Assembly (NCBI GenBank): GCA_002338125.1
Contig: DDHN01000008.1
Span: 113,094-176,152 of the forward strand
DNA length: 63,059 bases
Source of the DNA: Patescibacteria group bacterium UBA1875
GTDB lineage: Bacteria; Patescibacteriota; CPR2; UBA1875
Direction: 5' to 3'
Of this stretch, positions 1-63,059 are shown piece after piece. Within the stretch, counting starts at the first letter, position 1, and every line of letters begins with the position of its first letter. Both the position numbers and the translations under genes were made by a program. The notes below the pieces were generated by a model. It was given only the letters and a program-made list of their open reading frames with translations, was not told the origin of the DNA and searched no databases.

Positions 1-1
1 A

Positions 2-697
2 AAATATACAACAGTAAAAAGAGGGGTCGAAGTCAAAAGTATCAATGCAGAAAGTTTAGCGGCTGATATTGAAAAGTCTCATGTCAGAGAGCTTAATATT
101 GTTATCAAGGCCGATGTTGCCGGATCACTCGATGCTATTAAAGAATCATTAATTAAGTTGAATAATAAATATGTAGTTATAAAGTTTGTTGGGGAAGGTG
201 TCGGGGAAGTTTCAGAGAATGATTTAAACATGGCCGAAGTTTCCGATAAAATTATTCTTGCCTTCAAGAGCAAAGTATCGCCGAAGATAAAAAAGGATGC
301 TCAGGCAAAGGGTGTCAGACTTAAAAGTTACGATGTTATTTACGAGCTTATCTCTGATGTGAAAAAAATAATGGCCGAATTGATGCCAGTGGAAAGGATA
401 GAGACAGTAATTGGACACCTCAAAATATTGGCAATTTTTAAAGTTTCACCCAAGAAAACCGTTGTAGGTGGCAAGGTCGAGGAGGGCAAGGTAGAAAAAG
501 GAGTCTGGGCTAGATTAAAACGAAAAGGGGAAATAATTGGTGAATATGAAATTATAGAAGTCCAAAAAGGTATGAATGTAGTTGCAAACGCTCAGGCAGG
601 AGAAGAATGCGGTATTTCTTTTTCAGAAAAGGTCAAAACTGAGGTCGGTGATGTTTTAGAATTTTACACAATTTCAGAAAAGAAGAAAGAAATGTAA
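2..697 (+). CDS. infB: Translation initiation factor IF-2, C-terminal part (5' end lies outside the window)
   Basis: The frame is open from the window edge. It contains IVIKADVAGSLDAIKESL and a C-terminal beta-barrel-like region typical of IF-2, and it is followed directly by rbfA. Confidence 0.85.
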   Translation, partial: KYTTVKRGVEVKSINAESLAADIEKSHVRELNIVIKADVAGSLDAIKESLIKLNNKYVVIKFVGEGVGEVSENDLNMAEVSDKIILAFKSKVSPKIKKDAQAKGVRLKSYDVIYELISDVKKIMAELMPVERIETVIGHLKILAIFKVSPKKTVVGGKVEEGKVEKGVWARLKRKGEIIGEYEIIEVQKGMNVVANAQAGEECGISFSEKVKTEVGDVLEFYTISEKKKEM

Positions 698-1015
698 ATG
701 AGCGAGCGGGTTAAAAGGGTTAATGAACTAATACGGGAATTAGTTTCTAGCGCCATAGCACAAAATATCGATAAAAAATATTTACCGACTGTAACGGCTG
801 TGGAAACCTCTCGAGATTTAAAAAGTGCCTTAGTCTGGGTTTCGGTTCTTAAAGATGAAGAGGGCTTCGTAGATCAGTTGAGGAAAGAAAAGAATAAAAT
901 TCAGCACGAAGTAACTTCTAAAATGTATACCAAATATACTCCGATTCTCACTTTTCAAATAGACCATTCTGGTGAACATGCTCAAAGGATAGAGGAGCTT
1001 TTAAATGGAAATTGA
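698..1015 (+). CDS. rbfA: Ribosome-binding factor A
   Basis: 105 aa. The ATG abuts the infB stop (TAAATG). The N-terminus (RVNELIRELVS) is RbfA-like and the gene sits in the conserved position after infB. Confidence 0.8.
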   Translation: MSERVKRVNELIRELVSSAIAQNIDKKYLPTVTAVETSRDLKSALVWVSVLKDEEGFVDQLRKEKNKIQHEVTSKMYTKYTPILTFQIDHSGEHAQRIEELLNGN

Positions 1016-1964
1016 TTTTACTAAAACCATAATAGAGATAAATAAAGCTGATAAAATAGGGCTAGTAACTCATCTTTTAGGTGATGGCGACGCTTTTGGT
1101 TCTCTTTTGGGTTTGCGAAATATATTGGAAAAATTAGATAAAAAAGTCGTTATATTCTCCAATGAAACACTTGGCAAACAAATAGATTTTTTATCTGATA
1201 ATGCTAATTATGATCCTATAGATGAGTATATTCCAATCAACCTTTTAATAACGTTAGATACGGCTAATCTAAGTAGGCTAACTTGCCCGAATGTTTTCAG
1301 TAAAGCTTTGAAGAGTGGCACAAAAACTTTGATAATCGACCATCATGCCGAGGGCGATATTTATGATTTAGCTGATATTGTTTTAAGCAATACAGAGATT
1401 TCTAGTACTTCGGAGATAGTTTTTTGGTTGTCTCAAGAAATGGGGATGAGGCTTGATAGAGAGACTGCCGAATACCTTTTGATTGGTATTGAGACTGATA
1501 CAAACTTTTTGAAAAATCCCAACAGCGTAAACAAAACCACATTTACTGCAAAGGCAGAACTTTTAAAGTATGGTGCAAGAGCTAAAAAGATAATTGAAAA
1601 ACTAAATGAAACCAACAGTATTAACAATCTAAAATTTACCGGTAGTATTGTTAAGAGGGCTCAACTTAGTAAAAAATATGGTATTTTATCTACCTATATC
1701 ACCTCAGCTGATCAGAAGGAGTATAATATTGACCCTGGCTCTTCTTCGGCAATTTGTAATTTTTTAGATCAAGCTCGGAATGCCAAGGTAGTTTTGGTAG
1801 CGGAACAAAGAGATAATATTATTAAGGTTTCGATGCGTTCAAATAATTCAAATGTAAATGTAGCCCAATTAGCTTCATTTTTTGGTGGTGGCGGTCATGT
1901 GAAGGCAGCTGGTTTTGATTTTATCGGAAACCTAAACGATATTATAGAAAGCATAAAAGTATAA
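1005..1964 (+). CDS. DHH/DHHA1 family phosphoesterase (NrnA-like oligoribonuclease / pAp phosphatase)
   Basis: DHH motif (LIIDHHAEG) and DHHA1 motif (FFGGGGHVKAAG). 319 aa. Confidence 0.8.
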   Translation: MEIDFTKTIIEINKADKIGLVTHLLGDGDAFGSLLGLRNILEKLDKKVVIFSNETLGKQIDFLSDNANYDPIDEYIPINLLITLDTANLSRLTCPNVFSKALKSGTKTLIIDHHAEGDIYDLADIVLSNTEISSTSEIVFWLSQEMGMRLDRETAEYLLIGIETDTNFLKNPNSVNKTTFTAKAELLKYGARAKKIIEKLNETNSINNLKFTGSIVKRAQLSKKYGILSTYITSADQKEYNIDPGSSSAICNFLDQARNAKVVLVAEQRDNIIKVSMRSNNSNVNVAQLASFFGGGGHVKAAGFDFIGNLNDIIESIKV

Positions 1965-2029
1965 ATAATTGTTGACACCTTTTTCTAAAAAGCGCTACAC
2001 TAGTGGTAACAAAATGGAGGGTAAACTTT

Positions 2030-2410
2030 ATGGCTGAAAAAGGAAAAATTCTAATTGTTGAAGATGATCGATACATTTCAAAGATGTATCAGCTTAAATT
2101 ATCGCTTGAAGGTTACGAGGTTGAAGTTGCTGAAAATGGTAAAGATGGTGTTGATAAAGTAAAAGAATTTATGCCGAATATTATTCTTTTGGACATCCTG
2201 ATGCCAGAACTGGACGGTTTTGAAGTTCTAAAAATTATTAAAGGAGATGATGCCACAAAGGATATCCCAGTCCTTATAATGAGTAATCTTGGTCAGGAAG
2301 ATCATGTAGAAAAAGGAATGAAGCTTGGAGCTGTTGGCTACATAGTAAAAAGCCAGTATACTCCATCAAAAGTAGTCGAGAAAATTAAAAGTATTATAGC
2401 GGGTAAATAG
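2030..2410 (+). CDS. Stand-alone response regulator receiver (CheY-like) protein
   Basis: ILIVEDD, the LLDILMPELDG phospho-acceptor context and a conserved Lys (YIVKS), with no output domain. A GGAGGG SD lies 8 nt upstream of ATG 2030. The track ORF starts earlier, at GTG 2003. Confidence 0.8.
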   Translation: MAEKGKILIVEDDRYISKMYQLKLSLEGYEVEVAENGKDGVDKVKEFMPNIILLDILMPELDGFEVLKIIKGDDATKDIPVLIMSNLGQEDHVEKGMKLGAVGYIVKSQYTPSKVVEKIKSIIAGK

Positions 2411-2422
2411 TCCCAATAAAAA

Positions 2423-2445
2423 AGGCCGCAAATGCGGTCTTTTTT
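2423..2445 (+). terminator. Rho-independent terminator after the response regulator
   Basis: AGGCCGC-AAAT-GCGGTCT hairpin followed by a T-run. It is fused to a downstream TGaTATAAT element. Confidence 0.6.
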
Positions 2446-2462
2446 GATATAATATTTCTACT

Positions 2463-3953
2463 ATGCAAAATTATGAAACAGTTGTTGGTTTAGAAATCCA
2501 TGCCCATTTAAAAACTGAAAGTAAAATGTTTTGTCGGTGTGCTACTGCGCCAAAAGGTAGAGATTATGAATCGAGCAAAAAAGATGAACCAAATATTCGA
2601 ATTTGCCCAATCTGCACCGGGCAGCCAGGGACTCTGCCAATTGCCAATCGGAAAGCAATAGAGGACACAATCCTACTGGGGTTAGCATTAGGTTCCAGAA
2701 TTCCCGATTCTTTTAATTTTGAACGTAAAAACTATTATTATCCAGATCTGCCGAAGGCTTATCAAATAACTTCTGCTACCAGGCCACCCGTTATCGGTGG
2801 GGGTCTAGAAATAGACGTTAGAGGAAGTCAGAAGTTTATTGAACTTGATCATATTCATCTAGAAGAAGATGCCGGGAAGTTAACTCATCCAAAGGCAGGT
2901 GATTATTCGTTAGTTGATCTTAATAGAGCAGGGACTCCGTTACTTGAAATAATTACAAAACCAGTTCTTTCTTCTGGAATTGAAGCCGCAAGTTTCATGA
3001 GAAACTTACAATCAATTCTCCGATATCTAAATATCTCTGATGCTGATATGGAGAAAGGGCAGATGCGTTGTGATGCTAATATTTCCGTTCGAAAATCTGG
3101 TTCTAAGCAGCTAGGGGCAAAGGTTGAAGTTAAGAATATTAACTCATTTAAAATGGTAGCAGCAGCAATTGATTATGAGTCAAAAAGGCAAGTAGAAGCA
3201 ATAGAAAATGGGGAAAAGATAGAACAACAAACACGAGGCTGGGATTCAAATAAGGGTAAAACCATTGCTCAAAGAACAAAAGAATATGCGAACGATTATC
3301 GTTACTTTCCTGAACCTGATTTGCCTCCATTTGAAATAGGAAAAGGTAAAGCCCTTGATCCGGAAATTATTAATGACCGCCTTCCGGAATTACCGAAGGA
3401 AAAAAGAGTAAGATTCAAATCAGAATATGGTTTAGCGGAAAGCGATGCTCATATTATTTCAGCAAATTTTGATTTAGCAAAATACTTTGAAGATATCATT
3501 CTACATTTGCCAGAGGCAGCTGAAGGTTCAGCTAATGCTCGTCAAGTTGGAAAGATGGTTGCCAACCTTATGATCAATGAAATGCTCGGAAAAATTACTG
3601 GGATTGAAAATATTTATAATTCCAAAGTAACTCCCGAAAATTTTGCTGGGCTTGTTAGTCTTCTAGTTCAGGAAAAAATTACTGGGAAATTAGCTAAGAT
3701 TATACTCGCCAAGATGATTAAAACTGGGAAGTCTGCTTATAATATTGTTAAAGAAGAAGAGATCGAGAAAATAGATGTCAAAAGTCTTGAACAAATAATT
3801 AATGGAGTCATTTCGGGTAACCCTCATGAAGTAGAAAGGTACCGAAATGGAGAAACAAAACTCTTTGGATTCTTTGTGGGCCAAGTTATGAAGGAGAGCA
3901 AAGGTCAGGCAGACCCATCGGCAACCAGTAAGATACTAAGAGAAAAATTATGA
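2463..3953 (+). CDS. gatB: Asp/Glu-tRNA amidotransferase subunit B
   Basis: 496 aa. N-terminal VVGLEIHAHL and a PGTLP region, with a C-terminal YqeY-like tail. TGA stop. Confidence 0.9.
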   Translation: MQNYETVVGLEIHAHLKTESKMFCRCATAPKGRDYESSKKDEPNIRICPICTGQPGTLPIANRKAIEDTILLGLALGSRIPDSFNFERKNYYYPDLPKAYQITSATRPPVIGGGLEIDVRGSQKFIELDHIHLEEDAGKLTHPKAGDYSLVDLNRAGTPLLEIITKPVLSSGIEAASFMRNLQSILRYLNISDADMEKGQMRCDANISVRKSGSKQLGAKVEVKNINSFKMVAAAIDYESKRQVEAIENGEKIEQQTRGWDSNKGKTIAQRTKEYANDYRYFPEPDLPPFEIGKGKALDPEIINDRLPELPKEKRVRFKSEYGLAESDAHIISANFDLAKYFEDIILHLPEAAEGSANARQVGKMVANLMINEMLGKITGIENIYNSKVTPENFAGLVSLLVQEKITGKLAKIILAKMIKTGKSAYNIVKEEEIEKIDVKSLEQIINGVISGNPHEVERYRNGETKLFGFFVGQVMKESKGQADPSATSKILREKL

Positions 3954-4123
3954 GAAAACAGTCAGTCATAAACTTTATCTTCGGAATTATAATTTTGATA
4001 CTAATGGCATTGATTTATCGTTTTGCAATTGGTGGAGCAGAAGATGATTGGCGCTGCAAAAATGGCAGCTGGGTTCGGCATGGAAACCCAACAGAAGCAA
4101 TGCCTTCCGTAGAGTGCAATTAG
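3950..4123 (+). CDS. Small membrane-anchored protein (57 aa), absent from the ORF track
   Basis: The ATG overlaps the gatB stop (ATGA). It has one N-terminal TM helix (FIFGIIILILMALIY) and a short Cys-containing tail (WRCKNGSWVRHGNPTEAMPSVECN). Confidence 0.5.
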   Translation: MRKQSVINFIFGIIILILMALIYRFAIGGAEDDWRCKNGSWVRHGNPTEAMPSVECN

Positions 4124-4177
4124 TCTTTTAAAGTAATAATCTTGTAATGAAGCGTCAACTGGATTACAATTTAATTC

Positions 4178-4954
4178 GTGTCTAAAACTATATTAAAAGT
4201 AAAAAATTTAAAAAAGTCTTATCCTGCGAAGAATGGTGGAGGCAGGGTTGAAGCTGTTCGAGGGGTGTCATTTGAGGTTCTTGAAGGTGAAATATTTGGC
4301 CTTTTAGGGCCTAATGGAGCCGGGAAGACAACAACATTAGAGATGATTGAGGGCTTAAAAAAAATTGATGATGGCACAGCGGAAATAGCTGGGCTAGACG
4401 TCCAAGAGCAAACTGATAAAATCAAAAGCATTATTGGTGTCCAGTTACAATCTTCATCCTTCTTTGAGTATTTAAATCTAGCAGAGTTACTGAAATATTT
4501 TGCTTCACTATATCATCAGAAGATAGACCCGGAGAAAATTTTAACAGAAGTTGATCTATTGCCGAAAAAGAAGGCTTATGTAAAAAACCTTTCCGGGGGT
4601 CAAAAACAACGTTTCTCGATTGCTTCAGCCCTTGTAAACAAACCTAAAATTCTTTTTTTAGATGAACCAACTACCGGTCTTGATCCACAAGCCAGACGAA
4701 ATCTTTGGGGTTTGATAGGTAAAATCAGAGATAAAGGCATGACAATTGTTCTTACTACTCATTATATGGATGAAGCAGAGTATTTATGTGATCGGACAGC
4801 AATTATGGATCAAGGTGAGATAATTGCTATCGACGACCCCCAAAAGTTAATCGATGGATTGTTAAAGAAGGGTTTCAAAAAGGAAATGGCCAATAAAGGA
4901 GCTAACTTGGAAGATGTTTTTTTGGATTTAACTGGTCATGAACTGAGGGAGTAA
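4178..4954 (+). CDS. ABC transporter ATP-binding protein
   Basis: Walker A GPNGAGKTT, signature LSGGQKQR and Walker B ILFLDEPTTGLD. GTG start. Confidence 0.9.
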   Translation: MSKTILKVKNLKKSYPAKNGGGRVEAVRGVSFEVLEGEIFGLLGPNGAGKTTTLEMIEGLKKIDDGTAEIAGLDVQEQTDKIKSIIGVQLQSSSFFEYLNLAELLKYFASLYHQKIDPEKILTEVDLLPKKKAYVKNLSGGQKQRFSIASALVNKPKILFLDEPTTGLDPQARRNLWGLIGKIRDKGMTIVLTTHYMDEAEYLCDRTAIMDQGEIIAIDDPQKLIDGLLKKGFKKEMANKGANLEDVFLDLTGHELRE

Positions 4955-6066
4955 TGGAAAAAATGAAAGAATATTTAACTACGCTTGTTAAAATCACTGG
5001 TTACTCAATGAAAATGTTTTTTAGAGATCGGGCTGCTATTTTCTTTTCTCTGTTTTTACCGCTTCTCATAATGCTGATTTTTGGGATTCTTGATTTCGAG
5101 GGGAATCTAAATGTTCGTTTAACTATTATAGACAAAGCTGATAATCAGATTTCGGAGGGCTTTGTTTCTGGGCTTTCTAAAGTTGATCCGGTTACTGTTA
5201 CCGAAGGAGACGATAAAGAAGCAGCTATCGAGGCTATTGAAAACGAAGATTCAGATATGTTGATGATTCTTCCAAAAGATTTCGGGGCTTTAATAGGCAG
5301 AGAAGACACTATTCAGGAGATACCAATTTACTATAAAGAAAATACTCAAAGTAATGTTAGCCAAGTGGGCCTAACTATACTCAAAGAATATCTTGATGGG
5401 TACACGCACCAAGTAACAGGAACCCCTTATTTATTCGAACTAGCCGAAAACAAGGTAGAAGCCAAAGATTTAAAGTATATCGACTATCTCATACCGGGCA
5501 TTGTCGGTATGGGAATTATGTTTATGAGTATGTTTGGTGTCGTTGGAGCTATCGTCTCTTGGCGAGAGAGAGGAGTGATGAGGCGATTGCTAGCAACCCC
5601 AATCAGGCCGTCTATTGTCCTTGTAAGTCAGGTGATAACCCGTCTTACGATTGCAATTATGCAGGCTGCAATTATTATTCTTCTTGGGATTATCTTTTTT
5701 GATCTAACGGTTATCGGCAACTTTTTGCTAATTTTTCTAATCATAATTATGGGAGCAGCAATTTTCCTTACTTTTGGTTTCGCTATCTCCGGGGTTGGCA
5801 ATTCTCAAAATACAGCTACGGCTGTTGCAAATTTGTTCTTGATGCCACAAATGTTTTTATCGGGCACATTTTTTCCAAGAGATACTTTTCCGGAGTATTT
5901 AAAAGTGATTACTGACTACTTGCCTTTAACCTATCTTAATGACGCTCTTAGATTGGTTATGGTCGAAGGGAGAGGGTTTGTCGATATTGAGACTCCGTTA
6001 ATTGGTCTTACTGTTTGGATAGCGATTTCATTTTTTGCAGCTACAAAGCTTTTCAAGTGGGAGTGA
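4954..6066 (+). CDS. ABC-2 type transporter permease
   Basis: The start overlaps the ATPase stop (TAATG). It has an N-terminal TM helix, a large loop and a C-terminal cluster of about 5 TM helices, typical of the ABC-2 family. Confidence 0.8.
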   Translation: MEKMKEYLTTLVKITGYSMKMFFRDRAAIFFSLFLPLLIMLIFGILDFEGNLNVRLTIIDKADNQISEGFVSGLSKVDPVTVTEGDDKEAAIEAIENEDSDMLMILPKDFGALIGREDTIQEIPIYYKENTQSNVSQVGLTILKEYLDGYTHQVTGTPYLFELAENKVEAKDLKYIDYLIPGIVGMGIMFMSMFGVVGAIVSWRERGVMRRLLATPIRPSIVLVSQVITRLTIAIMQAAIIILLGIIFFDLTVIGNFLLIFLIIIMGAAIFLTFGFAISGVGNSQNTATAVANLFLMPQMFLSGTFFPRDTFPEYLKVITDYLPLTYLNDALRLVMVEGRGFVDIETPLIGLTVWIAISFFAATKLFKWE

Positions 6067-6068
6067 TC

Positions 6069-6695
6069 TTACAATAGCTTAGTCTTTTTAAATATCCGAG
6101 CCTTGAATAAATCTTTTTTAATGTATATTTGTTTTGCACCTGCCAATAGTGCAAACAACAGGGCCAAGAGCAGAGTCCATTCCGATGTCATTATTAAGAT
6201 GTCAGAGTTTAATATAAGTCCAGTGGCAAAAGCTATAATTGCAATGCTTTGTAAGATCATTTTTATTTTACCGAAAATATTTGCACCCATTGGTCGTCCG
6301 ATTACTTTATAGGCAAACCCAGAAACTATATTGGCTATAATTTCGATTAAGATGACAGTTAAGAATATTTTGATAATCAAATATTCGGTACCGATAATAA
6401 AAAGCATTAAACCGATCAAAAGCTTATCTGCAACAGGATCGATAATTTTGCCAAGATCAGTAATCTGGTTTTTTCTTCGAGCTAATGCTCCATCCAAAAA
6501 ATCTGTTGAGACAGCAAATGAGAATACAACCAAGCCTGCTAAATTGTAGTTGTTCCTAAATAACCAATAAATTAATGGTAAAAGCAAAAATCGGACCAGG
6601 GTTAGGTGGTTAGGTTTTATTTTTTCAGGGATAGCTTTAAAAAATATTTTTTCTATTAAGATATCTAGCTTATTTTGAAGATTTACTGATTTCAT
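6069..6695 (-). CDS. CDP-alcohol phosphatidyltransferase family protein
   Basis: DGx2ARx8Gx3Dx3D motif (DFLDGALARRKNQITDLGKIIDPVADK). Polytopic membrane protein. Confidence 0.85.
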   Translation of the reverse strand: MKSVNLQNKLDILIEKIFFKAIPEKIKPNHLTLVRFLLLPLIYWLFRNNYNLAGLVVFSFAVSTDFLDGALARRKNQITDLGKIIDPVADKLLIGLMLFIIGTEYLIIKIFLTVILIEIIANIVSGFAYKVIGRPMGANIFGKIKMILQSIAIIAFATGLILNSDILIMTSEWTLLLALLFALLAGAKQIYIKKDLFKARIFKKTKLL

Positions 6696-6740
6696 AGTAG
6701 TATTTTACTTCAATCACTGTATATTTGATATAATAAATAT

Positions 6741-7346
6741 ATGAAAAAAGCTAAATTATCAGAATTATGGCAAGAGGTTGAAAGCTCTTTGGCAGGGGAT
6801 AAGACTGCCGGTATCAAATTTGCCATTCTTGAAGCTCATAAAATCTTAGAAAACACTCTTCGATCGCAGGGTTACCCCGGTAAAACCTTAAAAAAACAAC
6901 TTTATTGGGCAGGCTATTCTTTGGAAGACGAAGATGGAATCAAGGCGGCGCTTGAAAAGCGTGATGATATATTACGTAATTTCGATTATGACCTCAGCAG
7001 TCTTGAAGCGGAAGAGATTATAAAAATGTATAAAAAAATTGTTCATGAAATCGTGACTAAGCCAAAATTTAGTTTCAAGAACAAATTAAAAGCTTTTTAC
7101 AAGATCCAATTAAATCCAAAATCTATTCTGTTTTGGCGAAATTTAGGTGTTATTGTTATTGTTTTATGCCTAATTAAGATTTTAGCTTATACTGAGTTTG
7201 GTAAAGTATTGTTAGGTGTGGTGGTAGCAATTACCGACTTAGTGATTTCATGGATTTCAGTAGCGGCGATAATGTTTATTGTAATTATCGTTCTCTTGGT
7301 TAATAACTATCTTGATAAAAAATCAAAGATCTTGATAAAAGAGTAA
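6741..7346 (+). CDS. Hypothetical protein with a soluble N-terminal domain and two C-terminal TM helices
   Basis: 201-aa ORF with backbone-like composition and no recognised motif. TATAAT 6729-6734 lies 6 nt upstream of the ATG. Confidence 0.6.
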   Translation: MKKAKLSELWQEVESSLAGDKTAGIKFAILEAHKILENTLRSQGYPGKTLKKQLYWAGYSLEDEDGIKAALEKRDDILRNFDYDLSSLEAEEIIKMYKKIVHEIVTKPKFSFKNKLKAFYKIQLNPKSILFWRNLGVIVIVLCLIKILAYTEFGKVLLGVVVAITDLVISWISVAAIMFIVIIVLLVNNYLDKKSKILIKE

Positions 7347-7475
7347 AATACTTTTTTATTTCGATAATTTTATCTATACTATAATTATTAAGGAGGGAGC
7401 AATTCCTTTTTTTGTTGGGGGAGAAGCATAACTGTTTCTACCAGTTATCGTTTTTAATTTTAAAACAGAGGAGTT

Positions 7476-10400
7476 ATGTCGCAATCGATAAAATCGAATA
7501 AACTGGTGAAGGGTGGATTTGTTCATCTTCATGTTCACACTCACTATTCCTTACTTGATGGAATGTGCAAAATCCCGCAACTTTTAGACCGAGCCAAAGA
7601 TTATGGGATGCCGGCAGTAGCTATAACAGATCACGGTGTTATGTATGGTGTAGTCGAATTCTTAAAAGAGGCTAGGGCAAGGGGAATAAAACCAATTATC
7701 GGGTGTGAAGTCTATATCGCTCCAAGAGGAATGAGAGACAAAACCCCAAAAATTGATACAAACCCCTCGCACTTAGTCCTTTTGGCTAAAAACGAAATTG
7801 GCTATAAAAATTTGATGGAAATGGTCACTGAGGCACATCTTGAAGGTTATTACTATAAACCGCGAATTGATAAGGAACTACTTTCAAAAAAATTCGAAGG
7901 CTTGATAGCTTTGTCTTCTTGTTTACATAGTGAAATAGCAACTAATCTTTTAGAAAAAAATGAGAAGAAGGCACAGAAGGTACTCGATTTCTATAAAAAT
8001 CTTTTTGGTGATGACTTTTATATCGAACTTCAATTTAACCCCGGACTACCGGAACAGGATATTGCTAACAAAAAATTACTAAAATTAGCTAAGAAGAATA
8101 ATGTTAAAGTTGTAGCTAGTAAAGATGTCCACTATATCGATAAAGATGATCGAGAAGCCCATGATGCTTTAATATGTGTTCAGACAGGGAAAATGGTAAG
8201 CGACGAAGACCGGATGCGCTTTAATTCAGATCAATCATTCTTGTCGCCTCAGGAGATGGCAGATGCATTTAAGGATGTACCGGAAGCGATAACCAATACG
8301 CTAGAGGTTGCCGAAAAATGTGAATTTGGAGATAACTACAAACTGCCTTTTGCAGATGAGAAGAAGATTTTAATTCCTAAATTCGATATCCCAAAAGGGA
8401 AAACCAAAAGACAGTATTTAGAAGCCCTGGTCTCAAAAGGGCTCACCCAAAGATATAAAAAAATCACCAAAGCAATAAAAGATCGAGCTGCTTATGAATT
8501 GGAAGTAATTGAAAGAATGAAATTCGAGGATTATTTTTTGATTGTTGCGGATTTTGTAAACTGGGCTAAGGGTCAAGGTATATTAGTTGGCCCTGGCAGA
8601 GGTTCGGCTGCCGGTTCTGTTGTTTCTTATGCCTTGGGTATTGTTGATTTGGACCCCTTAAAATATGATCTTCTTTTTGAAAGATTTCTGAATCCAGATC
8701 GTATTTCGATGCCTGATATTGATATGGATTTTGCTGATGATCGAAGAAGTGAAGTTATTGAATATACGGTAGAAAAATACGGTAAAGATAAAGTAGCTCA
8801 GATCATAACTTTCGGGACTATGGCAGCTAGAAATGCTGTTAGGGATACTGGTCGTGTTCTTGGTATGAGTTATGCTGAGGTTGACGAAGTTGCTAAGGCA
8901 ATTCCTTCGAATATCCCTCTGGCTGTTTCGGTCAAAGAAGTCCCAGAGTTAGCGGCCTTTTACAATCAGGGGGGTAACTACAAAAAATTATTAGATTTAG
9001 CTCAAAGGTTAGAAGGAGTGGCTCGCCATTCCTCTACTCATGCAGCCGGAGTGGTTGTAGCTCAGGAGCCTTTGGTTGAGTTTACTCCGCTTCAAAAAGC
9101 AGTTAAGGGAGATGTCTCTTGGCAAACCCAGTATGAGATGCATGCTATCGAAGATCTTGGACTACTCAAAATGGACTTTTTGGGTCTCTCAAACTTAACA
9201 ATACTGAAAAATGCTCTACGGATTATTAAAAAAGTTTATGGTAAAGAAATAAATCTTTACGAACTACCCGATGATGACAAAAAAACTTACAAACTAATGA
9301 GCCAAGGGGAAACAACAGGAGTTTTTCAGCTTGAATCTTCCGGAATGAAGCGTTATTTAAAAGAACTTAAACCTAGTTGTTTCGAGGATGTTATAGCTAT
9401 GGTGGCAATGTATCGCCCAGGACCACTTAAATCAGGTATGGTTGATGAATTCATAGAGCGAAAGCATGGAAAAAGAAAGGTAACCTATCCTCACCCATTA
9501 ATGGAAAATGCTCTTTCTGATACTTATGGAGTTATTATTTATCAAGAACAGGTGATGCAACTTTCAAAGGATATGGCCGGTTTCACCGGAGGCCAGGCTG
9601 ATACTCTTAGAAAAGCTATGGGCAAAAAAATTAAAGATTTGATGGCCAAACTTAAAGTAGAATTTATCGAAGGTTGTGTAAAAAACAAAATAGATAAAAA
9701 AATAGCTGTAAAAACTTTTGAAGATATGGAAAAATTTGCTGAATATGGCTTCAATAAATCACATGCTGCATGTTATGCTCAAATTGCCTATTGGACCGCT
9801 TATTTAAAAGCTCATTTTCCTTCGGCTTTTATGGCGGCACTTTTAACCTCAGATTATTCGGATATTGACCGAATTGCTATTGAAATTTCTGAAGCTCAAG
9901 CCATGGGGATCGAGGTCCTTGGTCCCGATGTGAATGAATCATTTTCTGAATTTGGAGTTGCAAAAGATAGCGGTCAAATTAGATATGGATTAATTGCTAT
10001 AAAAAATGTTGGTAACGGAATTGTAGAAGCGATTCTTGATGCCCGAAAAGAGGGAGGCAAATTTACTGGAATTGAAGATTTTTGTATGCGAGTTAAGGCG
10101 GAGGAGGTCAACAAGAAGGTGATGGAAGCTCTGATAAAGTCGGGTGCTTTTGACTCTTTAAGTGATAGAAGTAAGCTTTTATATAACCTTGATAAGATAC
10201 TAGCTTTTACTCAAAAGGTTCAAAAAGGAGCAATTGATGGGCAAATGGGTCTTTTTGGAGAAGAGGCCAAGAATCAGGTTGCTTTTCACCTTGAACTCAT
10301 TGAACCAGAAGAAGAGTTAACAACAGAAGAGAAATTAGCTTTCGAAAAAGAACTTCTTGGAATATATTTTTCCGAACATCCGCTTGATGCCCATCAAGAC

Positions 10401-10955
10401 AAGATAAGGGCCTTACGGGTTGATAATATTGCTGATATTAATATTGCCAGCAATGGTAAGGGGGTAGTTTTAGGAGGGGTAGTTGTTCAGATTCAAAAAA
10501 TATTAACTAGAAAAAACGATCCAATGGCATTCATCCGCTTTGAAGATAAAACTGGCTCTACCGAGTTAATTGTATTCCCAAATACGCTTGAAAAATACCA
10601 ACATTTGATTGTAGAGGGAAAGATACTTTATGTTCGGGGGAAAATTAACAATAAAGACAACCAGCTTAAAGTATTAGTAGATTCGATAGAGGATTTAAAA
10701 ATTAAAGAAGCTAATAACAATGAAACTGTGAATACAAATTTTGTTCACGTTGATGACGTTGCTACAATAATAGTTCCGGAGGGAGTGACTGATACTGATT
10801 TAACGGCTTTGAAGGTTCTTTTAGCTACTCATAAAGGGGATACGGACACATATGTTGTTTTGCCTGGGAACGGTAAAATTAAAATGCCTTTTGGAATTGA
10901 TTTTTCGAACGGAATTACCGACGATATTAATGCTTTACTTTCAAGAAGGGGTTAA
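7476..10955 (+). CDS. dnaE: DNA polymerase III alpha subunit
   Basis: 1159 aa. N-terminal PHP domain (FVHLHVHTHYSLLDG), a polymerase core and a C-terminal OB-fold region. GAGGAG SD. Confidence 0.95.
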   Translation: MSQSIKSNKLVKGGFVHLHVHTHYSLLDGMCKIPQLLDRAKDYGMPAVAITDHGVMYGVVEFLKEARARGIKPIIGCEVYIAPRGMRDKTPKIDTNPSHLVLLAKNEIGYKNLMEMVTEAHLEGYYYKPRIDKELLSKKFEGLIALSSCLHSEIATNLLEKNEKKAQKVLDFYKNLFGDDFYIELQFNPGLPEQDIANKKLLKLAKKNNVKVVASKDVHYIDKDDREAHDALICVQTGKMVSDEDRMRFNSDQSFLSPQEMADAFKDVPEAITNTLEVAEKCEFGDNYKLPFADEKKILIPKFDIPKGKTKRQYLEALVSKGLTQRYKKITKAIKDRAAYELEVIERMKFEDYFLIVADFVNWAKGQGILVGPGRGSAAGSVVSYALGIVDLDPLKYDLLFERFLNPDRISMPDIDMDFADDRRSEVIEYTVEKYGKDKVAQIITFGTMAARNAVRDTGRVLGMSYAEVDEVAKAIPSNIPLAVSVKEVPELAAFYNQGGNYKKLLDLAQRLEGVARHSSTHAAGVVVAQEPLVEFTPLQKAVKGDVSWQTQYEMHAIEDLGLLKMDFLGLSNLTILKNALRIIKKVYGKEINLYELPDDDKKTYKLMSQGETTGVFQLESSGMKRYLKELKPSCFEDVIAMVAMYRPGPLKSGMVDEFIERKHGKRKVTYPHPLMENALSDTYGVIIYQEQVMQLSKDMAGFTGGQADTLRKAMGKKIKDLMAKLKVEFIEGCVKNKIDKKIAVKTFEDMEKFAEYGFNKSHAACYAQIAYWTAYLKAHFPSAFMAALLTSDYSDIDRIAIEISEAQAMGIEVLGPDVNESFSEFGVAKDSGQIRYGLIAIKNVGNGIVEAILDARKEGGKFTGIEDFCMRVKAEEVNKKVMEALIKSGAFDSLSDRSKLLYNLDKILAFTQKVQKGAIDGQMGLFGEEAKNQVAFHLELIEPEEELTTEEKLAFEKELLGIYFSEHPLDAHQDKIRALRVDNIADINIASNGKGVVLGGVVVQIQKILTRKNDPMAFIRFEDKTGSTELIVFPNTLEKYQHLIVEGKILYVRGKINNKDNQLKVLVDSIEDLKIKEANNNETVNTNFVHVDDVATIIVPEGVTDTDLTALKVLLATHKGDTDTYVVLPGNGKIKMPFGIDFSNGITDDINALLSRRG

Positions 10956-10977
10956 TAACCATAAAAAGAAAAAAGTA

Positions 10978-11006
10978 TTGACTTATATGCAATATTTTGG
11001 TATATT
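10978..11006 (+). promoter_or_regulatory. Sigma70-type promoter of island 1
   Basis: TTGACT (10978-10983), a 17-nt spacer, then TATATT (11001-11006) with an upstream TG (extended -10). Confidence 0.6.
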
Positions 11007-11013
11007 ATAGCGC

Positions 11014-11055
11014 ATCCGCTTCGGTGGATTGAACAATTTTCGACCTGTTAGGTCG
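11014..11055 (+). promoter_or_regulatory. Island 1 5' leader with two short hairpins
   Basis: ATCCGC-UUCG-GTGGAT (11014-11029) and CGACC-TGTTA-GGTCG (11041-11055). An AAGGAG SD lies at 11083-11088. Confidence 0.5.
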
Positions 11056-11093
11056 TTTGAACATTGAAAACATACCTAGTCTAAGGAGATATC

Positions 11094-11306
11094 ATGCGTT
11101 TTGCACTTCTTCCGCTTCTAGCAGCATCGATCATGCTCTTGGTGGGTATTGTCTTGTGTACAGATTGGAGGCCAGTTTCAAGGCTATTCAAGTCTCTGTA
11201 TCAAGACATTACTAATCCTAACCCGCTTTTCCCGGGACCATTCACTCGGTTCACGGGTATCATGCTTGGAACAGACATCGGCGAAGAGTCCAAGAAAGGA
11301 AGGTGA
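11094..11306 (+). CDS. Island 1 ORF-a: 70-aa protein with an N-terminal signal/anchor helix
   Basis: An AAGGAG SD lies 5 nt upstream of the ATG. The N-terminus (MRFALLPLLAASIMLLVGIVLC) is hydrophobic. No family recognised. Confidence 0.55.
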   Translation: MRFALLPLLAASIMLLVGIVLCTDWRPVSRLFKSLYQDITNPNPLFPGPFTRFTGIMLGTDIGEESKKGR

Positions 11307-11382
11307 AGGCGATGTATTTGGGTCCGTAACATTTCCTCATCGTTTGCGACAGAAAGGAAAACAACGATGAGGGAGGGGCAAC

Positions 11383-11652
11383 ATGAAGGGTTCAAGGTTC
11401 GACCATCGGGGTTACGAGATTTATCGCAACCCAGTTCCGGTAGAAATACTGGAAGAGATCGAAGGTAAGTTGACTCCTAGGGAGACAACTGGCTACGAGT
11501 TCGTTGTCTATCATGACGGTCTGCCGCTAGACATCAATGTCACGGCTCTTAATCGTCATCTTGGCCTCAAAGAGGTCAAGGAGTGGATCGATAGGCAGTT
11601 TGCAACACAAGCCGCAGCCGAGACCGACATTGTGTCGGCTCAGTCGAACTAG
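11383..11652 (+). CDS. Island 1 ORF-b: 89-aa soluble hypothetical protein
   Basis: A GAGGGAGGGG SD (11369-11378) precedes the ATG. No family recognised. Confidence 0.55.
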   Translation: MKGSRFDHRGYEIYRNPVPVEILEEIEGKLTPRETTGYEFVVYHDGLPLDINVTALNRHLGLKEVKEWIDRQFATQAAAETDIVSAQSN

Positions 11653-11661
11653 GGGAGGCAG

Positions 11662-12123
11662 ATGATGAAAACGGAAGAGAAGGTCGCATTTCTTGCCGAG
11701 ATGATCGAGGACTTCAATGCCCACGGTTGTCCAGGAAAGGCAGATACCGACAAGGGTCTCCACTATGCAAGGGAGATCATCGACTCGCTCCATCATTGCG
11801 AAAAGCCTGAGGAAGGGGCCGTATATCTCATTACGGCTCTTAGCTTCAAGGCCATTGTCGCGATGGAGGCAGGCTGCCATGCTGATGCGGCAGACTGTCC
11901 TTGTTTCGAAAGCTGCTACGTGTGGACACACGCAGCAGCTGCCAACCCATCCCGATCAATAGTCTCTCTGGTTAGCAAAGGGAGACGCTGCGAGATGGGT
12001 AATGTCGAGTGTTCACTGAACCTCGACAACCCTGGCCGAAGGCATCGTGAGAGCGAATCGCTTCTGGATGTTGATAAGGCCATGGCCGAGAGCTATGTTC
12101 CCGAATCCGGGGCGGCGTGGTAG
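11662..12123 (+). CDS. Island 1 ORF-c: 153-aa Cys/His-rich hypothetical protein
   Basis: A GGGGAGG SD (11652-11658) overlaps the ORF-b stop. It has 8 Cys, including HGC, HHC, GCH and DCPCFESC. Confidence 0.6.
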   Translation: MMKTEEKVAFLAEMIEDFNAHGCPGKADTDKGLHYAREIIDSLHHCEKPEEGAVYLITALSFKAIVAMEAGCHADAADCPCFESCYVWTHAAAANPSRSIVSLVSKGRRCEMGNVECSLNLDNPGRRHRESESLLDVDKAMAESYVPESGAAW

Positions 12124-12125
12124 CG

Positions 12126-12359
12126 ATGAACATAGAAATCATCGCCATGTGTATGGGTCGTGAGGGAACGGTTCTGCACGAGCCGTACACAGCAGCGAAT
12201 GTTGCTGCTGGTATCGTCCGTTCCGGTGGACGTGTCCTCGGAGTCGTCAAGTCAAACGTCGAAGGGGAGCCGATATTCCGGAAAACGGTAGAAATCGGTT
12301 CACCAGAAGAGATCAAGGAGTTCATTCTCGCTTTCTCAGGAGCTGAGGAGGGGGCATGA
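12126..12359 (+). CDS. Island 1 ORF-d: 77-aa hypothetical protein
   Basis: The ATG lies 2 nt after the ORF-c stop (an alternative GTG is at 12117). The stop overlaps the ORF-e start (ATGA). Confidence 0.5.
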   Translation: MNIEIIAMCMGREGTVLHEPYTAANVAAGIVRSGGRVLGVVKSNVEGEPIFRKTVEIGSPEEIKEFILAFSGAEEGA

Positions 12360-12565
12360 AGTGGTTCTGGGGTATCGTCTCCTTGGCAGTAATAACCTTA
12401 ATCGGTTTCGCTGCTGTTTGGGACCCAACCATTAGAGAGGCCGTAAGCGTTATTGCCTACTTGGCAATGGTTGCTGGCTTCTGGTGGATGGGGGTGAAAT
12501 TTGTTGGTCTTTGCGACGAAGTGAAGGCTAACAGTTTCGCAGCTTTCCATCGTGACAAGGACTAG
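12356..12565 (+). CDS. Island 1 ORF-e: 69-aa two-TM membrane protein
   Basis: A GAGGAGGGGG SD lies immediately upstream. There are two hydrophobic helices (FWGIVSLAVITLIGFAAVW and AVSVIAYLAMVAGFWWMGVKFVGL). Confidence 0.6.
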   Translation: MKWFWGIVSLAVITLIGFAAVWDPTIREAVSVIAYLAMVAGFWWMGVKFVGLCDEVKANSFAAFHRDKD

Positions 12566-12820
12566 GTGTTATCAGGCTCTGTTTCATACAGAGACAGCAC
12601 CTACTAGCAGATTGACTTCCGGGTAATACCTGGAGGCCGGATGCAGAGGGGGTTTTAGAGTTGTGAGCCCCTGCATCCGGCCGGTACTGGTCGTGCCAAC
12701 CCGTTCTCACAACGGGTACGACACTAAGGTACCGGTCGGTCTCCGAGTTAAAAACTCGGTCTGCGTCTAGGGATGACAGTTTTGCTTTGCGCGGCAAGGC
12801 TGTTATCCCTGATCATTCTA
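12566..12820 (+). ncRNA. Hairpin-dense non-coding 3' region of island 1 (candidate structured RNA)
   Basis: Six consecutive stable helices: 12577-12593, 12616-12636, 12636-12681, 12681-12735 (three stacked segments), 12743-12759 and 12769-12810. There is no plausible ORF with an SD. Confidence 0.45.
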
Positions 12821-12856
12821 CGGGCCCCAGTCTTCGGACGGGGCCCGTTCACTTTT
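12821..12856 (+). terminator. Island 1 rho-independent terminator
   Basis: CGGGCCCC-A-GTC-UUCG-GAC-GGGGCCCG (11-bp stem, UUCG loop) followed by TTCACTTTT. Confidence 0.75.
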
Positions 12857-12862
12857 AAAATA

Positions 12863-12891
12863 TTGACGAAAGTTTGTTTTTTTGATAATAT
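12863..12891 (+). promoter_or_regulatory. rplS promoter
   Basis: TTGACG, a 17-nt spacer, then TAATAT. The ATG is only about 12 nt downstream of the -10 and has no SD. Confidence 0.5.
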
Positions 12892-12903
12892 CTTCTGGCA
12901 ACT

Positions 12904-13626
12904 ATGAATACGCAATTATTAGAAAAAATAGAAAAAAGCCAGCTCAAGAAAGTTCCGGAAGTTCGTCCCGGTGATCTTGTTCGTGTTCATCAAAAGATTA
13001 AAGAAGGCAAAAAAGAAAGAATTCAGATATTTGAAGGAGTCGTTTTAAGGGTTAGGGGCGGTGGTCTTAGAAAATCTTTTATAGTAAGAAAGATATCCTT
13101 TGGTATTGGGGTTGAAAAGAGTTTCCTAATGCATGCTCCTAATATTATTAAAGTTGAAATCAAGAAAAGAGCGAAGGTCAGAAGGGCCTATTTGACTTAC
13201 CTTAGAAGACTGACGGGGAAAAAGGCTCGTCTTAAAGATGAACAATTTGATTCTTTGGTAGTAAATGTAGAGCCAGAGCCAATCGAAACTGATAAAGAAT
13301 CCGAAAAGGGAGAAAAAACCTCTGATAGTGAGATTGCTGAAATCGATCCAGCAAAAACAGCTAATGTGGAAGTAGTTGAAGTCCCTTTATCGGAAGTAGA
13401 AAAAGAAGAGATAAAACAAGCAGAAGCTGAAGATGAGACAAAAGAAGGTCTAGATGAAGATGATCATCAAAAAATCGAGATTGAAGAAGTAGAAAAAGGT
13501 ATCGAAGAGGCCGAAAAAGATCTAGAAAAAGGCAAGACTAAAAAAACCGATCAAGCCGAAAAAGAAAAAGAAGACATTTCCCAAGAAGAAATTAAAGAAG
13601 AAATAAAAGAAGAAAAAGAGGCTTAA
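12904..13626 (+). CDS. rplS: Ribosomal protein L19 with a long acidic C-terminal extension
   Basis: L19 core (RPGDLVRVHQKIKEGKKERIQIFEGVVL...), followed by about 125 Glu/Lys-rich residues. Confidence 0.9.
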   Translation: MNTQLLEKIEKSQLKKVPEVRPGDLVRVHQKIKEGKKERIQIFEGVVLRVRGGGLRKSFIVRKISFGIGVEKSFLMHAPNIIKVEIKKRAKVRRAYLTYLRRLTGKKARLKDEQFDSLVVNVEPEPIETDKESEKGEKTSDSEIAEIDPAKTANVEVVEVPLSEVEKEEIKQAEAEDETKEGLDEDDHQKIEIEEVEKGIEEAEKDLEKGKTKKTDQAEKEKEDISQEEIKEEIKEEKEA

Positions 13627-13628
13627 TA

Positions 13629-13654
13629 AAAGAACCGCAAGAAGCGGTTCTTTT
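13629..13654 (+). terminator. Terminator after rplS
   Basis: AGAACCGC-AAGAA-GCGGTTCT hairpin followed by TTTT. It is fused to TGATATAAT. Confidence 0.65.
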
Positions 13655-13668
13655 GATATAATCAAAAG

Positions 13669-14262
13669 ATGTTAAAACCTCATCTTGTATACGAGAAAAA
13701 AAATTGGCAAGTCGGGAAGATTGTTTGTGGGCTTGATGAGGTGGGTCGTGGTTGTGTAGCTGGTCCGGTTGTCGCTGCGGCTGTTGTGTTTGCGGAAGGG
13801 CATAACCCGCATAAAGATATTAGGGATTCTAAAACTCTTTCTGCAAAGAAAAGAGAAGAGCTTTTTGAATATATTCTTGTTGAGGCTTTTGATTATGGCA
13901 TTGGACTTGTCCCAGCAAGCGTAGTCGATAGTATTGGTATTAATGATTCTTGTAAAAAAGCAATGCATCTTGCGGTAAAAATGTTGAAAATAAAACCAGA
14001 TTGTTTGCTAATTGATGCAATCTCCTTACAATCAAAAATTCCTCAAATTTCTCTAATAAAAGGAGACACGATTTGCTACTCTATTTCGGCTGCTTCTATT
14101 GTTGCTAAAGTCTTTCGAGATAGAATTGTTGCCGGTCTTGATAATAGATATCCAGAATATGGTTTTTCAAGCCATAAAGGGTATGGTACAGCCAAGCATT
14201 TTGAAGCTATTAAAAAATATGGCTATACAAATGAACATCGCCAAACTTTTTTAAAAAAATGA
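13669..14262 (+). CDS. rnhB: Ribonuclease HII
   Basis: GLDEVGRGCVAGPVVAAAVV active-site region. 197 aa. Confidence 0.9.
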   Translation: MLKPHLVYEKKNWQVGKIVCGLDEVGRGCVAGPVVAAAVVFAEGHNPHKDIRDSKTLSAKKREELFEYILVEAFDYGIGLVPASVVDSIGINDSCKKAMHLAVKMLKIKPDCLLIDAISLQSKIPQISLIKGDTICYSISAASIVAKVFRDRIVAGLDNRYPEYGFSSHKGYGTAKHFEAIKKYGYTNEHRQTFLKK

Positions 14263-14280
14263 TTTTTAGCCAAAGAAAAC

Positions 14281-14349
14281 TTGACTATACAAAGTTTAAT
14301 TGATATAATTTATTTACTTGTCGAGCGGATCCCGGTCGACATTTTTCTT
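14281..14349 (+). promoter_or_regulatory. nusA promoter plus a terminator-like leader hairpin
   Basis: TTGACT, a 17-nt spacer, then TATAAT (14304-14309, TG-extended). This is followed by GTCGA..CGG-ATC-CCG..TCGAC (14320-14340) and then ATTTTTCTT. Confidence 0.5.
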
Positions 14350-14375
14350 GAAAAATATAAAAGAATGGAGAATTC

Positions 14376-15554
14376 ATGCAAACTCAATTTACGCAAGCAA
14401 TAGAACAGATTTGTGAAGAAAAAAATATTGCCAAAGATACAGTAATGGAAGCTGTTGAAGCGGCTTTAGCTGCTGCATATAAAAAAGATTATGGCGAAAA
14501 AGATCAAGAAGTCCGAGTAAAAATTAATGAGGGTTCAGGAGCAATCGAGGTTTTTGTCGAGAAAGAAGTTGTTGAAGAAGTCGAGAATCCAAACATGCAG
14601 ATTGCCTTAACTGCTGCCTCTAAGTTGAAAAAAGATATTAAGATCGGCGACACAATCGAAGTAATGGACTTACCAGCTGATTTCGGACGAATCGCAGCCC
14701 AAACTGCTAAACAGGTAATTGTCCAAAGGATTAGAGAAGCCGAAAGAGACATGGTTTTTTCAGAATATAAAGACAAGGAAGGCGAGATTGTCAGCTGTAT
14801 TGTTCAGCGAATAGAGGGTGATACGGTGATTTGTGACCTTGGTAAGGCTAGCGCTGTTCTTTATCGCAACGAGCAGATCCCAGGAGAACGATATTATCCG
14901 AATCAACGTTTTCGGGTATATATAGTTAAGGTGGAGCAAACTGCCAGAGGCCCTCAAATCGTTGTTTCCAGATCTCATCCAGGTGTTGTTAAGAAGCTTT
15001 TTGAATCTGAGGTGCCAGAAATTGCTACTGGTACAGTTGAGATTAAGGGTGTGGCGAGAGAAGCCGGAGGTCGAACAAAGATAGCTGTAGCCACTTCGGC
15101 AGATGGTGTTGATCCAGTAGGTTCATTTGTTGGACAGCGGGGTATCCGAGTTCAGTCGGTTATGAATGAAATAGGCGGTGAAAAGATTGATATTATTCTA
15201 TGGGATGAGGACCCAAAGATATATATTGAAAATGCCTTATCACCGGCGAAAATCACTGAAATTAATATAGATGAAAAAGAACAAAAGGCAATTATAAAAG
15301 TGCCTGAGGATCAGCTTTCATTGGCTATCGGCAAACAAGGGCAAAATGTTCGGTTGGCGGCGAAGCTTACTGGTTGGAATATTGATATAGAAGGAACGGA
15401 TATTTCGGGTATCGAAGGTGTTGAAGAAGCTGCTAAAACCCTGAGAAGAAAAGAAGACAAAACGGACTTAGAGGCAGCAATTATCGAAGCTGCTGCAAAG
15501 CAAAGTAATGCCGAAAAAGTTGAATCTTCCAATGAAGAAGAGAAGCCTAATTAG
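14376..15554 (+). CDS. nusA: Transcription termination/antitermination factor NusA
   Basis: 392 aa with an N-terminal domain, an S1 domain and two KH domains (LAIGKQGQNVRLAAKLTGW). GGAG SD. Confidence 0.9.
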   Translation: MQTQFTQAIEQICEEKNIAKDTVMEAVEAALAAAYKKDYGEKDQEVRVKINEGSGAIEVFVEKEVVEEVENPNMQIALTAASKLKKDIKIGDTIEVMDLPADFGRIAAQTAKQVIVQRIREAERDMVFSEYKDKEGEIVSCIVQRIEGDTVICDLGKASAVLYRNEQIPGERYYPNQRFRVYIVKVEQTARGPQIVVSRSHPGVVKKLFESEVPEIATGTVEIKGVAREAGGRTKIAVATSADGVDPVGSFVGQRGIRVQSVMNEIGGEKIDIILWDEDPKIYIENALSPAKITEINIDEKEQKAIIKVPEDQLSLAIGKQGQNVRLAAKLTGWNIDIEGTDISGIEGVEEAAKTLRRKEDKTDLEAAIIEAAAKQSNAEKVESSNEEEKPN

Positions 15555-15618
15555 TGCATCTTGACGATTAAAAATTATTTAGAAAGTGATATTGTATATC
15601 TCTGAAAGCGAGGTTTAA

Positions 15619-18126
15619 TTGTTGAATCAATTTGATAGATTCTCAGAAAATGCCAAATTAACCCTAGTAAACGCTCAAGAGCTAGCTCGAGCCGGGGGTT
15701 CCCCAGTGGTGGACACGGACCACATTCTTCTTGGTATGTTACTAACGAAGAATTCGGCTGCGGCTGATCTTTTGGAATCGGTTTCGCTTGACTTTGATAA
15801 AGCCAAGGCCGCTAGTGATGTAATATCTGGTTTAACCGGTGTAGTCAGGATAGGTGGCCTATCCTCTGATGCTCAGAGATTGCTTGAACTTTCAATGGGT
15901 ACTGCTAGCCAGTTTGCTTCACCGTACGTTGGCACCGAGCATATGCTATATGCCATTTTACTTCTTTCAGATTCAAAGGCCGGCAAAATTTTAATTGATA
16001 GCAAAGTTGATTTTGATTATTTGAGAAATGAGCTAGAACAAATATTCAAAAACCCGCAAGAAGAAATAGCCTCACCGACTTCTTTGCCGACTGAGCTAGG
16101 AGGATTCTCTTCCGTTGGCCCAAAGACCTCTAATTCGAAATCAAAAACCCCAGTACTAGATGGTTTTGCGACTGATCTTACTAAAATGGCTAGGGATGGA
16201 AAGCTTGACCCGGTAATTGGTCGAGAGGCAGAAATATCTCGAGTAGTCTCTATCCTAAATCGAAGAACGAAAAATAATCCGGTTCTGATCGGAGAACCAG
16301 GAGTAGGAAAAACTGCTATTATAGAAGGTCTTGCTCAGGAGATTGCTGATGAAACGGTTCCGGAAATATTATTGACCAAAAAAATAATGATGCTTGATCT
16401 AGCTTCGGTAATTGCAGGAACAAAATATAGAGGTGAATTTGAAGATCGTTTAAAGAGGATTATCAAAGAACTGAAAGAAAATGATGACATTATAATTTTT
16501 ATTGATGAGTTACATACAATAGTTGGAGCCGGTGCTGCGGAGGGAGCTATTGATGCAGCCAATATTTTCAAACCGGCTCTTTCTCGTGGTGAAGTTCAAG
16601 TTATTGGGGCAACAACACTTGATGAATATCGAAAATACATCGAAAAAGATTCTGCTCTTGAAAGACGACTTCAACCAGTGATAGTTTCGGAGCCCGGCAT
16701 TGATGAAACCATCAGAGTATTGAAGGGGATTGCTCCAAAGTATGAAGAGTACCATAACGTACGGATAACACCAGCTGCGATAGAAGCTGCTGCTAAGCTT
16801 TCTAAGCGCTATATCCCTGATCGGTTTTTACCGGACAAGGCAATTGACCTTCTTGACGAAGCGGCATCACTTCTTAAAGTTTCTAAGGGGGTTGTTTCTA
16901 AGGAAGTCCGCAATCTTGAAAAAAATTTAAGAGAAGTTCGTAATCTTAAAGAAAATGCTGTTTTAGAGCAAGAGTATGCCAAGGCAGCTGAATTTAAGCA
17001 GCAAGAGGAGATACTCGATAAGGAGTTGGAGAAAGTTCGTAGAAAAGAAGGACTTAATGGGAATGGTCTTAAAATAAATGAGGAAAATATTGCTCAGGTT
17101 ATTTCTAGCTCAACCGGTATCCCCATAACAAGGCTTATAGAAAAAGAACAAGCCAGTTTACTTAATCTTGAAAAGAAGTTAAAGAAGAGGATTGTTGGTC
17201 AAGATGAAGCAATATCGGAACTTGCATCAGCAATTAGGCGGGCCAGAACAGGTATTTCTGATGAGAAAAGACCTATTGGGTCTTTTGTATTTCTTGGACC
17301 GACCGGGGTAGGTAAAACAGAGTTAGCCAAAGCTTTGGCAGAGCAAATGTTTGGAGACGAAGAGGCCATTATAAAAATTGATATGAGTGAATTTATGGAA
17401 AAACACAACGTTTCCAGACTAGTTGGGGCCCCAGCTGGTTATGTCGGTTATGAAGAGGGCGGTCAGTTAACAGAAAAAGTTCGTCGTAAGCCATATGCAG
17501 TAATTTTATTTGATGAGATAGAAAAAGCCCATTCAGACGTTTTTAATATGCTACTTCAAATATTGGAAGATGGCTATCTTACAGACGCCAAGGGCCGCAG
17601 AGTCGATTTTCGAAATACTGTTATTATCATGACATCAAATATTGGTTCAAGTGAGTTTTATAGTACTCGGGAGATTGGTTTTACCAAGGAAACTACAAAA
17701 AAAGCTGTAAAAGAAATGCAAAAAAATATCGAAGAGAAAGTAGGTTCTGAGCTTAAAAAGAAGTTTAAGCCAGAGTTCCTTAACCGAATAGATAAAATTA
17801 TAATTTTCAGAGCATTAACGAAAAATGATGTCAAAAAAATTGTTACCAAGGAGCTAGCTAAGGTTAGTAAAAGACTTTTATCTCAAGATATTAAAATTAG
17901 TGTCACTGAACAAGCTAAAAATTTATTAATCGATAAAGGTTATGATATCGAAAATGGAGCCAGACCTCTTCGTAGAGTCATCCAGAATATGATTGAAGAC
18001 CCTTTAGCTAATGGTATATTAACTGGTGAATTTACCTCAGGTGATAAAGTGGCAGTCTTAAAAGAAGGCGATAGTTTAAAGCTGGTAAATGAAAGTAGTA
18101 AAAAGAAAAAAGCAATAACGAATTAA
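15619..18126 (+). CDS. clpC: Class I Clp/Hsp100 AAA+ chaperone (ClpC-like)
   Basis: Clp_N repeats, two Walker A sites ([10 protein letters not shown] and [10 protein letters not shown]) and a short middle coiled coil. TTG start. Confidence 0.85.
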
Positions 18127-18170
18127 TCTGTCTACTTGTTTTCTGATTCTTTTTATCTAATACTTTAAGC

Positions 18171-19511
18171 ATGGGAAAATTAAAAACATCTTATATATGT
18201 CAAAATTGTGGTGCCGTTTACCCTCGTTGGATGGGGCGCTGTGAATCCTGTAGGAATTGGAACACTTTAATAGAGGAGATTATCGAGGCTAAAAAAGGAG
18301 CCGTGAAAGCTAAGGCGACCAAGGTTACTGACTTGGCTGATAAAGGCAATGATGATAACTTACAAAGATTATTATCAGGTATTTCTGAGGTTGACCAAGT
18401 CTTAGGAGGGGGAATTGTCCCTGGCTCCTTAATCCTTATAGGCGGTGATCCAGGGATTGGCAAGTCTACTCTTGTTCTTGAGCTTTCTTCAAAGATCAAG
18501 GATACGCTATATATTTCAGGTGAGGAGTCCGAGTCTCAGGTCAGAATGAGAGCGGAAAGATTAAAAATTAAAGAAGGGGTAGCCCTACTCTCTGAAAATA
18601 ATATCGAAACTATCATCGCTACTATTGAAGCCGAAAAACCAAAACTGGTTGTTATTGATTCTATCCAAACTGTTTATTCGTCGGATATAGAAGGTGCCCC
18701 CGGTAATGTCAGCCAGCTCTCTCTTTGTGCCAGTAAGCTTATGAATTTAGCCAAAGAAAATCACATAGCGGTAATCATAATCGGTCATGTTACAAAACAA
18801 GGCAATATTGCTGGGCCCAGAGTGTTGGAGCATCTTGTAGATGTTGTTCTATACATAGAAGGTGATCGTTTTGGCTCCTTTCGAATCCTCAGAGGAGTGA
18901 AAAATCGATTTGGCTCAACGAACGAAGTTGGTATTTTTGAGATGACAAAGGAAGGCCTCAAACCAGTAAAAAACCCTTCGCAATTGATGATTGGGGAGCG
19001 AGCGAAAAATTCTCCGGGTTCGGTAATATTTCCAGCCATGGAGGGCACCAGATCGTTGTTATGTGAAATCCAGGCTCTTACTAGTTCAACTGCTTTTGGT
19101 TATCCTAAAAGAACTTCAAGTGGTTTTGACCTAAATAGGCTTTCACTCCTTACGGCTGTATTACAAAAACGTTGTGGACTTAATCTTTCAACCCAAGATA
19201 TTTATCTAAATATTGCCGGAGGTATAAAGATAAACGAACCGGCGGCAGACCTAGCGGTTTGTTTAGCGATTGCTTCGGTTTATAAAAACAGAGAATTTAA
19301 GGAAGATACTGTTTTGTTTGGAGAAATTGGTCTTGCAGGAGAAGTTCGTTCGGTGAATAATGTAGACAAGAGACTTATGGAGGCTCAAAAGCTTGGTTTC
19401 AAAAAGGCTATAATCCCCAAGTCTCGGGTAAAAGCCGAAGGCTCGAAGGCAATCGGCATTAATATAGTACAAGTCGCTTCTATCAAAGAAGCAATCAACA
19501 AAGCACTTTAA
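18171..19511 (+). CDS. radA: DNA repair protein RadA/Sms
   Basis: N-terminal zinc finger (CQNCGAVYPRWMGRCESC), Walker A GGDPGIGKST, the KNRFG motif and a Lon-like C-terminal domain. Confidence 0.9.
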   Translation: MGKLKTSYICQNCGAVYPRWMGRCESCRNWNTLIEEIIEAKKGAVKAKATKVTDLADKGNDDNLQRLLSGISEVDQVLGGGIVPGSLILIGGDPGIGKSTLVLELSSKIKDTLYISGEESESQVRMRAERLKIKEGVALLSENNIETIIATIEAEKPKLVVIDSIQTVYSSDIEGAPGNVSQLSLCASKLMNLAKENHIAVIIIGHVTKQGNIAGPRVLEHLVDVVLYIEGDRFGSFRILRGVKNRFGSTNEVGIFEMTKEGLKPVKNPSQLMIGERAKNSPGSVIFPAMEGTRSLLCEIQALTSSTAFGYPKRTSSGFDLNRLSLLTAVLQKRCGLNLSTQDIYLNIAGGIKINEPAADLAVCLAIASVYKNREFKEDTVLFGEIGLAGEVRSVNNVDKRLMEAQKLGFKKAIIPKSRVKAEGSKAIGINIVQVASIKEAINKAL

Positions 19512-19533
19512 CATTAATCGAGGGGGAGTAATT

Positions 19534-20487
19534 ATGGAAAGCACTTATCTTATCTTAGCAATTATCACCGTGTCGATTATCATTATTATGATTGTCATCG
19601 GCAGCAAAATATCGAAACTAAAAGCCAATATATTTTTTATTGGTGTTTTTGCGACAGTTATTGGGCTTCTGGTGGGTTCTCTGGCTTATCTACCGCTTTC
19701 AAAATTGCCGGGGATATATGGTATCTTTTTACCAGTAATCTTTTATGTTGTGATGGTTTCTGGCTCTATTTGGATATTTCTTTCAAAAAGACCAGTTATA
19801 GAACAGACCTTTGACACTGTCAGTAAGGTCGTGAATACGATTATCAGTTTGAAGCCCCAACTGCAAGGTATGACAAAATATCGAGAGAAGGAAATTCTCG
19901 TTGATACTTCTGTTTTAATCGATGGTAGGGTAGTTGATATAGCTGCAACAGGCTTTATCCCAGGTCGATTAATAGTCCCTAAATTTGTGCTTTCCGAGCT
20001 TCAAAATATTGCTGATTCTGATGATGATTTAAGGAGAGCGAAAGGCCGCCGTGGGCTCGAAGCCTTAGAAACTCTTAAAAAGGAACATCAGCTTAAAGTC
20101 GAACCAACGCCAGACTTCTTGAAAACAAGTAAGGACCCGGTTGATGAGCAGCTAGTTAAGATGGCAAAAGACAGAAAGTCTATCGTTGTAACTAATGATT
20201 TTAATTTAAATAAAGTTGCTAAGGTTGAAGGAGTAACAGTTTTAAATATCAACGAACTTTCTCAAGCCATTAGGCCAGTTCTTATCCCTGGCGAAGAAAT
20301 GGAATTAAAGATAATTCAAGCAGGGAGAGAAAAAAATCAAGGAGTAGCTTATCTTTCTGACGGAACAATGATAGTGGTAGAAAATGGTGATAAGCTAATA
20401 GGGAAAAAGGTAAGGGTTGAAATCAAAAGGGTACTTCAAACCGCTGCTGGTAAGATGTTTTTCGCTACTTTAAAAAACGGCAAATAA
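19534..20487 (+). CDS. Membrane-anchored PIN/TRAM domain protein (YacL-like)
   Basis: N-terminal TM helices, a PIN-like core (VDTSVLIDGRV...VVTNDFNL) and a C-terminal TRAM-like beta domain. It follows radA, as in Firmicutes. Confidence 0.7.
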   Translation: MESTYLILAIITVSIIIIMIVIGSKISKLKANIFFIGVFATVIGLLVGSLAYLPLSKLPGIYGIFLPVIFYVVMVSGSIWIFLSKRPVIEQTFDTVSKVVNTIISLKPQLQGMTKYREKEILVDTSVLIDGRVVDIAATGFIPGRLIVPKFVLSELQNIADSDDDLRRAKGRRGLEALETLKKEHQLKVEPTPDFLKTSKDPVDEQLVKMAKDRKSIVVTNDFNLNKVAKVEGVTVLNINELSQAIRPVLIPGEEMELKIIQAGREKNQGVAYLSDGTMIVVENGDKLIGKKVRVEIKRVLQTAAGKMFFATLKNGK

Positions 20488-20488
20488 A

Positions 20489-21067
20489 ATGAACCAGGAT
20501 TTTTACAACCGCAAACCAGAAATAGTTGCCAGGGAACTTCTGGGGAAACTTTTGATAAGAAATATTGGTAAAAAAATTTTGGTGGGCAAAATTGTTGAAA
20601 CAGAGGCTTATCTTTCTAAAAACGATAGTGCTTGTCATGCCTCAAAAGGTAAGACAAATAGAAATAAAGCGATGTTTTTACCGGCGGGGCATATTTATGT
20701 ATATTTAATCTACGGCATTCATCATTGTCTAAATATAGTTACCGAAAAAGAGTCTGTGCCCTCAGCAGTCCTTATAAGAGCAATAGAGCCATTATTGCCA
20801 ATGGCTGATAAGAAGACAGTATCTGGTCCTGGGCGATTAACCAAATGGATGAAAATTGATAAGAATTTGAATGGAGAATACATGATAGATTCTCCTAATC
20901 TTTATATCGATGACAAAATTGTGATTTGTGGTAACACTATAACGGCCGAAAGAGTGACTGCAAGGTCAATTATAATCACAAAAAGAATCGGAGTTGAAAA
21001 TTGCCAGGATAGAGACAAGCTATTGCGTTTCTATATTAAAGATAACCAATTTATTTCAAAGATTTAA
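20489..21067 (+). CDS. DNA-3-methyladenine glycosylase (Mpg/AAG family)
   Basis: FYNRKPEIVARELLGK...IVETEAYL...DSACHA...GHIYVYLIYGIHHCLN is typical of the MPG family. Confidence 0.8.
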   Translation: MNQDFYNRKPEIVARELLGKLLIRNIGKKILVGKIVETEAYLSKNDSACHASKGKTNRNKAMFLPAGHIYVYLIYGIHHCLNIVTEKESVPSAVLIRAIEPLLPMADKKTVSGPGRLTKWMKIDKNLNGEYMIDSPNLYIDDKIVICGNTITAERVTARSIIITKRIGVENCQDRDKLLRFYIKDNQFISKI

Positions 21068-21767
21068 TAAATTTTTTGAATCTTTTTTCGGCTTTTTCAA
21101 CTAGGGTTGTGATTCTTTTCTCACTCAAAATTCCGGCAACCCCCATCAAGCCAATTAAAAGCATAGGGATAATCAATCTATTTAAATTTCCAAACGAGAT
21201 AGCTTCTCCAAAATAGCTAATATTGGCGTTTTGGACTGATCTACCAATAGCAGAAAGAATCACTATTAAGATGATAGGTATTTTGGTGAGCCCAACAACA
21301 TAACAAAGTAAATCATCTGGCAGACCTGGTGTCAGAAAAGCCAGGAACAAAAAAACAGGTCCCTTATTTTCAAAAAAAATATCCCATTTTGCCAGTTTCT
21401 TTTTAGAAATTACTTTTTCAACTAACGGACGGCCGTATTTCCTAGAAAGATAGGCAACAATAAAAGTTCCAATGTTGATACCGATAAATGTGTATAGAAA
21501 TCCACCCCAAAAGCCGTATTGATAACTACCAATAATAACCGGTAAGTAGCCAGGAATTGGCCAAATTATTACCTGAAAAATACAAAAAAATATTAAGGCT
21601 ATTGGTCCCCAAATACCAAAACTTTGAATATAATTTCTGATTTTTTCAGCATCTGTAAAAATTGTCCTTACTTCCGGCCAGAAGAAAACTGTCAAAAAAA
21701 CGATAAATAGCAAAAAGACAATCTGGGCAATTGTCTTTTTGGTCAGTTTAATTTTCAATACTTTCAT
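21051..21767 (-). CDS. TVP38/TMEM64 (DedA-related) family membrane protein
   Basis: Polytopic membrane protein containing LTPGLPDDLLCYVVGLTKI. It lies immediately downstream of the PBP gene. Confidence 0.7.
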   Translation of the reverse strand: MKVLKIKLTKKTIAQIVFLLFIVFLTVFFWPEVRTIFTDAEKIRNYIQSFGIWGPIALIFFCIFQVIIWPIPGYLPVIIGSYQYGFWGGFLYTFIGINIGTFIVAYLSRKYGRPLVEKVISKKKLAKWDIFFENKGPVFLFLAFLTPGLPDDLLCYVVGLTKIPIILIVILSAIGRSVQNANISYFGEAISFGNLNRLIIPMLLIGLMGVAGILSEKRITTLVEKAEKRFKKFIKSLK

Positions 21768-24413
21768 TTAAACTTTGCTGAAAATAAAGTTCGAAATGGT
21801 ATTTAAGGCTTCAGAAACAGAGGTAACATTGACACCTATGGTTTGCTCAGCTGTTTGGTAGGCATCGTCTTTAACAAAGGCTTTAATAGTTTTGTTACCA
21901 ATCGCAGCAAAATTTATGGTGGCCTCGTAAAAAGCACCATTTGGAGTTGGGGTGTATATCTTCCCATCAACTTCGATGTTAATGGATTTTAACCCCTTGG
22001 GGGTTGAGGCAGAAATAACAACAGTAAATGGACTTGAAATTTCTTGACTTTCGGTAGGAGACATTATCTCAATACTTGGTAAATCTTCCCCTGTATGTAA
22101 GTCACATTTTTCAGTAGGGATAGAGCCCATATCGGTGTTATATCCTTTTGATTTTGCCCAGGCTTGAACGGCGACATTCCACCTACCGTAAGATGGATCA
22201 TTAGGAGGGATTTCGGCTGTAATTGGTGAGTATATTTTAGTTTCGATAAGTTCCTCAGGACAATTCTCATTAGCTATTTTACCCGTAAGCTTATCAATTT
22301 TAACTTCTTGAGCCTGTCCGTAAACATCAGGAGCTTTATACCAAGAAGGGAAGATATCAGTTCGTTTATTCTTTGTAGCTGAGGTTACTTTGCGTCCCGT
22401 GATAGCATCGATCGTGACCGTTTTTATACCAGAAGGTCGACTGAAATTTTCTTTTTGGAAATTTGGCAAAACTGTTGTCATGTAATCATCCCATATCGGA
22501 GCGGCTACGGCGTATCCACTACCATTTTTCATCGAACGGCCATCATTGTTCCCGCCCCAGACCACTGTTACTAGATTGGGGGTATATCCAGCAGTCCAAG
22601 CATCCTTAGAATCGTTTGTGGTACCGGTTTTGGCAGCTACCTCTCGACCAGGGACTGTTAAGAACTGACCTCCTCCAAAGGTATATGTTCTAGCTCGTGA
22701 GTCGGATAGGATATCGTTTATAAGATAGGCAACCTGTGGGTCGATGACTTGTTCGCCCTTACTGTCTTGATACTCTTCGAGTACTTCTCCGTTAGAGTCT
22801 TCAATCTTCAAGAACCAACTAGTTTCTTTTTTAACACCGTTGTTAGCAAAGACACTATATGCTTGTGCCATCTCAATTGGCTTTACTTCTCCAGCTCCGA
22901 GGACTAGCGATAATCCATATGCATCTCTATTGGTGAGGGTGGTGATACCCATTTCTTCAACATTTTTCAAAACGTTGTCCATACCAGCAATGTATAGTGC
23001 TTTAACGGCCGGGATATTCAAAGAATTGCCAAGAGCAAAACGGACTGATTGAGCTCCATTATATCGAAAATTATAATTATGAGGGACGTAGCCACCACCA
23101 AAGTCGGTTTTGACATCATAAAGAGTACTGCCTGGACCCCAATTTTCTTTTTCAAAAAGAGTTGCGTAAGCAAAGGGCTTAAAGGAAGAGCCGGGTTGTC
23201 TGGCTCTTGTAGTGACATTAACATTACCATCAATGTCTTGATCAAAAAAATCTTTTGAACCTACCATAGAAAGAATCTGACCTGTTTTAGGGTCAATAGA
23301 GATTAAGGCTGCATTAGATGCTCCATATCTTGTTAATCGACTTTCATTATCCTTAATAGCTTCAACTGCTTTTTTATACATATCATAATCAAGGGTAGTG
23401 TATACTTTCAGTCCCCCTTCATTAGCTCTTTGTTCGCCGTATTTATTGACCAGCTCTTGCTTAACATACATTACAAAATGAGGTGCTTCAATTGCCCCAT
23501 AAGGGTTGTTGGAGAAGACAATTTTTTTCTCTTTTGCTTTATCGGCTTCTTCTTGGGAGATAAAACCTTGGTCGGCCATTAATTGCAAGACAAGATCTTT
23601 TCTAGCAAGCAAAGCATCTTTGTTATCCCCGTATGGTGAAAAATAGGTTGGAGCTTGAGGTAGGGCTGCAAGGGTAGCTGCTTCTTCAAGAGTAAGCTCT
23701 TTTAAATCCTTATCAAAGAATGTTTTAGCGGCTACTTTTACTCCATAAGCGTTAGAGCCATAAGGTATTTCATTTAAATACATTTTAAGGATATTATCTT
23801 TTGAATACATAGCCTCAATTTCCATCGAAAGTATAAGCTCTTTAATCTTTCGGCCGAACGTTTGTTCCGGTGAAAGAAGGGCATTTTTTACGAATTGTTG
23901 GGTTATGGTTGATCCGCCTTGAAGATTAGCCCCAGTAGCTCTTTCAAAGATATTATAAAGAGCAGAGCGGACAATTCTTAATGGGGCGAAACCAACATGA
24001 TGGTAAAAATTTTTATCTTCAACAGCAACGGTAGCATTTTTTACATTCTCAGGTATCTCATCAAACTCTACTAATATTCGATTTTTATCACCATGCATTT
24101 CATAAAGTAGTTTTCCGTTACGGTCGAATATTTGGGTCGTTTGGGCGGCAAATCGAGAGTTAATTTTGTTTGGTGTTGGTAGATCTTTGGCGTACCAACC
24201 AAAAAGTCCGATTAAAATTCCAAGCATAATAACGGCAACGGTTCCTACTTTTTTTAGTCCTTCTTTTGTCGTAAAAAGATATTTTAGATATCCTTTAATA
24301 GCTTTGAGAGAAAACGAAGACGCAGAGAGCTTAAATCCCTTAGCTCTCCTAGCGCGGTGAACCTTCCTTGTTCGATTGTTGTATTTCAATGCCAATTTTA
24401 CTCCTAATTGCAT
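21768..24413 (-). CDS. Bifunctional class A penicillin-binding protein (glycosyltransferase/transpeptidase)
   Basis: GT51 motifs EDKNFYHHVGF and GGSTITQQ, and transpeptidase motifs SSFKP, SLN and KTGT. It also has an extra C-terminal beta-rich domain. Confidence 0.9.
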   Translation of the reverse strand: MQLGVKLALKYNNRTRKVHRARRAKGFKLSASSFSLKAIKGYLKYLFTTKEGLKKVGTVAVIMLGILIGLFGWYAKDLPTPNKINSRFAAQTTQIFDRNGKLLYEMHGDKNRILVEFDEIPENVKNATVAVEDKNFYHHVGFAPLRIVRSALYNIFERATGANLQGGSTITQQFVKNALLSPEQTFGRKIKELILSMEIEAMYSKDNILKMYLNEIPYGSNAYGVKVAAKTFFDKDLKELTLEEAATLAALPQAPTYFSPYGDNKDALLARKDLVLQLMADQGFISQEEADKAKEKKIVFSNNPYGAIEAPHFVMYVKQELVNKYGEQRANEGGLKVYTTLDYDMYKKAVEAIKDNESRLTRYGASNAALISIDPKTGQILSMVGSKDFFDQDIDGNVNVTTRARQPGSSFKPFAYATLFEKENWGPGSTLYDVKTDFGGGYVPHNYNFRYNGAQSVRFALGNSLNIPAVKALYIAGMDNVLKNVEEMGITTLTNRDAYGLSLVLGAGEVKPIEMAQAYSVFANNGVKKETSWFLKIEDSNGEVLEEYQDSKGEQVIDPQVAYLINDILSDSRARTYTFGGGQFLTVPGREVAAKTGTTNDSKDAWTAGYTPNLVTVVWGGNNDGRSMKNGSGYAVAAPIWDDYMTTVLPNFQKENFSRPSGIKTVTIDAITGRKVTSATKNKRTDIFPSWYKAPDVYGQAQEVKIDKLTGKIANENCPEELIETKIYSPITAEIPPNDPSYGRWNVAVQAWAKSKGYNTDMGSIPTEKCDLHTGEDLPSIEIMSPTESQEISSPFTVVISASTPKGLKSINIEVDGKIYTPTPNGAFYEATINFAAIGNKTIKAFVKDDAYQTAEQTIGVNVTSVSEALNTISNFIFSKV

Positions 24414-24498
24414 CCCTAAATTCCTGGGATAGCGCTTGTTGAATTATACCGAAAAACCCCTATAATGTAAAGGCAGGAAAGCTAATCAAAAGGATAAT

Positions 24499-25668
24499 AT
24501 GAAGCAGCAAAACAAGATAAGTGAGATTTTGAGTCGTGGTGTTACTAACGTTATCGATAAGAAAAACTTGGAAAAAACTTTAAAATCTGGGGAAAAACTA
24601 AGGATTAAATTTGGGATTGACCCTACTGGCCCACAAGTCCATATTGGGCATGCGGTAACCTTGTGGAAGTTACGACAATTTCAAGATGCTGGGCATAAAA
24701 TCGTTTTAATAATAGGGGACTTTACAGCTCAGATAGGTGATCCTTCTGATAAAGAAGCCGAACGGCAGCCACTAACAAAGAAGGAAATAGAGGCTAACAA
24801 GAAAAGCTACTTAGATCAAATTGGTAAAATATTAAACCTTAAAAAAGCCGAAATTCATCATAATTCTGATTGGCATGCCAAGGCAAGCAAACAGGATTTA
24901 ATTGAAGAGGCAATGAATTTTACTGTCAATCAGATGGTCCAAAGAGATAATTTTGAAAAAAGGCTTAAAGATGATAAGCCGGTAGGTTTACATGAATTTT
25001 TGTATCCATTGCTTCAAGGTATGGATTCGGTTGCTATTAAAGCTGATGTTGAGCTTGGTGGTAACGACCAATACTTTAATTTACTTGCCGGACGGACTTT
25101 GCAGAAAAAATATGGCCAAAAACCCCAAGATATTTTAACTTTTGATCTTTTAGAAGGTACAGATGGTCGAAAGATGAGCAAAACATACCAAAATGCTATC
25201 TATCTTCTAGATAGTCCTAGCGAAAAATATGGTAAAGTAATGTCGATTAGAGATGAATTAATAGAGAGATATTTTACCCTAGCTACTGATCTCCCAAAAA
25301 ACGAAATCGAAAAAATTATTGAAAAAGGTCCAAGAAATGCCAAAGGTATTTTAGCTTTTGAGATTGTTAAAAGATATCATGGTAGCAAAGAAGCTAGCGC
25401 TGCTGAAAAAGATTTCGAAAAAAAGTTTGTCAAAAAGGAAATACCCGAAAAGATAGAGGCAATCAAACTTCCATACATCACTAGGCCCTTAGCTGATATT
25501 ATTGTTGAAGCTGGTTTATCAGGTTCGAAGTCTGATGCAAGGAGACTAATAGAACAAGGAGGCGTGAAAGTAGATGGAGCTATTATCGGCGACCGGATGG
25601 CTTTAGTAGAGCCAAACAAAGGAATGATTATTCAAGTTGGAAAGCGAAAGTTCATAAAGGTAAGGTAG
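24499..25668 (+). CDS. tyrS: Tyrosyl-tRNA synthetase
   Basis: HIGH motif (VHIGHA), KMSKT, and a C-terminal S4-like domain (SKSDARRLIEQGGVKVDG). Confidence 0.85.
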   Translation: MKQQNKISEILSRGVTNVIDKKNLEKTLKSGEKLRIKFGIDPTGPQVHIGHAVTLWKLRQFQDAGHKIVLIIGDFTAQIGDPSDKEAERQPLTKKEIEANKKSYLDQIGKILNLKKAEIHHNSDWHAKASKQDLIEEAMNFTVNQMVQRDNFEKRLKDDKPVGLHEFLYPLLQGMDSVAIKADVELGGNDQYFNLLAGRTLQKKYGQKPQDILTFDLLEGTDGRKMSKTYQNAIYLLDSPSEKYGKVMSIRDELIERYFTLATDLPKNEIEKIIEKGPRNAKGILAFEIVKRYHGSKEASAAEKDFEKKFVKKEIPEKIEAIKLPYITRPLADIIVEAGLSGSKSDARRLIEQGGVKVDGAIIGDRMALVEPNKGMIIQVGKRKFIKVR

Positions 25669-25675
25669 TGTACTC

Positions 25676-26125
25676 ATGAAGAGATGGATTGTTCTGGTTG
25701 TAATGGTTTTTGTTATTGCTATTGGTTCTTTTATTCTTGGTTTATATATACCAGAGGAGAAGACTAGTAGCATTGTTTCTATTAAGTCTTGTGATATAAA
25801 TCAAGACAGTGTGCTTCGTGAGATAAACAATCTTCGTGATAAAGATGTTGTGGTTGCCGGAGATATTACCGAATTTGCTCAACAAAGGGCTATTGAAGTA
25901 TCTAGCAATTTTTCCCACGATGGTTTTGATGGGTCAGCTGATAGGCTTGGCTATAAACTAACCGGAGAGAACCTTGCTACTGGGTATTGCTACACCGAAG
26001 AACTGATTAACTCTTGGCTTAATTCTCCTACTCACAAGGAAGTAATGCTCGATTCAAGGTACGATTATATCGGTATAGAGTTTTACAAGAATGTTGTAGT
26101 CACTATTTATGGGGATAGTCAATAA
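25676..26125 (+). CDS. Secreted/anchored CAP (SCP/PR1-like, YkwD-like) domain protein
   Basis: N-terminal TM/signal segment, followed by CAP domain signatures (GENLA...W..SPTHKEVMLDSRYDYIGI). Confidence 0.7.
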   Translation: MKRWIVLVVMVFVIAIGSFILGLYIPEEKTSSIVSIKSCDINQDSVLREINNLRDKDVVVAGDITEFAQQRAIEVSSNFSHDGFDGSADRLGYKLTGENLATGYCYTEELINSWLNSPTHKEVMLDSRYDYIGIEFYKNVVVTIYGDSQ

Positions 26126-26167
26126 TAGCTAATTTAAAAACGAATTCTTTTACCATATAATAAGAAC

Positions 26168-28222
26168 ATGTCTTTGACGCTATTATCAAATGTTTCTGAG
26201 ATACCGGGGGTTGGAGATTTCTATGCTAAAAAGCTAGCTAAACTAGAAATAAAAACTACTCGTGATTTATTATTATACTTTCCGCGCCGTTGGGAGGATT
26301 ATTCGAAAATAACCAATATCGCAGCTGTTAAGTCTGGAGAACAAGTTTCGGTAAGAGGGAAAGTGGTTGATATTATTACCAAAAGAAGTCGAAGAGGGAT
26401 AACGGTAACTGAAATAATTATTGCTGATAATACAGGGAGTGCTAAAGCTGTATGGTTTAATCAACCATTTATTGAAAACACTATTCGCAAGGGAGAAGAA
26501 ATATATTTAGCTGGCAAGATGGAATGGGGCTTTGGGCAATTGAATTTTGTTTCTCCGGCTTATGAAAAAGTAAAAGAAGCCGAAGATGAACTCCGACATA
26601 CGGGTCGGATTGTTCCGATCTATCCTGAAACTGCTGGATTAAGTTCAAAATGGATTCGTCAAAAAGTTGGGTTGCTAACTAAAATTATCTATAATTTAAA
26701 AGATCATTTACCTGAAGTGATAAAGAAAAAACATGATTTGTTGGAGCTTTCAGCAGCGGTTCGGACAATCCATTTTCCGGAGAATATGGAAGAGTTAAAA
26801 AGAGCTCAAAAAAGGTTTTTGTATGATGATCTTTTTTGCCTCCTTTTATCTGTTCTATCAAACAAAAAAGAGATTGAAGGTAGTAGAGCCGTTTCTGTCA
26901 AATATGATGAAAAAATAGGAAAAAAATTTGTTGAGGATCTCCCGTTTGATTTAACCGACTCTCAGCGGAAAGCCGCTTGGGAAATTTTAAAGGATCTTAG
27001 TAAAAATACACCAATGAATCGACTCCTTGAAGGAGACGTCGGTAGTGGCAAAACAGTAGTTTGTGCCATGGCCGCTTTAATGGTTGGTAATGCCGGTTAT
27101 CAAACAGCACTTCTTGCTCCGACTGAAATCTTGGCTCGCCAGCATTATGAAAGTTTTAAAAAAATGCTACCAGAGAATATTAAGATAGTCTTATTAACAG
27201 GTTCGATAAAAGAAAAAGAAAAAAAGGAAATCTTATCTGAGATAGAGAATGGCGAAGCCCAAATTGTAATTGGGACACATGCAATTTTTTCAGAAAATGT
27301 TAATTTTTGGACTTTGGCTTTTGTAATTGTTGATGAACAACATCGTTTTGGGGTAGAACAGAGAAGAAAACTCAAAATAGCAAATGGGGAAGCAGGAATT
27401 ATGCCTCACTTTCTCTCAATGAGTGCTACTCCAATTCCGAGGACACTAGCGATTACGGTTTTCGGAGATTTATCTCTCTCTGTTTTAACTGATATGCCGC
27501 CAGGAAGAGAGAAGGTAGATACCTATGTCGTGCCACCATACAAGCGGGAAGACGGGTATGGATTTATCGAAAGAAAGATTAAAGAGGGTCGACAAATTTT
27601 TGTAATTTGTCCGTTAATTTCAGCCTCTGATAAATTAGGGGTTAAGTCAGCTGAGGAAGAGGCTAAAAATCTTGCAGTTATTTATCCAAAAAGAAAAATA
27701 GGCTTATTACACGGTAAGTTAAAGTCTGAGGATAAGGAGAAAGTAATGAATAGCTTTAAAAAGGGAGAGATTGATATTTTGGTTTCCACTTCCGTAGTTG
27801 AAGTAGGGGTTGACGTCCCTAATGCTTCGGTGATGGTTATCGAAGGAGCGGAAAGGTTTGGCTTGGCTCAACTCCATCAATTCCGGGGGCGAGTGGGGCG
27901 GGGAAGGCATAAATCATATTGTTTTCTATTCACCGAATCAAAACTTGGGAAGACTCTTGAGAGATTAAATGCTCTCGTTAATTTAAATAGTGGTTTTGAT
28001 CTTGCCGAAAAAGACCTCGAAATTAGAGGGCCAGGGGAATTACTTGGAATAAAACAATCGGGGAAGATAGACCAAACAATGGTTAAAGTTTTATCAGATC
28101 CGAGGATTATAAAAGAGGTAAAAGAAAGTGCCGAGAATTTTTTAAATAATAACAACCTTAATGATTATCCTAGACTCTTAGAGAAAGTAGCTGAATTCGA
28201 GATGGCGGCTAGATTGGAATAA
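26168..28222 (+). CDS. recG: ATP-dependent DNA helicase RecG
   Basis: Wedge/OB N-terminal domain and helicase motifs DVGSGKT, DEQHRFG and QLHQFRGRVGRG. Confidence 0.9.
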   Translation: MSLTLLSNVSEIPGVGDFYAKKLAKLEIKTTRDLLLYFPRRWEDYSKITNIAAVKSGEQVSVRGKVVDIITKRSRRGITVTEIIIADNTGSAKAVWFNQPFIENTIRKGEEIYLAGKMEWGFGQLNFVSPAYEKVKEAEDELRHTGRIVPIYPETAGLSSKWIRQKVGLLTKIIYNLKDHLPEVIKKKHDLLELSAAVRTIHFPENMEELKRAQKRFLYDDLFCLLLSVLSNKKEIEGSRAVSVKYDEKIGKKFVEDLPFDLTDSQRKAAWEILKDLSKNTPMNRLLEGDVGSGKTVVCAMAALMVGNAGYQTALLAPTEILARQHYESFKKMLPENIKIVLLTGSIKEKEKKEILSEIENGEAQIVIGTHAIFSENVNFWTLAFVIVDEQHRFGVEQRRKLKIANGEAGIMPHFLSMSATPIPRTLAITVFGDLSLSVLTDMPPGREKVDTYVVPPYKREDGYGFIERKIKEGRQIFVICPLISASDKLGVKSAEEEAKNLAVIYPKRKIGLLHGKLKSEDKEKVMNSFKKGEIDILVSTSVVEVGVDVPNASVMVIEGAERFGLAQLHQFRGRVGRGRHKSYCFLFTESKLGKTLERLNALVNLNSGFDLAEKDLEIRGPGELLGIKQSGKIDQTMVKVLSDPRIIKEVKESAENFLNNNNLNDYPRLLEKVAEFEMAARLE

Positions 28223-28227
28223 TATTA

Positions 28228-28256
28228 TTGACAAAAATTAAATTTATGATATTATA
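28228..28256 (+). promoter_or_regulatory. Sigma70-type promoter of island 2
   Basis: TTGACA (28228-28233), then TGaTATTAT (-10 at 28250-28255), starting 6 nt after the recG stop. Confidence 0.6.
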
Positions 28257-28265
28257 GCGATATTA

Positions 28266-28302
28266 TCCGGTGCTAATACCGGAAGTCTCGATTGTGGTCG
28301 AG
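28266..28302 (+). promoter_or_regulatory. Island 2 5' leader with two short hairpins
   Basis: TCCGGT-GCTAAT-ACCGGA (28266-28283) and CTCGA-TTGTGG-TCGAG (28287-28302). An AAGGAAG SD lies at 28311-28317. Confidence 0.5.
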
Positions 28303-28325
28303 TTGACATTAAGGAAGTGATTTGA

Positions 28326-29258
28326 GTGTCTAGTGAGGGCAACGTCTTTGTTGTACGTCTCGACTTCCAGCTCAGCCCTTCGATCGACTTGTTCGATCTT
28401 GAAGACGGAGAAGGAAGGGTCTTCCTGAATCATGCCCCTGAGGTCATTAAAGAGAAGGGAGAATTTGTCCTCGTGCAATCAGAGGGACAATTTGGTTTCT
28501 CCCTTATCCCAGCTGCACCGATGAAAGCTGGGTACAAGAGGGTTGATTCCATCAAGAAGCTTGTGGAGTTGGTGCTTGAGTTTGGGCTGTGTAAGCCCTT
28601 CGTCCCGCGTGGCTACCATGGAATTGTCGAAAAGGGTTTGAGCGATCAGCTCCATAAGGCCTACAACGAGTGCCGATTCGGTTCCTACGTCAAGCTTCCT
28701 GATTCAAGTGTGGTGTTGGTGGTCAGCGATGAAGCTCTTGACCCAGGAACGTTTGTTGAGGCTCGGCGAGCCTGGAACAACGTTCTCGTTGTTGGGCGAG
28801 CTGAGTTCGAGAGCCGGCAACCATTCCGACACGAGAACTGGGCTAGCTTTGTAAGCGCTCTGATGGCTAGCTACCCTCAGCAAGTCAAAGGGCACTTGAC
28901 TCCTCGTAAGCCGCCAAGGAGGATTCAGGGAACTTGGGCCGGTCCCGACCTCGACTACATTAACCGTCGGGGGCAAGCCTCAACTCGTTTGCTTGTTGAC
29001 GGACAAGAAGAAGGGTCTGTCGTTACCGTGTATTTCACGCGTTGCGACAAAAACCCTTCCGTTCCGATCAGAACTGGTGAGGCTGTTGAGGTTTGGTATG
29101 CCGGTAAAGGTAACATTGCGGTTATCCCTTACGCTGGCCGAACCACTCAAGTCCTGCGACCAAGAGAGCTAGTCAGAGAGCTGGGAGTGCAAAGAGACAG
29201 TCTCGATGAGAGAAAACTCTCATCATACGACAACGTTCGCGTGGTCTACACTTCCTGA
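28326..29258 (+). CDS. Island 2 ORF: 310-aa soluble hypothetical protein
   Basis: The GTG start lies 8 nt downstream of AAGGAAG. There is no TM helix or signal peptide. The protein is beta-rich and Arg-rich, and no family is recognised. Confidence 0.65.
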   Translation: MSSEGNVFVVRLDFQLSPSIDLFDLEDGEGRVFLNHAPEVIKEKGEFVLVQSEGQFGFSLIPAAPMKAGYKRVDSIKKLVELVLEFGLCKPFVPRGYHGIVEKGLSDQLHKAYNECRFGSYVKLPDSSVVLVVSDEALDPGTFVEARRAWNNVLVVGRAEFESRQPFRHENWASFVSALMASYPQQVKGHLTPRKPPRRIQGTWAGPDLDYINRRGQASTRLLVDGQEEGSVVTVYFTRCDKNPSVPIRTGEAVEVWYAGKGNIAVIPYAGRTTQVLRPRELVRELGVQRDSLDERKLSSYDNVRVVYTS

Positions 29259-29271
29259 AGTAGTCCCTTGT

Positions 29272-29300
29272 AACGGGCGCCTATCGAGGCGCCCGTTTTC
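29272..29300 (+). terminator. Island 2 rho-independent terminator
   Basis: AACGGGCGCC-TATCGA-GGCGCCCGTT followed by TTC and a T-rich tract. Confidence 0.75.
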
Positions 29301-29339
29301 AATCTTCATTCTTTTATAATTTAAGCATATAATTAAACT

Positions 29340-29885
29340 ATGCATATCGGAACAGGACAATTTGAAGGCAAGAAGATAAAAGATTCTCATGATGGCATCC
29401 CACTGTCAACTCGGACTTTAACTATTAAGGAATCAATATTTGAAATAATCGGAATTAGAATTCAGGAATCGGCTGTGCTTGATATCAACGACCGGAATGG
29501 AATGTATGGGATAGAGGCTATTTCCAAAGGAGCGGCCGTAGTTCAGTTTCTGAATATTCATAATGAAGAGAAGAATATAATTAAAGAAAATTTAAAAATG
29601 GTTGAACTTAATCCAGCTGACTTTGTGATTAATGAAAAACCGGAAAAATTTTTTTCAAAGAAAACTGATTTCAGATTTGATGTAATATTTTTCAGGGCTG
29701 TCGATAATCATTGTCTTTTGTTACTCGATAGAGTATTAGCAATGCAAACATCAAATGGCATAACTGTACTTTTCTACCCTCAAAACAAAGAATGCCAGTT
29801 TACCGGAGCCCCTGATGGCTACCAGGTGATTGATACTAGGGATGTTGAGACGGAAAGGGTAGTTGTATTACTTAAAGAAAAATAA
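29340..29885 (+). CDS. RsmD-like methyltransferase fold protein with degenerate catalytic motifs
   Basis: It is colinear with RsmD (GQFEGKKIK...TRTLTIKESIFEII...GIEAISKGAA...FDVIFF). However, FAGSG is replaced by NDRNG and DPPF by FRAV. Confidence 0.6.
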   Translation: MHIGTGQFEGKKIKDSHDGIPLSTRTLTIKESIFEIIGIRIQESAVLDINDRNGMYGIEAISKGAAVVQFLNIHNEEKNIIKENLKMVELNPADFVINEKPEKFFSKKTDFRFDVIFFRAVDNHCLLLLDRVLAMQTSNGITVLFYPQNKECQFTGAPDGYQVIDTRDVETERVVVLLKEK

Positions 29886-29913
29886 AAAGAAACAACTTGA
29901 TGATGTTTCTTTT

Positions 29914-29998
29914 TGGTGCCGGAGAGAGGACTCGAACCTCCACGGGAATACCCACTAGTTCCTAAGACTAGCGCGTCTACCAGTTCCGCCACTCCGGC
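29914..29998 (-). tRNA. tRNA-Leu (anticodon UAG), type II with a long variable arm, CCA encoded
   Basis: The reverse complement folds as acceptor GCCGGAG/CTCCGGC, anticodon stem CTAGT/ACTAG with loop CTTAGGA, T-arm GGAGG-TTCGAGT-CCTCT and 3' ACCA. Upstream on the minus strand lies TTGAAA-N17-TAAAAT (30010-30038). Confidence 0.9.
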
Positions 29999-30121
29999 TA
30001 GCAAAGCATATTTTAGCAGAATAATAATTATATTTCAATGTATTCTTAGTAGGATTGTTGGTTGTCTTTGATGGTTTTGTCTGTTAGAATATCAAGGCAT
30101 TAAGTAATTTTGGGAGGATAA

Positions 30122-30430
30122 ATGAGTGTAATTGAGCTTAACGATTCAAACTTTAAAGGCGAAGTAGAATCAACAGAAGGAACTGTTGTAGTTGACTTTT
30201 ACGCTGATTGGTGTGGACCCTGTAAGATGATGGCCCCAATCTTTGAAGAAGCTTCTAACGAAGTTAATGATGTTAAATTTGTAAAAATAAATGTTGATAA
30301 GTCCCAAGAAACAGCGATGAAATATGGGGTTATGAGTATACCAACCTTAGTTGTTGTTAAAGATGGGAAAGTGGTTAGTCAAGCGGCTGGTGTTGTTGAT
30401 AAAGAAGCATTGATAAAGATGGTCAAGTAA
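30122..30430 (+). CDS. trxA: Thioredoxin
   Basis: WCGPC active site, 102 aa, GGGAGGA SD. Confidence 0.9.
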   Translation: MSVIELNDSNFKGEVESTEGTVVVDFYADWCGPCKMMAPIFEEASNEVNDVKFVKINVDKSQETAMKYGVMSIPTLVVVKDGKVVSQAAGVVDKEALIKMVK

Positions 30431-30438
30431 GGAGTCTG

Positions 30439-31734
30439 ATGGCTTATAGGGTAGTAAAAAAAGACAAAAGTGAAATTGAATTTGAGGTTACCGTTGACAA
30501 GAAAAAACTTGAGGCGGTAACTAAAATAGTTACAGAGGAGCTTGGTAAAAATGTTAAAGTTGATGGGTTTCGACCCGGCAAAGCACCACAATTTTTGATT
30601 GAAAAAGAAGTGGGAAAAGATCGTTTTTGGGCTGAGGTTATTGATAAAGTGATACCAGAGGCTTACTTTGAGGCCGTAGTTTCTGAAAAGATAAAAGCAA
30701 TCGCTCAACCTCAGGTGCAGGTAAAAGAATTTATCCCCGGACAAAAATTGGTTTTCTCTGCTAAGACTGCTGTCATTCCTGAACTTTCAAATTTTAGTTA
30801 CAAAGATTTTAAAATTTCTTTTAATCCCCAAAAACCAACGGAGCAGGAGAAGAAAGATGCCTTTGATGGACTCCGTGAAAAATATGCTTCCGATAAAGAA
30901 GTTGAAAGGACGGCTAAATCAGGGGATAAAGTTGAAATTGATTTTAAGGGTACCTTGAAAGGCTTGCCATTTGACGGTGGCGAATCAAAAAATCATCCTT
31001 TGGTATTGGGCAGTAAGATGATGATTCCAGGATTTGAAGAAAAAATCGAAGGACATAAGGCGGGGGATAAATTCAATTTTGAGATTACTTTCCCTAAGGA
31101 TTATCATGCCAAAAATTTAGCGGGAGAAAAAGTGAAATTTGAAGTAAGGCTTAATAAAGTTTTTACCAAAGAGCTTCCCGAACTAAACGATCAATGGGCG
31201 AAAAAGTTTGGCCTAAAAAATCTTAACGATTTAAAAGAAGAGCTTGAAAAAGAACTAGCTTTGCAAAAAGAACTAGCAGCAAAGAGAGAAACCGAAGAGA
31301 AAATAATTGATAAAATCATCGAAAAGAATAAGATTCCTGCCCCAAGTGTGTTAGTAGATGAAGAAATTCATCGAATGGTTCATGAAGCAGAGCACAATTT
31401 ATCTCATTCAGGTCTAACTATTGATAAATTTTTAGAGATGAGCAATAAAACTCTTGAAGAGCTGCATAAAGAAATGAGGCCGGAAGCAGAAAAGCGAGTA
31501 AAGCTTGGAATAGTTTTGGGTGAGGTTTCAAGGATAGAAAATATCAAAGCAGAAGAGTCTGATATTGAGCAAGAAATAGAGAAGTTAGTAGCGACTGCAC
31601 CGGAGGATATGAAGAAAGAGGATGTCCGGGCAGTTTACGATACTCCTGAAAGAAGGAGAGAGATTGGCAACAACCTTATTATCAGAAAAGCCCTTGATAG
31701 GCTTTGGAAATTGAATGTTGAGAATAAAAAATAA
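30439..31734 (+). CDS. tig: Trigger factor
   Basis: 431 aa with an N-terminal ribosome-binding domain (GFRPGKAP), an FKBP-like middle domain and a C-terminal arm domain. It precedes clpP. Confidence 0.9.
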   Translation: MAYRVVKKDKSEIEFEVTVDKKKLEAVTKIVTEELGKNVKVDGFRPGKAPQFLIEKEVGKDRFWAEVIDKVIPEAYFEAVVSEKIKAIAQPQVQVKEFIPGQKLVFSAKTAVIPELSNFSYKDFKISFNPQKPTEQEKKDAFDGLREKYASDKEVERTAKSGDKVEIDFKGTLKGLPFDGGESKNHPLVLGSKMMIPGFEEKIEGHKAGDKFNFEITFPKDYHAKNLAGEKVKFEVRLNKVFTKELPELNDQWAKKFGLKNLNDLKEELEKELALQKELAAKRETEEKIIDKIIEKNKIPAPSVLVDEEIHRMVHEAEHNLSHSGLTIDKFLEMSNKTLEELHKEMRPEAEKRVKLGIVLGEVSRIENIKAEESDIEQEIEKLVATAPEDMKKEDVRAVYDTPERRREIGNNLIIRKALDRLWKLNVENKK

Positions 31735-31757
31735 TGAAGTGATATAATGGAGGTGCT

Positions 31758-32354
31758 ATGAAAACAACAAATCAAATATTAGTGCCAACCGTGATCGAGC
31801 AGACAGGGATGGGGGAACGAGCCTACGATATTTATTCTCGTTTGCTTCGTGATCGAATAATCTTTATTGGTTCTCAAATAGATGATCACGTAGCGAATAT
31901 AGTAATTGCTCAATTGTTATTTCTTGAAGCTGAAGACGATAAAAAAGATATTAAGATATTTATAAACTCACCTGGAGGAATTGTCTACTCAACTTTGGCA
32001 ATATATGACACCATCCAATACATAAAGCCGGATGTACAAACAATTTGTATCGGGATGGCAGCCAGTGGAGCTTCGATATTACTTGCTGCTGGTAAAAAAG
32101 GCAAACGTTATTCTTTGCCAAACTCTCGGATTATGATACACCAACCAATGGGTGGTGCTGAGGGCCAGGCTTCGGATATATCCATCCAGGCTAAAGAAAT
32201 CCTTTATATCAAAGATAAATTAATAGACGTTATGAAAAAACATACCGGACAAAAGAAAGAGCAATTAGAAAAGGATATGGATCGAGATTTTTTCATGAGC
32301 CCAGAAGAAGCCAAAAAATACGGTATTGTTGACGAAATTATATTAAAGAAATAA
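31758..32354 (+). CDS. clpP: ATP-dependent Clp protease proteolytic subunit
   Basis: The catalytic Ser context (GMAASGAS) and MIHQP. 198 aa. Confidence 0.9.
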
Positions 32355-32368
32355 TTATCAAATTGTTC

Positions 32369-32397
32369 TTGACATTGTGGATAATTGTTGATAATAT
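32369..32397 (+). promoter_or_regulatory. rpoBC promoter
   Basis: TTGACA, a 17-nt spacer, then TAATAT, followed by a leader of about 100 nt. Confidence 0.5.
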
Positions 32398-32501
32398 TTT
32401 TCTTGCCTAATTTATTTTGGATTTATATAGCGTGAGGCAGGGTCAACCGACCAACTACAAAGTAATATTAAACCCTTAAAGGAAAGAAAGGGCGTTTTTT
32501 A

Positions 32502-35500
32502 ATGGCACAAGATTCCCCTATGCCTAAAACTTCGAAGCGTAAATATTACAGGCCGCTTCAATCGGTTCTCGATTTACCAAATTTAATTGAAATTCAAACC
32601 AAGTCTTATGATTGGTTTATCCGGGAGGGAATAAAAGAGGTTCTAGATGAGGTCAGCCCGATAGTTGATTTTTCGGGCGAGATGTATTCGCTTTCTTTTG
32701 GCGACTATTATCTAGATGAACCAAAATATACCGAAAAAGTCTCCCGCGAAAAAAAGATTAACTACGAAGCTCCTTTAAAAGTCGAAGTTACTTTAAAAAA
32801 TCTACAATCAGGAAAAACCAAAAAACAAGAAGTTTTCTTATCTGACTTACCTTTGATGACTAAGCAAGGTACTTTTGTAATCAATGGAGTAGAGAGAGTT
32901 GTCATTTCTCAGTTGGTTAGAAGCGCTGGTGTATTTTTTAGTGCTGAAGAAATTGGTGGAAACAAATTTTTTGGAGCTAAGGTAATTCCAAGCAGAGGGG
33001 CTTGGCTGGAAATCGAGACTGCTACTAATGGAGCAATTTATGCCAAAATTGATCGTCGAAGAAAAATTCCAATCACTACCTTAGTAAGAGCGTTCGGCTA
33101 TTCAACAGATGAAGAAATTCGTAGTCTTTTTGCTGATGTTAATACCGATAAGGACATGAATTATGTTGAAAGAACTTTGGAAAAAGATGCAACAACAAAT
33201 TCGGAAGAAGCTTTCATAGAGATCTATAAAAAGATACGACCAGGTGATTTAGCAACTGCCGAAAACGCTAAACAGCTTATAGAAGGTATGTTCTTTGATT
33301 TTAAGAAGTATGACTTATCTCGGGTAGGACGTTATAAGATGAACAAGATGCTTGGAGTCGAAGTTGCTAATAAACGAGAGAACAGGATTTTGAGAAAAGA
33401 AGACTTTGTTTTAATCGTAAAAGAGGTAATAAAGCGAAATGTAATACAGGCTGAGCCAACCGATATCGACCATTTAGGGAATCGAAGAGTTAGAGCAGTA
33501 GGGGAGCTTTTGCAACAACGCTTCCGGGTTGGAATTTTGAGAGCTGAGAGAAACATCAAAGACAAAATGTCTACTGCTGATCCTAAAACAGTTACCCCTT
33601 CCCAACTCATTAACGTTCGACCAATCTCATCAGTTGTTAAAGAGTTTTTTGCTTCATCTCAATTGTCGCAATTTATGGACCAAACCAATCCATTATCAGA
33701 ACTTGTTCACAAAAGAAGGCTTTCAGCTTTAGGCCCTGGCGGTTTATCAAAGGAACGAGCCGGTTTTGATGTTCGTGATGTTCACCGAACTCATTATGGA
33801 CGAATTTGTCCAAACGAAACTCCGGAAGGGCCAAATATTGGTCTTGTTAACTATCTAGCTTCTTTTGCTAGGGTCAATGATTACGGTTTTCTGGAAACTC
33901 CTTATCGGGTAGTAACTCAAACTGTTAAAAATGATGGAAAATCAGCCATAGACTATTTAGCCGGTGAAACAATAACTGGTATTGTCAAAAAAGGTGAAAA
34001 GATAAACAAAACAATTGCTAGTAAATTAGCTAAAAGAGAACAAAACGAAATCAAAATTATCCCTCAGGTTACTAAGCAAGTCGTCTATATGACTGCCGAT
34101 GAAGAAGAGGGTAAAGTTATTGCTCAGGCAAATACTGAGATTACAACTGATGGCTATTTCAAGGATAATCTTATTACTGCTCGCAAAAAGGGAGAGGCCG
34201 CAGAAGTTTCTATCGATGAAGTTACCCATATGGATGTAGCTAGTGAGCAAATAGTCTCAGTATCTACTGGTCTGGTTCCTTTCTTGGAACATGATGACGG
34301 CAAGCGAACTCTGATGGCAGCAAACATGCAACGCCAAGCCGTTCCTTTGGTTAAATCGGAAGCGCCAATTGTCGGAACTGGAATTGAAGGTAAAGTTGCT
34401 CGCGACTCTGGTTTGACTGTTTTGGCAAAGGAATCAGGTAAAGCTCTTTCTGTTACTGGTTCGATGTTAAAAGTTAAATTTGATAAAAGCGGCGAAGAAT
34501 TATTTGAGCTTATCAAATATCGTCGTACAAATGATGATACTTGTATAAATCAAAGAGCAATTGTTGAAGAAGGACAGCGTTTCAAAAAAGGTGATGTGTT
34601 GATTGATGGCCCGGCTTCCGATAAGGGCGAGCTTGCTATCGGCCAAAACCTGCTTGTAGCCTATATGGCATTTTCAGGCTATAACTACGAAGACGCTATT
34701 ATAATCTCTGAAAGACTCGTTAAGGATGACGTGTATAGCTCAGTTCATCTTGAGCTTTTTACTATTGATGTTCGTGATACCAAACTTGGTCCAGAAATGG
34801 TTACTCGGGATATTCCGAATGTATCTGAAGAATCACTTAGAAACCTTGATGAAGAAGGGGTAATAAGGGTGGGAGCCGAAGTTAATCAGGGTGATATTCT
34901 AGTCGGAAAAATTACACCCAAGGGAGAGACGGAACTTTCAGCCGAAGAAAGATTACTTCGAGCTATCTTCGGAGAAAAAGCTCGTGATGTAAAAGATACT
35001 TCTCTTAGGGTGCAGCCTGGTGTCCACGGGAAAATAGTTGATATTAGTACTAGAGAACGTGATAAAGGCGATGAACTTCCAGCCGGAGTTATCAAACAGA
35101 TTGATGTTGTTGTTGCGAGGCTTTCGAAGATTACTGTTGGAGACAAAATTGCAGGTCGACACGGTAACAAGGGTGTTATCGCTAGAATTGCCCCAGTAGA
35201 AGATATGCCTTATCTAGCTGACGGTACACCAGTGGATATTATTTTAAATCCATTGGGGGTTTCAGCTCGTATGAACATTGGTCAGATATTAGAAACTCAT
35301 CTTGGCTGGGCTGCCAAAGCACTTGGGATTAAAGTAGCTGCCCCGGTCTTTATGGGACCTTCGGTTAACCAGATTAAGGATGAGCTAAAAAAGGCTGGTC
35401 TCTCGGAAGATGGAAAATCAATACTTTACGACGGCCGTACCGGAGAGCCGTTTGACCAACCAGTTACAGTTGGAATAACTTATATGCTTAAACTTCACCA

Positions 35501-36005
35501 CATGGTCGAAGATAAAATTCATGCTCGTTCAATTGGTTCTTATGCGATGGTGACGCAGCAGCCACTCGGTGGTAAAGCTCAATTTGGAGGCCAAAGATTC
35601 GGAGAAATGGAGGTTTGGGCCTTGGAAGCTTATGGTGCTGCTCATACATTACAAGAAGTCTTAACGATAAAGTCCGATGATGTTCTTGGCCGTTCGAGAG
35701 CGTATGAATCGATTATTAAGGGTGAGGATATCGCTGAGCCAAGAATACCAGAATCCTTTAATGTTTTGGTCAAAGAATTACAAGGCTTAGGTCTTGCAAT
35801 CGATCTCTTAACTGATGCTAAGGAAAAAACAGAGATAACGGCTGATGATGCAATCGAGGAGGGATACGAAGAGGGGATCGAGGAGCTTAAAGATTCCGGG
35901 CTAATAGAGGGTGATGCCACGGCTAATCTGCCAAAAATAGATGTCGATAAAGAAGGTCAAATAGACGAATTTGAGGCAATCAAGGAGGAAGAAGATGCCA
36001 AATAA
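32502..36005 (+). CDS. rpoB: DNA-directed RNA polymerase beta subunit
   Basis: 1167 aa, with conserved GEMEVWALEAYGAAH and other beta-subunit blocks. Confidence 0.95.
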   Translation: MAQDSPMPKTSKRKYYRPLQSVLDLPNLIEIQTKSYDWFIREGIKEVLDEVSPIVDFSGEMYSLSFGDYYLDEPKYTEKVSREKKINYEAPLKVEVTLKNLQSGKTKKQEVFLSDLPLMTKQGTFVINGVERVVISQLVRSAGVFFSAEEIGGNKFFGAKVIPSRGAWLEIETATNGAIYAKIDRRRKIPITTLVRAFGYSTDEEIRSLFADVNTDKDMNYVERTLEKDATTNSEEAFIEIYKKIRPGDLATAENAKQLIEGMFFDFKKYDLSRVGRYKMNKMLGVEVANKRENRILRKEDFVLIVKEVIKRNVIQAEPTDIDHLGNRRVRAVGELLQQRFRVGILRAERNIKDKMSTADPKTVTPSQLINVRPISSVVKEFFASSQLSQFMDQTNPLSELVHKRRLSALGPGGLSKERAGFDVRDVHRTHYGRICPNETPEGPNIGLVNYLASFARVNDYGFLETPYRVVTQTVKNDGKSAIDYLAGETITGIVKKGEKINKTIASKLAKREQNEIKIIPQVTKQVVYMTADEEEGKVIAQANTEITTDGYFKDNLITARKKGEAAEVSIDEVTHMDVASEQIVSVSTGLVPFLEHDDGKRTLMAANMQRQAVPLVKSEAPIVGTGIEGKVARDSGLTVLAKESGKALSVTGSMLKVKFDKSGEELFELIKYRRTNDDTCINQRAIVEEGQRFKKGDVLIDGPASDKGELAIGQNLLVAYMAFSGYNYEDAIIISERLVKDDVYSSVHLELFTIDVRDTKLGPEMVTRDIPNVSEESLRNLDEEGVIRVGAEVNQGDILVGKITPKGETELSAEERLLRAIFGEKARDVKDTSLRVQPGVHGKIVDISTRERDKGDELPAGVIKQIDVVVARLSKITVGDKIAGRHGNKGVIARIAPVEDMPYLADGTPVDIILNPLGVSARMNIGQILETHLGWAAKALGIKVAAPVFMGPSVNQIKDELKKAGLSEDGKSILYDGRTGEPFDQPVTVGITYMLKLHHMVEDKIHARSIGSYAMVTQQPLGGKAQFGGQRFGEMEVWALEAYGAAHTLQEVLTIKSDDVLGRSRAYESIIKGEDIAEPRIPESFNVLVKELQGLGLAIDLLTDAKEKTEITADDAIEEGYEEGIEELKDSGLIEGDATANLPKIDVDKEGQIDEFEAIKEEEDAK

Positions 36006-39000
36006 CAAAGAAGAAAAGACAGCCCAAGATTTTAGTGCGATTAGAATCTCTATCGCATCTCCTGAAGATATCTTGAAATGGTCTCACGGCGAGGTTACTA
36101 AACCGGAAACTATTAACTATCGAACCCTTAAACCGGAAAAAGATGGTTTATTCTGTGAACGAATTTTTGGCCCTGATAAGGATTGGGAGTGTTACTGTGG
36201 TAAATACAAAAAAATTCGTCATAAAGGTGTGATTTGTGATAAGTGTGGGGTAGAAGTCACTAGAAGCGTTGTTCGTAGAGAGAGAATGGGTCACATAGAG
36301 CTAGCAGTCCCAGTTACTCATATTTGGTTTTTAAGGGGCGTTCCTTCGTCTATTGGTCTTGTTTTTGGAATGAGTGTTCGTGATCTTGAAAGGGTTGTCT
36401 ACTTTATATCCTATATCGTTACTGAGGTAGATGAAGAAGCACGATTAGAAATGGCTAAATCACTTGAAAAAGAACTTAAAGAAAAAAAGAAAGAGTATAC
36501 CAAAAATATTGAAGACGAGAAGGAGCTTAAAGAGAAATTAGAAAATCTTGAACAGAGCCTTAAAGATGCTAAAAGCGAATTGGCTGGAATTCAGAAGTAC
36601 ACTATCCTTTCTGAACTTAAATATCGTGAGTACTCGTTAAAGTTCGGTAATGTTTTCAAAGCTGAAATTGGAACCGAAGCTATTTTAGGTCTTCTTAAAG
36701 AGATAGATCTAAAAAAGCTTGAAAAAGATTTAGAGACAGAAGTGGCTGAATCGACTGGACAAAAACGGAAAAAAGCCCTTAAAAGATTAAAAATTATCCA
36801 AGGTCTTTTGTCAGCAAATATTCGTCCGGAATGGATGATTATAAAAAATCTTCCAGTAATTCCTCCTGGTCTTCGACCAATGGTTCAACTGGACGGAGGC
36901 AGATTTGCAACAGCTGACCTAAACGATCTTTATCGAAGAGTTATAAACAGAAACAATCGTTTGAAAAAACTTATTGCTCAGGATGCACCAGAAGTTATTA
37001 TCAGAAATGAAAAGAGAATGCTTCAAGAATCTGTTGATGCCTTGCTTGACAATAACGCTCGTAGGGATAAAGCTGCCGGTGGCCAAAATAGACGTAAGCT
37101 TCGTTCGATTGCTGACATGCTTAAAGGAAAGCAAGGCCGATTTCGTCAAAATCTGTTAGGTAAAAGAGTCGATTATTCTGGTCGTTCTGTAATTGTAGCT
37201 GGCCCGGAACTTTCGATTGACCAATGTGGTTTGCCAAAAATGATGGCTTTAGAATTATTCAAACCATTTGTGATATCGCGGCTTGTTGGTGAGGGGATCG
37301 CTCATAATATCAAAAGCGCTTCTCGAATGATTGAAAGGGGAAGCAGCGAAGTATGGGACGCTCTTGATAATGTTATTGAAAACAAGTATGTGCTTTTGAA
37401 CCGGGCTCCGACGCTTCATCGACTAGGTATTCAAGCCTTTTTACCTGTGCTGATTGAGGGAAAAGCTATTCAGCTACATTCGTTAGTTTGCGAAGCCTAT
37501 AATGCAGACTTTGATGGTGACCAAATGGCAGTTCATGTTCCGTTATCAAGGATGGCACAAGCTGAAGCCGGCCAAATTATGATCTCGAAGCAGAATCTTT
37601 TGAAGCCGGCGGCTGGTGAACCAGTTGTAAAGCCATCACATGAGATGACATTGGGAATTTACTGGATGACCCAAATAGAAGAAGGTGCTAAGGGCGAAGG
37701 TAAAGTTTTCTCTTCGACAGATGAGGCGATTACCTTCTATAATCTTGGCTATATTCATATTAGAGCGAAGATTAAGGTTCGAATAAAGGACGATTTGATA
37801 GAGACGACTGTTGGTAGAATCGTCTTCAACCAGAGATTGCCCGAAGATATGCCTTTTATAAATGAGGTTATTAATAAAAAGACTACGGTTAATATTATTA
37901 AAAATCTCTATGATAATTATGGACCAGAGGTAACGGCTGACTTTCTTGATGGTGTCAAAAATCTTGGCTTTAAGTTCGTAACCCGTTCTGGACTATCGTT
38001 ATCGATGGATGATGCAACGGTCCCTGAAGAAAAACAAAATATTCTTGATGAGGCTGAAAAGAAAATTCTTGAAATTAGAGACCAATATGAACAAGGCTTT
38101 ATAACAGAGGATGAAAAATATACCCTCTCGGTTAAAACCTGGGAAGAAGCAAAAGAGAAAATTCAAAGCGTGATGGAGAATGCTCAGGATTCAAACTCTT
38201 TCCTCACAATTTCGAAAGATTCTGGGGCTAGGGGTGATATTAAGCAAATCAATCAAATCGCTGGCATGAAAGGAAACGTTATTAATGCTGCCGGAAGAAT
38301 TATAGAGTTGCCAATCAAATCAAACTATAAAGAGGGTCTTTCAGCGCTTGAATTCTTTATCTCTACACACGGTACTAGAAAAGGATTTTCTGATACTGCC
38401 CTAAGGACTTCTGATTCAGGTTATTTGACTAGAAGGCTGGTTGATGTTGCTCAGGAAGTGACAGTAACCGAGAAAGATTGTGGTTCTAAAAACGGTCTCT
38501 TGGTTACTAGGGAAGAATCTAGGCGCATCGGAGAAGAATTCTCTCAAAGGCTTATCTCTCGATATACGGCTGAAAAAATTGTCGATGAAAAAACTGGTGA
38601 AATTATTGTCCAGCGAGGGACTTTAATTGATGAAAAAGTTTTCGCCGATATCGACAGTCATAATATAAACGAAGTGAAGATTCGTTCGATTTTGGAATGC
38701 GAAACCCATTGGGGCGTCTGCCAAAAGTGTTACGGTTCTGACCTATCGAACGGCCAACCAGTAGCGATGGGAACAGCAGTAGGTATAATAGCGGCTCAAT
38801 CAATTGGTGAACCAGGAACTCAGTTAACAATGAGAACTGTAAACACAGGTGGTGTTGTTGGGGTGGATATTACCCAAGGGCTTCCTCGAGTTCAAGAGCT
38901 TTTTGAAGCCAGAAAGCCGAAAGGTGAGGCGGTACTAGCAGAGATTGATGGTATCGTAAAAACGGAAAAAGAAGGCAAAATGAAGAAAATTACCATTATT

Positions 39001-39807
39001 TCCGATCTAGTAGAAACCGAAGATTACGATATCAAAGGCTACAAGCCGTCTGTTAAGAATAATGCTTTTGTTGAAGCAAGAGATATTATTGCAGAACGTG
39101 AAGGAAAGCGACCGATTCGAGCTAAGTCAAATGGGATTATTAAAACTCAGGGTAATAAGATGATTCTTACCAAAGAGGCTGATATGAGAGAATACTTGGT
39201 CTCTTCACAGGCAAAAGTTTTAGTACCTGACGGAGAGAAAGTAGCTCGTGGCACTCAGGTTACTGAGGGTTCCTGGAATCTTCATAAGGCACTTGAACTT
39301 TGTGGTGAAGAAGCTGTTCAGCGATATATCACTTTGGAAATTCAGAAAATTTATGCTAATCAGGGTCAAACAATTGATGATAAGCATATTGAAATAATCA
39401 TTCGTCAGATGTTTTCAAGGGCTCGAATCGATGACCCGGGAGATACAAAGTTTATAACAGGTGATATTGTATCTCGAAGAAGTCTGCTTGACGAGAACAC
39501 TAGGGTTAAAAAGGTAGGTAAAAAACCAGCAAACTTTGAAAATTTGTTGCTTTCTATCTCTAAGGTATCTCATTCTTCGGATTCTTGGCTTTCAGCTGCT
39601 TCGTTTCAGGAGACAAATCGAGTCTTGATCGCTGCTGCCATTGAAGGGAAGGTTGATTATCTAAAAGGTCTTAAAGAAAACGTAATCATTGGTAAACTTA
39701 TCCCGGTTGGTACCGGTTATGATTCTAGTATCGTAACTCCAGGTCCGATTGAAAAAAGAAATGATAATGTCGATACTACTGACCAAAAGGATCCCGAGGA
39801 AGAATAA
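35995..39807 (+). CDS. rpoC: DNA-directed RNA polymerase beta' subunit
   Basis: ATG 35995 lies 6 nt after the AAGGAGG SD and overlaps the rpoB end. It contains the NADFDGDQM catalytic motif and an N-terminal zinc-binding Cys cluster. Confidence 0.95.
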   Translation: MPNNKEEKTAQDFSAIRISIASPEDILKWSHGEVTKPETINYRTLKPEKDGLFCERIFGPDKDWECYCGKYKKIRHKGVICDKCGVEVTRSVVRRERMGHIELAVPVTHIWFLRGVPSSIGLVFGMSVRDLERVVYFISYIVTEVDEEARLEMAKSLEKELKEKKKEYTKNIEDEKELKEKLENLEQSLKDAKSELAGIQKYTILSELKYREYSLKFGNVFKAEIGTEAILGLLKEIDLKKLEKDLETEVAESTGQKRKKALKRLKIIQGLLSANIRPEWMIIKNLPVIPPGLRPMVQLDGGRFATADLNDLYRRVINRNNRLKKLIAQDAPEVIIRNEKRMLQESVDALLDNNARRDKAAGGQNRRKLRSIADMLKGKQGRFRQNLLGKRVDYSGRSVIVAGPELSIDQCGLPKMMALELFKPFVISRLVGEGIAHNIKSASRMIERGSSEVWDALDNVIENKYVLLNRAPTLHRLGIQAFLPVLIEGKAIQLHSLVCEAYNADFDGDQMAVHVPLSRMAQAEAGQIMISKQNLLKPAAGEPVVKPSHEMTLGIYWMTQIEEGAKGEGKVFSSTDEAITFYNLGYIHIRAKIKVRIKDDLIETTVGRIVFNQRLPEDMPFINEVINKKTTVNIIKNLYDNYGPEVTADFLDGVKNLGFKFVTRSGLSLSMDDATVPEEKQNILDEAEKKILEIRDQYEQGFITEDEKYTLSVKTWEEAKEKIQSVMENAQDSNSFLTISKDSGARGDIKQINQIAGMKGNVINAAGRIIELPIKSNYKEGLSALEFFISTHGTRKGFSDTALRTSDSGYLTRRLVDVAQEVTVTEKDCGSKNGLLVTREESRRIGEEFSQRLISRYTAEKIVDEKTGEIIVQRGTLIDEKVFADIDSHNINEVKIRSILECETHWGVCQKCYGSDLSNGQPVAMGTAVGIIAAQSIGEPGTQLTMRTVNTGGVVGVDITQGLPRVQELFEARKPKGEAVLAEIDGIVKTEKEGKMKKITIISDLVETEDYDIKGYKPSVKNNAFVEARDIIAEREGKRPIRAKSNGIIKTQGNKMILTKEADMREYLVSSQAKVLVPDGEKVARGTQVTEGSWNLHKALELCGEEAVQRYITLEIQKIYANQGQTIDDKHIEIIIRQMFSRARIDDPGDTKFITGDIVSRRSLLDENTRVKKVGKKPANFENLLLSISKVSHSSDSWLSAASFQETNRVLIAAAIEGKVDYLKGLKENVIIGKLIPVGTGYDSSIVTPGPIEKRNDNVDTTDQKDPEEE

Positions 39808-39877
39808 ATAATATTGAAAAAACCTTAAAACGTGATAAAATCGTACGAGTCATAGTGACGCAATATAAAGGAAAATA

Positions 39878-40285
39878 ATGCCAACAGTAAATCAATTAGT
39901 AAGAAAAGGACGAAAGTCAAAAACCAAGAAATCAAAATCACCGGCTCTTGGTCGGAACTTTAATACTTTGAAAAACAGAGGTCGGCCGGGTAACTCACCT
40001 TTTAAAAGAGGCGTTTGTGTAAAGGTGTCGACGGCTACTCCTAAAAAGCCGAACTCTGCACTTCGGAAAATCGCTCGTGTCCGCCTTACTAACGGTATGG
40101 AAGTAACGGCATATATCCCGGGAATAGGTCATAACCTACAAGAGCACAGCGTAGTTATGATTAGGGGAGGGAGGGTAAAAGACCTACCTGGTGTTAGGTA
40201 CCATATTGTTAGAGGAGCTTTGGATACCAGTGGCGTATCTGATAGAAAGAAAGGTCGTAGTAAATATGGGGCAAAGAAGGCATAA
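39878..40285 (+). CDS. rpsL: Ribosomal protein S12
   Basis: MPTVNQL...[10 protein letters not shown] signature. First gene of the str operon. Confidence 0.95.
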
Positions 40286-40761
40286 TGGCTAGAGATCCAA
40301 GAAGAACAACCAAGAGAATTCCAGCCCCCGATAAACGCTACAACAATGTTTTGGTAGCTAAGTTTATCAACAAAGTAATGCTAGACGGAAAAAAATCATT
40401 AGCCGAAAACGTTTTTTATCGAGCTATGGATATTGTAGCTGAAAAAACCAAAAAAGACCCTTTGCAAATTTTTGAAGCCGCCTTAAAAAACGCCAGTCCA
40501 TTTGTCCAGACTCGTTCAAAAAGAGTCGGAGGCTCTAATTATCAAATACCAGTCGAAGTAAAGGGCGATCGTAAAAATCATTACGGAATTATTTGGCTAA
40601 GAGATGCTGCCAGAGCAAGAAAGGGAGCTTCTTTCGAAGAGCGCCTAGCAGCTGAGCTAATTGATGCAGCTGAGGGTAACGGCGCAGCTGTTAAGAAAAA
40701 AGAAGATACTCATAAGATGGCTGAGGCCAACAAGGCTTTTGCCCATTTTGCGAGATTTTGA
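40285..40761 (+). CDS. rpsG: Ribosomal protein S7
   Basis: Conserved S7 sequence (YQIPVEV...). The start overlaps the rpsL stop. Confidence 0.95.
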   Translation: MARDPRRTTKRIPAPDKRYNNVLVAKFINKVMLDGKKSLAENVFYRAMDIVAEKTKKDPLQIFEAALKNASPFVQTRSKRVGGSNYQIPVEVKGDRKNHYGIIWLRDAARARKGASFEERLAAELIDAAEGNGAAVKKKEDTHKMAEANKAFAHFARF

Positions 40762-40780
40762 TTAAAGCACAAGGGAGAAA

Positions 40781-42871
40781 ATGGCTAGAGATTATAGTTT
40801 GGAAAAAACAAGGAATATTGGCATAATTGCGCATATAGATGCTGGTAAAACAACCGTGACCGAAGGAATTTTGTATCTAACTGGTAGGACTCATAAAATT
40901 GGAGAAGTCCATGAAGGTGAGGCTACAATGGACTGGATGGAACAAGAGCGGGAGCGGGGAATCACCATTACTTCGGCTGCGACAACTTGTTTTTGGCAAG
41001 ACAATCGAATAAATATTATCGACACCCCTGGGCACGTAGATTTTACTGTTGAGGTTGAACGGTCTCTTAGAGTTCTTGACGGAGCTGTTACTATTTTTGA
41101 TGGAAAAATGGGAGTTGAGCCTCAGTCAGAAACTGTTTGGCGTCAGGCCGATAAGTATCATGTCCCTAGAATGTGTTTTATTAACAAAATCAATCAAACT
41201 GGTGGCGATTTCTATAAATCTCTAGACTCAATAAAAGAGCGATTGTCAAAAAACGCCTACCCAATTCAAGTACCAATTGGTGTGGAGCAAAGCATTAACG
41301 GTGTTGTCGATTTGGTGGAATTGAAATCATATACATATAATGAATATCATGACAAAAAACTAGTTGTAGGCGATGTCCCTGAGGATATGAAGGAAAAATG
41401 CGAAAAACTTCGAGAAGAACTTTTAGAGAAAGCGGTAGAAGCAGATGAATCTTTGATGGAAAAATATCTTGGAGGTGAAGATTTAACTATTGAAGAATTC
41501 AAGACTGCTATAAGGAAGAGTGTTCTTGCTGGTGACTTTTTCCCGGTTCTTGGTGGAGATGGACGAGGGGTGATTGTCGAAACTCTCCTTGATGCTATTG
41601 TCGATTACCTACCAACTCCACTTGATGTCCCTCCTGTGACTGGTCTTGACCCTAAAACTGGCGAAGAGATAGTAAGAAAGGCTAGTGACGAAGAACCTTT
41701 CGCTGCATTAGCATTTAAGATAGCTACAGACCCGTTCGTTGGAAAGTTAGCATTTTTTAGGGTCTACTCTGGTGTAATTAAAGCCGGCTCTTATGTATAT
41801 AACTCTACTACGGGTGATAAAGAACGTTTAGGCCGAATAGTTAGGCTTCACGCTAATCATCGTGAAGATGTAGACGAAGTTTATGCCGGAGAAATTGCTG
41901 CTGCTGTTGGCTTGAAGGGAACAACAACAGGTGATACTTTGTGTGACCCATCTAATCCAATTGTTTTAGAGGCAATTACTTTTCCTGACCCAGTTATAAC
42001 TATTGCCATTGAGCCAAAGACAAAAGCAGACCAGGAAAAGATGGGTATTGCTTTGGCTAAACTAGCCGAAGAAGATCCGACCTTTGTAGTAAAATCAGAT
42101 GAAGAAACAGGGCAGACCGTAATTTCTGGTATGGGTGAGCTTCATCTAGAAATTATCGTCGATAGAATGAAGCGAGAATTTAAGGTAGAAGCCAATATCG
42201 GTAAACCGCAAGTTGCCTACAAAGAAACGATTAAAGAAAAAGCCCAGGCTGAAGGTAAATATATTAAACAGTCCGGAGGAAGAGGTCAGTATGGACATGT
42301 TTGGCTTGAGCTTGAGCCACTAGAAGCTGGTTCTGGTTTTGAGTTTGTTGATAAGATTGTTGGTGGTGCTGTTCCGAAAGAATTCATAGGGCCAACCCAA
42401 CAAGGTATTGTTGAGGCAATGGCCAATGGTGTAATTGCCGGATATCCGGTAGTTGATGTTCGAGCAACTTTGTATGATGGCTCTTTTCACGATGTTGACT
42501 CATCAGAAATGGCCTTTAAGATTGCCGGGAGCATGGCATTTCAGTCAGGTTTCAAAAAAGCAAAACCGATTATTCTTGAACCTGTTATGAAGGTCGAAGT
42601 ACTTACGCCCGAAGAGTTTATGGGTGATGTTATGGGAGATTTGAATTCAAAGAGGGGTAAGATTCAAAATATGGAAGATAGAGCCCAAACAAAAGTAATT
42701 GATGCGATGGTACCTTTATCGGAAATGTTTGGTTATGCTACTCAGCTACGCTCTATAACTCAGGGTCGAGCCTCATATGTTATGGAATTTGATCATTATG
42801 AAGAGGTTCCTGGTAATATAGCGGAAGAGATAAAAGCGGCTCGGGGAACAAAAGAAGCAACCGAAGAATAG
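40781..42871 (+). CDS. fusA: Elongation factor G
   Basis: G motifs AHIDAGKTT and DTPGH. 696 aa. Confidence 0.95.
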
Positions 42872-42875
42872 AATA

Positions 42876-42908
42876 AATAATGAGGCCAAGTCAGGCCTCA
42901 TTATTTTA
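42876..42908 (+). terminator. Terminator after fusA
   Basis: 12-bp stem AATAATGAGGCC/GGCCTCATTATT with a 6-nt loop, followed by TTT. Confidence 0.7.
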
Positions 42909-42933
42909 CGAAGCTGTTAATTTAGGCTATAAT
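42905..42933 (+). promoter_or_regulatory. Sigma70-type promoter of island 3
   Basis: TTTACG, a 17-nt spacer, then TATAAT (42928-42933). Confidence 0.5.
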
Positions 42934-42976
42934 ATTGATAACGTTAATACGAGAAACTTGAAGGCAGGTGAGGAAG

Positions 42977-43129
42977 ATGCTTTCGAGAACAAGAGAAAGA
43001 GTAGCAAACATTATCGCATGCTCTTTGCTCTCGCTCTTTTTCCTCATCCTTAAACAATTAGTTCTGTCAGCTGTTACCGGCTTGATTGTCTTTTGTGATA
43101 GCTTTTCAAAGCCAACGTGGAAGGAGTGA
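42977..43129 (+). CDS. Island 3 ORF-a: 50-aa hydrophobic peptide (absent from the ORF track)
   Basis: GGTGAGGAAG SD. MLSRTRERVANIIACSLLSLFFLILKQLVLSAVTGLIVFCDSFSKPTWKE, with 1-2 TM segments. Confidence 0.5.
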   Translation: MLSRTRERVANIIACSLLSLFFLILKQLVLSAVTGLIVFCDSFSKPTWKE

Positions 43130-43131
43130 TT

Positions 43132-43278
43132 ATGGGTCTCCAAATGCTTGGTATTATTCTAATGATTGTCTTTATGGCTATCGTGGGTGGTTTGTTGACA
43201 AGAGTCTACGTCAAACGCCTTGATGAACAGGCCGCAATGTACCTCGATCATGAGGACCAGATCATCTCTGAGCTTTGA
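43132..43278 (+). CDS. Island 3 ORF-b: 48-aa single-TM peptide (absent from the ORF track)
   Basis: The AAGGAG SD overlaps the ORF-a stop and the ATG lies 2 nt after that stop. MGLQMLGIILMIVFMAIVGGLL is followed by an acidic tail. Confidence 0.5.
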   Translation: MGLQMLGIILMIVFMAIVGGLLTRVYVKRLDEQAAMYLDHEDQIISEL

Positions 43279-43290
43279 GGGGGGAGTGTG

Positions 43291-43611
43291 ATGACCAGAA
43301 AGAAAGCTGACAGGCTGTGCGCTAAAGGCTTGGCAGCTGACCCAGACTATTGCTTGTATGATGAAGGAAGTGTCTGCCCGTGTGAACGGTACTACCAGAA
43401 ACTGACAAGGCCTTCGCTTGGTCGATTACTTCTTTCAACTATTACGTTGCAAAAGGATGAAACCGCGTCGTGTGTTGGTTGTTTGACGGAATCTCAGACA
43501 GCGTGTCCGTCATGTGTCAACAGTTCGGCTCACGAACGGTTGCTGGCAGCCTGTCCCCCGATCCGAGGAGGTTCTGCCGATGAAGGAATTCATTGCTTCG
43601 GGTGGCGGTAG
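43291..43611 (+). CDS. Island 3 ORF-c: 106-aa Cys-rich protein
   Basis: A GAGGGGGGAG SD precedes ATG 43291 (a GTG lies at 43288). It has 10 Cys, including VCPC, CVGC and CPSC. Confidence 0.6.
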   Translation: MTRKKADRLCAKGLAADPDYCLYDEGSVCPCERYYQKLTRPSLGRLLLSTITLQKDETASCVGCLTESQTACPSCVNSSAHERLLAACPPIRGGSADEGIHCFGWR

Positions 43612-43693
43612 CTACCTTCTTGTTGGTATCACGGTCCTTGTTTGTCTGACTGGTGGGGCGATTCATTACAATCGAATTCGTCCTCGGCGCTAA
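43580..43693 (+). CDS. Island 3 ORF-d: 37-aa single-TM peptide (absent from the ORF track)
   Basis: GAGGAGG SD at 43565-43571. It overlaps the ORF-c end by 32 nt. MKEFIASGGGSYLLVGITVLVCLTGGAIHYNRIRPRR. Confidence 0.45.
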   Translation: MKEFIASGGGSYLLVGITVLVCLTGGAIHYNRIRPRR

Positions 43694-43734
43694 TTGTCAA
43701 AGGAGGAGAGAGTGGCCTGTGTAGCACCTTAGTT

Positions 43735-43776
43735 GGCCCCGGTTACAATATTGTAATCCGGGGCCTTCTTTATATT
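43735..43776 (+). terminator. Island 3 rho-independent terminator
   Basis: GGCCCCGG-TTACAA..TTGTAA-(T)-CCGGGGCC extended hairpin followed by TTCTTTATATT. Confidence 0.75.
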
Positions 43777-43786
43777 CAAAAAACCC

Positions 43787-43815
43787 TTGCATATTTAAAA
43801 ATTATTAGGTAGAAT
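43787..43815 (+). promoter_or_regulatory. tuf promoter
   Basis: TTGCAT, a 17-nt spacer, then TAGAAT, followed by a leader of about 100 nt with an AAAGGAGGA SD. Confidence 0.5.
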
Positions 43816-43916
43816 ACGTCATGTAACTCAAATAAATGAGTCAAAGCCACTTTTGTGGATAAGTTTTATTGTCTAAATGCGGGAAAATTACAATTACCTT
43901 AAAAGGAGGATTACAG

Positions 43917-45095
43917 ATGACACAATTTGATCGTTCCAAACCGCACGTTAACGTTGGTACAATCGGCCACGTTGACCATGGTAAGACTACTCTTACCGCT
44001 GCTATTACCAAAGTCCTTTCAGAAGATGGTAAGGCAGATTTTACAGCTTTTGACCAAATCGACAAGGCACCTGAGGAGAGAGAGCGAGGAATCACAATCG
44101 CTACTGCGCACGTTGAGTATGAATCTGATAAACGTCACTATGCTCATGTCGATTGTCCAGGACACGCAGACTATGTTAAAAACATGATTACTGGAGCAGC
44201 TCAAATGGACGGAGCAATACTAGTGGTTGCTGCTACTGATGGGCCTATGCCCCAGACCAGAGAGCACTTGCTTCTTGCTAAGCAGGTTAACGTTCCAGCT
44301 GTTGTTGTTTTTATGAATAAAGTAGACATGGTTCAAGATGAAGAAATGCTTGACTTGGTAGAGATGGAAATTAGAGAACTTCTTACTAAATATGAATTTG
44401 ATGGCGATAACGCTAAGATAATTCGTGGCTCTGCTCTTAAAGCGCTTGAAGGGGATGACAAGTACAAAGAGAGCATTAAAGAACTTATTACTGCTCTTGA
44501 TGAAGCTATCCCAGAGCCAAAGAGAGATATCGATAAGCCTTTCAAGATGCCAGTTGAAGATGTCTTTTCCATTAAAGGCCGAGGTACGGTAGCTACTGGT
44601 AGAATTGAGCAAGGTGTAATTAAAGTTAACGAAGAAGTAGAGATTGTTGGTATTAAAGATACTCGAAAGACTGTTGTTACCGGGGTTGAAATGTTTAAAA
44701 AGACTCTTGATCAAGGTCAAGCTGGTGATAATGCCGGATTACTTCTTCGAGGCATCGAAAAAGATGATATTGAACGTGGTATGGTTCTTGCTAAACCTGG
44801 TTCAATCACACCTCATACTGAATTTGAAGCCAAGATATATGTTCTTACCAAAGAAGAAGGCGGACGTCATACCCCATTCTTCAAAGGCTACAAACCTCAA
44901 TTCTATATCGGCACAACCGACGTTACTGGTGAAGTAATATTACCAGAAGGAACTGAAATGGTAATGCCTGGTGATAGTGTGGAAGTAACTGTTAAGCTAC
45001 TTCAACCAATCGCCATGGACGAAGGAACAAGATTTGCCATCCGTGAAGGTGGCCGAACGGTTGGAGCTGGTGCCGTCTCTAAAATCGTCAAATAA
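43917..45095 (+). CDS. tuf: Elongation factor Tu
   Basis: [26 protein letters not shown] and DCPGH. The ATG at 43917 follows the AAAGGAGGA SD. The track ORF starts earlier, at 43869. Confidence 0.95.
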
Positions 45096-45127
45096 CACCT
45101 AAAATAAAGGAAGAACCTTAAAAAGAA

Positions 45128-45451
45128 ATGTCAGAAGAAAAAGATACAAAACAACGAATCAGAATCAAGCTACGTGCTTACGACCACAAAGTTCTCGATG
45201 AATCTGTTAAGCAGATTATTGATACTGCTAATCGTTCAGGTGCAAAGGTGGCTGGTCCGATCCCGTTACCAACGGATCGTTCTCCAATAACCGTTTTAAA
45301 ATCTACTAATCAACATAAAAATGCTCGTGAGCAATTTGAGATTAGGGTTCATAAACGATTAATAGATATCTTGGAGCCAAATGCTAAGACAGTTGACTCG
45401 CTAATGAACATTTCTCTTCCAGCCGGTGTTGATATCGAGATAAAGATGTAA
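45128..45451 (+). CDS. rpsJ: Ribosomal protein S10
   Basis: Conserved S10 sequence ([14 protein letters not shown]...). Confidence 0.95.
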
Positions 45452-45458
45452 GATGATC

Positions 45459-45498
45459 GATATATGAAAAAGCCCCTTCGGGGGCTTTTTCATATATC
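45459..45498 (+). terminator. Perfect 18-bp palindromic terminator with a UUCG loop after rpsJ
   Basis: GATATATGAAAAAGCCCC-TTCG-GGGGCTTTTTCATATATC. The A-run and T-run arms make it potentially bidirectional. Confidence 0.8.
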
Positions 45499-45576
45499 CT
45501 TTTTTGTCATATAATATAGTGAGTTTATAATTAAAATTGTCATAATGGGGGGACAATTTACACTGTAAAAGCGAAT

Positions 45577-46341
45577 TTGCATCTTCACACAATAGCAAGT
45601 GACGGTTTACATACGGCGCTGGCTGTTTTGAGCTATGCCAAATTAATTGGGGTTACGGTTGTGTCTATTACCGATCATAATGAAATATCGGCTAGCCTTA
45701 GAGGGGAAAAAATTGCCAAAGCTTTAAATCTTATCTATTACCCAGGAGTAGAGCTGATGTTCCATGTAAAGGGGAGAGTTTACGAGCTATTGGCCTATTT
45801 CAATGATGGCCAGTCTCTTCGTAACTTTTACAAAAAGTATCGTTTCACAAACGGTTTTATGCCGCATTACAAAAATGTCGACGAAGTTGTGAGCTTAGTT
45901 AAGGAATACAAAGGGGTAGTCGTGTCGCCACATCCTTTTGGTCGAAAGGGTATTTATCGAAACTTGAAAAATGCTAATGTAATGGTTGATGGGGTGGAAA
46001 TACTGAATGCTTTTACTGAGGAAAAGCGGAATGGAAAAGCAGCTATACATAAGACTAAGAACGATAACGCTAAGACATTAGGTTCGGCAGATATGCATTT
46101 TTTCCTCCAAGATATCGGTAGAGTGTATACAAAAATTGAATCTAATCAGAAGATAACCAAAGAGCTTGTTTGGAAATGTCTATTGGGGATAAAGGACGAA
46201 ATTAAGTTTATACCGATTGGTAATTCATTCAGTAAGAGAAAGATACTTTTCCAAAAGCCTCTATGTGCTGTTGTTTACGTTATTAATTGGCCTTGGCTAT
46301 ATATTAAATATCGGTTTCGAAAACAATATAAAAATTGTTGA
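45577..46341 (+). CDS. PHP-domain metal-dependent phosphoesterase inserted between rpsJ and rplC
   Basis: LHLHTIASDG...ITDHNE...SPHPF are PHP His/Asp motifs. The apparent start is TTG, and the frame is open upstream to 45535 with no ATG or GTG. Confidence 0.7.
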   Translation: MHLHTIASDGLHTALAVLSYAKLIGVTVVSITDHNEISASLRGEKIAKALNLIYYPGVELMFHVKGRVYELLAYFNDGQSLRNFYKKYRFTNGFMPHYKNVDEVVSLVKEYKGVVVSPHPFGRKGIYRNLKNANVMVDGVEILNAFTEEKRNGKAAIHKTKNDNAKTLGSADMHFFLQDIGRVYTKIESNQKITKELVWKCLLGIKDEIKFIPIGNSFSKRKILFQKPLCAVVYVINWPWLYIKYRFRKQYKNC

Positions 46342-46366
46342 CTTTGGGGATAAATTTCGGTATAAT
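46338..46366 (+). promoter_or_regulatory. rplC (S10-operon remainder) promoter
   Basis: TTGACT (overlapping the PHP stop), a 17-nt spacer, then TATAAT (46361-46366). Confidence 0.6.
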
Positions 46367-46395
46367 TTCTAGGCAGTTAAATAACTTAACCCAAT

Positions 46396-46446
46396 TTTCG
46401 AGAGTTGTGTAGGTCCGAGTGACTTCGGATACCACCAGCCTCGGAA
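46396..46446 (+). promoter_or_regulatory. Structured leader upstream of rplC
   Basis: An outer helix TTTCGAG/CTCGGAA (46396-46402 with 46440-46446) encloses the hairpin TCCGA-GTGACT-TCGGA (46414-46429). Confidence 0.4.
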
Positions 46447-46473
46447 TTTTAATTGCCAGCGAAAGGTTAAAAA

Positions 46474-47106
46474 ATGAGAGCAATTCTTGCCCAAAAAATG
46501 GAAATGACACATATTTTTAATGAAAAAGGTCACACGGTTCCTGTAACCATTCTTTTGGCTACTGAAAATATTGTTACTCAAATAAAAGATGAAAATAAGG
46601 ATGGTTACGAAGCTATTCAATTAGGATTTGGCACTAAAAGGGTTCAGAAAAAACCTGTTTTGGGTCACTTAAAAAAATCACAAGCAACCCCTCGTAAATT
46701 AGTAGAAGTCGTAAAAGAGGCAGGTAAGGGTTACAAAGTAGGAGATAAAATCAAATTAGACATTTTTTCAGAGGGAGAAAAAGTAACCATAAAAGGTATT
46801 TCCAAGGGTAAGGGCTTTGCCGGAACGATTAAAAGACATAACTTTCATCGTGGTCCGATGACTCATGGTTCTAGAAACCACCGAGCACCTGGATCAATCG
46901 GAGCCGGATACCCACAACATGTTTTCAAGGGTCAGAAATTGCCAGGAAGAATGGGAGCCGAACAAGTAACTGTCAAAAATTTAAAAATCGAAAAAATAAT
47001 TCCAGAAGAAAATTTAATCCTAGTTCGAGGGGCCGTTCCTGGGCCAAGAAAGAATATTGTTTTGATATCGGCAAATGACATCGATAAATCAAGCGAGAAA
47101 GAATAA
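46474..47106 (+). CDS. rplC: Ribosomal protein L3
   Basis: [22 protein letters not shown] signature. Confidence 0.95.
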
Positions 47107-47108
47107 TT

Positions 47109-47669
47109 ATGACATCAGAAAAGAAAAAAAATAAAGATAAGAGTACTATCGTCGCCAAGGCAGTAAGAACGGTTTTGGCCGGTAAGCGTCAGGTCCCAGC
47201 CAAAGTTAAAACCAGAGCTGAGGTTCGAGGTGGTGGGAAAAAACCTTGGCGACAAAAGGGAACCGGAAGAGCCAGGGCTGGTTCCAATCGTTCTCCTATT
47301 TGGCGTGGTGGTGGCGTTACCTTTGGGCCAAAAGGTAATGAAAATTATAAAGTCGGTATTAATAAGAAAGAGATGCGAGCCGCTCGACAGGAAGCTTATT
47401 CTGGGAAGAACTCAATAACAATTATTTTAGAAAAAATACCAGCAAAAACAAAAGAGGCTGCAAAAATATTTATCGATAAGAAAATCGAAGGCAAGTCCCT
47501 TGTAGTCATCGACGCTAAAAAAGAAACTTCCACCAAGGTAAAGAAGGTTTTTTCAAATCTAAAAGATACCCAAGTAGTTTATAAAGGTAATGAAAATATT
47601 TGCGATATTTTGGCAGCAGAAAATATAGTCAATATAAAGGTTAATAACACAACTAAGGTGAAGAAATGA
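47109..47669 (+). CDS. rplD: Ribosomal protein L4
   Basis: [14 protein letters not shown] signature and operon position. Confidence 0.9.
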
Positions 47670-47938
47670 AAAACGTGATTATAAAACCAGTTATTTCTGA
47701 GAAGTCTTTTGCTGGAGAAGAAGTGGGCAAATATTTCTTTCATGTTGCCTCGACTGCTAACAAAATTGAGGTCAAAAGAAGTGTTGAAGATATGTTTAAA
47801 GTAAAAGTTTTAAATGTAAATATTGTAAATATTGCCGGCAAAAGAAAACGAGTAGGGAGAATTTTTGGTAAACGAAATGATATCAAGAAAGCAATTGTTA
47901 CTCTTAAAAAAGGCGAAAAGATAAAGGAGCTCAAATAA
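47666..47938 (+). CDS. rplW: Ribosomal protein L23
   Basis: 90 aa, L23-like sequence, operon position. Confidence 0.9.
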
Positions 47939-48774
47939 TGGCTGTTCGTAAAGTAAAACCAATTACAAATGCTCAACGTGGACTCTCGATCGATGATTTT
48001 TCTGATATTACTAAAAAGAATCCAGAGAAATCATTACTAACAACCTTACAGAAAAAATCTGGCCGCAACAATCAAGGTAAGATAACTACTCGACACAAAG
48101 GCGGCGGCGTTAAGAGAAAATATCGAGTCATTGATTTTAAAATGTTAACAGGAGAATATACGGTTACTGCTATTGAATATGATCCAAATCGTTCTGCTAG
48201 AATTGCTCTACTTACAGCTGCAAACGGTAAAAAAATATATATCCTTGCACCTGAAGGTTTGAAACCAGGCAAAAAAATCAAATTTGGTGACGAAGCGGTG
48301 ACGGCTACCGGACATCGGAGAAAACTTGCCGATTTACCGGTTGGTACGAACATATATAATATTGAATTACGCCCTGGCCAAGGTGGTAAGTTAGTACGTT
48401 CGGCTGGTTCTGCTGCACAGTTGCTTGCCAAAGAAGGAGAATTAGTCCATATAAAACTTCCTTCCGGAGAGATCAGAAAGATTGCAAGGGGTTGTATGGC
48501 TTCTGTGGGGACTGTTTCAAACCCTGAATATCAAAATATTCGTGTCGGAAAAGCCGGTCGAGTGAGGAAAATGGGAATAAGGCCAACTGTTCGCGGCAGT
48601 GCTATGAACCCAGTAGACCACCCTCATGGTGGTGGTGAAGGCCATCAGTCGATTGGTCTTAAACATCCTAAAACTCCTTGGGGAGCACCAGCACTTGGAG
48701 CTAAAACTAGAAAGAACAAAAAATTTTCTAATAAACTTATTGTTCGAGGTAGAAAGAAAAGGAGAGGTAGATAA
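47938..48774 (+). CDS. rplB: Ribosomal protein L2
   Basis: [13 protein letters not shown] signature. Confidence 0.95.
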
Positions 48775-49076
48775 TGTCAAGATCATTGAAAAAAGGTCCT
48801 TATGTTGACGAACGTTTGCTGGCTAAAATAAAAGCTAGTGACGGAAAAAAAATTATTAAAACATGGGCAAGAAATTCTACAATTGCTCCTGATATGGTTG
48901 GACACAATATTGCTGTACATAACGGTCGGGAACATGTCCCTGTCTTTATCACCGAAGATATGGTCGGGCATAAACTCGGAGAATTTGTTCCAACCAGAAA
49001 ATTTAGAGGACATGGTGGTAAGATGGCAAAAGAACAAGCCACTGCTCCAAAAAAAGTAACTGAGGCAAAGGAATAA
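48774..49076 (+). CDS. rpsS: Ribosomal protein S19
   Basis: [11 protein letters not shown]...[24 protein letters not shown]. Confidence 0.95.
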
Positions 49077-49077
49077 A

Positions 49078-49572
49078 ATGGAAGTAATAGCCAAAGGAAA
49101 ATATATAAGGATTTCACCAAAAAAGGCAAGGCCAATTGCCAGTCTTATTCGTGGCAAAAACGCTCGTCAGGCCCAAGTAATGCTTAGCGGAATGCCCCAA
49201 AAGTCAGCAGCAGTAATTAGAAAAGTTCTAGATAGTGCTATGGCCAATGCAGAAAATGATTTCAATCTCGATAAGAATGAATTAACTATTTCCAAAATTA
49301 CTGTCGATGGTGGCCCCGTTTTAAAAAGATTTATGCCAAGAGCTCAGGGTAGAGCCAGCGAGATAAGGAAAAGAACCTCGCATATCGAAATTATTGTTTC
49401 AGGTGAAGTAAAAACTAAGAAGAAAGACGATAAAAAAGAAAATTCTATCAAAGTAGCCCCCAAAACCGTTAAAGATGAAAGCCATAAGATAGAAGTTGAA
49501 AGGACTGAGAAAATTAGCCTTCAAGATAATAGGAATAAAGGAAAACAAATTTTTAGAAGGAAGACAGGTTAA
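49078..49572 (+). CDS. rplV: Ribosomal protein L22 with a Lys-rich C-terminal extension
   Basis: L22 core (ISPKKARPIASLIRGK...) plus a basic tail of about 50 aa. Confidence 0.9.
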   Translation: MEVIAKGKYIRISPKKARPIASLIRGKNARQAQVMLSGMPQKSAAVIRKVLDSAMANAENDFNLDKNELTISKITVDGGPVLKRFMPRAQGRASEIRKRTSHIEIIVSGEVKTKKKDDKKENSIKVAPKTVKDESHKIEVERTEKISLQDNRNKGKQIFRRKTG

Positions 49573-49575
49573 AAA

Positions 49576-50232
49576 ATGGGACAAAAAGTAAATCCAAACA
49601 GTTTTAGACTGCCGGTGACAAAAGATTGGAAATCTCGGTGGTTTGCCAGACAAGATTATGCAAGGTTTTTGCATGAAGATATTAGAATCCGTGACTATAT
49701 CACTAAAAACTATGGCGCAAAAGCTGGTGTGTCCAGAGTTGATATTGAGAGAGATGCTAATATGGTTAATGTTATAATCTATACCTCTCGGCCGGGAGTT
49801 GTTATTGGCAGAGGTGGGGCAGGGGCCATAGAGCTTAAAAATAATCTTTCAAAAATGGTTTCTTCTAAAATAAAAGATATTAGTATCGAAGAGATAAGAA
49901 AACCCGATCTTGATGCAAAAATTATGGCTAATAATATCAAGGAGCAATTAGAGAAAAGAATTGCATTCAAGAGAGCTGCAAAGCAGGCGGTAGATAAAAT
50001 CTCAAAAAGTGGGGCTTTGGGTGTAAAAGTGATGATCTCCGGGCGGCTAAATGGTGCTGATATCGCCAGAACTCAATTTTTCCAAGAAGGTAAAATACCT
50101 CTAGCTACACTGAGAGCAGATGTCGATTATGGCTTCGCAGAAGCTTGGACGACTTACGGTATTCTCGGAGTTAAGGTATGGATATATAAAGGGGAAAGAA
50201 AAAACGAGGAGCAAAAGAATGTTAATGCCTAA
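49576..50232 (+). CDS. rpsC: Ribosomal protein S3
   Basis: [12 protein letters not shown], a KH domain and a GRLNGA region. Confidence 0.95.
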
Positions 50233-50650
50233 AAAGACAAAGTTTCGTAAATCCCATAAAATACTTCGAACTGGAAATACTAAGAGAGGTAGCGAATTAG
50301 AATTTGGTAAATTCGGTCTTAAAGCAATGAGTTCTAGCTGGGTTGACTCAAGGCAAATCGAAGCAGCCAGAAGAGCAATGACCCGATATATTAAGCGTGG
50401 TGGTAAAGTTTTTATTAGGATTTTTCCAGATCAACCAGTAACCAAAAAACCTAATGAGGTGGGTATGGGTAAAGGCAAAGGTTCACCAGACCATTTTATC
50501 TTTCAAGTACGACCAGGCAGAATCATATTTGAAATGGACGGGGTTAGCGAGGAGCTTGCCCGAGAAGCATTAAGGCTAGGAGCTCATAAGCTACCAGTAA
50601 AAACCAAATTCATTTCCAAAGAAATTGAAGGAGAGAAAAATGAAGATTAG
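50219..50650 (+). CDS. rplP: Ribosomal protein L16
   Basis: The [14 protein letters not shown] start is chosen at 50219, overlapping the rpsC end. The track ORF starts upstream, at 50120. Confidence 0.9.
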
Positions 50651-50861
50651 TGATATAGTTGCTAAAAAAGATCAGGATCTTGAAAAAAAGTTAGCTGAGC
50701 TAGGTGAACAATTAACAAAATCAAGATTCCAAATTGCTACCAAGGAATCAGACAAAACAGCTGAAATAAAAAAGATAAAAACCGATATTGCTAGAATAAA
50801 AACTATTTTACGAGAAAGAGAAATTTTAAGAGAGGAAGAAAAAGATGAAAAGAAGGCTTAA
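50640..50861 (+). CDS. rpmC: Ribosomal protein L29
   Basis: ATG 50640 follows a GGAGAG SD. The sequence is an L29-like helical protein. Confidence 0.85.
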
Positions 50862-51090
50862 AGGAAGAGTTATATCTAAAAGCGGGACAAATACCGTTTC
50901 TGTTATGATAGATAAAAGCAAGGTTCATCCTCTGTATAAAAAGCGTTATGTTAATTCAAAGAAGTTTTTGGCCCATGATGAATCTGGGGTAGTGGTCGGA
51001 GATTTAGTAACTATCGAAGAAACAAAACCAATTTCTAAGAAAAAGAAATGGATAGTTATTAAGAATCCAACCAAAGGAGAAAGTAAGTAA
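50845..51090 (+). CDS. rpsQ: Ribosomal protein S17
   Basis: [16 protein letters not shown]...HPLYKK signature. Confidence 0.9.
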
Positions 51091-51458
51091 TGATACAGGC
51101 ACAGACAAAATTAAAAGTGGCTGACAATACCGGAGCCAAGGAAATAATGTGTATTAAGGTTCTGGGTGGTTCCCGAAGACGTTATGCCGGAGTGGGTGAT
51201 ATTATCGTTGCCTCAGTTAAAATTGCAACACCTAATGGTCAAGCTAAAAAGAAAGAGGTTGTCCGAGCCGTGGTGGTGAGAACACGTAAAGAGATAAAAA
51301 GAAAGGATGGATCTACTGTAAGATTTGATGATAATGCTGCCGTCCTTGTAAATGGTGAAGGAATCCCAAGAGGAACACGTATCTTTGGCCCAGTAGCCCG
51401 GGAGATAAGAGATAGAGGCTATACAAAGATTCTTTCCCAAGCCCCGGAGGTACTCTAA
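51090..51458 (+). CDS. rplN: Ribosomal protein L14
   Basis: [17 protein letters not shown] signature. Confidence 0.95.
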
Positions 51459-51796
51459 TGAACAAACTCAAATTAAAAAAAGGTGATAAAGTAATAATTT
51501 TAGCCGGGAAAGACAAAGGCAAAACAGGAGTGATTGAAAAAGTCTTTGTGAAATCCAGAAGTGTTCTTATCCCAAAGCTTAATTTAGTTAAGAAACACGT
51601 AAAAGTAACCAAGGAAAATCCAGCCGGAGGTGTTATTGATGCTGAGAGACCAATTCCGATATCAAAAGTTGAGCTAATCTGCCCAAATTGTAGTAAGAGA
51701 GCTCGAGTTGGTTACAAAATAACAGGCAAAGAAAAAAAGAGAATTTGTAAAAGATGTCACAAAGTTATCGAAATCCAGAAAGATAAGGAGAAATAA
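51458..51796 (+). CDS. rplX: Ribosomal protein L24 (with a C-terminal CxxC...CxxC element)
   Basis: KKGDKVIILAGKDKGKTG KOW motif, plus CPNC...CKRC. Confidence 0.9.
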   Translation: MNKLKLKKGDKVIILAGKDKGKTGVIEKVFVKSRSVLIPKLNLVKKHVKVTKENPAGGVIDAERPIPISKVELICPNCSKRARVGYKITGKEKKRICKRCHKVIEIQKDKEK

Positions 51797-52344
51797 TGGC
51801 TAGATTATATGATTTATACAAAGAAAAGATTAAGAAATCTCTAAAATCTGATTTAGGTATTGATAACGATATGGCTGTACCGAGAGTTATTAAGGTTGTG
51901 GTGAACGCAGGAGTTGGTAAGGCCACTCAGGATTCAAAATATCTTATCGAGGCTGTCGAAGCTTTGACGGCAATAACTGGACAAAAGCCGGTTGAAAGAG
52001 TAGCTAAAAAATCTGTTGCTGGATTTAAAGTTAGGGAAGGAAACCCAATTGGTGTCTCAGTAACTTTAAGAGGTGATCGGATGTATGAATTTTTAGATAG
52101 ATTAGTAAATGCAGCGTTACCAAGAATTAGAGACTTCCGAGGAGTCAAGAAGAGTGCTTTTGACGGCCACGGTAATTATAGTGTGGGTATTAAGGAGCAT
52201 ACAGTTTTCCCAGAACTAATCGGTAGAGAAGTAAGCCCAATTTCATTACAAGTGAATATTCAAACTAGCACGGAAGATGACGATGTGGCCAGAACTTTAC
52301 TTGCAGCACTTGGTTTTCCGTTTCAAAAAGATGAGAGTGAATAA
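51796..52344 (+). CDS. rplE: Ribosomal protein L5
   Basis: Conserved L5 sequence and operon position. Confidence 0.95.
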   Translation: MARLYDLYKEKIKKSLKSDLGIDNDMAVPRVIKVVVNAGVGKATQDSKYLIEAVEALTAITGQKPVERVAKKSVAGFKVREGNPIGVSVTLRGDRMYEFLDRLVNAALPRIRDFRGVKKSAFDGHGNYSVGIKEHTVFPELIGREVSPISLQVNIQTSTEDDDVARTLLAALGFPFQKDESE

Positions 52345-52353
52345 GGAGATAAT

Positions 52354-52539
52354 ATGGCAAGAAAAGCATTAATAGAAAAATCAAATAAAAAACCCAAATT
52401 TTCAACTAGAAAACAAACTCGTTGTAAAATTTGTGGACGCTCCAAAGGGTATCTTAAAAAGTTTGAGATGTGTCGGATTTGTTTTAGAGAGAGAGCTCGA
52501 GAAGGAGAAATCCCAGGCGTCAGAAAATCAAGCTGGTAA
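52354..52539 (+). CDS. rpsN: Ribosomal protein S14, zinc-binding type Z (61 aa)
   Basis: [10 protein letters not shown]...CRICFRE zinc-ribbon pattern. Confidence 0.9.
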
Positions 52540-52551
52540 AAAGGAGAAACT

Positions 52552-52932
52552 ATGTTTACAGATCCAATTTCAGATATGTTAACAAGAATCAGAAATGCTT
52601 ACCTAGTTGGTAAGGAGTCTCTTGTTGTTGATAGCTCAAAACTAAAAACTTCAATTTTGAAAATATTGAAGGAGAACAAATATATCAAAGATTTTAAACA
52701 AGACGGTAAAGTGATTACGATTGTTTTGGGCTATAAAGATAGTAAGCCTCTAATAGAAAGGGTTGAACGAGTCTCAAAACCTGGTAGAAGAGTTTATGTT
52801 AAATGTGAAGATATTCCAGTTGTGCTTTCAGGAAAGGGAGTAGTAATTCTTTCGACTTCAAAGGGGATTTTAACCGGTGATGAGGCCAAGAAGAATAATT
52901 TAGGTGGGGAAAGAATCGCCAAAGTATATTAA
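52552..52932 (+). CDS. rpsH: Ribosomal protein S8
   Basis: DPISDMLTRIRNA signature. Confidence 0.95.
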   Translation: MFTDPISDMLTRIRNAYLVGKESLVVDSSKLKTSILKILKENKYIKDFKQDGKVITIVLGYKDSKPLIERVERVSKPGRRVYVKCEDIPVVLSGKGVVILSTSKGILTGDEAKKNNLGGERIAKVY

Positions 52933-52940
52933 GGAGTAAT

Positions 52941-53483
52941 ATGTCGCGAGTAGGAAAAAAACCAATTGGAATAAAAGAAGGAGTCACGGTCTCTATCGAA
53001 GGGCAAAATATTCAAATTAAAGGCCCAAAAGGAGAGTTGTCATTTACTATGAATTCTAATTTGCTAGCAAAAGTAGATGACAATACTTTGAATTTAGAAC
53101 TAAAAAAAGAAAGCAAAAAGAGCCGAGAATTACATGGTTTAACCAGAACAATCATTAATAATATGATTATCGGTGTAGCTGATGGTTTCGAAAAGAAGTT
53201 AGAATTCCACGGAGTCGGGTATCGGGCTAATGTCGAAGGCCGGGATTTGGTTTTGAACCTTGGCTTTTCTCACCCCATAAAGTATTCTCCTCGAGAAGGT
53301 ATTGACATTAAAGTAGATAAAAATGTTATTACAGTCTCCGGTATCGATAAACAATTAGTTGGTCAAACAGCAGCTGAGATTAGAGAATTCAGGAAGCCCG
53401 AGCCATACAAGGGGAAGGGTATCAAATACGAGTTTGAACACATAAGGAGAAAAGCTGGTAAAGCAGCAGCTAAGGGGGAATAA
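52941..53483 (+). CDS. rplF: Ribosomal protein L6
   Basis: SRVGKKPI start and a duplicated L6 domain. Confidence 0.95.
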
Positions 53484-53493
53484 AGAGGTAAAA

Positions 53494-53832
53494 ATGGAAA
53501 AGAACAAAAGAAGAAATTTAAGAAAAAATAGAGTTAAGAAAAGTATTAGTCAGAGTAACTTGCCAAGACTATCAGTTTCAGCTTCGTTATCTCACATCCG
53601 AGCTCAAATAATAGATAATTCTAAGGGGATCACTCTTTGTGCTGCTGACGATTTGGCAATAAAAGATAAAAAAACTAAAACTGAAAAAGCAAAATTGGTC
53701 GGTGAGCTAATAGCGAAAAAAGCAAAAGAGAATAAAATTACCAAGGTAGTTTTCGACAGAGGCCATAAACTATATCACGGTAGGGTAAAAGCTTTGGCTG
53801 AAGCTGCCAGAAAATCAGGGCTTAAATTTTAA
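53494..53832 (+). CDS. rplR: Ribosomal protein L18
   Basis: L18-like sequence ([20 protein letters not shown]). Confidence 0.9.
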
Positions 53833-53841
53833 GGAGAAGAA

Positions 53842-54408
53842 ATGGCAAAATTTGAAAGAAGAGAAGAAAAAGACGGCATCGAAGAGCGAGTGATCCAGAT
53901 TGATAGGATTACCAGGGTTGTTAAGGGTGGCCGAAGATTGCGATTTAGAGCTATTGTCGTTGTTGGTGACGGTAAAGGCAAGGTAGGGCTTGCTATTGAT
54001 AAAAGCAACGAAGTAGTTGACGCTATTTCAAAAGCTTCTCGAAAGGCTCGAAAAGAAATGGTTGAAATCAATCTTTCAGAATCGACTATTCCTCATGAAA
54101 TTACCGCTGAATACGCTGGTGCCAAGGTCTTCTTAAAGCCTGCCAGGGTTGGTACTGGGGTTATTGCTGGTGGGGCTGTTAGGCCAATTTTAGAAGTACT
54201 TGGAGTTAAGGATGTTGTTTCTAAAATACAAGGATCTAATTCTAAACTAAACAATTCTTATGCGACAATCAAGGCTTTAAGAACTTTGAGAAAATTGGAG
54301 ACAACAAAAGGAACAACCAAAAAACCAAAAACAAAAAAAAGCAGCAAACCTAAAACTAAGGAGACTACTAATGGACCTGTCGAACCTAAGAAAACTAACA
54401 AAAAATAA
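53842..54408 (+). CDS. rpsE: Ribosomal protein S5 with a Lys/Thr-rich C-terminal tail
   Basis: INRVTKVVKGGR-like motif ([16 protein letters not shown]). The tail overlaps the rplO start. Confidence 0.9.
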
Positions 54409-54790
54409 AAAACGTAAGGGTAGAGGAATCTCTGCTGGCGGTGGGAAAACTGCCGGTAGGGGTACAAAAGGACAAAAATCACGTTCAGGCGGGAATATTC
54501 GACCCGGATTTGAAGGCGGCCAGATGTCTTTGATACATCGAATCCCTAAAAAAAGAGGCTTTAAATCTAGAAACTCCAAACCCCAGACCGTTACTCTTGA
54601 TAAGTTAAATGTTTTCAAGGATGGCTCGAAAATAACAGTGAAAAAATTGCTTGAACAGAGGATAATTTCTTCTGAGTCTGCTAAGATAGTCGATAGCGGT
54701 AAACTAGAAAAAAAACTTATCATTGCTGTTCCGGTAACCAAAAATGCTGCCAAAAAAATAGAAAAAGCCGGAGGCAAGCTAGAAAGCTAG
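54371..54790 (+). CDS. rplO: Ribosomal protein L15
   Basis: [27 protein letters not shown] signature. An AAGGAG SD lies upstream. It overlaps rpsE by 38 nt. Confidence 0.9.
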
Positions 54791-54791
54791 C

Positions 54792-56102
54792 ATGAGAAAA
54801 ATAAAAGAAATATTAGAAAATAAGGGTCTTTTAAAAAAAATTTTCTTTATTCTCTTTATTTTATTATTATTTAGAATTGCTGCTCACGTACCAATCCCTG
54901 GCCCTGACCCTGAAAATGTCAGAAACTTCCTGGCAGAAGCTTTTAGAGGAAATTCGGTGCTTTCATTCTTGGATATTTTCTCTGGGGGAGGGATTTCCCG
55001 GTTCTCCATTGTTATGATGGGTCTTGGACCCTACATTACTGCTTCGATTATGATTCAACTTTTAACTATGGTCGTTCCCAAATTAGAAGCAATTAGCAAA
55101 GAAGGCGAAGAAGGCCATCGAAAAATGAACCAATATTCCAGGCTAGTTGCTTTGCCACTATCGTTTATAGAAGGTTATGCGGGAATTAGATTCTTGCAAT
55201 ATTCCAGTAGTCAAACAGGGGCAGATTTTTTAAGCGGTTTGGGTTTAGATGAATGGGCTTTGATGCTTTTGGCAATAGCTGGTGGAACGATGTTTCTGAT
55301 GTGGCTTGGTGAGCTAATTACTGAAAAAGGTCTTGGTAATGGTGTTTCAATTATTATCTTTGCTGGTATCGTTGCTGGTTTGCCCCAATCGGTAGGTCAA
55401 GCAATCCAAAAGATTATTGTTTCTGAATACGATATGGGGATAATCGTCACACAATTAGGAATACTGGCAGCGATTATGGCGGTTATCGTGGCAATTGTTT
55501 TTGTTACCGAAGGACAGCGAAAGCTACCAATATCTTATGCTAAAAGAGTAAGAGGGTCTAAACTGTATGGGGGTGTTGAGAGCTTTCTTCCTTTGAAACT
55601 TAATATGTCAGGGGTAATTCCGATAATTTTTGCCGGTGCATTTATGAATATACCAAATATGATTGGCTTCTTCTCTCAGGTAAGGAATGAAACTATCGCC
55701 GCAGCGGCTACTTGGGTACAAGAGACTTTTAACCCTCAGGGATTGCCGTATGCTGTTTTTTTCTTTATTCTTGTCTTTGCTTTTACGTTTTTTTCTACTT
55801 TTTTGTACTTCAAGCCAAAGGATGTCGCTGAAAATCTCCAAAAGCATGGTGGTTTTATCCCCGGTATCCGCCCCGGAACTCAGACTGAAAAATATCTCTC
55901 TTGGCTAATAAATAGAGTTACGCTTTGGGGAGCAATATTTTTGTCACTTATTGCTGTTTTGCCGTTTTTAATTCAAATCTTTGCCAATATCGGTAATATC
56001 GTTATTGGTGGAACTGGGCTTTTGATTGTGGTCGGGGTAGCTATCGAGATCAAAAATCAAATTAATGCTCAAATTGTAACTAGATCATACGAAGCTATTT
56101 AA
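54792..56102 (+). CDS. secY: Preprotein translocase subunit SecY
   Basis: 436 aa with 10 TM helices and conserved SecY blocks (GGISRFSI..MGLGPYITASI). Confidence 0.95.
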   Translation: MRKIKEILENKGLLKKIFFILFILLLFRIAAHVPIPGPDPENVRNFLAEAFRGNSVLSFLDIFSGGGISRFSIVMMGLGPYITASIMIQLLTMVVPKLEAISKEGEEGHRKMNQYSRLVALPLSFIEGYAGIRFLQYSSSQTGADFLSGLGLDEWALMLLAIAGGTMFLMWLGELITEKGLGNGVSIIIFAGIVAGLPQSVGQAIQKIIVSEYDMGIIVTQLGILAAIMAVIVAIVFVTEGQRKLPISYAKRVRGSKLYGGVESFLPLKLNMSGVIPIIFAGAFMNIPNMIGFFSQVRNETIAAAATWVQETFNPQGLPYAVFFFILVFAFTFFSTFLYFKPKDVAENLQKHGGFIPGIRPGTQTEKYLSWLINRVTLWGAIFLSLIAVLPFLIQIFANIGNIVIGGTGLLIVVGVAIEIKNQINAQIVTRSYEAI

Positions 56103-56108
56103 AAAAGT

Positions 56109-56137
56109 CTTGCAAAAGAAAGCAAACTATCATATAA
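56109..56137 (+). promoter_or_regulatory. Internal promoter upstream of infA
   Basis: TTGCAA, a 17-nt spacer, then TATAAT. Confidence 0.45.
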
Positions 56138-56153
56138 TCATGAGGCACTTAAT

Positions 56154-56402
56154 ATGACAGATAATACAAAGGAAGTAATCGAGTTAGAAGGGACCGTTTT
56201 AGAATCTCTCCCGAACGCCATGTTCAGGGTAGAACTCGAAAACGGTCACGTTATTTTAGCCCATATTTCCGGTCGTATGAGGAAGCATTATATAAAAATC
56301 CTTCCCGGGGACAGGGTTAAGGTTGAAATGACTCCTTATGACCTTACTAAGGGCAGGATAACTTATAGGGTTGATAACAAGAAGAAGGAAAATGAAGGTT
56401 AG
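56154..56402 (+). CDS. infA: Translation initiation factor IF-1
   Basis: [22 protein letters not shown]...[17 protein letters not shown]1-like fold. Confidence 0.95.
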
Positions 56403-56505
56403 ACCATCAGTAAAAAAAATGTGTGAAAAGTGTAAGATAATTCGTCGTCACGGTCGAGTGAGGGTTATTTGTGATAATCCTAAACATAAGCAGAGGCAAG
56501 GTTAA
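56392..56505 (+). CDS. rpmJ: Ribosomal protein L36 (37 aa, absent from the ORF track)
   Basis: [37 protein letters not shown]. It overlaps the infA end by 11 nt, and its stop overlaps the rpsM ATG. Confidence 0.9.
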
Positions 56506-56891
56506 TGGCTAGAATTTCTGGTGTAAATTTACCAAGTGGTAAGAGGATTGAGGTTGGCCTAACCTATATCTACGGTATTGGTCTTTCAACTGCGAAAAAG
56601 ATCCTTACTATGGCAAGCGTTAACCCAAATACCCGGGTTAAAGATCTTTCCGATTTGGAGATTAATAGTATCCGGGAAGCAATAGAAGGAAAAATCAAGG
56701 TAGAAGGTGATGCTAGAAGAGAAACTACTCAGAATATAAAAAGGCTAAAGGAGATTGGTTCCTACCGAGGTGTTCGGCATAGTCAAGGTCTACCGGTTCG
56801 GGGCCAAAGAACAAAAACTAATGCTAGAACAAAAAGAGGCAAAAAAGTAACGGTTGGCTCCGGTAAGAAAAAAGCGGCTGAAAAGACTTAA
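56505..56891 (+). CDS. rpsM: Ribosomal protein S13
   Basis: [10 protein letters not shown]...YRGVRH signature. Confidence 0.95.
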
Positions 56892-56906
56892 TAATTAGGA
56901 ATTAAA

Positions 56907-57299
56907 ATGGCAGAAGTAAAAAAACCAGCAAAAAAGAAAAAGCAAAAGAAAAATATTCAAGAAGGAATGGCTTATATCAAGTCAACTTTTAACAATACTA
57001 TCATTACTTTTACTGATAATGACGGCAATGTTATCGCTTCATCTTCAGCCGGAAAGATTGGCTTTAAAGGAACTCGAAAGTCCACACCCTACGCAGCTCA
57101 AATGGCTAGTACGGCAGCCTGTGAAGAAGCTAAAAATCATGGCCTTCAAAGAGTAGAAGTTTTTGTTAGCGGGATTGGCTCTGGCCGGGAATCAGCTTTA
57201 CGTTCAATTTCTGGTAGCGACATCTATGTAAAATCAATTAAAGACATAACACCGGTACCACATAATGGTTGTCGGGCACCAAAACCTAAGAGGAATTAA
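56907..57299 (+). CDS. rpsK: Ribosomal protein S11
   Basis: [10 protein letters not shown]...[14 protein letters not shown] signature. Confidence 0.95.
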
Positions 57300-57301
57300 T
57301 A

Positions 57302-57913
57302 ATGGATTCGAAATGCAGACAATGTAGGCGTGAAGGTGAAAAACTCTTTTTGAAAGGGGACAAGTGTTTTAATAAATGTACCCTTGTGAAGCGTAATTAC
57401 ACCCCTGGACAGCATGGCCTTTCTAGAAAAGGAAAGCCATCTGATTACTCGGTCATGCTTAGAGAAAAACAAAAAGTAAAAAGAATGTACGGGTTGAGAG
57501 AAAAACAGTTCGAAAAATATTTTGAAAAAGCTAGTCGAAGCAAGGGAGTTACCGGTGAAATCTTGCTATCAATCCTTGAATCAAGGCTGGATACAGTGGT
57601 TTACAGGATGGGCTTTGCTAGCTCCCGCAACCAAGCCCGTCAGCTTGTTTCTCACGGATTATTCGCGGTAAATGGTCGTAAAGCTAATATCCCTTCAATA
57701 ATTTTAAAGCCTGGTGATAAGGTAGAAGCTTTACCGGAAAAAAAGAAAAAGAAATATTTCGAAAATTTGTTGGCGGTTAAGCCTAGGGAAGAACACTCAT
57801 GGGTCAAGGTGAATAGGAAAAACCTTTCCGGCGAATTCATCGCTCCTCCTATAAGAGAGCAATTGGACCCAAGCATTAATGAGCAATTAATTGTGGAATT
57901 CTATTCTAAGTAA
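57302..57913 (+). CDS. rpsD: Ribosomal protein S4
   Basis: An N-terminal Cys cluster and an S4 RNA-binding domain (RLDTVVYRMGFASSRNQARQLVSHG). Confidence 0.95.
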   Translation: MDSKCRQCRREGEKLFLKGDKCFNKCTLVKRNYTPGQHGLSRKGKPSDYSVMLREKQKVKRMYGLREKQFEKYFEKASRSKGVTGEILLSILESRLDTVVYRMGFASSRNQARQLVSHGLFAVNGRKANIPSIILKPGDKVEALPEKKKKKYFENLLAVKPREEHSWVKVNRKNLSGEFIAPPIREQLDPSINEQLIVEFYSK

Positions 57914-57922
57914 TAACTAAAC

Positions 57923-57954
57923 CCCGGACAGACCGGGCTCCCGAAGACTCGGGA
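57923..57954 (+). promoter_or_regulatory. Tandem GC-rich hairpins in the rpsD-rpoA spacer
   Basis: CCCGG-ACAGA-CCGGG (57923-57937) and TCCCGA-AGAC-TCGGGA (57939-57954), with no T-tract. The rpoA SD follows. Confidence 0.45.
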
Positions 57955-57966
57955 AAAGGAGTCAAA

Positions 57967-58911
57967 GTGTTATACGACATACACTTACCGGAATTAAAAA
58001 AAGTAAAACAAGAAGGCAATAAGGGCGTTTTTGAGATAACCCCTCTTTATCCCGGCTATGGAATGACGCTAGGCAATTCTTTACGAAGAGTTATTTTATC
58101 ATCTTTGCCAGGTTCAGCTGTTACAGCCGTAAAGATTCATGGAGCTTCTCATGAATTTTCAACTCTATCCAATGTAAAAGAAGATGTTATCGAGATTATT
58201 TTAAATCTAAAACAGTTACGGGTAAAGCTTCACTCTGATGAAGAGTTTATCTCACTTTCTGCTAGTGGCAAGAAAAAGGTAACTGCCAAGGATATTAAAG
58301 GGAATCAAAATGTTGAGATAGTGAATCAAGACCTTCATATTGCTACTCTTGATAATGCTAAGGCAAAGCTTGATATTGAAATCAAAGTCGAGAGAGGACG
58401 TGGATTTGTCCCAGTTGAAAAGAGAGAAGGCGAAAAGTTAGGTATAGGAATGATTGCAGTTGATGCTCTTTATGCTCCTATTAAAAGAGTTCGATATAAT
58501 GTAGAGAAGACCCGTGTTGGTCAAATGACTGATCTTGATAAACTTGTTTTAGAAGTAGAAACTGATGGGAGTATTGAAGCTGAAACAGCTGTAAAACAAG
58601 CTGCTGAAGTCTTGGTGGATCATTTCCTTGTTCTCACAGATAAAGACACTGTTGAAAGGAAAGAAAAAGTAGTTGAAGAAGAGGTAGGGGATAATACTGC
58701 TGCTGGTATCTTAATCGAAGAAGTTAACCTTTCTCCGCGCACAACTAATGCTCTTCTAAACAATGAGCTAAAAACTATCGACGATATTCTTAAATTAACA
58801 TTAAACGAACTTAAAAATCTAAAAGGATTCGGAGCAAAAGCTTTTGAAGAAGTTCAAGACAAGGTTGCTGAGCTTGGTTATGAATTTAAAAAGGATGACA
58901 AGGAAGAATAA
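57967..58911 (+). CDS. rpoA: DNA-directed RNA polymerase alpha subunit
   Basis: GTG start after an AAAGGAG SD. N-terminal dimerisation domain (GNSLRRVLLSS-like: GNSLRRVILSS) and a C-terminal domain. Confidence 0.95.
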   Translation: MLYDIHLPELKKVKQEGNKGVFEITPLYPGYGMTLGNSLRRVILSSLPGSAVTAVKIHGASHEFSTLSNVKEDVIEIILNLKQLRVKLHSDEEFISLSASGKKKVTAKDIKGNQNVEIVNQDLHIATLDNAKAKLDIEIKVERGRGFVPVEKREGEKLGIGMIAVDALYAPIKRVRYNVEKTRVGQMTDLDKLVLEVETDGSIEAETAVKQAAEVLVDHFLVLTDKDTVERKEKVVEEEVGDNTAAGILIEEVNLSPRTTNALLNNELKTIDDILKLTLNELKNLKGFGAKAFEEVQDKVAELGYEFKKDDKEE

Positions 58912-59387
58912 TGCATCGTAGGAATTATAAAGGTCGTAAGTTTGGTAGAAAATCAGGTCCAAGGAAGCAGATGAAGAGAAGCTTGGTATCGCAGTTAATT
59001 TTGCATGAAAAAGTTTCCACCACTCTTAGTAAAGCCAAAGAAATACGGCCAATAGCAGAAAAGATAATAACGAAAGCTAAAGTTGATAATGTTGCTTCAA
59101 GAAGACAAGTCGCTAAATTTTTATCAGCCAACGACAAAGCTCTAGAAAAACTTTTTATTGAGCTTGGCCCATTGTATAAAGAACGTAATGGCGGCTACAT
59201 TAGAATTATCAAAACCGGGAATCGCTCAGGCGATAATACAGAAATGGCTATATTAGAACTACTAGATACAGAAAAACTAATAAAGAAAGAAGTCAAGTCA
59301 GACAAATTAAAAGCTACTTCACAAAAAGGTGCTAAGACTAAGACAGTCAAGAAGACAGTTAAAGCAAAAGATGGAGCCAAAAAATGA
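58911..59387 (+). CDS. rplQ: Ribosomal protein L17 with a Lys-rich tail
   Basis: L17 core (LGPLYKERNGGYIRI). Confidence 0.9.
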   Translation: MHRRNYKGRKFGRKSGPRKQMKRSLVSQLILHEKVSTTLSKAKEIRPIAEKIITKAKVDNVASRRQVAKFLSANDKALEKLFIELGPLYKERNGGYIRIIKTGNRSGDNTEMAILELLDTEKLIKKEVKSDKLKATSQKGAKTKTVKKTVKAKDGAKK

Positions 59388-59821
59388 CAACTAATGTTTT
59401 TAATAAAAAAGATAGCGACAGAGAATGGTATCTGATAGATGCTAAAGAGGCGATATTGGGCCGACTAGCAACTGAGGCAGCTGAATTGTTACGAGGCAAG
59501 AAGAAAAGCACCTATACGCCCAATATGGATAGTGGTGATAATGTTGTTATTGTCAATGCTAGCAAAGTAACACTTTCGCGTGAAGATAACAGGGCTAAAA
59601 AAACCTATTATCGTCATTCAGGTTATCCCGGAGGGATAAAAAGCGAAACCTTTGAAGAGGCTATGGAAAAACATCCTGATAGAGTGATACGTTTAGCAGT
59701 TGCTGGGATGATGCCTAAGAACAAACTAGCCAAGGTACAGTTAAAAAGGTTGAAAATATATGAGACAGAAAATCATCCCCATACCCAGAAATTAATAAAC
59801 TACGAATTAAACAGAGGTTAA
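59384..59821 (+). CDS. rplM: Ribosomal protein L13
   Basis: REWYLIDAKEAILGRLA signature. Confidence 0.95.
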   Translation: MTTNVFNKKDSDREWYLIDAKEAILGRLATEAAELLRGKKKSTYTPNMDSGDNVVIVNASKVTLSREDNRAKKTYYRHSGYPGGIKSETFEEAMEKHPDRVIRLAVAGMMPKNKLAKVQLKRLKIYETENHPHTQKLINYELNRG

Positions 59822-59822
59822 A

Positions 59823-60215
59823 ATGACTGAAAAATATTTTACAGCAGTTGGTAGACGAAAAGAGGCTTCAGCGCAGGTTAAAATAATCCCAGGCAAGGGC
59901 CAGTTTACTATAAATGGAAAAACTGATGCGGAATATTTCGGTAATTCCCGGTTAATATCAAGAATCAGAGAATCTCTAAAATTACTATCGCTCGATAATA
60001 AATATGATGTATTTGTAAAAGTTACTGGTGGTGGCAAAAGTGGTCAGGCTGATGCAATTAGGCATGCCATTGCCAGAGCTTTGGTGTTGGAAGATGAATC
60101 CAGAAAGCCAACACTCAGAAAAGCCGGTTTTATTACAAGAGATCCTAGAACCAAAGAAAGGAAAAAGCCTGGCCTTAAAAGAGCCAGAAAGGCTCCACAA
60201 TTCTCGAAAAGATAA
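59823..60215 (+). CDS. rpsI: Ribosomal protein S9
   Basis: GGGKSGQADAIRHAIARAL and a C-terminal KRARKAPQFSKR. Confidence 0.95.
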   Translation: MTEKYFTAVGRRKEASAQVKIIPGKGQFTINGKTDAEYFGNSRLISRIRESLKLLSLDNKYDVFVKVTGGGKSGQADAIRHAIARALVLEDESRKPTLRKAGFITRDPRTKERKKPGLKRARKAPQFSKR

Positions 60216-60217
60216 TA

Positions 60218-60241
60218 AAAGAAGCCCATCTGGGCTTCTTT
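60218..60241 (+). terminator. Terminator after rpsI
   Basis: AAAGAAGCCC-ATCT-GGGCTTCTTT hairpin. Confidence 0.7.
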
Positions 60242-60356
60242 CAAAATAGCCTTTAATCTATTTCCTAAATTAACTATACTATTTAGGGAGGGGAAAATAA
60301 AAGATAATCTGCTAAAAAAATTACTACTTCTGCTTTTTGTTTTAATATTTTTAGGG

Positions 60357-61286
60357 ATGATGGGGTTTATAATCCTGGGAGAAAGTATCTGGCATGCTTT
60401 CTACACTACGGTTATTATTCTTCTCTCCCACTTTAAACATGGAGTTGATGAATCAATATCGGAACAGATTTTAACAATATTATTGGTTATTGGTAGTTAT
60501 TTTGTTTTAGCGTATATTATAAAAGGGGCTGCTGAATATCTTTTTGAAGGGTCCTTCAAAGAAAATAGGAGGAAAAGAAAGATGGCAAAAACAATTGAAA
60601 AAATGGAAAACCACTATATCGTTTGTGGCTATGGTAGGGTGGGTAAGCAAGTTGCTCAGGAGCTAGCTTATGAGAAAGTTGACTTTGTTGTAATTGATAA
60701 AGAACCCAAGGTTGCTAAAGAAGCTATGAGTAAAGGATATTTTGCTATCTGTGGGGACCCAATTAAAGAGTCTGTTTTGGTTAAGGCAGGGATAAAAAAA
60801 GCTAAGGCTTTAATTTCGGCCTTGGGTGAGGATACCGATAACCTATTTCTTTCATTAACTGCCAGGTCATTAAACAGTGATATATTTATTGTTGCCAGAG
60901 CTTCATCAAAAGAAAATGTTCCTAAGCTTAAAAAAGCCGGAGCTGATAAGGTTTCTATGCCCTATCAAATAGGGGGATATCATATGGCAGGGATAGCATT
61001 AAGACCGGCTGTTGTCGATTTTCTGGATGTTATTAACGATGGTCGTCATGCCGAACTTCAAATTGAAGAATTAAACATTGAAAGAGGCTCAAGTCTAATT
61101 GGCCAAGAAATAGCCGAAACTCTCTCTCGTAAAAAAGCGGGAGTTACTGTACTGGCAATTAACAAATCAAACGGGGTAACCAAAATAAATCCATCTGGCG
61201 AAGAAATTATTCAAAGAGATGACCAACTTATACTGATGGGGACTAGGGAACAGCTTGAAAAATTATCAAAGGAAATCTCAAATTAA
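60357..61286 (+). CDS. Membrane protein with RCK/TrkA-N and TrkA-C domains (K+ channel-like, without a canonical selectivity filter)
   Basis: Rossmann motif VCGYGRVGKQVA and a C-terminal TrkA-C-like domain. The two-TM N-terminus lacks TVGYG. The in-frame region upstream is open. Confidence 0.7.
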   Translation: MMGFIILGESIWHAFYTTVIILLSHFKHGVDESISEQILTILLVIGSYFVLAYIIKGAAEYLFEGSFKENRRKRKMAKTIEKMENHYIVCGYGRVGKQVAQELAYEKVDFVVIDKEPKVAKEAMSKGYFAICGDPIKESVLVKAGIKKAKALISALGEDTDNLFLSLTARSLNSDIFIVARASSKENVPKLKKAGADKVSMPYQIGGYHMAGIALRPAVVDFLDVINDGRHAELQIEELNIERGSSLIGQEIAETLSRKKAGVTVLAINKSNGVTKINPSGEEIIQRDDQLILMGTREQLEKLSKEISN

Positions 61287-61953
61287 ATTAAAGGTGCTTT
61301 ACGAAGATATTAATATGCTGTCTGTCGAGAAACCGGCAGGTATCTTAGTGTATAAACCGCTCCATTATCAAGGCAAAACATCTACTCTTCATGATTTAGT
61401 TTTTGACAAACTCAATTTTAGAATAAAGGGAGAGCGCAATGGAATTGTTCATCGGTTGGATAAAGAAACTTCCGGAGTCTTATTATTGGCTAAAAACAAA
61501 GAGGCTGAAAAAAAATTAAAAGAAATCTTCAAAAAACGGTTAATAAAAAAATATTATACAGCTCTTGTTTGGGGGAGAGTAGAACCAATAAAGGGCAAAA
61601 TTACTATCCCTCTTGGTAGAGGGGCAAAGGACCGTCTAAAAGTAGTCCCTAAGGCCTCTGGCAAGCCGGCAAAGACACTTTATAGTGTTCTGGGTTATTA
61701 TCCCAAGCAAAACGTCAGTTTACTTGATATCGAACTTAAAACGGGTAGAATGCATCAGATTAGAGTTCACTTAGCGGCTATCGGCCACCCAATAGTTGGG
61801 GATAGCAAATATTCAAATCGAAAAACAACGATTGATCGCCAGTTTTTGCATGCCAAAAAGCTTGAATTTGTGAGTCCGTTTGATGGTAAGTTAATAACAA
61901 TAAATTCAAACCTTCCAGGTGAACTTAAAACCTTCTTAAATAAGCTCTCATAA
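61255..61953 (+). CDS. RluA-family pseudouridine synthase (no S4 domain)
   Basis: The HRLDKETSGVLLLAK catalytic Asp motif and a GRMHQIRVH block. The start is uncertain: ATG 61255 overlaps the upstream gene, and an alternative in-frame GTG lies at 61294. Confidence 0.8.
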   Translation: MKNYQRKSQIKLKVLYEDINMLSVEKPAGILVYKPLHYQGKTSTLHDLVFDKLNFRIKGERNGIVHRLDKETSGVLLLAKNKEAEKKLKEIFKKRLIKKYYTALVWGRVEPIKGKITIPLGRGAKDRLKVVPKASGKPAKTLYSVLGYYPKQNVSLLDIELKTGRMHQIRVHLAAIGHPIVGDSKYSNRKTTIDRQFLHAKKLEFVSPFDGKLITINSNLPGELKTFLNKLS

Positions 61954-61970
61954 GCTATAATATTATCGCT

Positions 61971-62915
61971 ATGAGTAAGGTTTTCACAGATGTTTATGGT
62001 CAAAAAAGGGCCATTAATACTTTATCTTCCCATTTAATTTCAAATAATCTTTCACATGCCTATCTTTTTTTAGGTGAAGAAGGAACCGGTAAAGAGCATT
62101 TAGCTCGTGAATTCGCAAAATATATTTTGTGTGGTAATAATCAAGCTGATGATTGCGAAAGTTGCCGAAAATTTGGTCATAACTCTCACCCTGACTTTAT
62201 ACTAATTGACGGCCACGAAGGCATAAAGATCGAAGATATTAGAGGGGTTGTCGAAAGAATAAATTTATCTCCTGGATTGTCGACAAGAAAGGTGTTACTT
62301 ATAACTAAATTAGAAAATATTGGTCTTGAAGCAGCTAATTCTTTGTTGAAAACTTTAGAAGAGCCTCCACTTGATAGTGTGATTTTAATGACTTCAAATT
62401 CAGAGAAAAGATTACCCGAAACGATTATTTCTAGGACACAGCAAATAAAACTTCAGCCTTTATCAAACGATAATATTTACAAAATACTTGCCAAAGAATT
62501 CGATAAAAGCGAAATAGATAAAGTGATTAAATTAGCCGATGGTAGTATTGGTGAAGCCAAAAAATTAATTCTTGACGGTGAGAAGTATAATGAAAAAAGC
62601 AAAATGATAAAAGATATTAGTAAAATTTTTTCAAGCAATTCTGTTATTGAAAAGTTTAAGATAATCGAAGATTATGAGAAGAGCAAAAAGTTAAAAATAT
62701 TTTTCAACATCTTTCAAAAAGTATTAATATCCGGTATTTATGCTCGAATCCTTGACGAAGAGATTGGGCTATCGGGAATAATTCCGAGAGATATAAAGGT
62801 TGAAAGGCTTCAAGATATGGCCAAAAAAACTCTTAAAATATATGCCGATTTGGACTATAATATTAGCCTAAGAATAGCAATGGAAGAAATGATTTTGAAG
62901 GATATATATGCCTAA
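61971..62915 (+). CDS. holB: DNA polymerase III delta' subunit
   Basis: AYLFLGEEGTGK P-loop-like motif, a Cys cluster (C..C..C) and an SRTQ-like SRTQQIKL sensor block. Confidence 0.8.
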   Translation: MSKVFTDVYGQKRAINTLSSHLISNNLSHAYLFLGEEGTGKEHLAREFAKYILCGNNQADDCESCRKFGHNSHPDFILIDGHEGIKIEDIRGVVERINLSPGLSTRKVLLITKLENIGLEAANSLLKTLEEPPLDSVILMTSNSEKRLPETIISRTQQIKLQPLSNDNIYKILAKEFDKSEIDKVIKLADGSIGEAKKLILDGEKYNEKSKMIKDISKIFSSNSVIEKFKIIEDYEKSKKLKIFFNIFQKVLISGIYARILDEEIGLSGIIPRDIKVERLQDMAKKTLKIYADLDYNISLRIAMEEMILKDIYA

Positions 62916-63059
62916 GGTTGTTGGTGTCAAGTTCCCTTATATGCTTAAAGCTCAGGATTATCGAGCCGGAAAAACAAGACTAGCTTTTGGTGATTTTGTA
63001 GTAGTTGAAAGTCAGCAGGGCTTAGAAATAGGCCAAGTTGTCTATACCGATAAGGAAGT
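62908..63059 (+). CDS. PSP1/RicT-like (YaaT family) protein, N-terminal part (3' end lies outside the window)
   Basis: MPKVVGVKF....GDFVVVESQQGLEIGQVV is typical of PSP1-domain proteins that follow holB in Firmicutes. It overlaps the holB end by 8 nt. Confidence 0.6.
   Translation, partial: MPKVVGVKFPYMLKAQDYRAGKTRLAFGDFVVVESQQGLEIGQVVYTDKE

Follow-up and report, generated by a model that had tools for sequence, protein, structure and literature searches.

A GC-rich cassette lodged between recG and rsmD in a Patescibacteria (CPR) genome is old in its slot and patchy among relatives, and its high G+C content, synonymous sites included, has persisted through synonymous turnover. The cassette is the second of three GC-rich islands in the window, by which we mean the whole 63,059-nucleotide stretch of DNA from Patescibacteria group bacterium UBA1875 that was analyzed. 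On balance, we think that island 2 is a genuine accessory gene with a self-sufficient expression unit to itself. We read it as a moron-like cassette that is old, patchy in its distribution, and fast-evolving, and that keeps its GC-richness in place through RNA-level selection and not as a residue of transfer. The evidence leans toward this reading as a whole, without settling it.

Anatomy of the cassette

Island 2 is laid out as a complete transcription unit. All features described here lie on the forward (+) strand. The left edge of the slot is the AT-rich host gene recG (26168..28222; GC 0.377; Pfam RecG_wedge, DEAD, Helicase_C, and RecG_dom3_C), and the right edge is the host gene for an rsmD-like methyltransferase (29340..29885; Pfam Cons_hypoth95). 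Other host neighbors at the locus are trx, tig, clpP, and rpoBC. Just past the recG stop, a strong sigma-70-type promoter (28228..28255) comprises TTGACA (28228-28233), a 16-nt spacer, TATTAT (28250-28255), and an extended −10 TG (28247-28248), with a score of 11/12; in the region, four promoter-type sites are seen against 1.5 expected. Leader hairpin 1 (28266..28283) lies near the predicted 5′ end of the transcript, and hairpin 2 (28287..28302) is followed by a conserved TTGACATT. A Shine-Dalgarno motif, AAGGAAG (28311..28317), read from the sequence, sits 8 nt upstream of the GTG start of a 310-amino-acid CDS (28326..29258; GC 0.524, GC3 0.547). The unit closes with an intrinsic terminator (29272..29301), whose hairpin (29272-29297) has a perfect 11-bp G+C stem and a 4-nt loop ahead of a short T run (−22.7 kcal/mol, z = −6.3). 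A simple scan overlooks this terminator because the T-tract is short. The sequence-only reading had proposed every one of these elements, from the promoter past the recG stop to the GC-stem terminator, and all are confirmed.

The promoter-to-terminator layout is common to every relative with readable flanks. Promoters of the TTGACA...TATTAT/TATAAT type are found in the equivalent place at related loci L001, L002/L006, L003, L007, L008, L009, L010, L016, and L017, and equivalent terminators are found at L003, L006, L007, L010, L016, and L017. In the orthologs, GGGAAG is aligned with the Shine-Dalgarno motif, and the start codon at the aligned position is ATG or GTG. Both leader hairpins fold as had been described, and each has six pairs that are 100% paired in four orthologs, preserved by compensatory changes (two in hairpin 1 and four in hairpin 2). 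Covariation is real for both hairpins and for the terminator. This supports the view of the cassette as a self-contained, compositionally alien accessory transcription unit. Furthermore, it is not an assembly artifact, since the identical gene occurs on six independently assembled contigs and orthologs occupy the same slot.

A protein of three predicted barrel modules

The ORF evolves as a protein-coding gene. Between orthologs, dN/dS is about 0.10 (dN = 0.166 and dS = 1.6 for L001 versus L002), and changes are concentrated at third codon positions (0.50, versus 0.12-0.21 at positions 1 and 2). The frame is intact in 10 divergent members, and mean column identity among four orthologs is 73%.

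The product is predicted to be a soluble protein of about 300 amino acids, composed of three homologous beta-barrel-plus-helix modules. An AF2 model built from 10 sequences reached a pLDDT of 85.8; an earlier model from four sequences was discarded in its favor because, at a pLDDT of 48.6, it was unusable. In the AF2 secondary structure, module D1 (aa 1-95; 28326..28610) is a beta-barrel with a C-terminal helix, and D2 (aa 96-186; 28611..28883) is likewise a barrel plus helix. The basic linker TPRKPPRR leads into D3 (aa 187-310; together 28884..29255), which is itself basic (pI 9.8) and, according to Foldseek, NfeD-C/OB-like. Sequence comparison with hhalign relates the modules to one another as an internal triplication (D1 versus D2, probability 94.8%, E = 5e-8; D2 versus D3, 75%, E = 2.5e-5). 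The protein contains no transmembrane segment.

Sequence families yield nothing for this protein, which bears out the earlier statement that it holds no recognizable motif. Searches with single proteins, a 10-sequence profile, and a 27-sequence repeat-unit profile gave no match in Pfam, NCBIfam, PHROGs, PADLOC, or PDB sequences. No OB-family profile in Pfam, NCBIfam, or the PDB-sequence set matched either, the repeat-unit profile included. For the NfeD C-terminal OB domain (PF01957), a single family member (P0006) matches, at 13.5 bits against a Pfam cut-off of 29.1. The structural comparison proposed with the sequence-only reading gave a confident three-barrel model, but weak matches: the best Foldseek matches are tandem-OB proteins (E = 6e-4, TM at most 0.21), the sole recurrent theme among them, and 8z5g_AA aligns with D3 over 68 columns at an rmsd of 3.7.

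The predicted row of small beta-barrels, with its weak structural matches, invites comparison with tandem OB-fold proteins such as HIN-200 p204/IFI16, CST/RPA-like proteins, baculovirus LEF-3, phage SSBs, and the NfeD C-terminal OB domain. In contrast to these, the island-2 protein has no sequence-profile match and low TM-scores, and is mostly acidic. Its modules end in a helix, whereas the canonical OB helix lies between strands 3 and 4. Unlike NfeD, it has no membrane domain and no SPFH/stomatin partner, no SPFH neighbor being present at any locus. Nucleic-acid binding had been listed earlier as one possible role, and a binding role, possibly of nucleic acid, is compatible with the predicted array of three OB-like barrels. 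The model could, more tentatively, point to a tandem-OB scaffold capable of multivalent binding, with nucleic acid or protein as the partner. Many aromatic and basic residues are conserved. Nucleic-acid binding by the island-2 protein would be only a guess, because the protein is mostly acidic (pI 5-6.5).

A very rare family with a patchy distribution

The cassette encodes a member of a protein family that is very rare and had not been described before. An exhaustive search of 1.84 billion representative proteins returned 10 matches, one of them spurious, and thus about nine credible clusters; four clusters were found among 5.8 billion proteins. The spurious match (P0008) is a 1591-aa repeat protein, MucBP/Big_2-like, whose similarity is driven by its repeats. 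The gene had been called an orphan. It does lack any known family, but the label is not strictly correct because this very small family exists. The result is a new family, annotated nowhere and defined by its three predicted tandem barrel modules.

All members with readable context share one setting. Each is a GC-rich gene with its own promoter and terminator in AT-rich, Patescibacteria-like DNA, and all are chromosomal and lie beside AT-rich housekeeping genes. Among about 15 billion proteins searched, no member lies in a GC-rich genome, and searches of IMG/VR, INPHARED phages, PLSDB plasmids, and metagenomes gave no homolog. PHROGs, IMG/VR, and INPHARED gave no match that would indicate residence in a phage. 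Neither an integrase or transposase nor an att site or direct repeat is seen at the cassette. An integron cassette was considered and rejected: each of these cassettes brings a promoter of its own, and neither an integrase nor anything like attC was seen.

In two other species (L001 and L002/L006), orthologs likewise stand between recG and rsmD; there, flank proteins are 73-75% identical to those of the window, recG is 74% identical, and the ORF is 54-56% identical. Whether recG directly precedes the rsmD-like gene in relatives, a question raised by the sequence-only reading, has a mixed answer. It does so in the close relatives L018 and L020, which lack the cassette and have a gap of about 300 nt between the two genes, but not in L001 and L006. 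The empty sites in L018 and L020 show no scar and no flanking repeats. Few taxa underlie the argument for vertical inheritance.

In other lineages, the cassette occupies a second slot, after murT-gatD. At L010, L016, and L017, gatD is 74-77% identical, versus only 28-32% for the ORFs, while the L010 ORF is 44-47% identical to those of the window clade. The cassette evolves much faster than its neighbors. Because the gene tree is at odds with the tree of the flanking gatD, either replacement by transfer among Patescibacteria occurs or rates are extremely uneven. This patchy, fast-diverging, allele-replacing evolution suggests, more weakly than our other conclusions, a role in conflict or host interaction, not in core metabolism.

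Composition, codon usage, and mRNA folding

The GC content of the island-2 ORF is 0.52-0.565, compared with 0.33-0.39 in the flanks; over the whole ORF it is 0.524, against 0.35-0.38 for neighboring genes, and the GC3 of the window ORF is 0.55, versus about 0.30. Across 10 loci, GC3 is 0.55-0.88 in the ORF and 0.26-0.44 in the flanks. The GC-rich boundary coincides exactly with the transcription unit boundary, and the promoters themselves are AT-rich and host-like. GC1 and GC2 are also shifted in the ORF, and amino-acid content is therefore shifted with them. GC-biased gene conversion and local mutation bias are alternative causes able to raise GC3. The codon index of the ORF is 0.506, against 0.684 ± 0.024 for host genes, and this anti-adapted usage argues against simple “high expression”.

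The composition is also persistent. Among orthologs in the recG slot, GC3 is 0.55-0.63, versus 0.27-0.41 in the flanks, even though dS between L001 and L006/L002 has reached about 1.6 in the ORF and 1.8 in recG. Atypical composition is routinely interpreted as recent horizontal transfer. Here, an entire family holds its GC3 of 0.55-0.88 in genomes of GC3 about 0.3-0.4 while synonymous sites turn over. Thus, composition does not date the gene but is a property that the gene maintains.

The transcript is folded much more stably than host mRNAs. The mRNA folds at −0.38 kcal/mol per nt, versus about −0.22 to −0.26 in host genes, and dinucleotide shuffling gives z = −8.1 and −4.6. The folding analysis also covered the islands and 24 random control windows. 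When codons are permuted, five homologs have z-scores of −10.3, −10.2, −5.3, −5.1, and −4.2, with host genes at −0.6 to −2.6; scores near −10 belong to L001 and L006, and scores of about −5 to L008 and L010. The window ORF itself reaches only −2.4 to −3.0, which overlaps the host controls.

No particular fold inside the CDS appears to be under selection, because its base pairs are not conserved between orthologs beyond controls. When MFE pairs of one ortholog were projected onto the others, conservation did not exceed that of slid controls or recG, and a conserved fold was therefore rejected. RNAalifold reported 52 “compensatory” pairs in the CDS, above both controls, for a structure optimized on the same four sequences. 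The alignment-shuffle z is only moderately stronger for the ORF than for recG (−3.4 versus −1.7). In Rfam, tRNAs were the only matches in the window and five related loci. In 8-10 of 10 members, TTA, ATA, and TAA are scarcer than codon usage alone would make them; this is just a mild general depletion, and toxin-motif avoidance was rejected as its explanation.

Taken together, these observations suggest that the composition is kept by selection at the RNA level, with a stable, structured mRNA as the likeliest cause of the GC-richness. We propose that the cassette would yield a long-lived, RNase-resistant transcript. The 5′ hairpins could protect it from 5′-end-dependent decay, its GC-rich, generically structured body may expose few AU-rich single-stranded cleavage sites, and the 3′ hairpin would stop exonucleases.

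Alternative origins of the GC-rich composition

Patchy presence, two alternative chromosomal slots, and an ORF tree incongruent with that of gatD would also follow from repeated re-delivery by an unsampled GC-rich Patescibacteria mobile element, phage, or plasmid, each copy being young and its G+C that of the donor. Promoter, leader, and ORF appear to move as one: L010 and the window have homologous leaders despite the different slot, with hairpin 1 conserved in L010 too, and other GC-rich cassettes with unrelated cargo repeat the same design. We nevertheless regard re-delivery as unlikely. Searches of IMG/VR, INPHARED phages, and PLSDB plasmids turned up no homolog, all copies with readable context are chromosomal with AT-rich housekeeping flanks and host-like promoters, and neither mobility genes and repeats nor scars at empty sites mark the locus. 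Furthermore, the L001/L006 ORF diverges in step with recG, and its GC3 is still near 0.6.

Less probable still is that the GC-richness is a neutral by-product in an ordinary lineage-specific gene, either through GC-biased gene conversion at a hotspot or through a transcription-linked repair bias. Exchange at these loci does imply recombination, particular CDS base pairs are unconserved, and the structure excess of the window ORF over codon permutation is marginal. However, the strong permutation scores of L001, L006, L008, and L010 reveal a non-random arrangement of synonymous codons that mere composition bias would not produce. The match between GC boundary and transcription unit, the shift of GC1, GC2, and amino-acid content, and the covarying leader hairpins and terminator likewise speak against this explanation.

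The sequence-only reading took island 2 for a foreign gene. An alien composition and an accessory character stand, but recent acquisition does not. Import from a GC-rich organism, too recent for amelioration, would account for atypical composition and codon usage in a rare family that some relatives lack. It is largely refuted, and we consider it very improbable, because same-slot orthologs occur where recG is only 74% identical, synonymous sites are saturated, GC3 is retained, and all members sit in AT-rich DNA. A rough two-state decay calculation, which takes about 0.8 synonymous substitutions per site in each lineage after L001 and L006 separated, predicts that most of any initial GC3 excess should have been erased. 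Finally, a large structured non-coding RNA with an incidental 310-codon ORF, although suggested by a strongly folded GC-rich island in an AT-rich genome, is refuted by the low dN/dS with predominant third-position changes, the intact frame in divergent members, the confident AF2 fold with internal repeats, and the absence of an Rfam family match or conserved pairing within the CDS.

Comparison with known systems

The cassette that we favor, maintained by RNA-level selection, has partial counterparts elsewhere. Phage “morons” (PMC3594210, “The moron comes of age”) are accessory genes of (pro)phage genomes that form independent transcription units. Like them, island 2 consists of one accessory gene that brings a promoter and a terminator of its own. 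It also shares with them a composition unlike that of its neighbors, a patchy distribution, signs of exchange, and insertion between two conserved genes that are adjacent in relatives (L018 and L020). Unlike them, it is flanked by cellular housekeeping genes (recG and rsmD; murT-gatD), has no phage homologs, and has kept one slot through speciation, with a deviant composition that is long-stable and bears no trace of a recent donor.

In the model of Lawrence and Ochman, islets and ORFans gained by horizontal transfer are said to ameliorate afterwards. Island 2 resembles such genes in its atypical composition and codon usage, its lineage restriction, and its presence or absence among relatives. 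It differs in being unameliorated despite saturated synonymous divergence, in the GC-rich-in-AT-rich state of the whole family, and in having no candidate donor, mobility genes, or repeats. Klein, Misulovin, and Eddy reportedly showed in 2002 that GC-rich islands mark structured RNA genes in AT-rich genomes of (hyper)thermophiles. Island 2 fits that pattern in being sharply bounded and GC-rich within an AT-rich genome, with a transcript far more stably folded than its surroundings, but it is protein-coding, under purifying selection, and without a specific conserved fold in its CDS.

The leaders of E. coli ompA and of B. subtilis aprE and ermC are 5′-terminal stem-loops that stabilize mRNA. 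The island-2 hairpins are similarly conserved and covarying, a few nucleotides from the predicted transcript start and ahead of the ribosome-binding site. They differ in that the start site is only predicted and the half-life effect only proposed, and their intrinsic stability is unremarkable (z = −1.3).

Other GC-rich islands

Further GC-rich cassettes of the same design carry unrelated cargo, with extra islands at L006, L010, and L020. It is possible, though doubtful, that this clade of Patescibacteria has a class of “hardened” expression cassettes for lineage-specific genes, in which selection at synonymous sites keeps transcripts GC-rich and densely folded and each unit comes with a strong promoter, 5′ hairpins, and a terminator to itself. 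One cargo would then be the triple-barrel protein of island 2; others would be carried by islands 1 and 3 and by the additional islands at L006, L010, and L020. Such mRNAs might outlast or evade decay of the AU-rich bulk transcriptome, during dormancy, during RNA shut-off induced by toxins or phages, or even while being exported to a host cell. If so, a gene-specific compositional equilibrium would be maintained as a regulatory device. If RNA-level selection is causal, CPR bacteria with reduced genomes would use transcript “hardening” as a cheap form of post-transcriptional control, and simply looking for genes that are outliers in GC3 and have a promoter and terminator to themselves would reveal their least-understood accessory genes.

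Within the window, island 2 had been described as the most deviant of the three islands, which is wrong: in island 1, GC is 0.54 and the codon index is lower. No homology was found between the cargo proteins of one island and those of another (tblastn with proteins and blastn with island DNA). Co-regulation of islands 1 and 2 through a shared leader, also suggested earlier, is unsupported. R1, a covariance model built from the leader, recognizes the island-2 orthologs at 83-99 bits and matches these only, not island 1, and the shared TATTATAGCG is also present at an ordinary host promoter (2392). The common ground of the two islands is only their general design, a promoter plus two hairpins.

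Anatomy of the cassette downstream of recG

Island 2, the GC-rich single-gene cassette between recG and an rsmD-like gene, is an intact transcription unit. The window (GC = 0.386) is a low-GC Patescibacteria/CPR chromosome stretch carrying dnaE, rplS, tyrS, recG, trx, tig, clpP, rpoBC, fusA, tuf, and ribosomal-protein operons; its RecG has "Patescibacteria group bacterium" MAGs as nearest named relatives. GC reaches at least 0.50 in three segments: 11451-12850, 28451-29300, and 43201-43750. At island 2, it rises from ~0.33 to 0.52-0.565, and the increase coincides exactly with the transcription unit. Following the end of recG at 28222 are a promoter starting at 28228 (TTGACA-16-TATTAT with an extended -10 TG, score 11/12), two leader hairpins identified by folding (28266-28283 and 28287-28302), an AAGGAAG motif (28311-28317) 8 nt upstream of the GTG start, an ORF of 310 codons (28326-29258), and a terminator with an 11-bp perfect GC stem (29272-29297; -22.7 kcal/mol, z = -6.3). 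The rsmD-like gene starts at 29340.

Every anatomical element described in the sequence-only reading is therefore present. Independent assemblies yielded six contigs, up to 454,755 nt long, that carry identical copies of the gene; thus, island 2 is not an assembly chimera, the artefact that would have undone that reading. Its interpretation, a foreign gene co-regulated with island 1 through a shared leader, is only partly supported.

A rare protein family with a predicted triple-barrel fold

The island 2 gene represents a new, unannotated protein family that is tiny and rare. Searching 5.8 billion proteins by word index recovered only four clusters, and scanning 1.84 billion representatives exhaustively with an HMM gave ten matches, one of them a spurious repeat protein. 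No family member had a match in Pfam, NCBIfam, PHROGs, PADLOC, or PDB sequences. Between the orthologs at loci L001 and L002, dN is 0.166 against a dS of ~1.6, and differences prevail at the third codon position (0.21/0.12/0.50 at positions 1/2/3), which shows that the reading frame is under purifying selection. A noncoding RNA reading of island 2 is essentially excluded.

AlphaFold2, run with an alignment of ten family members, predicted three units in series (D1, D2, and D3), each of 5-6 strands followed by a helix (pLDDT 85.8, pTM 0.60). Profile-profile comparison, accompanied by a joint alignment, indicates that the three modules are homologous to one another (D1 vs D2: probability 94.8%, E = 5e-8; D2 vs D3: 75%, E = 2.5e-5). 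Foldseek found no convincing full-length match to the model. Tandem OB-fold proteins were a recurring theme among its weak matches (TM-scores ≤0.21), which included the HIN domains of p204 and IFI16 (E = 6e-4), CST, Unr cold-shock domains, LEF-3, phage SSBs, and, over 68 residues, the NfeD OB domain. The predicted protein is thus safely described as three small OB-like barrels, with no assignment to any OB family. Most family members are mildly acidic. In the distant member P0012 (L008, 277-1167), the N-terminal profile module matched two separate stretches, suggesting another module arrangement with D1 duplicated.

An old, patchily retained accessory gene

Orthologs occupy the same slot in L001 (JGI 3300035312) and L002/L006 (Patescibacteria bacterium UBA7522), in the gene order tyrS-recG-[ORF]-rsmD-trx-tig-clpP-rpoB. 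Flanking proteins at these loci are 73-75% identical to those of the window and the ORFs 54-56%. The L001-L006 pair is more similar than either is to the window: recG is 83% identical and the ORF 76%, at comparable dS values (1.8 and 1.6, respectively). This fits co-inheritance predating the split of these species.

Two other relatives, L018 and L020, lack the cassette; there, recG is followed by ~300 AT-rich nt and rsmD, with no scar. The L018 recG is 74% identical to that of the window and 80% to those of L001 and L006, while the L020 recG is 65% identical to that of the window. The empty spacers (L018 12059-12369; L020 12065-12357) have in common a conserved hairpin, ACGCTTTT..AAAAGCGTAGCAAAA, that is missing where the cassette is present and is probably the recG terminator.

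Distant members P0005, P0007, and P0010 all lie downstream of murT-gatD, where gatD is 74-77% identical among genomes and the ORFs only 28-32%. The L010 ORF shares 44-47% identity with the ORFs of the window clade, and the L010 leader is a homolog of the one in the window. Together with the synteny and the empty sites, this shows that the cassette is an old, lineage-restricted accessory gene, patchily retained. It can switch slot as a promoter-leader-ORF unit, and it is either very fast-evolving or exchanged among lineages.

Persistence of an alien composition

The whole family of self-contained cassettes keeps its alien composition long-term, which was a surprise. Across ten loci with readable context, ORF GC is 0.52-0.63 and GC3 0.55-0.875, compared with a GC3 of 0.26-0.44 in flanking genes; L017 is the most extreme (0.875 vs ~0.33). 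The codon index of the window ORF is 0.506, 7 SD from that of 45 host genes (0.684 ± 0.024), and genes of islands 1 and 3 deviate in the same way. The window and its orthologs have reached saturation at synonymous sites, and L001 and L006 differ by a dS of ~1.6, so that, by a rough two-state estimate, inherited donor composition should be mostly decayed. We infer that selection maintains the composition.

Repeated delivery from an unsampled GC-rich element would also renew the composition and is a minority possibility; protein, viral, metagenome, and plasmid searches turned up no family member in any phage, plasmid, or GC-rich genome. A local GC bias of neutral origin (e.g., gBGC) is rather improbable as the source of an increase that follows the transcription unit. 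Recent horizontal transfer, the sense in which "foreign" would mean a recent arrival, is the least probable of these three and not the best reading, since synonymous sites are saturated and yet GC3 remains high in all ten loci.

Folding of the transcript

The island 2 mRNA has high folding stability (ORF: -357.9 kcal/mol, or -0.38 per nt, vs about -0.22 to -0.26 in host genes), and the size of the excess depends on the control. Against dinucleotide shuffles, the window ORF has z = -8.1 (20 shuffles) or -4.6 (30 shuffles); against synonymous-codon permutations, z is -2.4 to -3.0, and host genes range from -0.6 to -2.6, with one recG segment at ~0. Thus, for the window ORF, the excess beyond composition is marginal by the codon-permutation control. 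Codon-permutation z-scores in the homologs are -10.3 (L001), -10.2 (L002/L006), -5.3 (L008), -5.1 (L010), -4.2 (L003), -3.2 (L016), -2.5 (L009), -2.2 (L017), and -1.3 (L007). Scored over 300 nt at a time, island 2 always has a negative z (-1.5 to -2.8) and island 1 falls to -6.9, compared with a mean of -0.37 ± 1.09 in 24 random control windows. Two of these controls, in the ribosomal-protein region (45250-45549 and 50854-51153), gave z = -3.3 and -3.0; they had no Rfam match at the gathering threshold and could be autoregulatory r-protein operon leaders.

The transcript shows generic "hardening" with no specific RNA fold. When the MFE pairs of one ortholog's CDS were projected onto others, retention was no higher than in slid controls or recG; a conserved CDS fold suggested by RNAalifold covariation was rejected as an optimisation artefact on this test. 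Alignment-fold z-scores are noisy with three sequences, as recG alignment columns 841-1080 (window ~27008-27247) reach -6.5 vs column shuffles, as strong as any segment of the island 2 CDS. Genuine covariation is found in the leader hairpins and terminator. Most or all family members also show a mild shortage of the AU-rich trinucleotides TTA, ATA, and TAA beyond what codon usage explains.

On balance, we favor, with modest confidence, a moron-like autonomous accessory expression unit within a cellular chromosome. Selection would keep its transcript GC-rich and folded, most plausibly for RNase resistance and a longer mRNA life; the product would be a binding protein of three OB-like barrels, and its evolutionary pattern may point to conflict or host interaction. 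Among known systems, phage morons (PMC3594210) come closest: the cassette shows four of the five defining features tested and differs in lacking the phage context.

Leader comparison and other GC-rich islands

The leader that island 2 was proposed to share with island 1 did not hold up. A covariance model built from four orthologous island 2 leaders, on which it scores 83-99 bits, found no match in island 1 (10990-11093) even with its filters disabled and an E cutoff of 10. The 10-mer TATTATAGCG common to both islands is also found, at 2392, upstream of an ordinary AT-rich host gene and is not conserved in island 2 orthologs. The islands have a common design (promoter, two hairpins, then TTGA(A)CATT) and, as judged from these comparisons, no demonstrable homologous regulatory element in common.

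The lasting alien composition appears to extend to other islands of the window and of related genomes. Island 1 (10990-12870), between dnaE and rplS, has its own promoter, two leader hairpins, and five small ORFs (70, 89, 153, 80, and 69 aa) with no family match; on visual inspection, two appear to span the membrane, and one is rich in Cys. The strongest folding in the window is that of its 300-nt segments. The ORF-free 3' tail (12570-12860, ~300 nt) has dense hairpins (z = -6.9 for 12500-12799) and matches no Rfam family; it may represent a structured RNA not yet described or a complex terminator. Island 3 (42960-43760), between fusA and tuf, carries small apparently membrane-spanning ORFs and a Cys-rich 107-aa ORF (43288-43611), with a codon index (0.553) deviant like that of island 2 and a slight RNA structure excess (z about -0.2 to -1.4).

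In UBA7522, a further GC-rich cassette just upstream of recG (L006, 1-860) encodes a protein of 110 aa to which nothing in the window is related; there are two copies of the promoter-leader string CTATAATCGCGGAATTCAATCGGA, close to positions 127 and 333. L010 has a second GC-rich cassette (12050-12620), equipped with a promoter, a leader hairpin, and a terminator of its own and encoding 138 aa (GC3 0.65); it adjoins a tRNA and lies ~1.2 kb downstream of the island 2 homolog, and the proteins are unrelated. In L020, a ~700-nt stretch between a tRNA and trx (13060-13800, GC 0.54), with no ORF >84 aa and no Rfam match, could be an unknown RNA or what is left of a decayed cassette, and another GC-rich islet (2600-3200) surrounds a 70-aa gene.

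Follow-up and report, generated by a model that had tools for sequence, protein, structure and literature searches.

A predicted, terminator-flanked operon of small accessory genes in the fusA-tuf gap of a Patescibacteria clade

The gap between fusA and tuf in the analysed window (63,059 nucleotides from Patescibacteria group bacterium UBA1875) holds a real, self-contained cassette of small accessory genes, flanked by terminators and predicted to form a transcription unit of its own. The cassette is not a one-off insertion but occupies a fixed slot in a whole Patescibacteria (CPR) clade. It is probably a clade-specific micro-protein operon, old, fast-evolving and dispensable, situated between two units, rpsL-rpsG-fusA and tuf, that were already separate. 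As the evidence stands, the locus represents a previously uncharacterised accessory operon and does not breach a universal rule of gene organization.

Anatomy of the fusA-tuf gap

The gene order rpsL-rpsG-fusA-tuf was kept at the window locus, and the 1045 bp separating fusA from tuf contained two terminators and four ORFs (Table 1). The two genes were therefore not adjacent in the manner of a canonical str operon, in which neither a terminator nor other genes intervene. The fusA terminator, the cassette promoter, the four small ORFs, the second terminator and the tuf promoter TTGCAT-N17-TAGAAT of the preliminary description were all found where it had placed them. Its proposal of accessory small genes with their own promoter and terminator agreed with both the promoter scan and the hairpin statistics. 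The TTTACG-N17-TATAAT element was the top promoter-like site within positions 42400-44200 in a consensus scan. The fusA terminator hairpin had a folding energy of -18.9 kcal/mol (z = -6.1), and none of the 200 shuffled sequences folded as well; the cassette terminator reached -24.8 kcal/mol (z = -6.3) and was followed by UUCUUUAUAUUC. Analogous promoters were located directly 3' of the fusA terminator in relatives, which also carried an equivalent GC hairpin just 5' of the tuf promoter. The junctions are real, as three independent assemblies (JGI 3300003536, Logan SRR5324208 and Logan SRR1367222) gave one and the same sequence for the whole fusA-island-tuf stretch, with no differences inside the island.

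Table 1. Features of the fusA-tuf region, in window positions
Feature	Position	Strand	Description
fusA (EF-G), upstream flank	40781..42871	+	696-aa ORF; Pfam EF-G domains precomputed for the identical protein
fusA intrinsic-terminator hairpin	42875..42906	+	Inverted repeat; 13-bp perfect stem, 6-nt loop, U-rich 3' side
Predicted cassette promoter TTTACG-N17-TATAAT	42905..42933	+	10 of 12 consensus matches
ORF A	42977..43129	+	50 aa, SD-preceded
ORF B	43132..43278	+	48 aa, SD GGAAGGAG overlapping the end of ORF A
ORF C	43291..43611	+	106 aa, SD-preceded
ORF D	43580..43693	+	37 aa, SD-preceded, 32-nt overlap with ORF C
Cassette intrinsic terminator	43735..43777	+	Inverted repeat; GC hairpin GGCCCCGG (43735-43742) / CCGGGGCC (43758-43765) and U-tract
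tuf promoter	43775..43815	+	A-tract, TTGCAT (43787-43792), N17, TAGAAT (43810-43815); conserved in at least 11 clade genomes
tuf leader motif GTGGATAAGTTTTATTGTCTAAA	43855..43877	+	Conserved; preceded by a short hairpin
tuf (EF-Tu), downstream flank	43917..45095	+	ORF

According to the proposed course of expression, transcription of the str genes would be halted by the fusA hairpin, and the sigma-70-type promoter behind it would give rise to an mRNA of about 0.8 kb. Translation of A, B, C and D would be coupled, with SD sequences overlapping the preceding stop codons and the start of D placed inside C, and the GC hairpin would end transcription about 20 nt 5' of the ancestral tuf promoter. The gap had earlier been regarded as a very highly expressed site; that view does not fit a cassette insulated by terminators on both sides, the expression of which would depend on its own promoter and not on the str operon.

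Conservation of the slot and of the tuf promoter

When all 1.84 billion representatives were scanned with HMMER, ORF C had a single match (P0121, E = 2.6e-4). This homologue lies directly 3' of fusA, preceded by a B-like gene and followed by a D-like gene. Three more matches (P0124, P0125 and P0126), arranged B-C-D as in the window, were added by a profile search; where their flanks were visible, these began with fusA on the upstream side (L099 and L100) and had the tuf promoter on the downstream side (L099). Homologues of B and C were present in the same fusA-tuf slot of at least four other species (L094, L099, L100 and L101), which contradicts the earlier implication of an island private to this genome. 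These species belong to a subclade other than that of the window, and their fusA is 80-85% identical, with B and C homologues at only 30-38% identity. Diverged, fused versions combining a membrane helix and a putative zinc ribbon in one protein were encoded in L084 and L093 and matched ORF C of the window at E = 0.045 and E = 1.8e-5, respectively. A metagenome scan with ORF C yielded nothing, in a collection that also lacked the source contig, and a scan with the tuf leader motif yielded three loci, two of them useful.

Homologous or related cassettes were carried by L084, L090, L092, L093, L094, L098, L099 and L100. The gap was empty in L085/L087 (273 bp), and in L088/L089 it contained an IS element unrelated to the cassette. 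On the fusA tree, the cassette was present in all three subclades and missing from the outgroup L004, the gap of which measures 168 bp. The same-slot homologues in other species indicate that the cassette is old in the clade, fast-evolving and dispensable; some relatives lost it, and in another the gap contains the IS element. The B-C-D arrangement was shared by the window and a different subclade, and the versions in nearer relatives differed; the cassette may also have moved between members of the clade through recombination in the conserved flanks. The fusA-tuf linkage itself had been described as near-universal, which proved too strong for this phylum. Among the genomes sampled, long fusA-tuf gaps (450-3560 bp) belonged almost exclusively to Patescibacteria, often with a Phd/YefM-like gene and cargo, and several genomes had no tuf within 4 kb of fusA. 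Across Patescibacteria, the gap is frequently occupied.

The preliminary description had also proposed that tuf became a separate transcription unit through the insertion. This must be corrected, since tuf in this lineage has its own promoter and leader, both ancestral. A clade-wide tuf promoter, AAAAAACyC-TTGCAn-N17-TAGAAT, accompanied by the leader motif GTGGATAAGTTTTATTGTC, was conserved regardless of the gap content, including L085/L087 and the outgroup L004, which have no cassette. The promoter scored below the threshold of the consensus scan, yet it is phylogenetically conserved. Its conservation where the gap is empty or short means that the tuf promoter predates the cassette, is independent of it and was not created by it. 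In E. coli, separate tuf promoters are located within or after fusA. As in E. coli, tuf transcription in this clade would not rely on the rpsL promoter alone; unlike in E. coli, the tuf promoter of the window is intergenic, follows a terminator and is conserved in the clade together with a leader motif.

Insertions of genes between operons, e.g., tusDCB and bfd-bfr, have been described for the rpoBC-str-S10 cluster (Brandis 2021, PMC8046335). The cassette resembles them in that accessory genes settled at an inter-unit gap of a conserved cluster and were then inherited within a clade. However, tusDCB and bfd-bfr encode known enzymes and are placed between canonical operons, whereas the cassette encodes uncharacterised micro-proteins and is placed between fusA and tuf, within the canonical str operon.

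Composition and origin of the cassette

The composition of the island is atypical for the genome, as had been noted earlier. The GC content was 0.46-0.54 in positions 43100-43800 versus about 0.38-0.41 in the flanks, and GC3 was 0.42-0.51 in the cassette ORFs versus 0.27-0.36 in host genes. Codon usage differed as well (Leu TTA, 3% in the cassette versus 26% in the host; Lys AAG, 64% versus 31%). The cassette promoter and ORF A (GC 0.41) were close to the backbone composition, so the GC-rich part corresponds to B-C-D. The GC3 of the cassette exceeded that of fusA in all eight genomes measured, by 0.13 to 0.36, and in every relative, genomes with 50% GC included, the GC content of the cassette was above that of the backbone. 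It had been suggested that homologous genes carried uniformly by relatives, with backbone composition, would argue against an insertion; homologous genes are indeed present in many relatives, though not in all of them, and in none do they have the backbone composition. Simple vertical descent accounts poorly for a GC3 excess in all eight genomes, and repeated import from a GC-richer pool would also fit.

We consider it unlikely that the cassette is a recent, moron-like horizontal island, i.e., foreign promoter-terminator DNA that entered this genome between fusA and tuf and disrupted the operon. Its deviating GC, GC3 and codon usage would suit such an arrival, as would its patchy occurrence among the closest relatives (an empty gap in L085/L087, different content in L084), a promoter and terminator layout like that of phage morons (PMC3594210) and two further GC-rich cassettes of the same style in the window (islands 1 and 2, at 11020-12880 and 28260-29300). 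However, the divergence of the same-locus B and C homologues in at least four species argues for long residence and not for recent arrival, the tuf promoter is older than the cassette, and the GC enrichment is found in every relative. No integrase, transposase, other mobility gene or tRNA was detected at the cassette, and no direct repeats, target-site duplications or terminal inverted repeats were detected at the island borders. Comparison of the whole gap with phages and plasmids by blastn gave no match, and scans of viral contigs with ORF C, the island-2 protein and the C-family alignment revealed no relatives. An integron cassette was not indicated either: no integrase is encoded in the window region, a predicted promoter belongs to the cassette itself, and the 3' palindrome with the U-tract behaves as a terminator.

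Phage morons are independent promoter-gene-terminator units of deviating GC content (Cumby et al. 2012, PMC3594210). The cassette is similar to them in having a predicted promoter and terminator of its own, in lying between two conserved genes with a GC content unlike that of its neighbours and in being dispensable and encoding small accessory proteins. Unlike morons, it is located on the chromosome between core translation genes and not in a prophage, and it has neither phage genes nor phage relatives; as all the homologues found came from this one locus in related genomes, nothing shows horizontal dissemination. The 'dark matter islands' described for archaea consist of fast-evolving small genes in larger islands (Makarova et al. 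2014, PMC4158269). The cassette likewise comprises narrowly distributed, fast-evolving small genes without a family, here for membrane and Cys-rich proteins. It differs in belonging to a Patescibacteria clade, where it forms an operon of three to four genes at a fixed position, and in its persistent GC3 excess.

Besides an old operon inherited in the clade, a more far-reaching reading was considered, in which the gap would be a dedicated hypervariable cassette site. Modules for small membrane peptides and zinc ribbons would be swapped, fused and lost by homologous recombination through the ultra-conserved flanks, and GC3 would be kept high by recombination-associated GC-biased conversion or by a GC-rich mobile pool. 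B-C-D would then be a new membrane-tethered zinc-ribbon system, e.g., for phage exclusion or episymbiont-host contact, and islands 1 and 2, as well as the rpsJ-rplC cassettes of relatives, would have arisen via the same process. We regard this hot-spot reading as doubtful; if true, it or gene conversion would provide a tractable natural case of cassette turnover in a reduced genome, next to its most conserved genes. The fusA-tuf cassette showed no similarity to islands 1 and 2 and had no paralogs elsewhere in the window. The motif TAT[AT]TTATAGCG, a candidate promoter element shared by islands 1 and 2, matched only the island-1 site with two mismatches allowed and is thus not a repeated element.

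Small proteins of the cassette

ORF B encodes a predicted single-pass membrane peptide with an acidic tail, expected to be cytoplasmic, and the motif MYxDHEDQ. ORF C encodes a predicted soluble Cys-rich protein with seven invariant cysteines (C10, C29, C31, C61, C64, C72 and C75), including CVGC-x7-CxxC; the two CxxC knuckles (C61, C64, C72 and C75) were invariant in five to seven sequences. Both ORFs were recovered as top matches when profiles built without the window sequence were searched against its six-frame translation (B, E = 1.3e-6, with a profile of four relatives against six-frame window segments; C, E = 1.3e-14). Synonymous sites were saturated in the dN/dS analysis, which limits the statement to pN < pS; this held for the ORF C homologues (pN 0.30-0.51, pS 0.63-0.90) and likewise for those of ORF B. 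B and C are therefore under protein-level constraint. ORF D encodes a predicted single-pass membrane peptide with the basic tail RIRPRR. In profile searches, its sequence homology to the D-like genes of relatives was below significance, and their equivalence follows from position and architecture only. ORF A, with a basic N-terminus and a long hydrophobic segment, was present in the window genome alone and had no homologue in an all-against-all comparison of the cassette proteins; it is the least certain gene of the cassette.

Neither A-D nor their homologues had an above-threshold match in Pfam, PHROGs, PADLOC or NCBIfam, and a PDB profile search with C produced chance matches only (E about 1). 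A PADLOC match of ORF A to PDC-M53B (E = 0.0024, 15.8 bits over the hydrophobic stretch) was judged compositional. The C protein would most likely bind zinc via its CxxC knuckles. AlphaFold2 models of ORF C were of low confidence (pLDDT 37 and 43 with alignments of two and five sequences), so the zinc-ribbon fold is suggested by the sequence motif only. Its invariant CxxC-x7..19-CxxC pair and the N-terminal helix fusions in L084 and L093 are reminiscent of membrane-tethered C4 zinc-ribbon or zinc-knuckle proteins, which differ from it in that C has no match in Pfam, NCBIfam or the PDB and has an extra N-terminal Cys cluster (C10, C29-x-C31) without an obvious counterpart.

B, D and probably A would be single-pass membrane peptides with cytoplasmic C-terminal tails, and C would be soluble. 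The fusion of a B-like helix to a C-type zinc ribbon in two relatives suggests that B and C act jointly, as a membrane-tethered zinc-ribbon complex. Our best model, derived from sequence features, is a terminator-insulated operon that would encode such a micro-protein complex. An accessory role that the cell can do without is suggested by the rapid divergence, the remodelling and the losses; it may be exerted at the envelope, in phage exclusion, contact with the host or the stress response.

It is improbable that the hydrophobic peptides are membrane toxins of a type I toxin-antitoxin system or holins, forming an addiction or lysis module. B (48 aa) and D (37 aa) each combine a single membrane helix with a charged tail and resemble such toxins in being shorter than 60 aa, the cassette is losable with rapid turnover, and weak matches were obtained to a PHROG holin (ORF A, E = 0.11) and to Pfam Phage_holin_2 (an island-1 ORF, E = 0.046). 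Every family match was, however, sub-threshold, and neither an endolysin nor an antitoxin partner was found. The strong SD sequences and the near-consensus, constitutive-looking promoter also argue against such a module. No antisense RNA signal was found, minus-strand promoter-like sites being at chance level and no Rfam sRNA matching. A complex accounts better for the helix-ribbon fusions and for the conserved, co-translated Cys-rich protein C.

GC-rich intergenic regions of AT-rich genomes are often structured non-coding RNA. That the GC-rich segment is such an RNA, with incidental ORFs, is nevertheless highly improbable. Gene callers skipped most of the region, the whole-transcript MFE gave z = -3.8 (with 20 shuffles only and the terminator hairpin included), and island 1 of the window has a strongly structured non-coding tail (z = -9.6), with a candidate structured RNA at 12566-12860. 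Against this, conserved amino-acid motifs were encoded with synonymous differences (e.g., tgt gtt ggt tgt versus TGC GTC GGT TGC), consistent with the excess of pS over pN. Each ORF was preceded by an SD sequence, the start and stop codons were coupled, the membrane helices were clear, and B and C were significantly recovered by protein profiles. No Rfam family reached the gathering score for the cassette, and a permissive threshold added sub-threshold noise only. An assembly chimera, in which GC-rich DNA of another organism was joined into the contig, is hardly credible despite the abrupt composition jump and one Logan contig (L003) that ends inside the cassette terminator hairpin, as the assemblies sharing both junctions came from different samples and this slot is occupied by homologous cassettes in relatives.

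B and C represent two previously unannotated small-protein families that are tied to one slot in this Patescibacteria clade and evolve several times faster than the neighbouring genes. Gene callers miss both families systematically. A word-indexed protein search with ORF C returned nothing at E <= 1; the ORF is uncalled in public annotations. In the JGI contig, C and D were missed, and in the Logan contig, all the island ORFs were.

Anatomy of the fusA–tuf interval

The window belongs to a genome of low GC content (about 37–40%), in which the genes are ordered rpoC-rpsL-rpsG-fusA-(gap)-tuf-rpsJ-(PHP-like gene)-rplC. A 100% identical EF-G protein was present in NCBI, JGI and Logan assemblies, and its nearest named relatives (77–79% identity) came from candidate division CPR2, Howlettbacteria and 'Patescibacteria group' bacteria, therefore placing the organism in the Patescibacteria (CPR). 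All features listed in the preliminary description for the GC-rich cassette between fusA and tuf (island 3), i.e., hairpins, promoters and four small ORFs (A–D), were found in place. An assembly artefact at the cassette junctions was ruled out, as three independent assemblies from different samples carried the same sequence, with 0 differences inside the island. One Logan contig (L003) ended exactly within the cassette terminator palindrome (window 43742), probably because the inverted repeat affected the assembler.

Features of the fusA–tuf interval and of other loci in the window
Feature	Position	Strand	Remarks
Island 1	10978-12880	+	dnaE–rplS
Island 1 tail	12566-12860	+	non-coding, GC-rich
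Island 2	28230-29300	+	recG–181-aa ORF (29340-29885)
fusA	40781-42871		
fusA 3' hairpin	42875-42906		perfect 13-bp stem, -18.9 kcal/mol, z = -6.1
Cassette promoter-like site	42905-42933		TTTACG-N17-TATAAT, best match of the region, 10/12
ORF A	42977-43129	+	50 aa, with SD
ORF B	43132-43278	+	48 aa, SD overlaps end of A
ORF C	43291-43611	+	106 aa, SD overlaps stop of B
ORF D	43580-43693	+	37 aa, with SD, start 32 nt inside C
Cassette 3' hairpin	43735-43765		GGCCCCGG...CCGGGGCC, -24.8 kcal/mol, z = -6.3, then U-rich tract
tuf promoter	43787-43815		TTGCAT-N17-TAGAAT, upstream of tuf
tuf leader motif	43855-43877	+	GTGGATAAGTTTTATTGTCTAAA, behind short hairpin
tuf	43917		ATG
PHP-domain-like gene	45577-46341	+	254 aa

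Protein-coding potential of the cassette

In the JGI contig, public gene calls omitted C and D; in one Logan contig, they omitted all island ORFs. When 5.8 billion proteins were searched by word index, ORF C had no match, because public gene callers had passed over it; a full HMMER scan across 1.84 billion representatives returned a single match (P0121, E = 2.6e-4). This protein is encoded in another genome (L094), directly downstream of the fusA 3' end, with a 48-aa membrane peptide in front of it and, behind it, a small basic-tailed, D-like membrane peptide, then a GC hairpin and finally the tuf promoter. A profile search revealed three further homologues of C (P0124, P0125 and P0126), each with a B-like gene before and a D-like ORF after it, the latter being uncalled in the relative L101 and spotted by eye. 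fusA lay upstream of this B-C-D operon where the contig extended that far (L099 and L100), and the tuf promoter was visible downstream in L099. Profiles built from relatives only ranked window ORFs B (E = 1.3e-6) and C (E = 1.3e-14) top among 1275 six-frame window segments, and did not significantly recover ORF D from these segments.

Family C shared seven invariant Cys residues (C10, C29, C31, C61, C64, C72 and C75), an eighth Cys at a variable position and the motifs MTxRAA, KPSL..RL and (T/F)QKDxxAxC(V/I)GC. Non-synonymous differences were fewer than synonymous ones (pN 0.30–0.51 versus a saturated pS of 0.63–0.90), the synonymous codons of the CVGC motif differed between genomes, and no Rfam family matched the cassette region. 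Based on the homology, the conserved motifs and these three results, B and C are real protein-coding genes. The status of D as a gene is supported by position and architecture, and A is only predicted. The cassette proteins had no match among defence, phage, NCBIfam, Pfam or PDB families, and AlphaFold models of C were of low confidence.

The fusA terminator would stop str transcription, and the cassette promoter would drive a polycistronic transcript some 0.8 kb long. The overlapping stop, SD and start signals in the window, as well as ATGA overlaps in relatives, suggest coupled translation, which would yield the products in roughly equal amounts. A, B and D each contain one strong hydrophobic segment; B, D and perhaps A would enter the membrane, and in B and D the helix is followed by basic residues, which point to cytoplasmic tails (positive-inside rule). 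C would reside in the cytoplasm and probably contain two Cys4 metal sites. Helix-ribbon fusions in the relatives L084 and L093 suggest that B-type helices and C-type ribbons act jointly at the membrane. The dispensability and rapid turnover of the cassette suggest an accessory function.

Variation of the interval among relatives

fusA and tuf could both be located in 55 genomes, where the gap had a median length of 119 bp, and gaps of 450–3560 bp occurred nearly all in Patescibacteria; tuf was absent within 4 kb of fusA in several genomes. Many long Patescibacteria gaps contained a conserved gene (100–140 aa) whose similarity to Phd/YefM antitoxins was sub-threshold, plus variable cargo. A conserved gene of this kind (90–140 aa, MSKQLKQVINLxKKTGDRIIVFD...; similarity to the Phd/YefM antitoxin domain sub-threshold, E = 9e-6, 25.8 bits versus a cut-off of 29.8) lies immediately upstream of tuf in many other Patescibacteria (listed for L005, L007, L008, L012, L019, L020, L021 and L027), often beside pilin-like, kinase-like or methyltransferase-like cargo.

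The gap content was highly variable inside the window's own clade (fusA 80–89% identical). L084 (89%) carried an 847-bp GC-rich cassette encoding a fusion of a membrane helix with a CVGC-x7-CDSC ribbon, as well as a 2-helix membrane protein; L090, L092, L093 and L098 (81–83%) had GC-rich cassettes of 0.86–1.2 kb with small membrane and Cys-rich ORFs; and L094, L099, L100 and L101 (80–85% over the C-terminal part, not visible on L101) had the B-C-D operon. The gap was empty (273 bp) in L085 and L087 (86–87%) and measured 168 bp in the outgroup L004 (75%). In L088 and L089 (fusA and EF-G 88% identical), it was occupied by an IS-type transposase (rve, rve_3 and HTH_32 domains) on the minus strand, opposite to fusA (4119-5093 and 2335-3309, respectively), indicating that the gap tolerates insertions. 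Homologous genes were present in many relatives, but not uniformly.

In an all-against-all comparison, the clade cassettes were tied together by weak but consistent homologies and showed no resemblance to islands 1 and 2 of the window. According to the fusA neighbour-joining tree, the cassette occurred in 3/3 subclades and B-C-D in 2/3. The simplest reading is that the clade gained the cassette once, at its base, and that it then diverged rapidly, underwent fusion and remodelling, was lost in L085/L087 and was invaded by an IS in L088. The cassette could alternatively have been swapped within the clade via recombination through the conserved flanks.

The AAAAAACyC-TTGCAn-N17-TAGAAT block was kept in every clade member examined, as was the downstream tuf leader with a short hairpin and GTGGATAAGTTTTATTGTC, and both were also present in the empty-gap genomes and L004. 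The tuf promoter is therefore older than, and independent of, the cassette, contradicting the earlier claim that the insertion had split tuf into its own transcription unit. The cassette appears to have been placed between two already separate units, with predicted terminators on both sides insulating it; this insulation weakens the proposal that it exploits a very highly expressed site. The leader motif GTGGATAAGTTTTATTGTCTAAA, clade-wide and degenerate in L004, may be a regulatory element for tuf.

The cassette promoter regions of the higher-GC subclade (L094 ~560-720, L100 ~270-470, L101 1-100 and L099 ~1230-1310) contained repeated AATTGGTAATTG / CAATTACCAATT motifs, operator-like in appearance, and a conserved 5'-UTR hairpin (CTCACACAAA...GTGyTyGTGAGCACA) before the GGGGGAGGGG SD. 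Both elements were missing from the window's cassette.

Composition and relation to known systems

The GC content was 0.46–0.54 across 43100–43800 versus about 0.40 in the flanks, and GC3 was 0.42–0.51 in the island ORFs versus 0.27–0.36 in ten host genes, with clearly different synonymous codon choice. B-C-D formed the GC-rich core; the cassette promoter and ORF A were near backbone composition. Cassette GC3 exceeded fusA GC3 by 0.13–0.36 in all measurable genomes (8/8), at a backbone GC3 of 0.30 as well as of 0.51. Such a persistent, locus-specific excess is unusual for genes that evolve fast. Speculatively, it might reflect repeated supply from a source of higher GC content, or a recombination hot spot between very conserved genes at which gene conversion favours GC.

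The cassette is an accessory operon specific to this lineage, located in a variable inter-unit gap and coding for two micro-protein families that lack annotation; the observation in the preliminary description was confirmed and its interpretation partly supported. Clade-inherited insertions are known from the rpoBC-str-S10 cluster (PMC8046335), and the cassette resembles these, differing in its placement between fusA and tuf. It also resembles 'dark matter islands', which consist of small genes that evolve fast (PMC4158269). [quoted passage not shown] The cassette showed neither the integrase, tRNA and border repeats typical of mobile islands nor an integron integrase. B and D share small size and hydrophobicity with type I toxins, but no sign of an antisense antitoxin emerged: minus-strand promoter-like matches were at chance level and no Rfam sRNA matched. 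The cassette is of interest mainly for the persistent GC3 excess, for its strict position beside translation-factor genes and for having been missed by annotation pipelines.

Two more GC-rich cassettes (islands 1 and 2; GC 0.48–0.56, GC3 0.48–0.59) lie between core genes of the window. Both begin with a near-consensus promoter (TTGACT/TTGACA-N17-TATATT/TATTAT, then ATAGCG) and close with a GC hairpin, just after which the host gene downstream has a new promoter. None of their ORFs (70, 89, 153, 80 and 69 aa; 310 aa) matched Pfam or PHROG or resembled island 3. The island 1 tail, with a predicted multi-stem fold (-149.5 kcal/mol, z = -9.6 versus 200 shuffles) and no Rfam match at E <= 0.1, is a candidate novel structured RNA or compound terminator. 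The PHP-domain-like gene (Pfam PHP, E = 5e-4, below threshold) splits rpsJ from rplC and is kept in relatives at backbone composition; in several of them, extra GC-rich small ORFs make the rpsJ–rplC gap a second variable slot of the ribosomal gene cluster.

Follow-up and report, generated by a model that had tools for sequence, protein, structure and literature searches.

A putative clade-specific operon of small membrane peptides and a cysteine-rich protein in the fusA-tuf spacer of a patescibacterium

In the 63,059-nucleotide stretch of DNA analysed here (the window), which comes from a member of the Patescibacteria, a group with tiny genomes whose lineage-specific genes are mostly uncharacterised, the spacer between fusA and tuf holds four small open reading frames, ORF-a to ORF-d (Table 1). 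When the sequence was rechecked, the coordinates, the SDs, the 2-nt gap between ORF-a and ORF-b, the 32-nt overlap of ORF-c and ORF-d, the ten Cys of ORF-c and the TM helices were all as an earlier sequence-only reading of the window had given them. Prediction of TM segments and topology, which that reading had proposed as a check, placed TM segments in ORF-a (two adjacent stretches), ORF-b and ORF-d and none in ORF-c.

Table 1. Features of the fusA-tuf spacer, in positions of the window
Feature	Start	End	Strand	Details
fusA terminator hairpin	42875	42906	+	13-bp perfect arms, 6-nt loop, A/T runs on either side
Cassette promoter-like site	42905	42933	+	TTTACG-17-TATAAT, 10/12 matches; consensus match only
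ORF-a	42977	43129	+	50 aa; SD GGTGAGGAAG at 42967-42976
ORF-b	43132	43278	+	48 aa; SD AAGGAG within the last ORF-a codons; gap of 2 nt
ORF-c	43291	43611	+	106 aa, 10 Cys; SD GAGGGGGGAG
ORF-d	43580	43693	+	37 aa; SD GAGGAGG within the ..RGG.. codons of ORF-c; 32-nt overlap with ORF-c
Cassette terminator	43735	43772	+	palindrome GGCCCCGGTTACAAT/ATTGTAATCCGGGGCC, then TTCTTTAT
tuf promoter and conserved leader	43787	43916	+	downstream border of the cassette

The unit formed by ORF-b, ORF-c and ORF-d has its own promoter-like site and terminator hairpins on both flanks, and strong ribosome-binding sites precede all four ORFs. The SD/anti-SD duplex energies were -14.2 (a), -10.6 (b), -11.7 (c) and -12.8 (d) kcal/mol; since -10.6 kcal/mol is reached by 1.4% of the random ATGs of the genome, all four starts belong to its top 1.4%. 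The minus-strand 73-aa ORF, described earlier as having a TTG start and no SD, indeed scored -0.1 kcal/mol. On the downstream side, the tuf promoter (TTGCAT-17-TAGAAT at 43787-43815) is followed by a leader with a hairpin at 43847-43858 and GTTTTATTGTC at 43863-43873. Within the spacer, DNA similarity to relatives is confined to this promoter and leader stretch (90% in G001, 76% in G004), and the pairing of its hairpin is kept through compensatory changes in six genomes. Apart from the terminator hairpins, no direct or inverted repeats flank the cassette; an integrase, a transposase and an attachment site were likewise not found there, and neither a second copy nor paralogues were found elsewhere in the genome.

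By homology, b, c and d are real conserved protein-coding genes that follow fusA directly, in the same order, in at least five organisms. Four relatives known from metagenomes (L041, L043, L045 and L046) carry homologous b-c-d triads directly 3' of fusA, with the loci L042 and L044 grouped with L041 and L043, respectively; L041 and L042 are identical but for one G within a poly-G tract. In two members of the family, G003 and G004, the fusA-tuf spacer is occupied by diverged versions, in which one protein joins a b-like TM anchor to the CxxC...CxxC finger of c; another small TM peptide comes next (in G003, a d-like one). The cassette is found at the same fusA-tuf spot in about eight related Patescibacteria genomes, and the small frames, whose conservation in homologous islands the sequence-only reading had named as one test, are conserved for b, c and d. 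The spacer of G001 also contains small TM and Cys ORFs, without similarity to those of the window.

The signals around the genes recur as well. An analogous hairpin stands directly 3' of fusA in the relatives, near-consensus promoters occupy the same relative position in L041 (TTGAAA-N-TATAAT), L043 (TATATAAT) and L045 (TTGTATAAT), and GC-rich hairpins equivalent to the cassette terminator lie 3' of d in L041, L045, G003 and G004. The cassette genes of L045 and L046 overlap by ATGA, which, together with the 2-nt and 32-nt junctions in the window, points to translational coupling. Automated annotation largely misses the cassette: it left d uncalled in L041, and the lengths of a, b and d fall short of common cut-offs.

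Outside this set the cassette was not encountered. Other families of the order have fusA-tuf spacers of 107, 167 and 262 nt without it, and the c family was present in 3 of the class's 32 genomes and in not one of roughly 370 further genomes sampled from the phylum, where weak matches (E about 1e-3 per genome) turned out to be RecR and unrelated Cys-rich proteins. Searches for related loci among metagenome contigs and genome contigs gave no match. ORF-a to ORF-d and their relatives had nothing at or near threshold in Pfam, NCBIfam, PHROG or PADLOC, PDB sequence and profile searches returned Cys-pattern noise only, and a tblastn search of a phage collection of 50,697 records was negative. On these comparisons, b, c and d each represent a new small-protein family that has clear motifs and lies outside described families.

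A word-based protein search with ORF-c alone returned nothing, and the c family was recovered by exhaustive phmmer followed by a profile search. ORF-c aligns over its full length with P0001 (BLASTP 2e-12) and matches the G004 protein (3e-5), while P0001 matches the G003 protein (7e-8). With leave-one-out profiles, which are built without the window's own sequences, ORF-c was the top match in the whole genome (E = 1.3e-14). Its start is assigned to ATG 43291 rather than GTG 43288 because P0001 has the same MT.R.A..LC start. Eight of its cysteines are conserved in the family (C10; C21-x7-C29-x-C31; C61-x2-C64-x7-C72-x2-C75) and two, C88 and C103, are lineage-specific. C61, C64, C72 and C75 are invariant in all seven c-family sequences, with 6-17 residues between the two CxxC knuckles and a short hairpin-like insert at this place in the longer members. 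The eight conserved cysteines may form two Cys4 sites (C + Cx4-7CxC, and CxxC-x6-17-CxxC), most likely for structural zinc. AlphaFold2 models were unreliable (pLDDT 43.6 with a 3-sequence alignment and 51.7 with 7 sequences) and had no visible ribbon. A possible homology to the 153-aa Cys protein of island 1 was rejected, as the two do not align and the common "CPC" is CLC in P0001.

As to its location, ORF-c has neither a TM segment (Kyte-Doolittle) nor a signal peptide, and in G003 and G004 the finger follows the TM helix on the K/R-rich inside face; both observations argue that c is cytoplasmic and not periplasmic. Of the "soluble or periplasmic" component proposed earlier, the soluble half is therefore retained and the periplasmic half dropped.

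Both b and d have one TM segment (Kyte-Doolittle), and the topology of both, as of the fusions, was derived from K/R counts flanking the TM helices. ORF-b aligns with five homologues (p <= 8e-4 in shuffle tests against four of them), ranked first among 16,778 six-frame ORFs of the genome with a leave-one-out profile (E = 1.2e-4) and has the conserved tail ...K..(RYE)MYxDHExQ[IV]. The b profile also matches the N-terminal anchor of the 106-aa TM+Cys protein of G004 (E = 2.4e-4) and, more weakly, the anchor of G003. Support for ORF-d as a gene is moderate. A gene abutting or overlapping c occupies the same position in L041, L043, L045, L046 and G003; ORF-d matches the G003 peptide (BLASTP 1e-3) and the d of L045 (shuffle test p <= 2e-4), and the d of G003 matches that of L041 (3e-8), but a leave-one-out profile omitting ORF-d did not find it significantly (E = 0.17). 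Its basic juxtamembrane tail, HYNRIRPRR, is without the Trp residues of the tail in relatives, LLWRHHYW[KR]NPRKKR. Each peptide would cross the membrane once, N-out/C-in, exposing to the cytoplasm an acidic/aromatic tail in b (MYxDHExQI) and a basic/aromatic tail in d (WRHHYWKNPRKKR).

ORF-a stands apart. It has a basic N-terminus and two adjacent hydrophobic stretches (Kyte-Doolittle TM windows 9-25 and 28-44), and no homologue was found in any relative. The corresponding slot is without an ORF in L041, L045 and L046, and its sole other occupant, a 66-aa ORF of L043, is unrelated (p = 0.76); relationships to the first ORF of G001 and to b or d were likewise rejected on comparison. The best holin-type PHROG match was sub-threshold (phrog_6384, E = 0.11), and a weak PADLOC match to the candidate PDC-M53B (E = 0.0024) covers a hydrophobic stretch. 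We therefore treat ORF-a as a variable, putatively coding first-slot ORF, for which its own SD and its hydrophobicity speak. The earlier picture of a four-gene module of small membrane peptides with a Cys-rich soluble partner thus holds for the type of module, with its conserved core reduced to the three genes b, c and d.

The cassette differs from its hosts in composition. GC3 is 0.42-0.51 in the window cassette versus 0.30 in fusA, tuf, rpoB, dnaE and recG, and it exceeded host GC3 by 0.12-0.4 in 7/7 genomes measured (cassette versus host: L041, 0.67-0.77 and 0.50; L043, 0.60-0.69 and 0.38-0.45; L045, 0.69-0.74 and 0.51; L046, 0.62-0.70 and 0.51; G004, 0.56-0.57 and 0.17; G003, mostly about 0.53 and 0.31-0.37). 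Similarity between cassettes is uncorrelated with similarity between host EF-G proteins, and G001, near by EF-Tu and EF-G, is the genome with the dissimilar spacer ORFs. Taken together, these two features are as compatible with a mobile or exchanged element as with a resident operon. Between hosts that share 89-97% identity in the EF-G C-terminus, however, the c proteins share only 44-55%, from which we infer that the copies are old and not recent imports, yet are still GC3-rich. With a constant position in eight genomes and such deep divergence, the word island, used in the earlier reading, is doubtful if it means a recent import.

From these data we lean slightly towards viewing the fusA-tuf spacer as the site of a separate, clade-specific b-c-d operon, with the variable ORF-a ahead of it in this genome. 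In the mechanism that we propose, c would dock on the cytoplasmic side of the membrane, where b, d or both would hold it; such tethering is argued mainly from the fusion of a b-like anchor to a c finger in G003 and G004. Speculatively, the module is more likely to work as a zinc-finger adaptor or sensor tethered to the membrane, such as a thiol/zinc switch or an anchor for some partner in the cytoplasm, than as a lytic or toxic device. A bolder version, which is possible but which we would not bet on, sees b-c-d as a new clade-restricted, membrane-tethered Cys8 module with two metal sites that is fixed in the str operon and actively kept GC3-rich over the long term by an unrecognised process. 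Candidate causes would be GC-biased gene conversion at a recombination hot spot whose borders are the genome's two most conserved genes, or selection acting directly on the mRNA.

The GC3 excess in every genome measured, the independent promoter-to-terminator unit, the decoupling of cassette from EF-G similarity (the G001 spacer included), the differing spacer gene content among genomes and the weak PADLOC match of ORF-a would suit a moron-like cassette drawn from mobile DNA of higher GC (phages or plasmids of these bacteria), repeatedly imported or swapped through recombination in its highly conserved flanks, with the membrane peptides acting in exclusion of, or defence against, phages or other invaders. 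We nevertheless consider such an origin unlikely: the site is constant in all loci, the divergence of c makes the copies old, and neither mobility genes, repeats, attachment sites or a second genome copy nor matches in the phage records or PHROGs were found. More improbable still is a membrane-damaging system, holin-like or toxin-antitoxin-like, in which one or more of a, b and d permeabilise the membrane, c neutralises or regulates them and addiction explains the retention in tiny genomes. The holin- or toxin-like interpretation in the sequence-only reading is not borne out here, because an endolysin or other lysis gene is missing from the window cassette and from the seven related ones, and no holin, toxin or antitoxin family matched significantly (for a, b and d, no Pfam holin model and the PHROG value given above as the best). 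Short single-pass peptides with charged tails do fit it, as does the tight translational coupling usual for toxin/antidote pairs, but the tails of b and d are conserved specific motifs that go beyond hydrophobic or charged composition, a toxin would be a hazard behind a promoter and SD that look strong and constitutive, and the anchor-finger fusion suits a tether better.

Two further possibilities concern the genes themselves. As b and c share a frame interrupted by one TGA (43276-43278), with 159 nt from start to start, read-through or a recent nonsense mutation might hide a 159-aa TM-anchored Cys protein like the single TM+finger proteins of G003 and G004, whose anchors the b profile matches. 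This is very improbable, and read-through is contradicted by the frames in relatives: L041 and L042 have b and c as distinct genes in different frames (163 and 164 nt apart), and in L045 and L046 the two overlap by ATGA, again in different frames. Moreover, TGA is an ordinary stop here (80/417 long frames), and c has its own SD and a family N-terminus, MT(A)R.A, that begins exactly at ATG 43291. Finally, GC-rich intergenic islands of AT-rich genomes are often structured RNAs, and the predicted mRNA folds a little better than shuffled sequences, with modest z-scores of -3.84 (window) and -2.0 (L045) from 20 shuffles each, the terminator hairpin included. That the ORFs are chance frames in such an RNA, or that the minus-strand ORF is the real gene, has nonetheless next to no probability, and the relatives already contradict it where b, c and d are concerned: while the DNA is not conserved across genera, the protein frames are, together with their starts and stops, the Cys positions and the tail motifs, and Rfam gave no match above any gathering score, even at E <= 1. 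The minus-strand ORF, besides its TTG start and poor SD score, overlies ORF-a, the part without a counterpart in relatives, and this region still allows such a reading.

A strongly signalled three-gene unit for small proteins, kept at a fixed site in a translation-factor operon, likely matters to the cells, and the natural anchor-finger fusion predicts binding partners. The persistent GC3 excess of a site-fixed, deeply diverged cassette also offers a clean test case for selection versus biased gene conversion versus repeated import. If the long-term maintenance of GC3 proved true, the cassette, with the window's two other GC-rich orphan cassettes, would mark out accessory genes that stay persistently GC-rich as a compartment of their own within reduced, AT-rich genomes.

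Compared with known systems, the phage holin and anti-sigma readings each failed on defining features, and the toxin reading is not backed by any family match. The TM helix with a charged hydrophilic C-terminus seen in a, b and d is a holin feature that is generic among small membrane proteins. The small hydrophobic peptide of type I toxins is present; as to antisense RNA control, there are weak minus-strand promoter-like sites (9/12 matches) and no Rfam sRNA above threshold. ZAS anti-sigma factors likewise place a Cys-rich putative metal site in the cytoplasm, tethered by a TM helix, and sequestration or a redox switch would be plausible here. In c, however, HxxxCxxC is absent ((T/Q)-(S/P)-A-(A/S)-C precedes the first CxxC, with no His at -4), the c family has no zf-HC2 Pfam match, the fused forms are reversed, with the TM first and then the finger, and a sigma-factor gene is adjacent in 0/8 loci, the neighbours being fusA and tuf throughout. 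With C4 zinc ribbons c shares the two CxxC knuckles (CxxC-x6-17-CxxC); the RecR finger, CxxC-x8-CxxC, has similar spacing and was picked up by the profile search through the Cys pattern alone. Protein c differs from zinc ribbons in that neither their Pfam models nor any PDB chain match it, and in its unusual second site, C...Cx4-7CxC.

Small bitopic membrane proteins such as AcrZ, KdpF, CydX and MgtS are similar in size (37-55 aa), in their single TM and short conserved cytoplasmic tails, and in co-transcription and translational coupling with a partner; proteins of this kind act as accessory subunits or tethers (Gram-positive review, PMC10730256). There is no sequence relationship, and the partner here, neither a transporter nor an oxidase, is a soluble Cys8 protein flanked by two different peptides. 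Like phage morons, the cassette is a self-contained transcription unit of deviant composition for small uncharacterised proteins, but it lies between the core genes fusA and tuf, at a fixed site across genera and without phage homologues, and the window's supercluster contains no phage genes. Unlike integron cassettes, the units carry their own promoter, and no attC-like site or integrase was found. In Gammaproteobacteria and Bacilli, multigene insertions between the operons of the rpoBC-str-S10-spc-alpha cluster have been described (PMC6735719, PMC8046335). The extra genes similarly break a cluster that elsewhere ranks with the most stable ones of bacteria; in the present case, a small operon lies within the str unit itself, between fusA and tuf, which have gained their own terminator and promoter.

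The UBA1875 assembly (a 37% G+C Patescibacteria genome of 621 kb in 16 contigs) contributes to the window the gene content of the rpoBC-str-S10-spc ribosomal supercluster, one of the most stable arrays of genes (PMC6735719, PMC8046335). The position of the cassette of four small genes (ORF-a to ORF-d, or a to d) is unusual: fusA and tuf are split apart by 1,045 nt, each with its own terminator or promoter, and the cassette lies inside this spacer. On re-checking, every sequence statement of the sequence-only reading was correct (ORF coordinates and lengths, AAGGAG SD, 2-nt gap, 32-nt overlap, 10 Cys), and hydropathy analysis placed TM segments in all three peptides for which it had described them (a, b, d) but not in ORF-c.

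Features of the fusA-tuf spacer and its flanking genes (window positions)
Feature	Position	Strand	Details
fusA	40781-42871		
fusA terminator hairpin	42875-42906		
Promoter-like site	42905-42933		TTTACG-17-TATAAT
ORF-a	42977-43129	+	50 aa
ORF-b	43132-43278	+	48 aa; start 2 nt past ORF-a stop; AAGGAG within last codons of ORF-a
ORF-c	43291-43611	+	106 aa, 10 Cys
ORF-d	43580-43693	+	37 aa; 32-nt overlap with ORF-c
Cassette terminator	43735-43765		GC-rich palindrome, followed by a T-run
tuf promoter	43787-43815		TTGCAT-17-TAGAAT
tuf	43917-45095		

Three of these genes, b, c and d, constitute a real, clade-restricted small-protein operon from three undescribed families; it is separate, strongly signalled and translationally coupled, and its products are a Cys8 protein and a pair of bitopic peptides. 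When the 18-nt stretch preceding each start was paired with an anti-SD tail, the duplex energies were -14.2, -10.6, -11.7 and -12.8 kcal/mol for ORF-a to ORF-d. An energy of -10.6 was reached by only 1.4% of 6,000 random ATGs of the UBA1875 genome and by only 7.5% of the first ATGs of its long frames (median -3.8 kcal/mol). The translation-initiation style of the cassette differs from that of most of the host genome, and its four ORFs have a GC3 of 0.42-0.51 versus 0.30 in five backbone genes.

An exhaustive phmmer search of 1.84 billion representatives returned P0001 as the sole match to ORF-c, with a full-length alignment (36% identity, E = 2e-12) and the same type of N-terminus. Its metagenomic contig carries, in order, the EF-G C-terminus, a terminator, a near-consensus promoter, a 48-aa TM gene, P0001, a 43-aa TM frame overlapping the P0001 gene, a terminator, and the tuf promoter and leader. 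A four-member profile search recovered P0003, P0004 and P0005, whose genes have the same small gene on each side and lie directly behind fusA; on contig L043 the order is rpsL-rpsG-fusA-cassette. Since the homologues fix the N-terminus, ORF-c starts at ATG 43291. Within a family comparison that rests on few sequences, C61, C64, C72 and C75 are invariant in 7/7 members, and the five full-length ones also share C10, a C-x4-7-C-x-C group, TFQKDxSAAC[IV]GC and a C-terminal AIEALGG. With the window sequence left out of the profile, ORF-c was the top match out of all 16,778 six-frame ORFs in the genome (E = 1.3e-14). The 153-aa Cys-rich ORF of Island 1 gave no BLASTP alignment to ORF-c and is unrelated.

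ORF-b belongs to five sequences with a common TM helix, K(G) and the tail (RYE)MYxDHExQ[IV]. Its Smith-Waterman scores exceeded composition-matched shuffles against each homologue (p <= 8e-4), whereas b-versus-d control comparisons did not, and a leave-one-out profile ranked it first in the genome (E = 1.2e-4). Members of the ORF-d family share a position overlapping or abutting the c stop, a TM helix and a basic tail, LLWRHHYW[KR]NPRKKR in relatives. Pairwise support for ORF-d as a probable homologue is moderate (BLASTP 1e-3 against the peptide of family genome G003; shuffle p <= 2e-4 against d of contig L045); d of G003 against d of contig L041 gave 3e-8, and the leave-one-out profile for ORF-d alone was not significant (E = 0.17). 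Conservation of the small frames in homologous islands, a test set beforehand, thus holds for b, c and d through homologues at the same site; of the four-gene arrangement originally described, b-c-d recurs after fusA in relatives and ORF-a has no homologue among them.

On three of the contigs (L041, L045, L046) the conserved leader runs straight into b, leaving the first slot empty, and on L043 the slot holds a 66-aa TM ORF (3635-3835) unrelated to ORF-a (p = 0.76). The first slot is therefore variable, and its occupant in the window, ORF-a, could be a young gene or a translated leader, or no functional element at all; as a gene it is unproven. This interval from the cassette leader to b could be where small genes arise and are lost. 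The cassette of family genome G001 (L009 1581-1775) opens with a 64-aa TM ORF.

Two details concern the SDs themselves. GGAGG/GGGGG, the SD of d (window 43555-43580; L045 1800-1821), also codes for the LGG or RGG conserved at the C-terminus of c proteins, so part of the protein "motif" may be a nucleotide-level constraint. The poly-G tract before c is G6 in the window (43281-43286), and G7 versus G8 is the sole difference between L041 (874-889) and L042 (150-166), otherwise identical assemblies from different sample archives; this could be slippage tuning translation of c, or an assembly error.

In the family genomes G001, G003 and G004, the fusA-tuf spacers measure 0.8-1.6 kb, and in each, small ORFs with G-rich SDs form a GC-rich unit running from promoter to terminator. 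The G004 spacer codes for a protein of 106 aa, in which CIDC-x7-CTQC follows a TM helix, and for a TM peptide of 58 aa; that of G003 has five small ORFs, including a 79-aa TM and CYSC-x6-CLSC protein overlapped by a 52-aa TM peptide whose tail is basic. Spacers in other families of the order span 107, 167 and 262 nt. Genes for small membrane proteins may have landed repeatedly at this junction within the order. In G007, from another family, a spacer of ~1 kb (L016 1463-2454) contains a 132-aa multi-TM ORF that is unrelated, resembles its host in composition and adjoins a very AT-rich stretch (GC 0.20-0.28).

A non-coding element, or the 73-aa minus-strand TTG ORF as the real gene, is contradicted for b, c and d: DNA-level matches to family relatives are limited to the tuf leader (43779-43882), leave-one-out profiles find b and c, mRNA folding is only modestly better than in shuffles, and the minus-strand frame, already said to have no SD, reaches only -0.1 kcal/mol. 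We consider it unlikely that the cassette is moron-like or exchanged at this site. Its GC3 exceeds that of the host by 0.12-0.4 in 7/7 genomes measured and its similarity does not track that of EF-G, but no mobility gene or repeat was found, nor any phage homologue or second copy, and c proteins share only 44-55% identity between hosts with EF-G termini 89-97% identical. Because this divergence far exceeds that of EF-G, the copies are old yet still GC-rich, and recent import does not account for the persistent GC3 excess. A toxin or holin system, as the sequence-only reading had suggested, is more improbable still, given no endolysin, no family match and none of the expected stand-alone architecture. 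What stands of that interpretation is a small-membrane-protein module, in which TM peptides accompany a Cys-rich soluble partner.

In both b and d a K/R-rich side follows the TM helix, so the conserved tails would face the cytoplasm, as would the finger domains of the fused G003 and G004 forms. This predicted topology places c, soluble as proposed, in the cytoplasm and not the periplasm. Cytoplasmic four-Cys clusters in CxxC pairs usually bind structural zinc, and the c-family spacing resembles short fingers such as that of RecR, which the profile matched through the Cys pattern alone. Putatively zinc-binding through its CxxC pairs, c would then be tethered to the inner face of the membrane by the acidic/aromatic tail of b, the basic/aromatic tail of d, or both. 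The N-terminal anchor of the G004 fused protein gives a match to the b profile (E = 2.4e-4, 797 ORFs), as does, more weakly, that of G003; across the family a b-like anchor is either fused to the c finger or encoded just upstream, a classic hint that b and c interact. From these sequence patterns, we give a membrane-tethered zinc-finger c with b and d slightly better than even chances. A tether or sensor role, such as sequestering a partner or acting as a thiol-zinc switch, is our preferred guess, held with much less confidence.

ORF-b and ORF-c of the window are in frame with one TGA between them, which suggested a single TM-anchored protein as in G003 and G004. Such read-through was rejected: the genome uses TGA as an ordinary stop, relatives have b and c in different frames or overlapping by ATGA, and c is preceded by an SD of its own and begins with a conserved N-terminus.

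Downstream, tuf has its own promoter and conserved 5' leader (43787-43916), with a hairpin (43847-43858) and, just after it, the invariant GTTTTATTGTC (43863-43873). The hairpin pairing is kept by compensatory changes in six genomes (CCAC/GTGG, CCGTC/GACGG, CCACGT/ACGTGG, CCGCT/AGCGG). The leader, not found in four other families of the order and with no Rfam match, may regulate tuf in a way specific to this lineage. Core genes also flank two more orphan cassettes that are GC-rich (0.47-0.51), at 10955-12904 (dnaE/rplS) and 28222-29300 (recG/next gene); none of their ORFs match Pfam or PHROGs.

Searches of protein-family, phage, defence and structure libraries gave no match for the families of a-d and relatives. 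The b-c-d operon is not a holin cassette; it differs from a strict-sense moron in not lying in a prophage, and from the ZAS anti-sigma factor in having neither the HxxxCxxC motif nor a sigma gene. Its mode of action would resemble that of small bitopic proteins serving as accessory subunits or tethers (PMC10730256), here paired with a C4 zinc finger.
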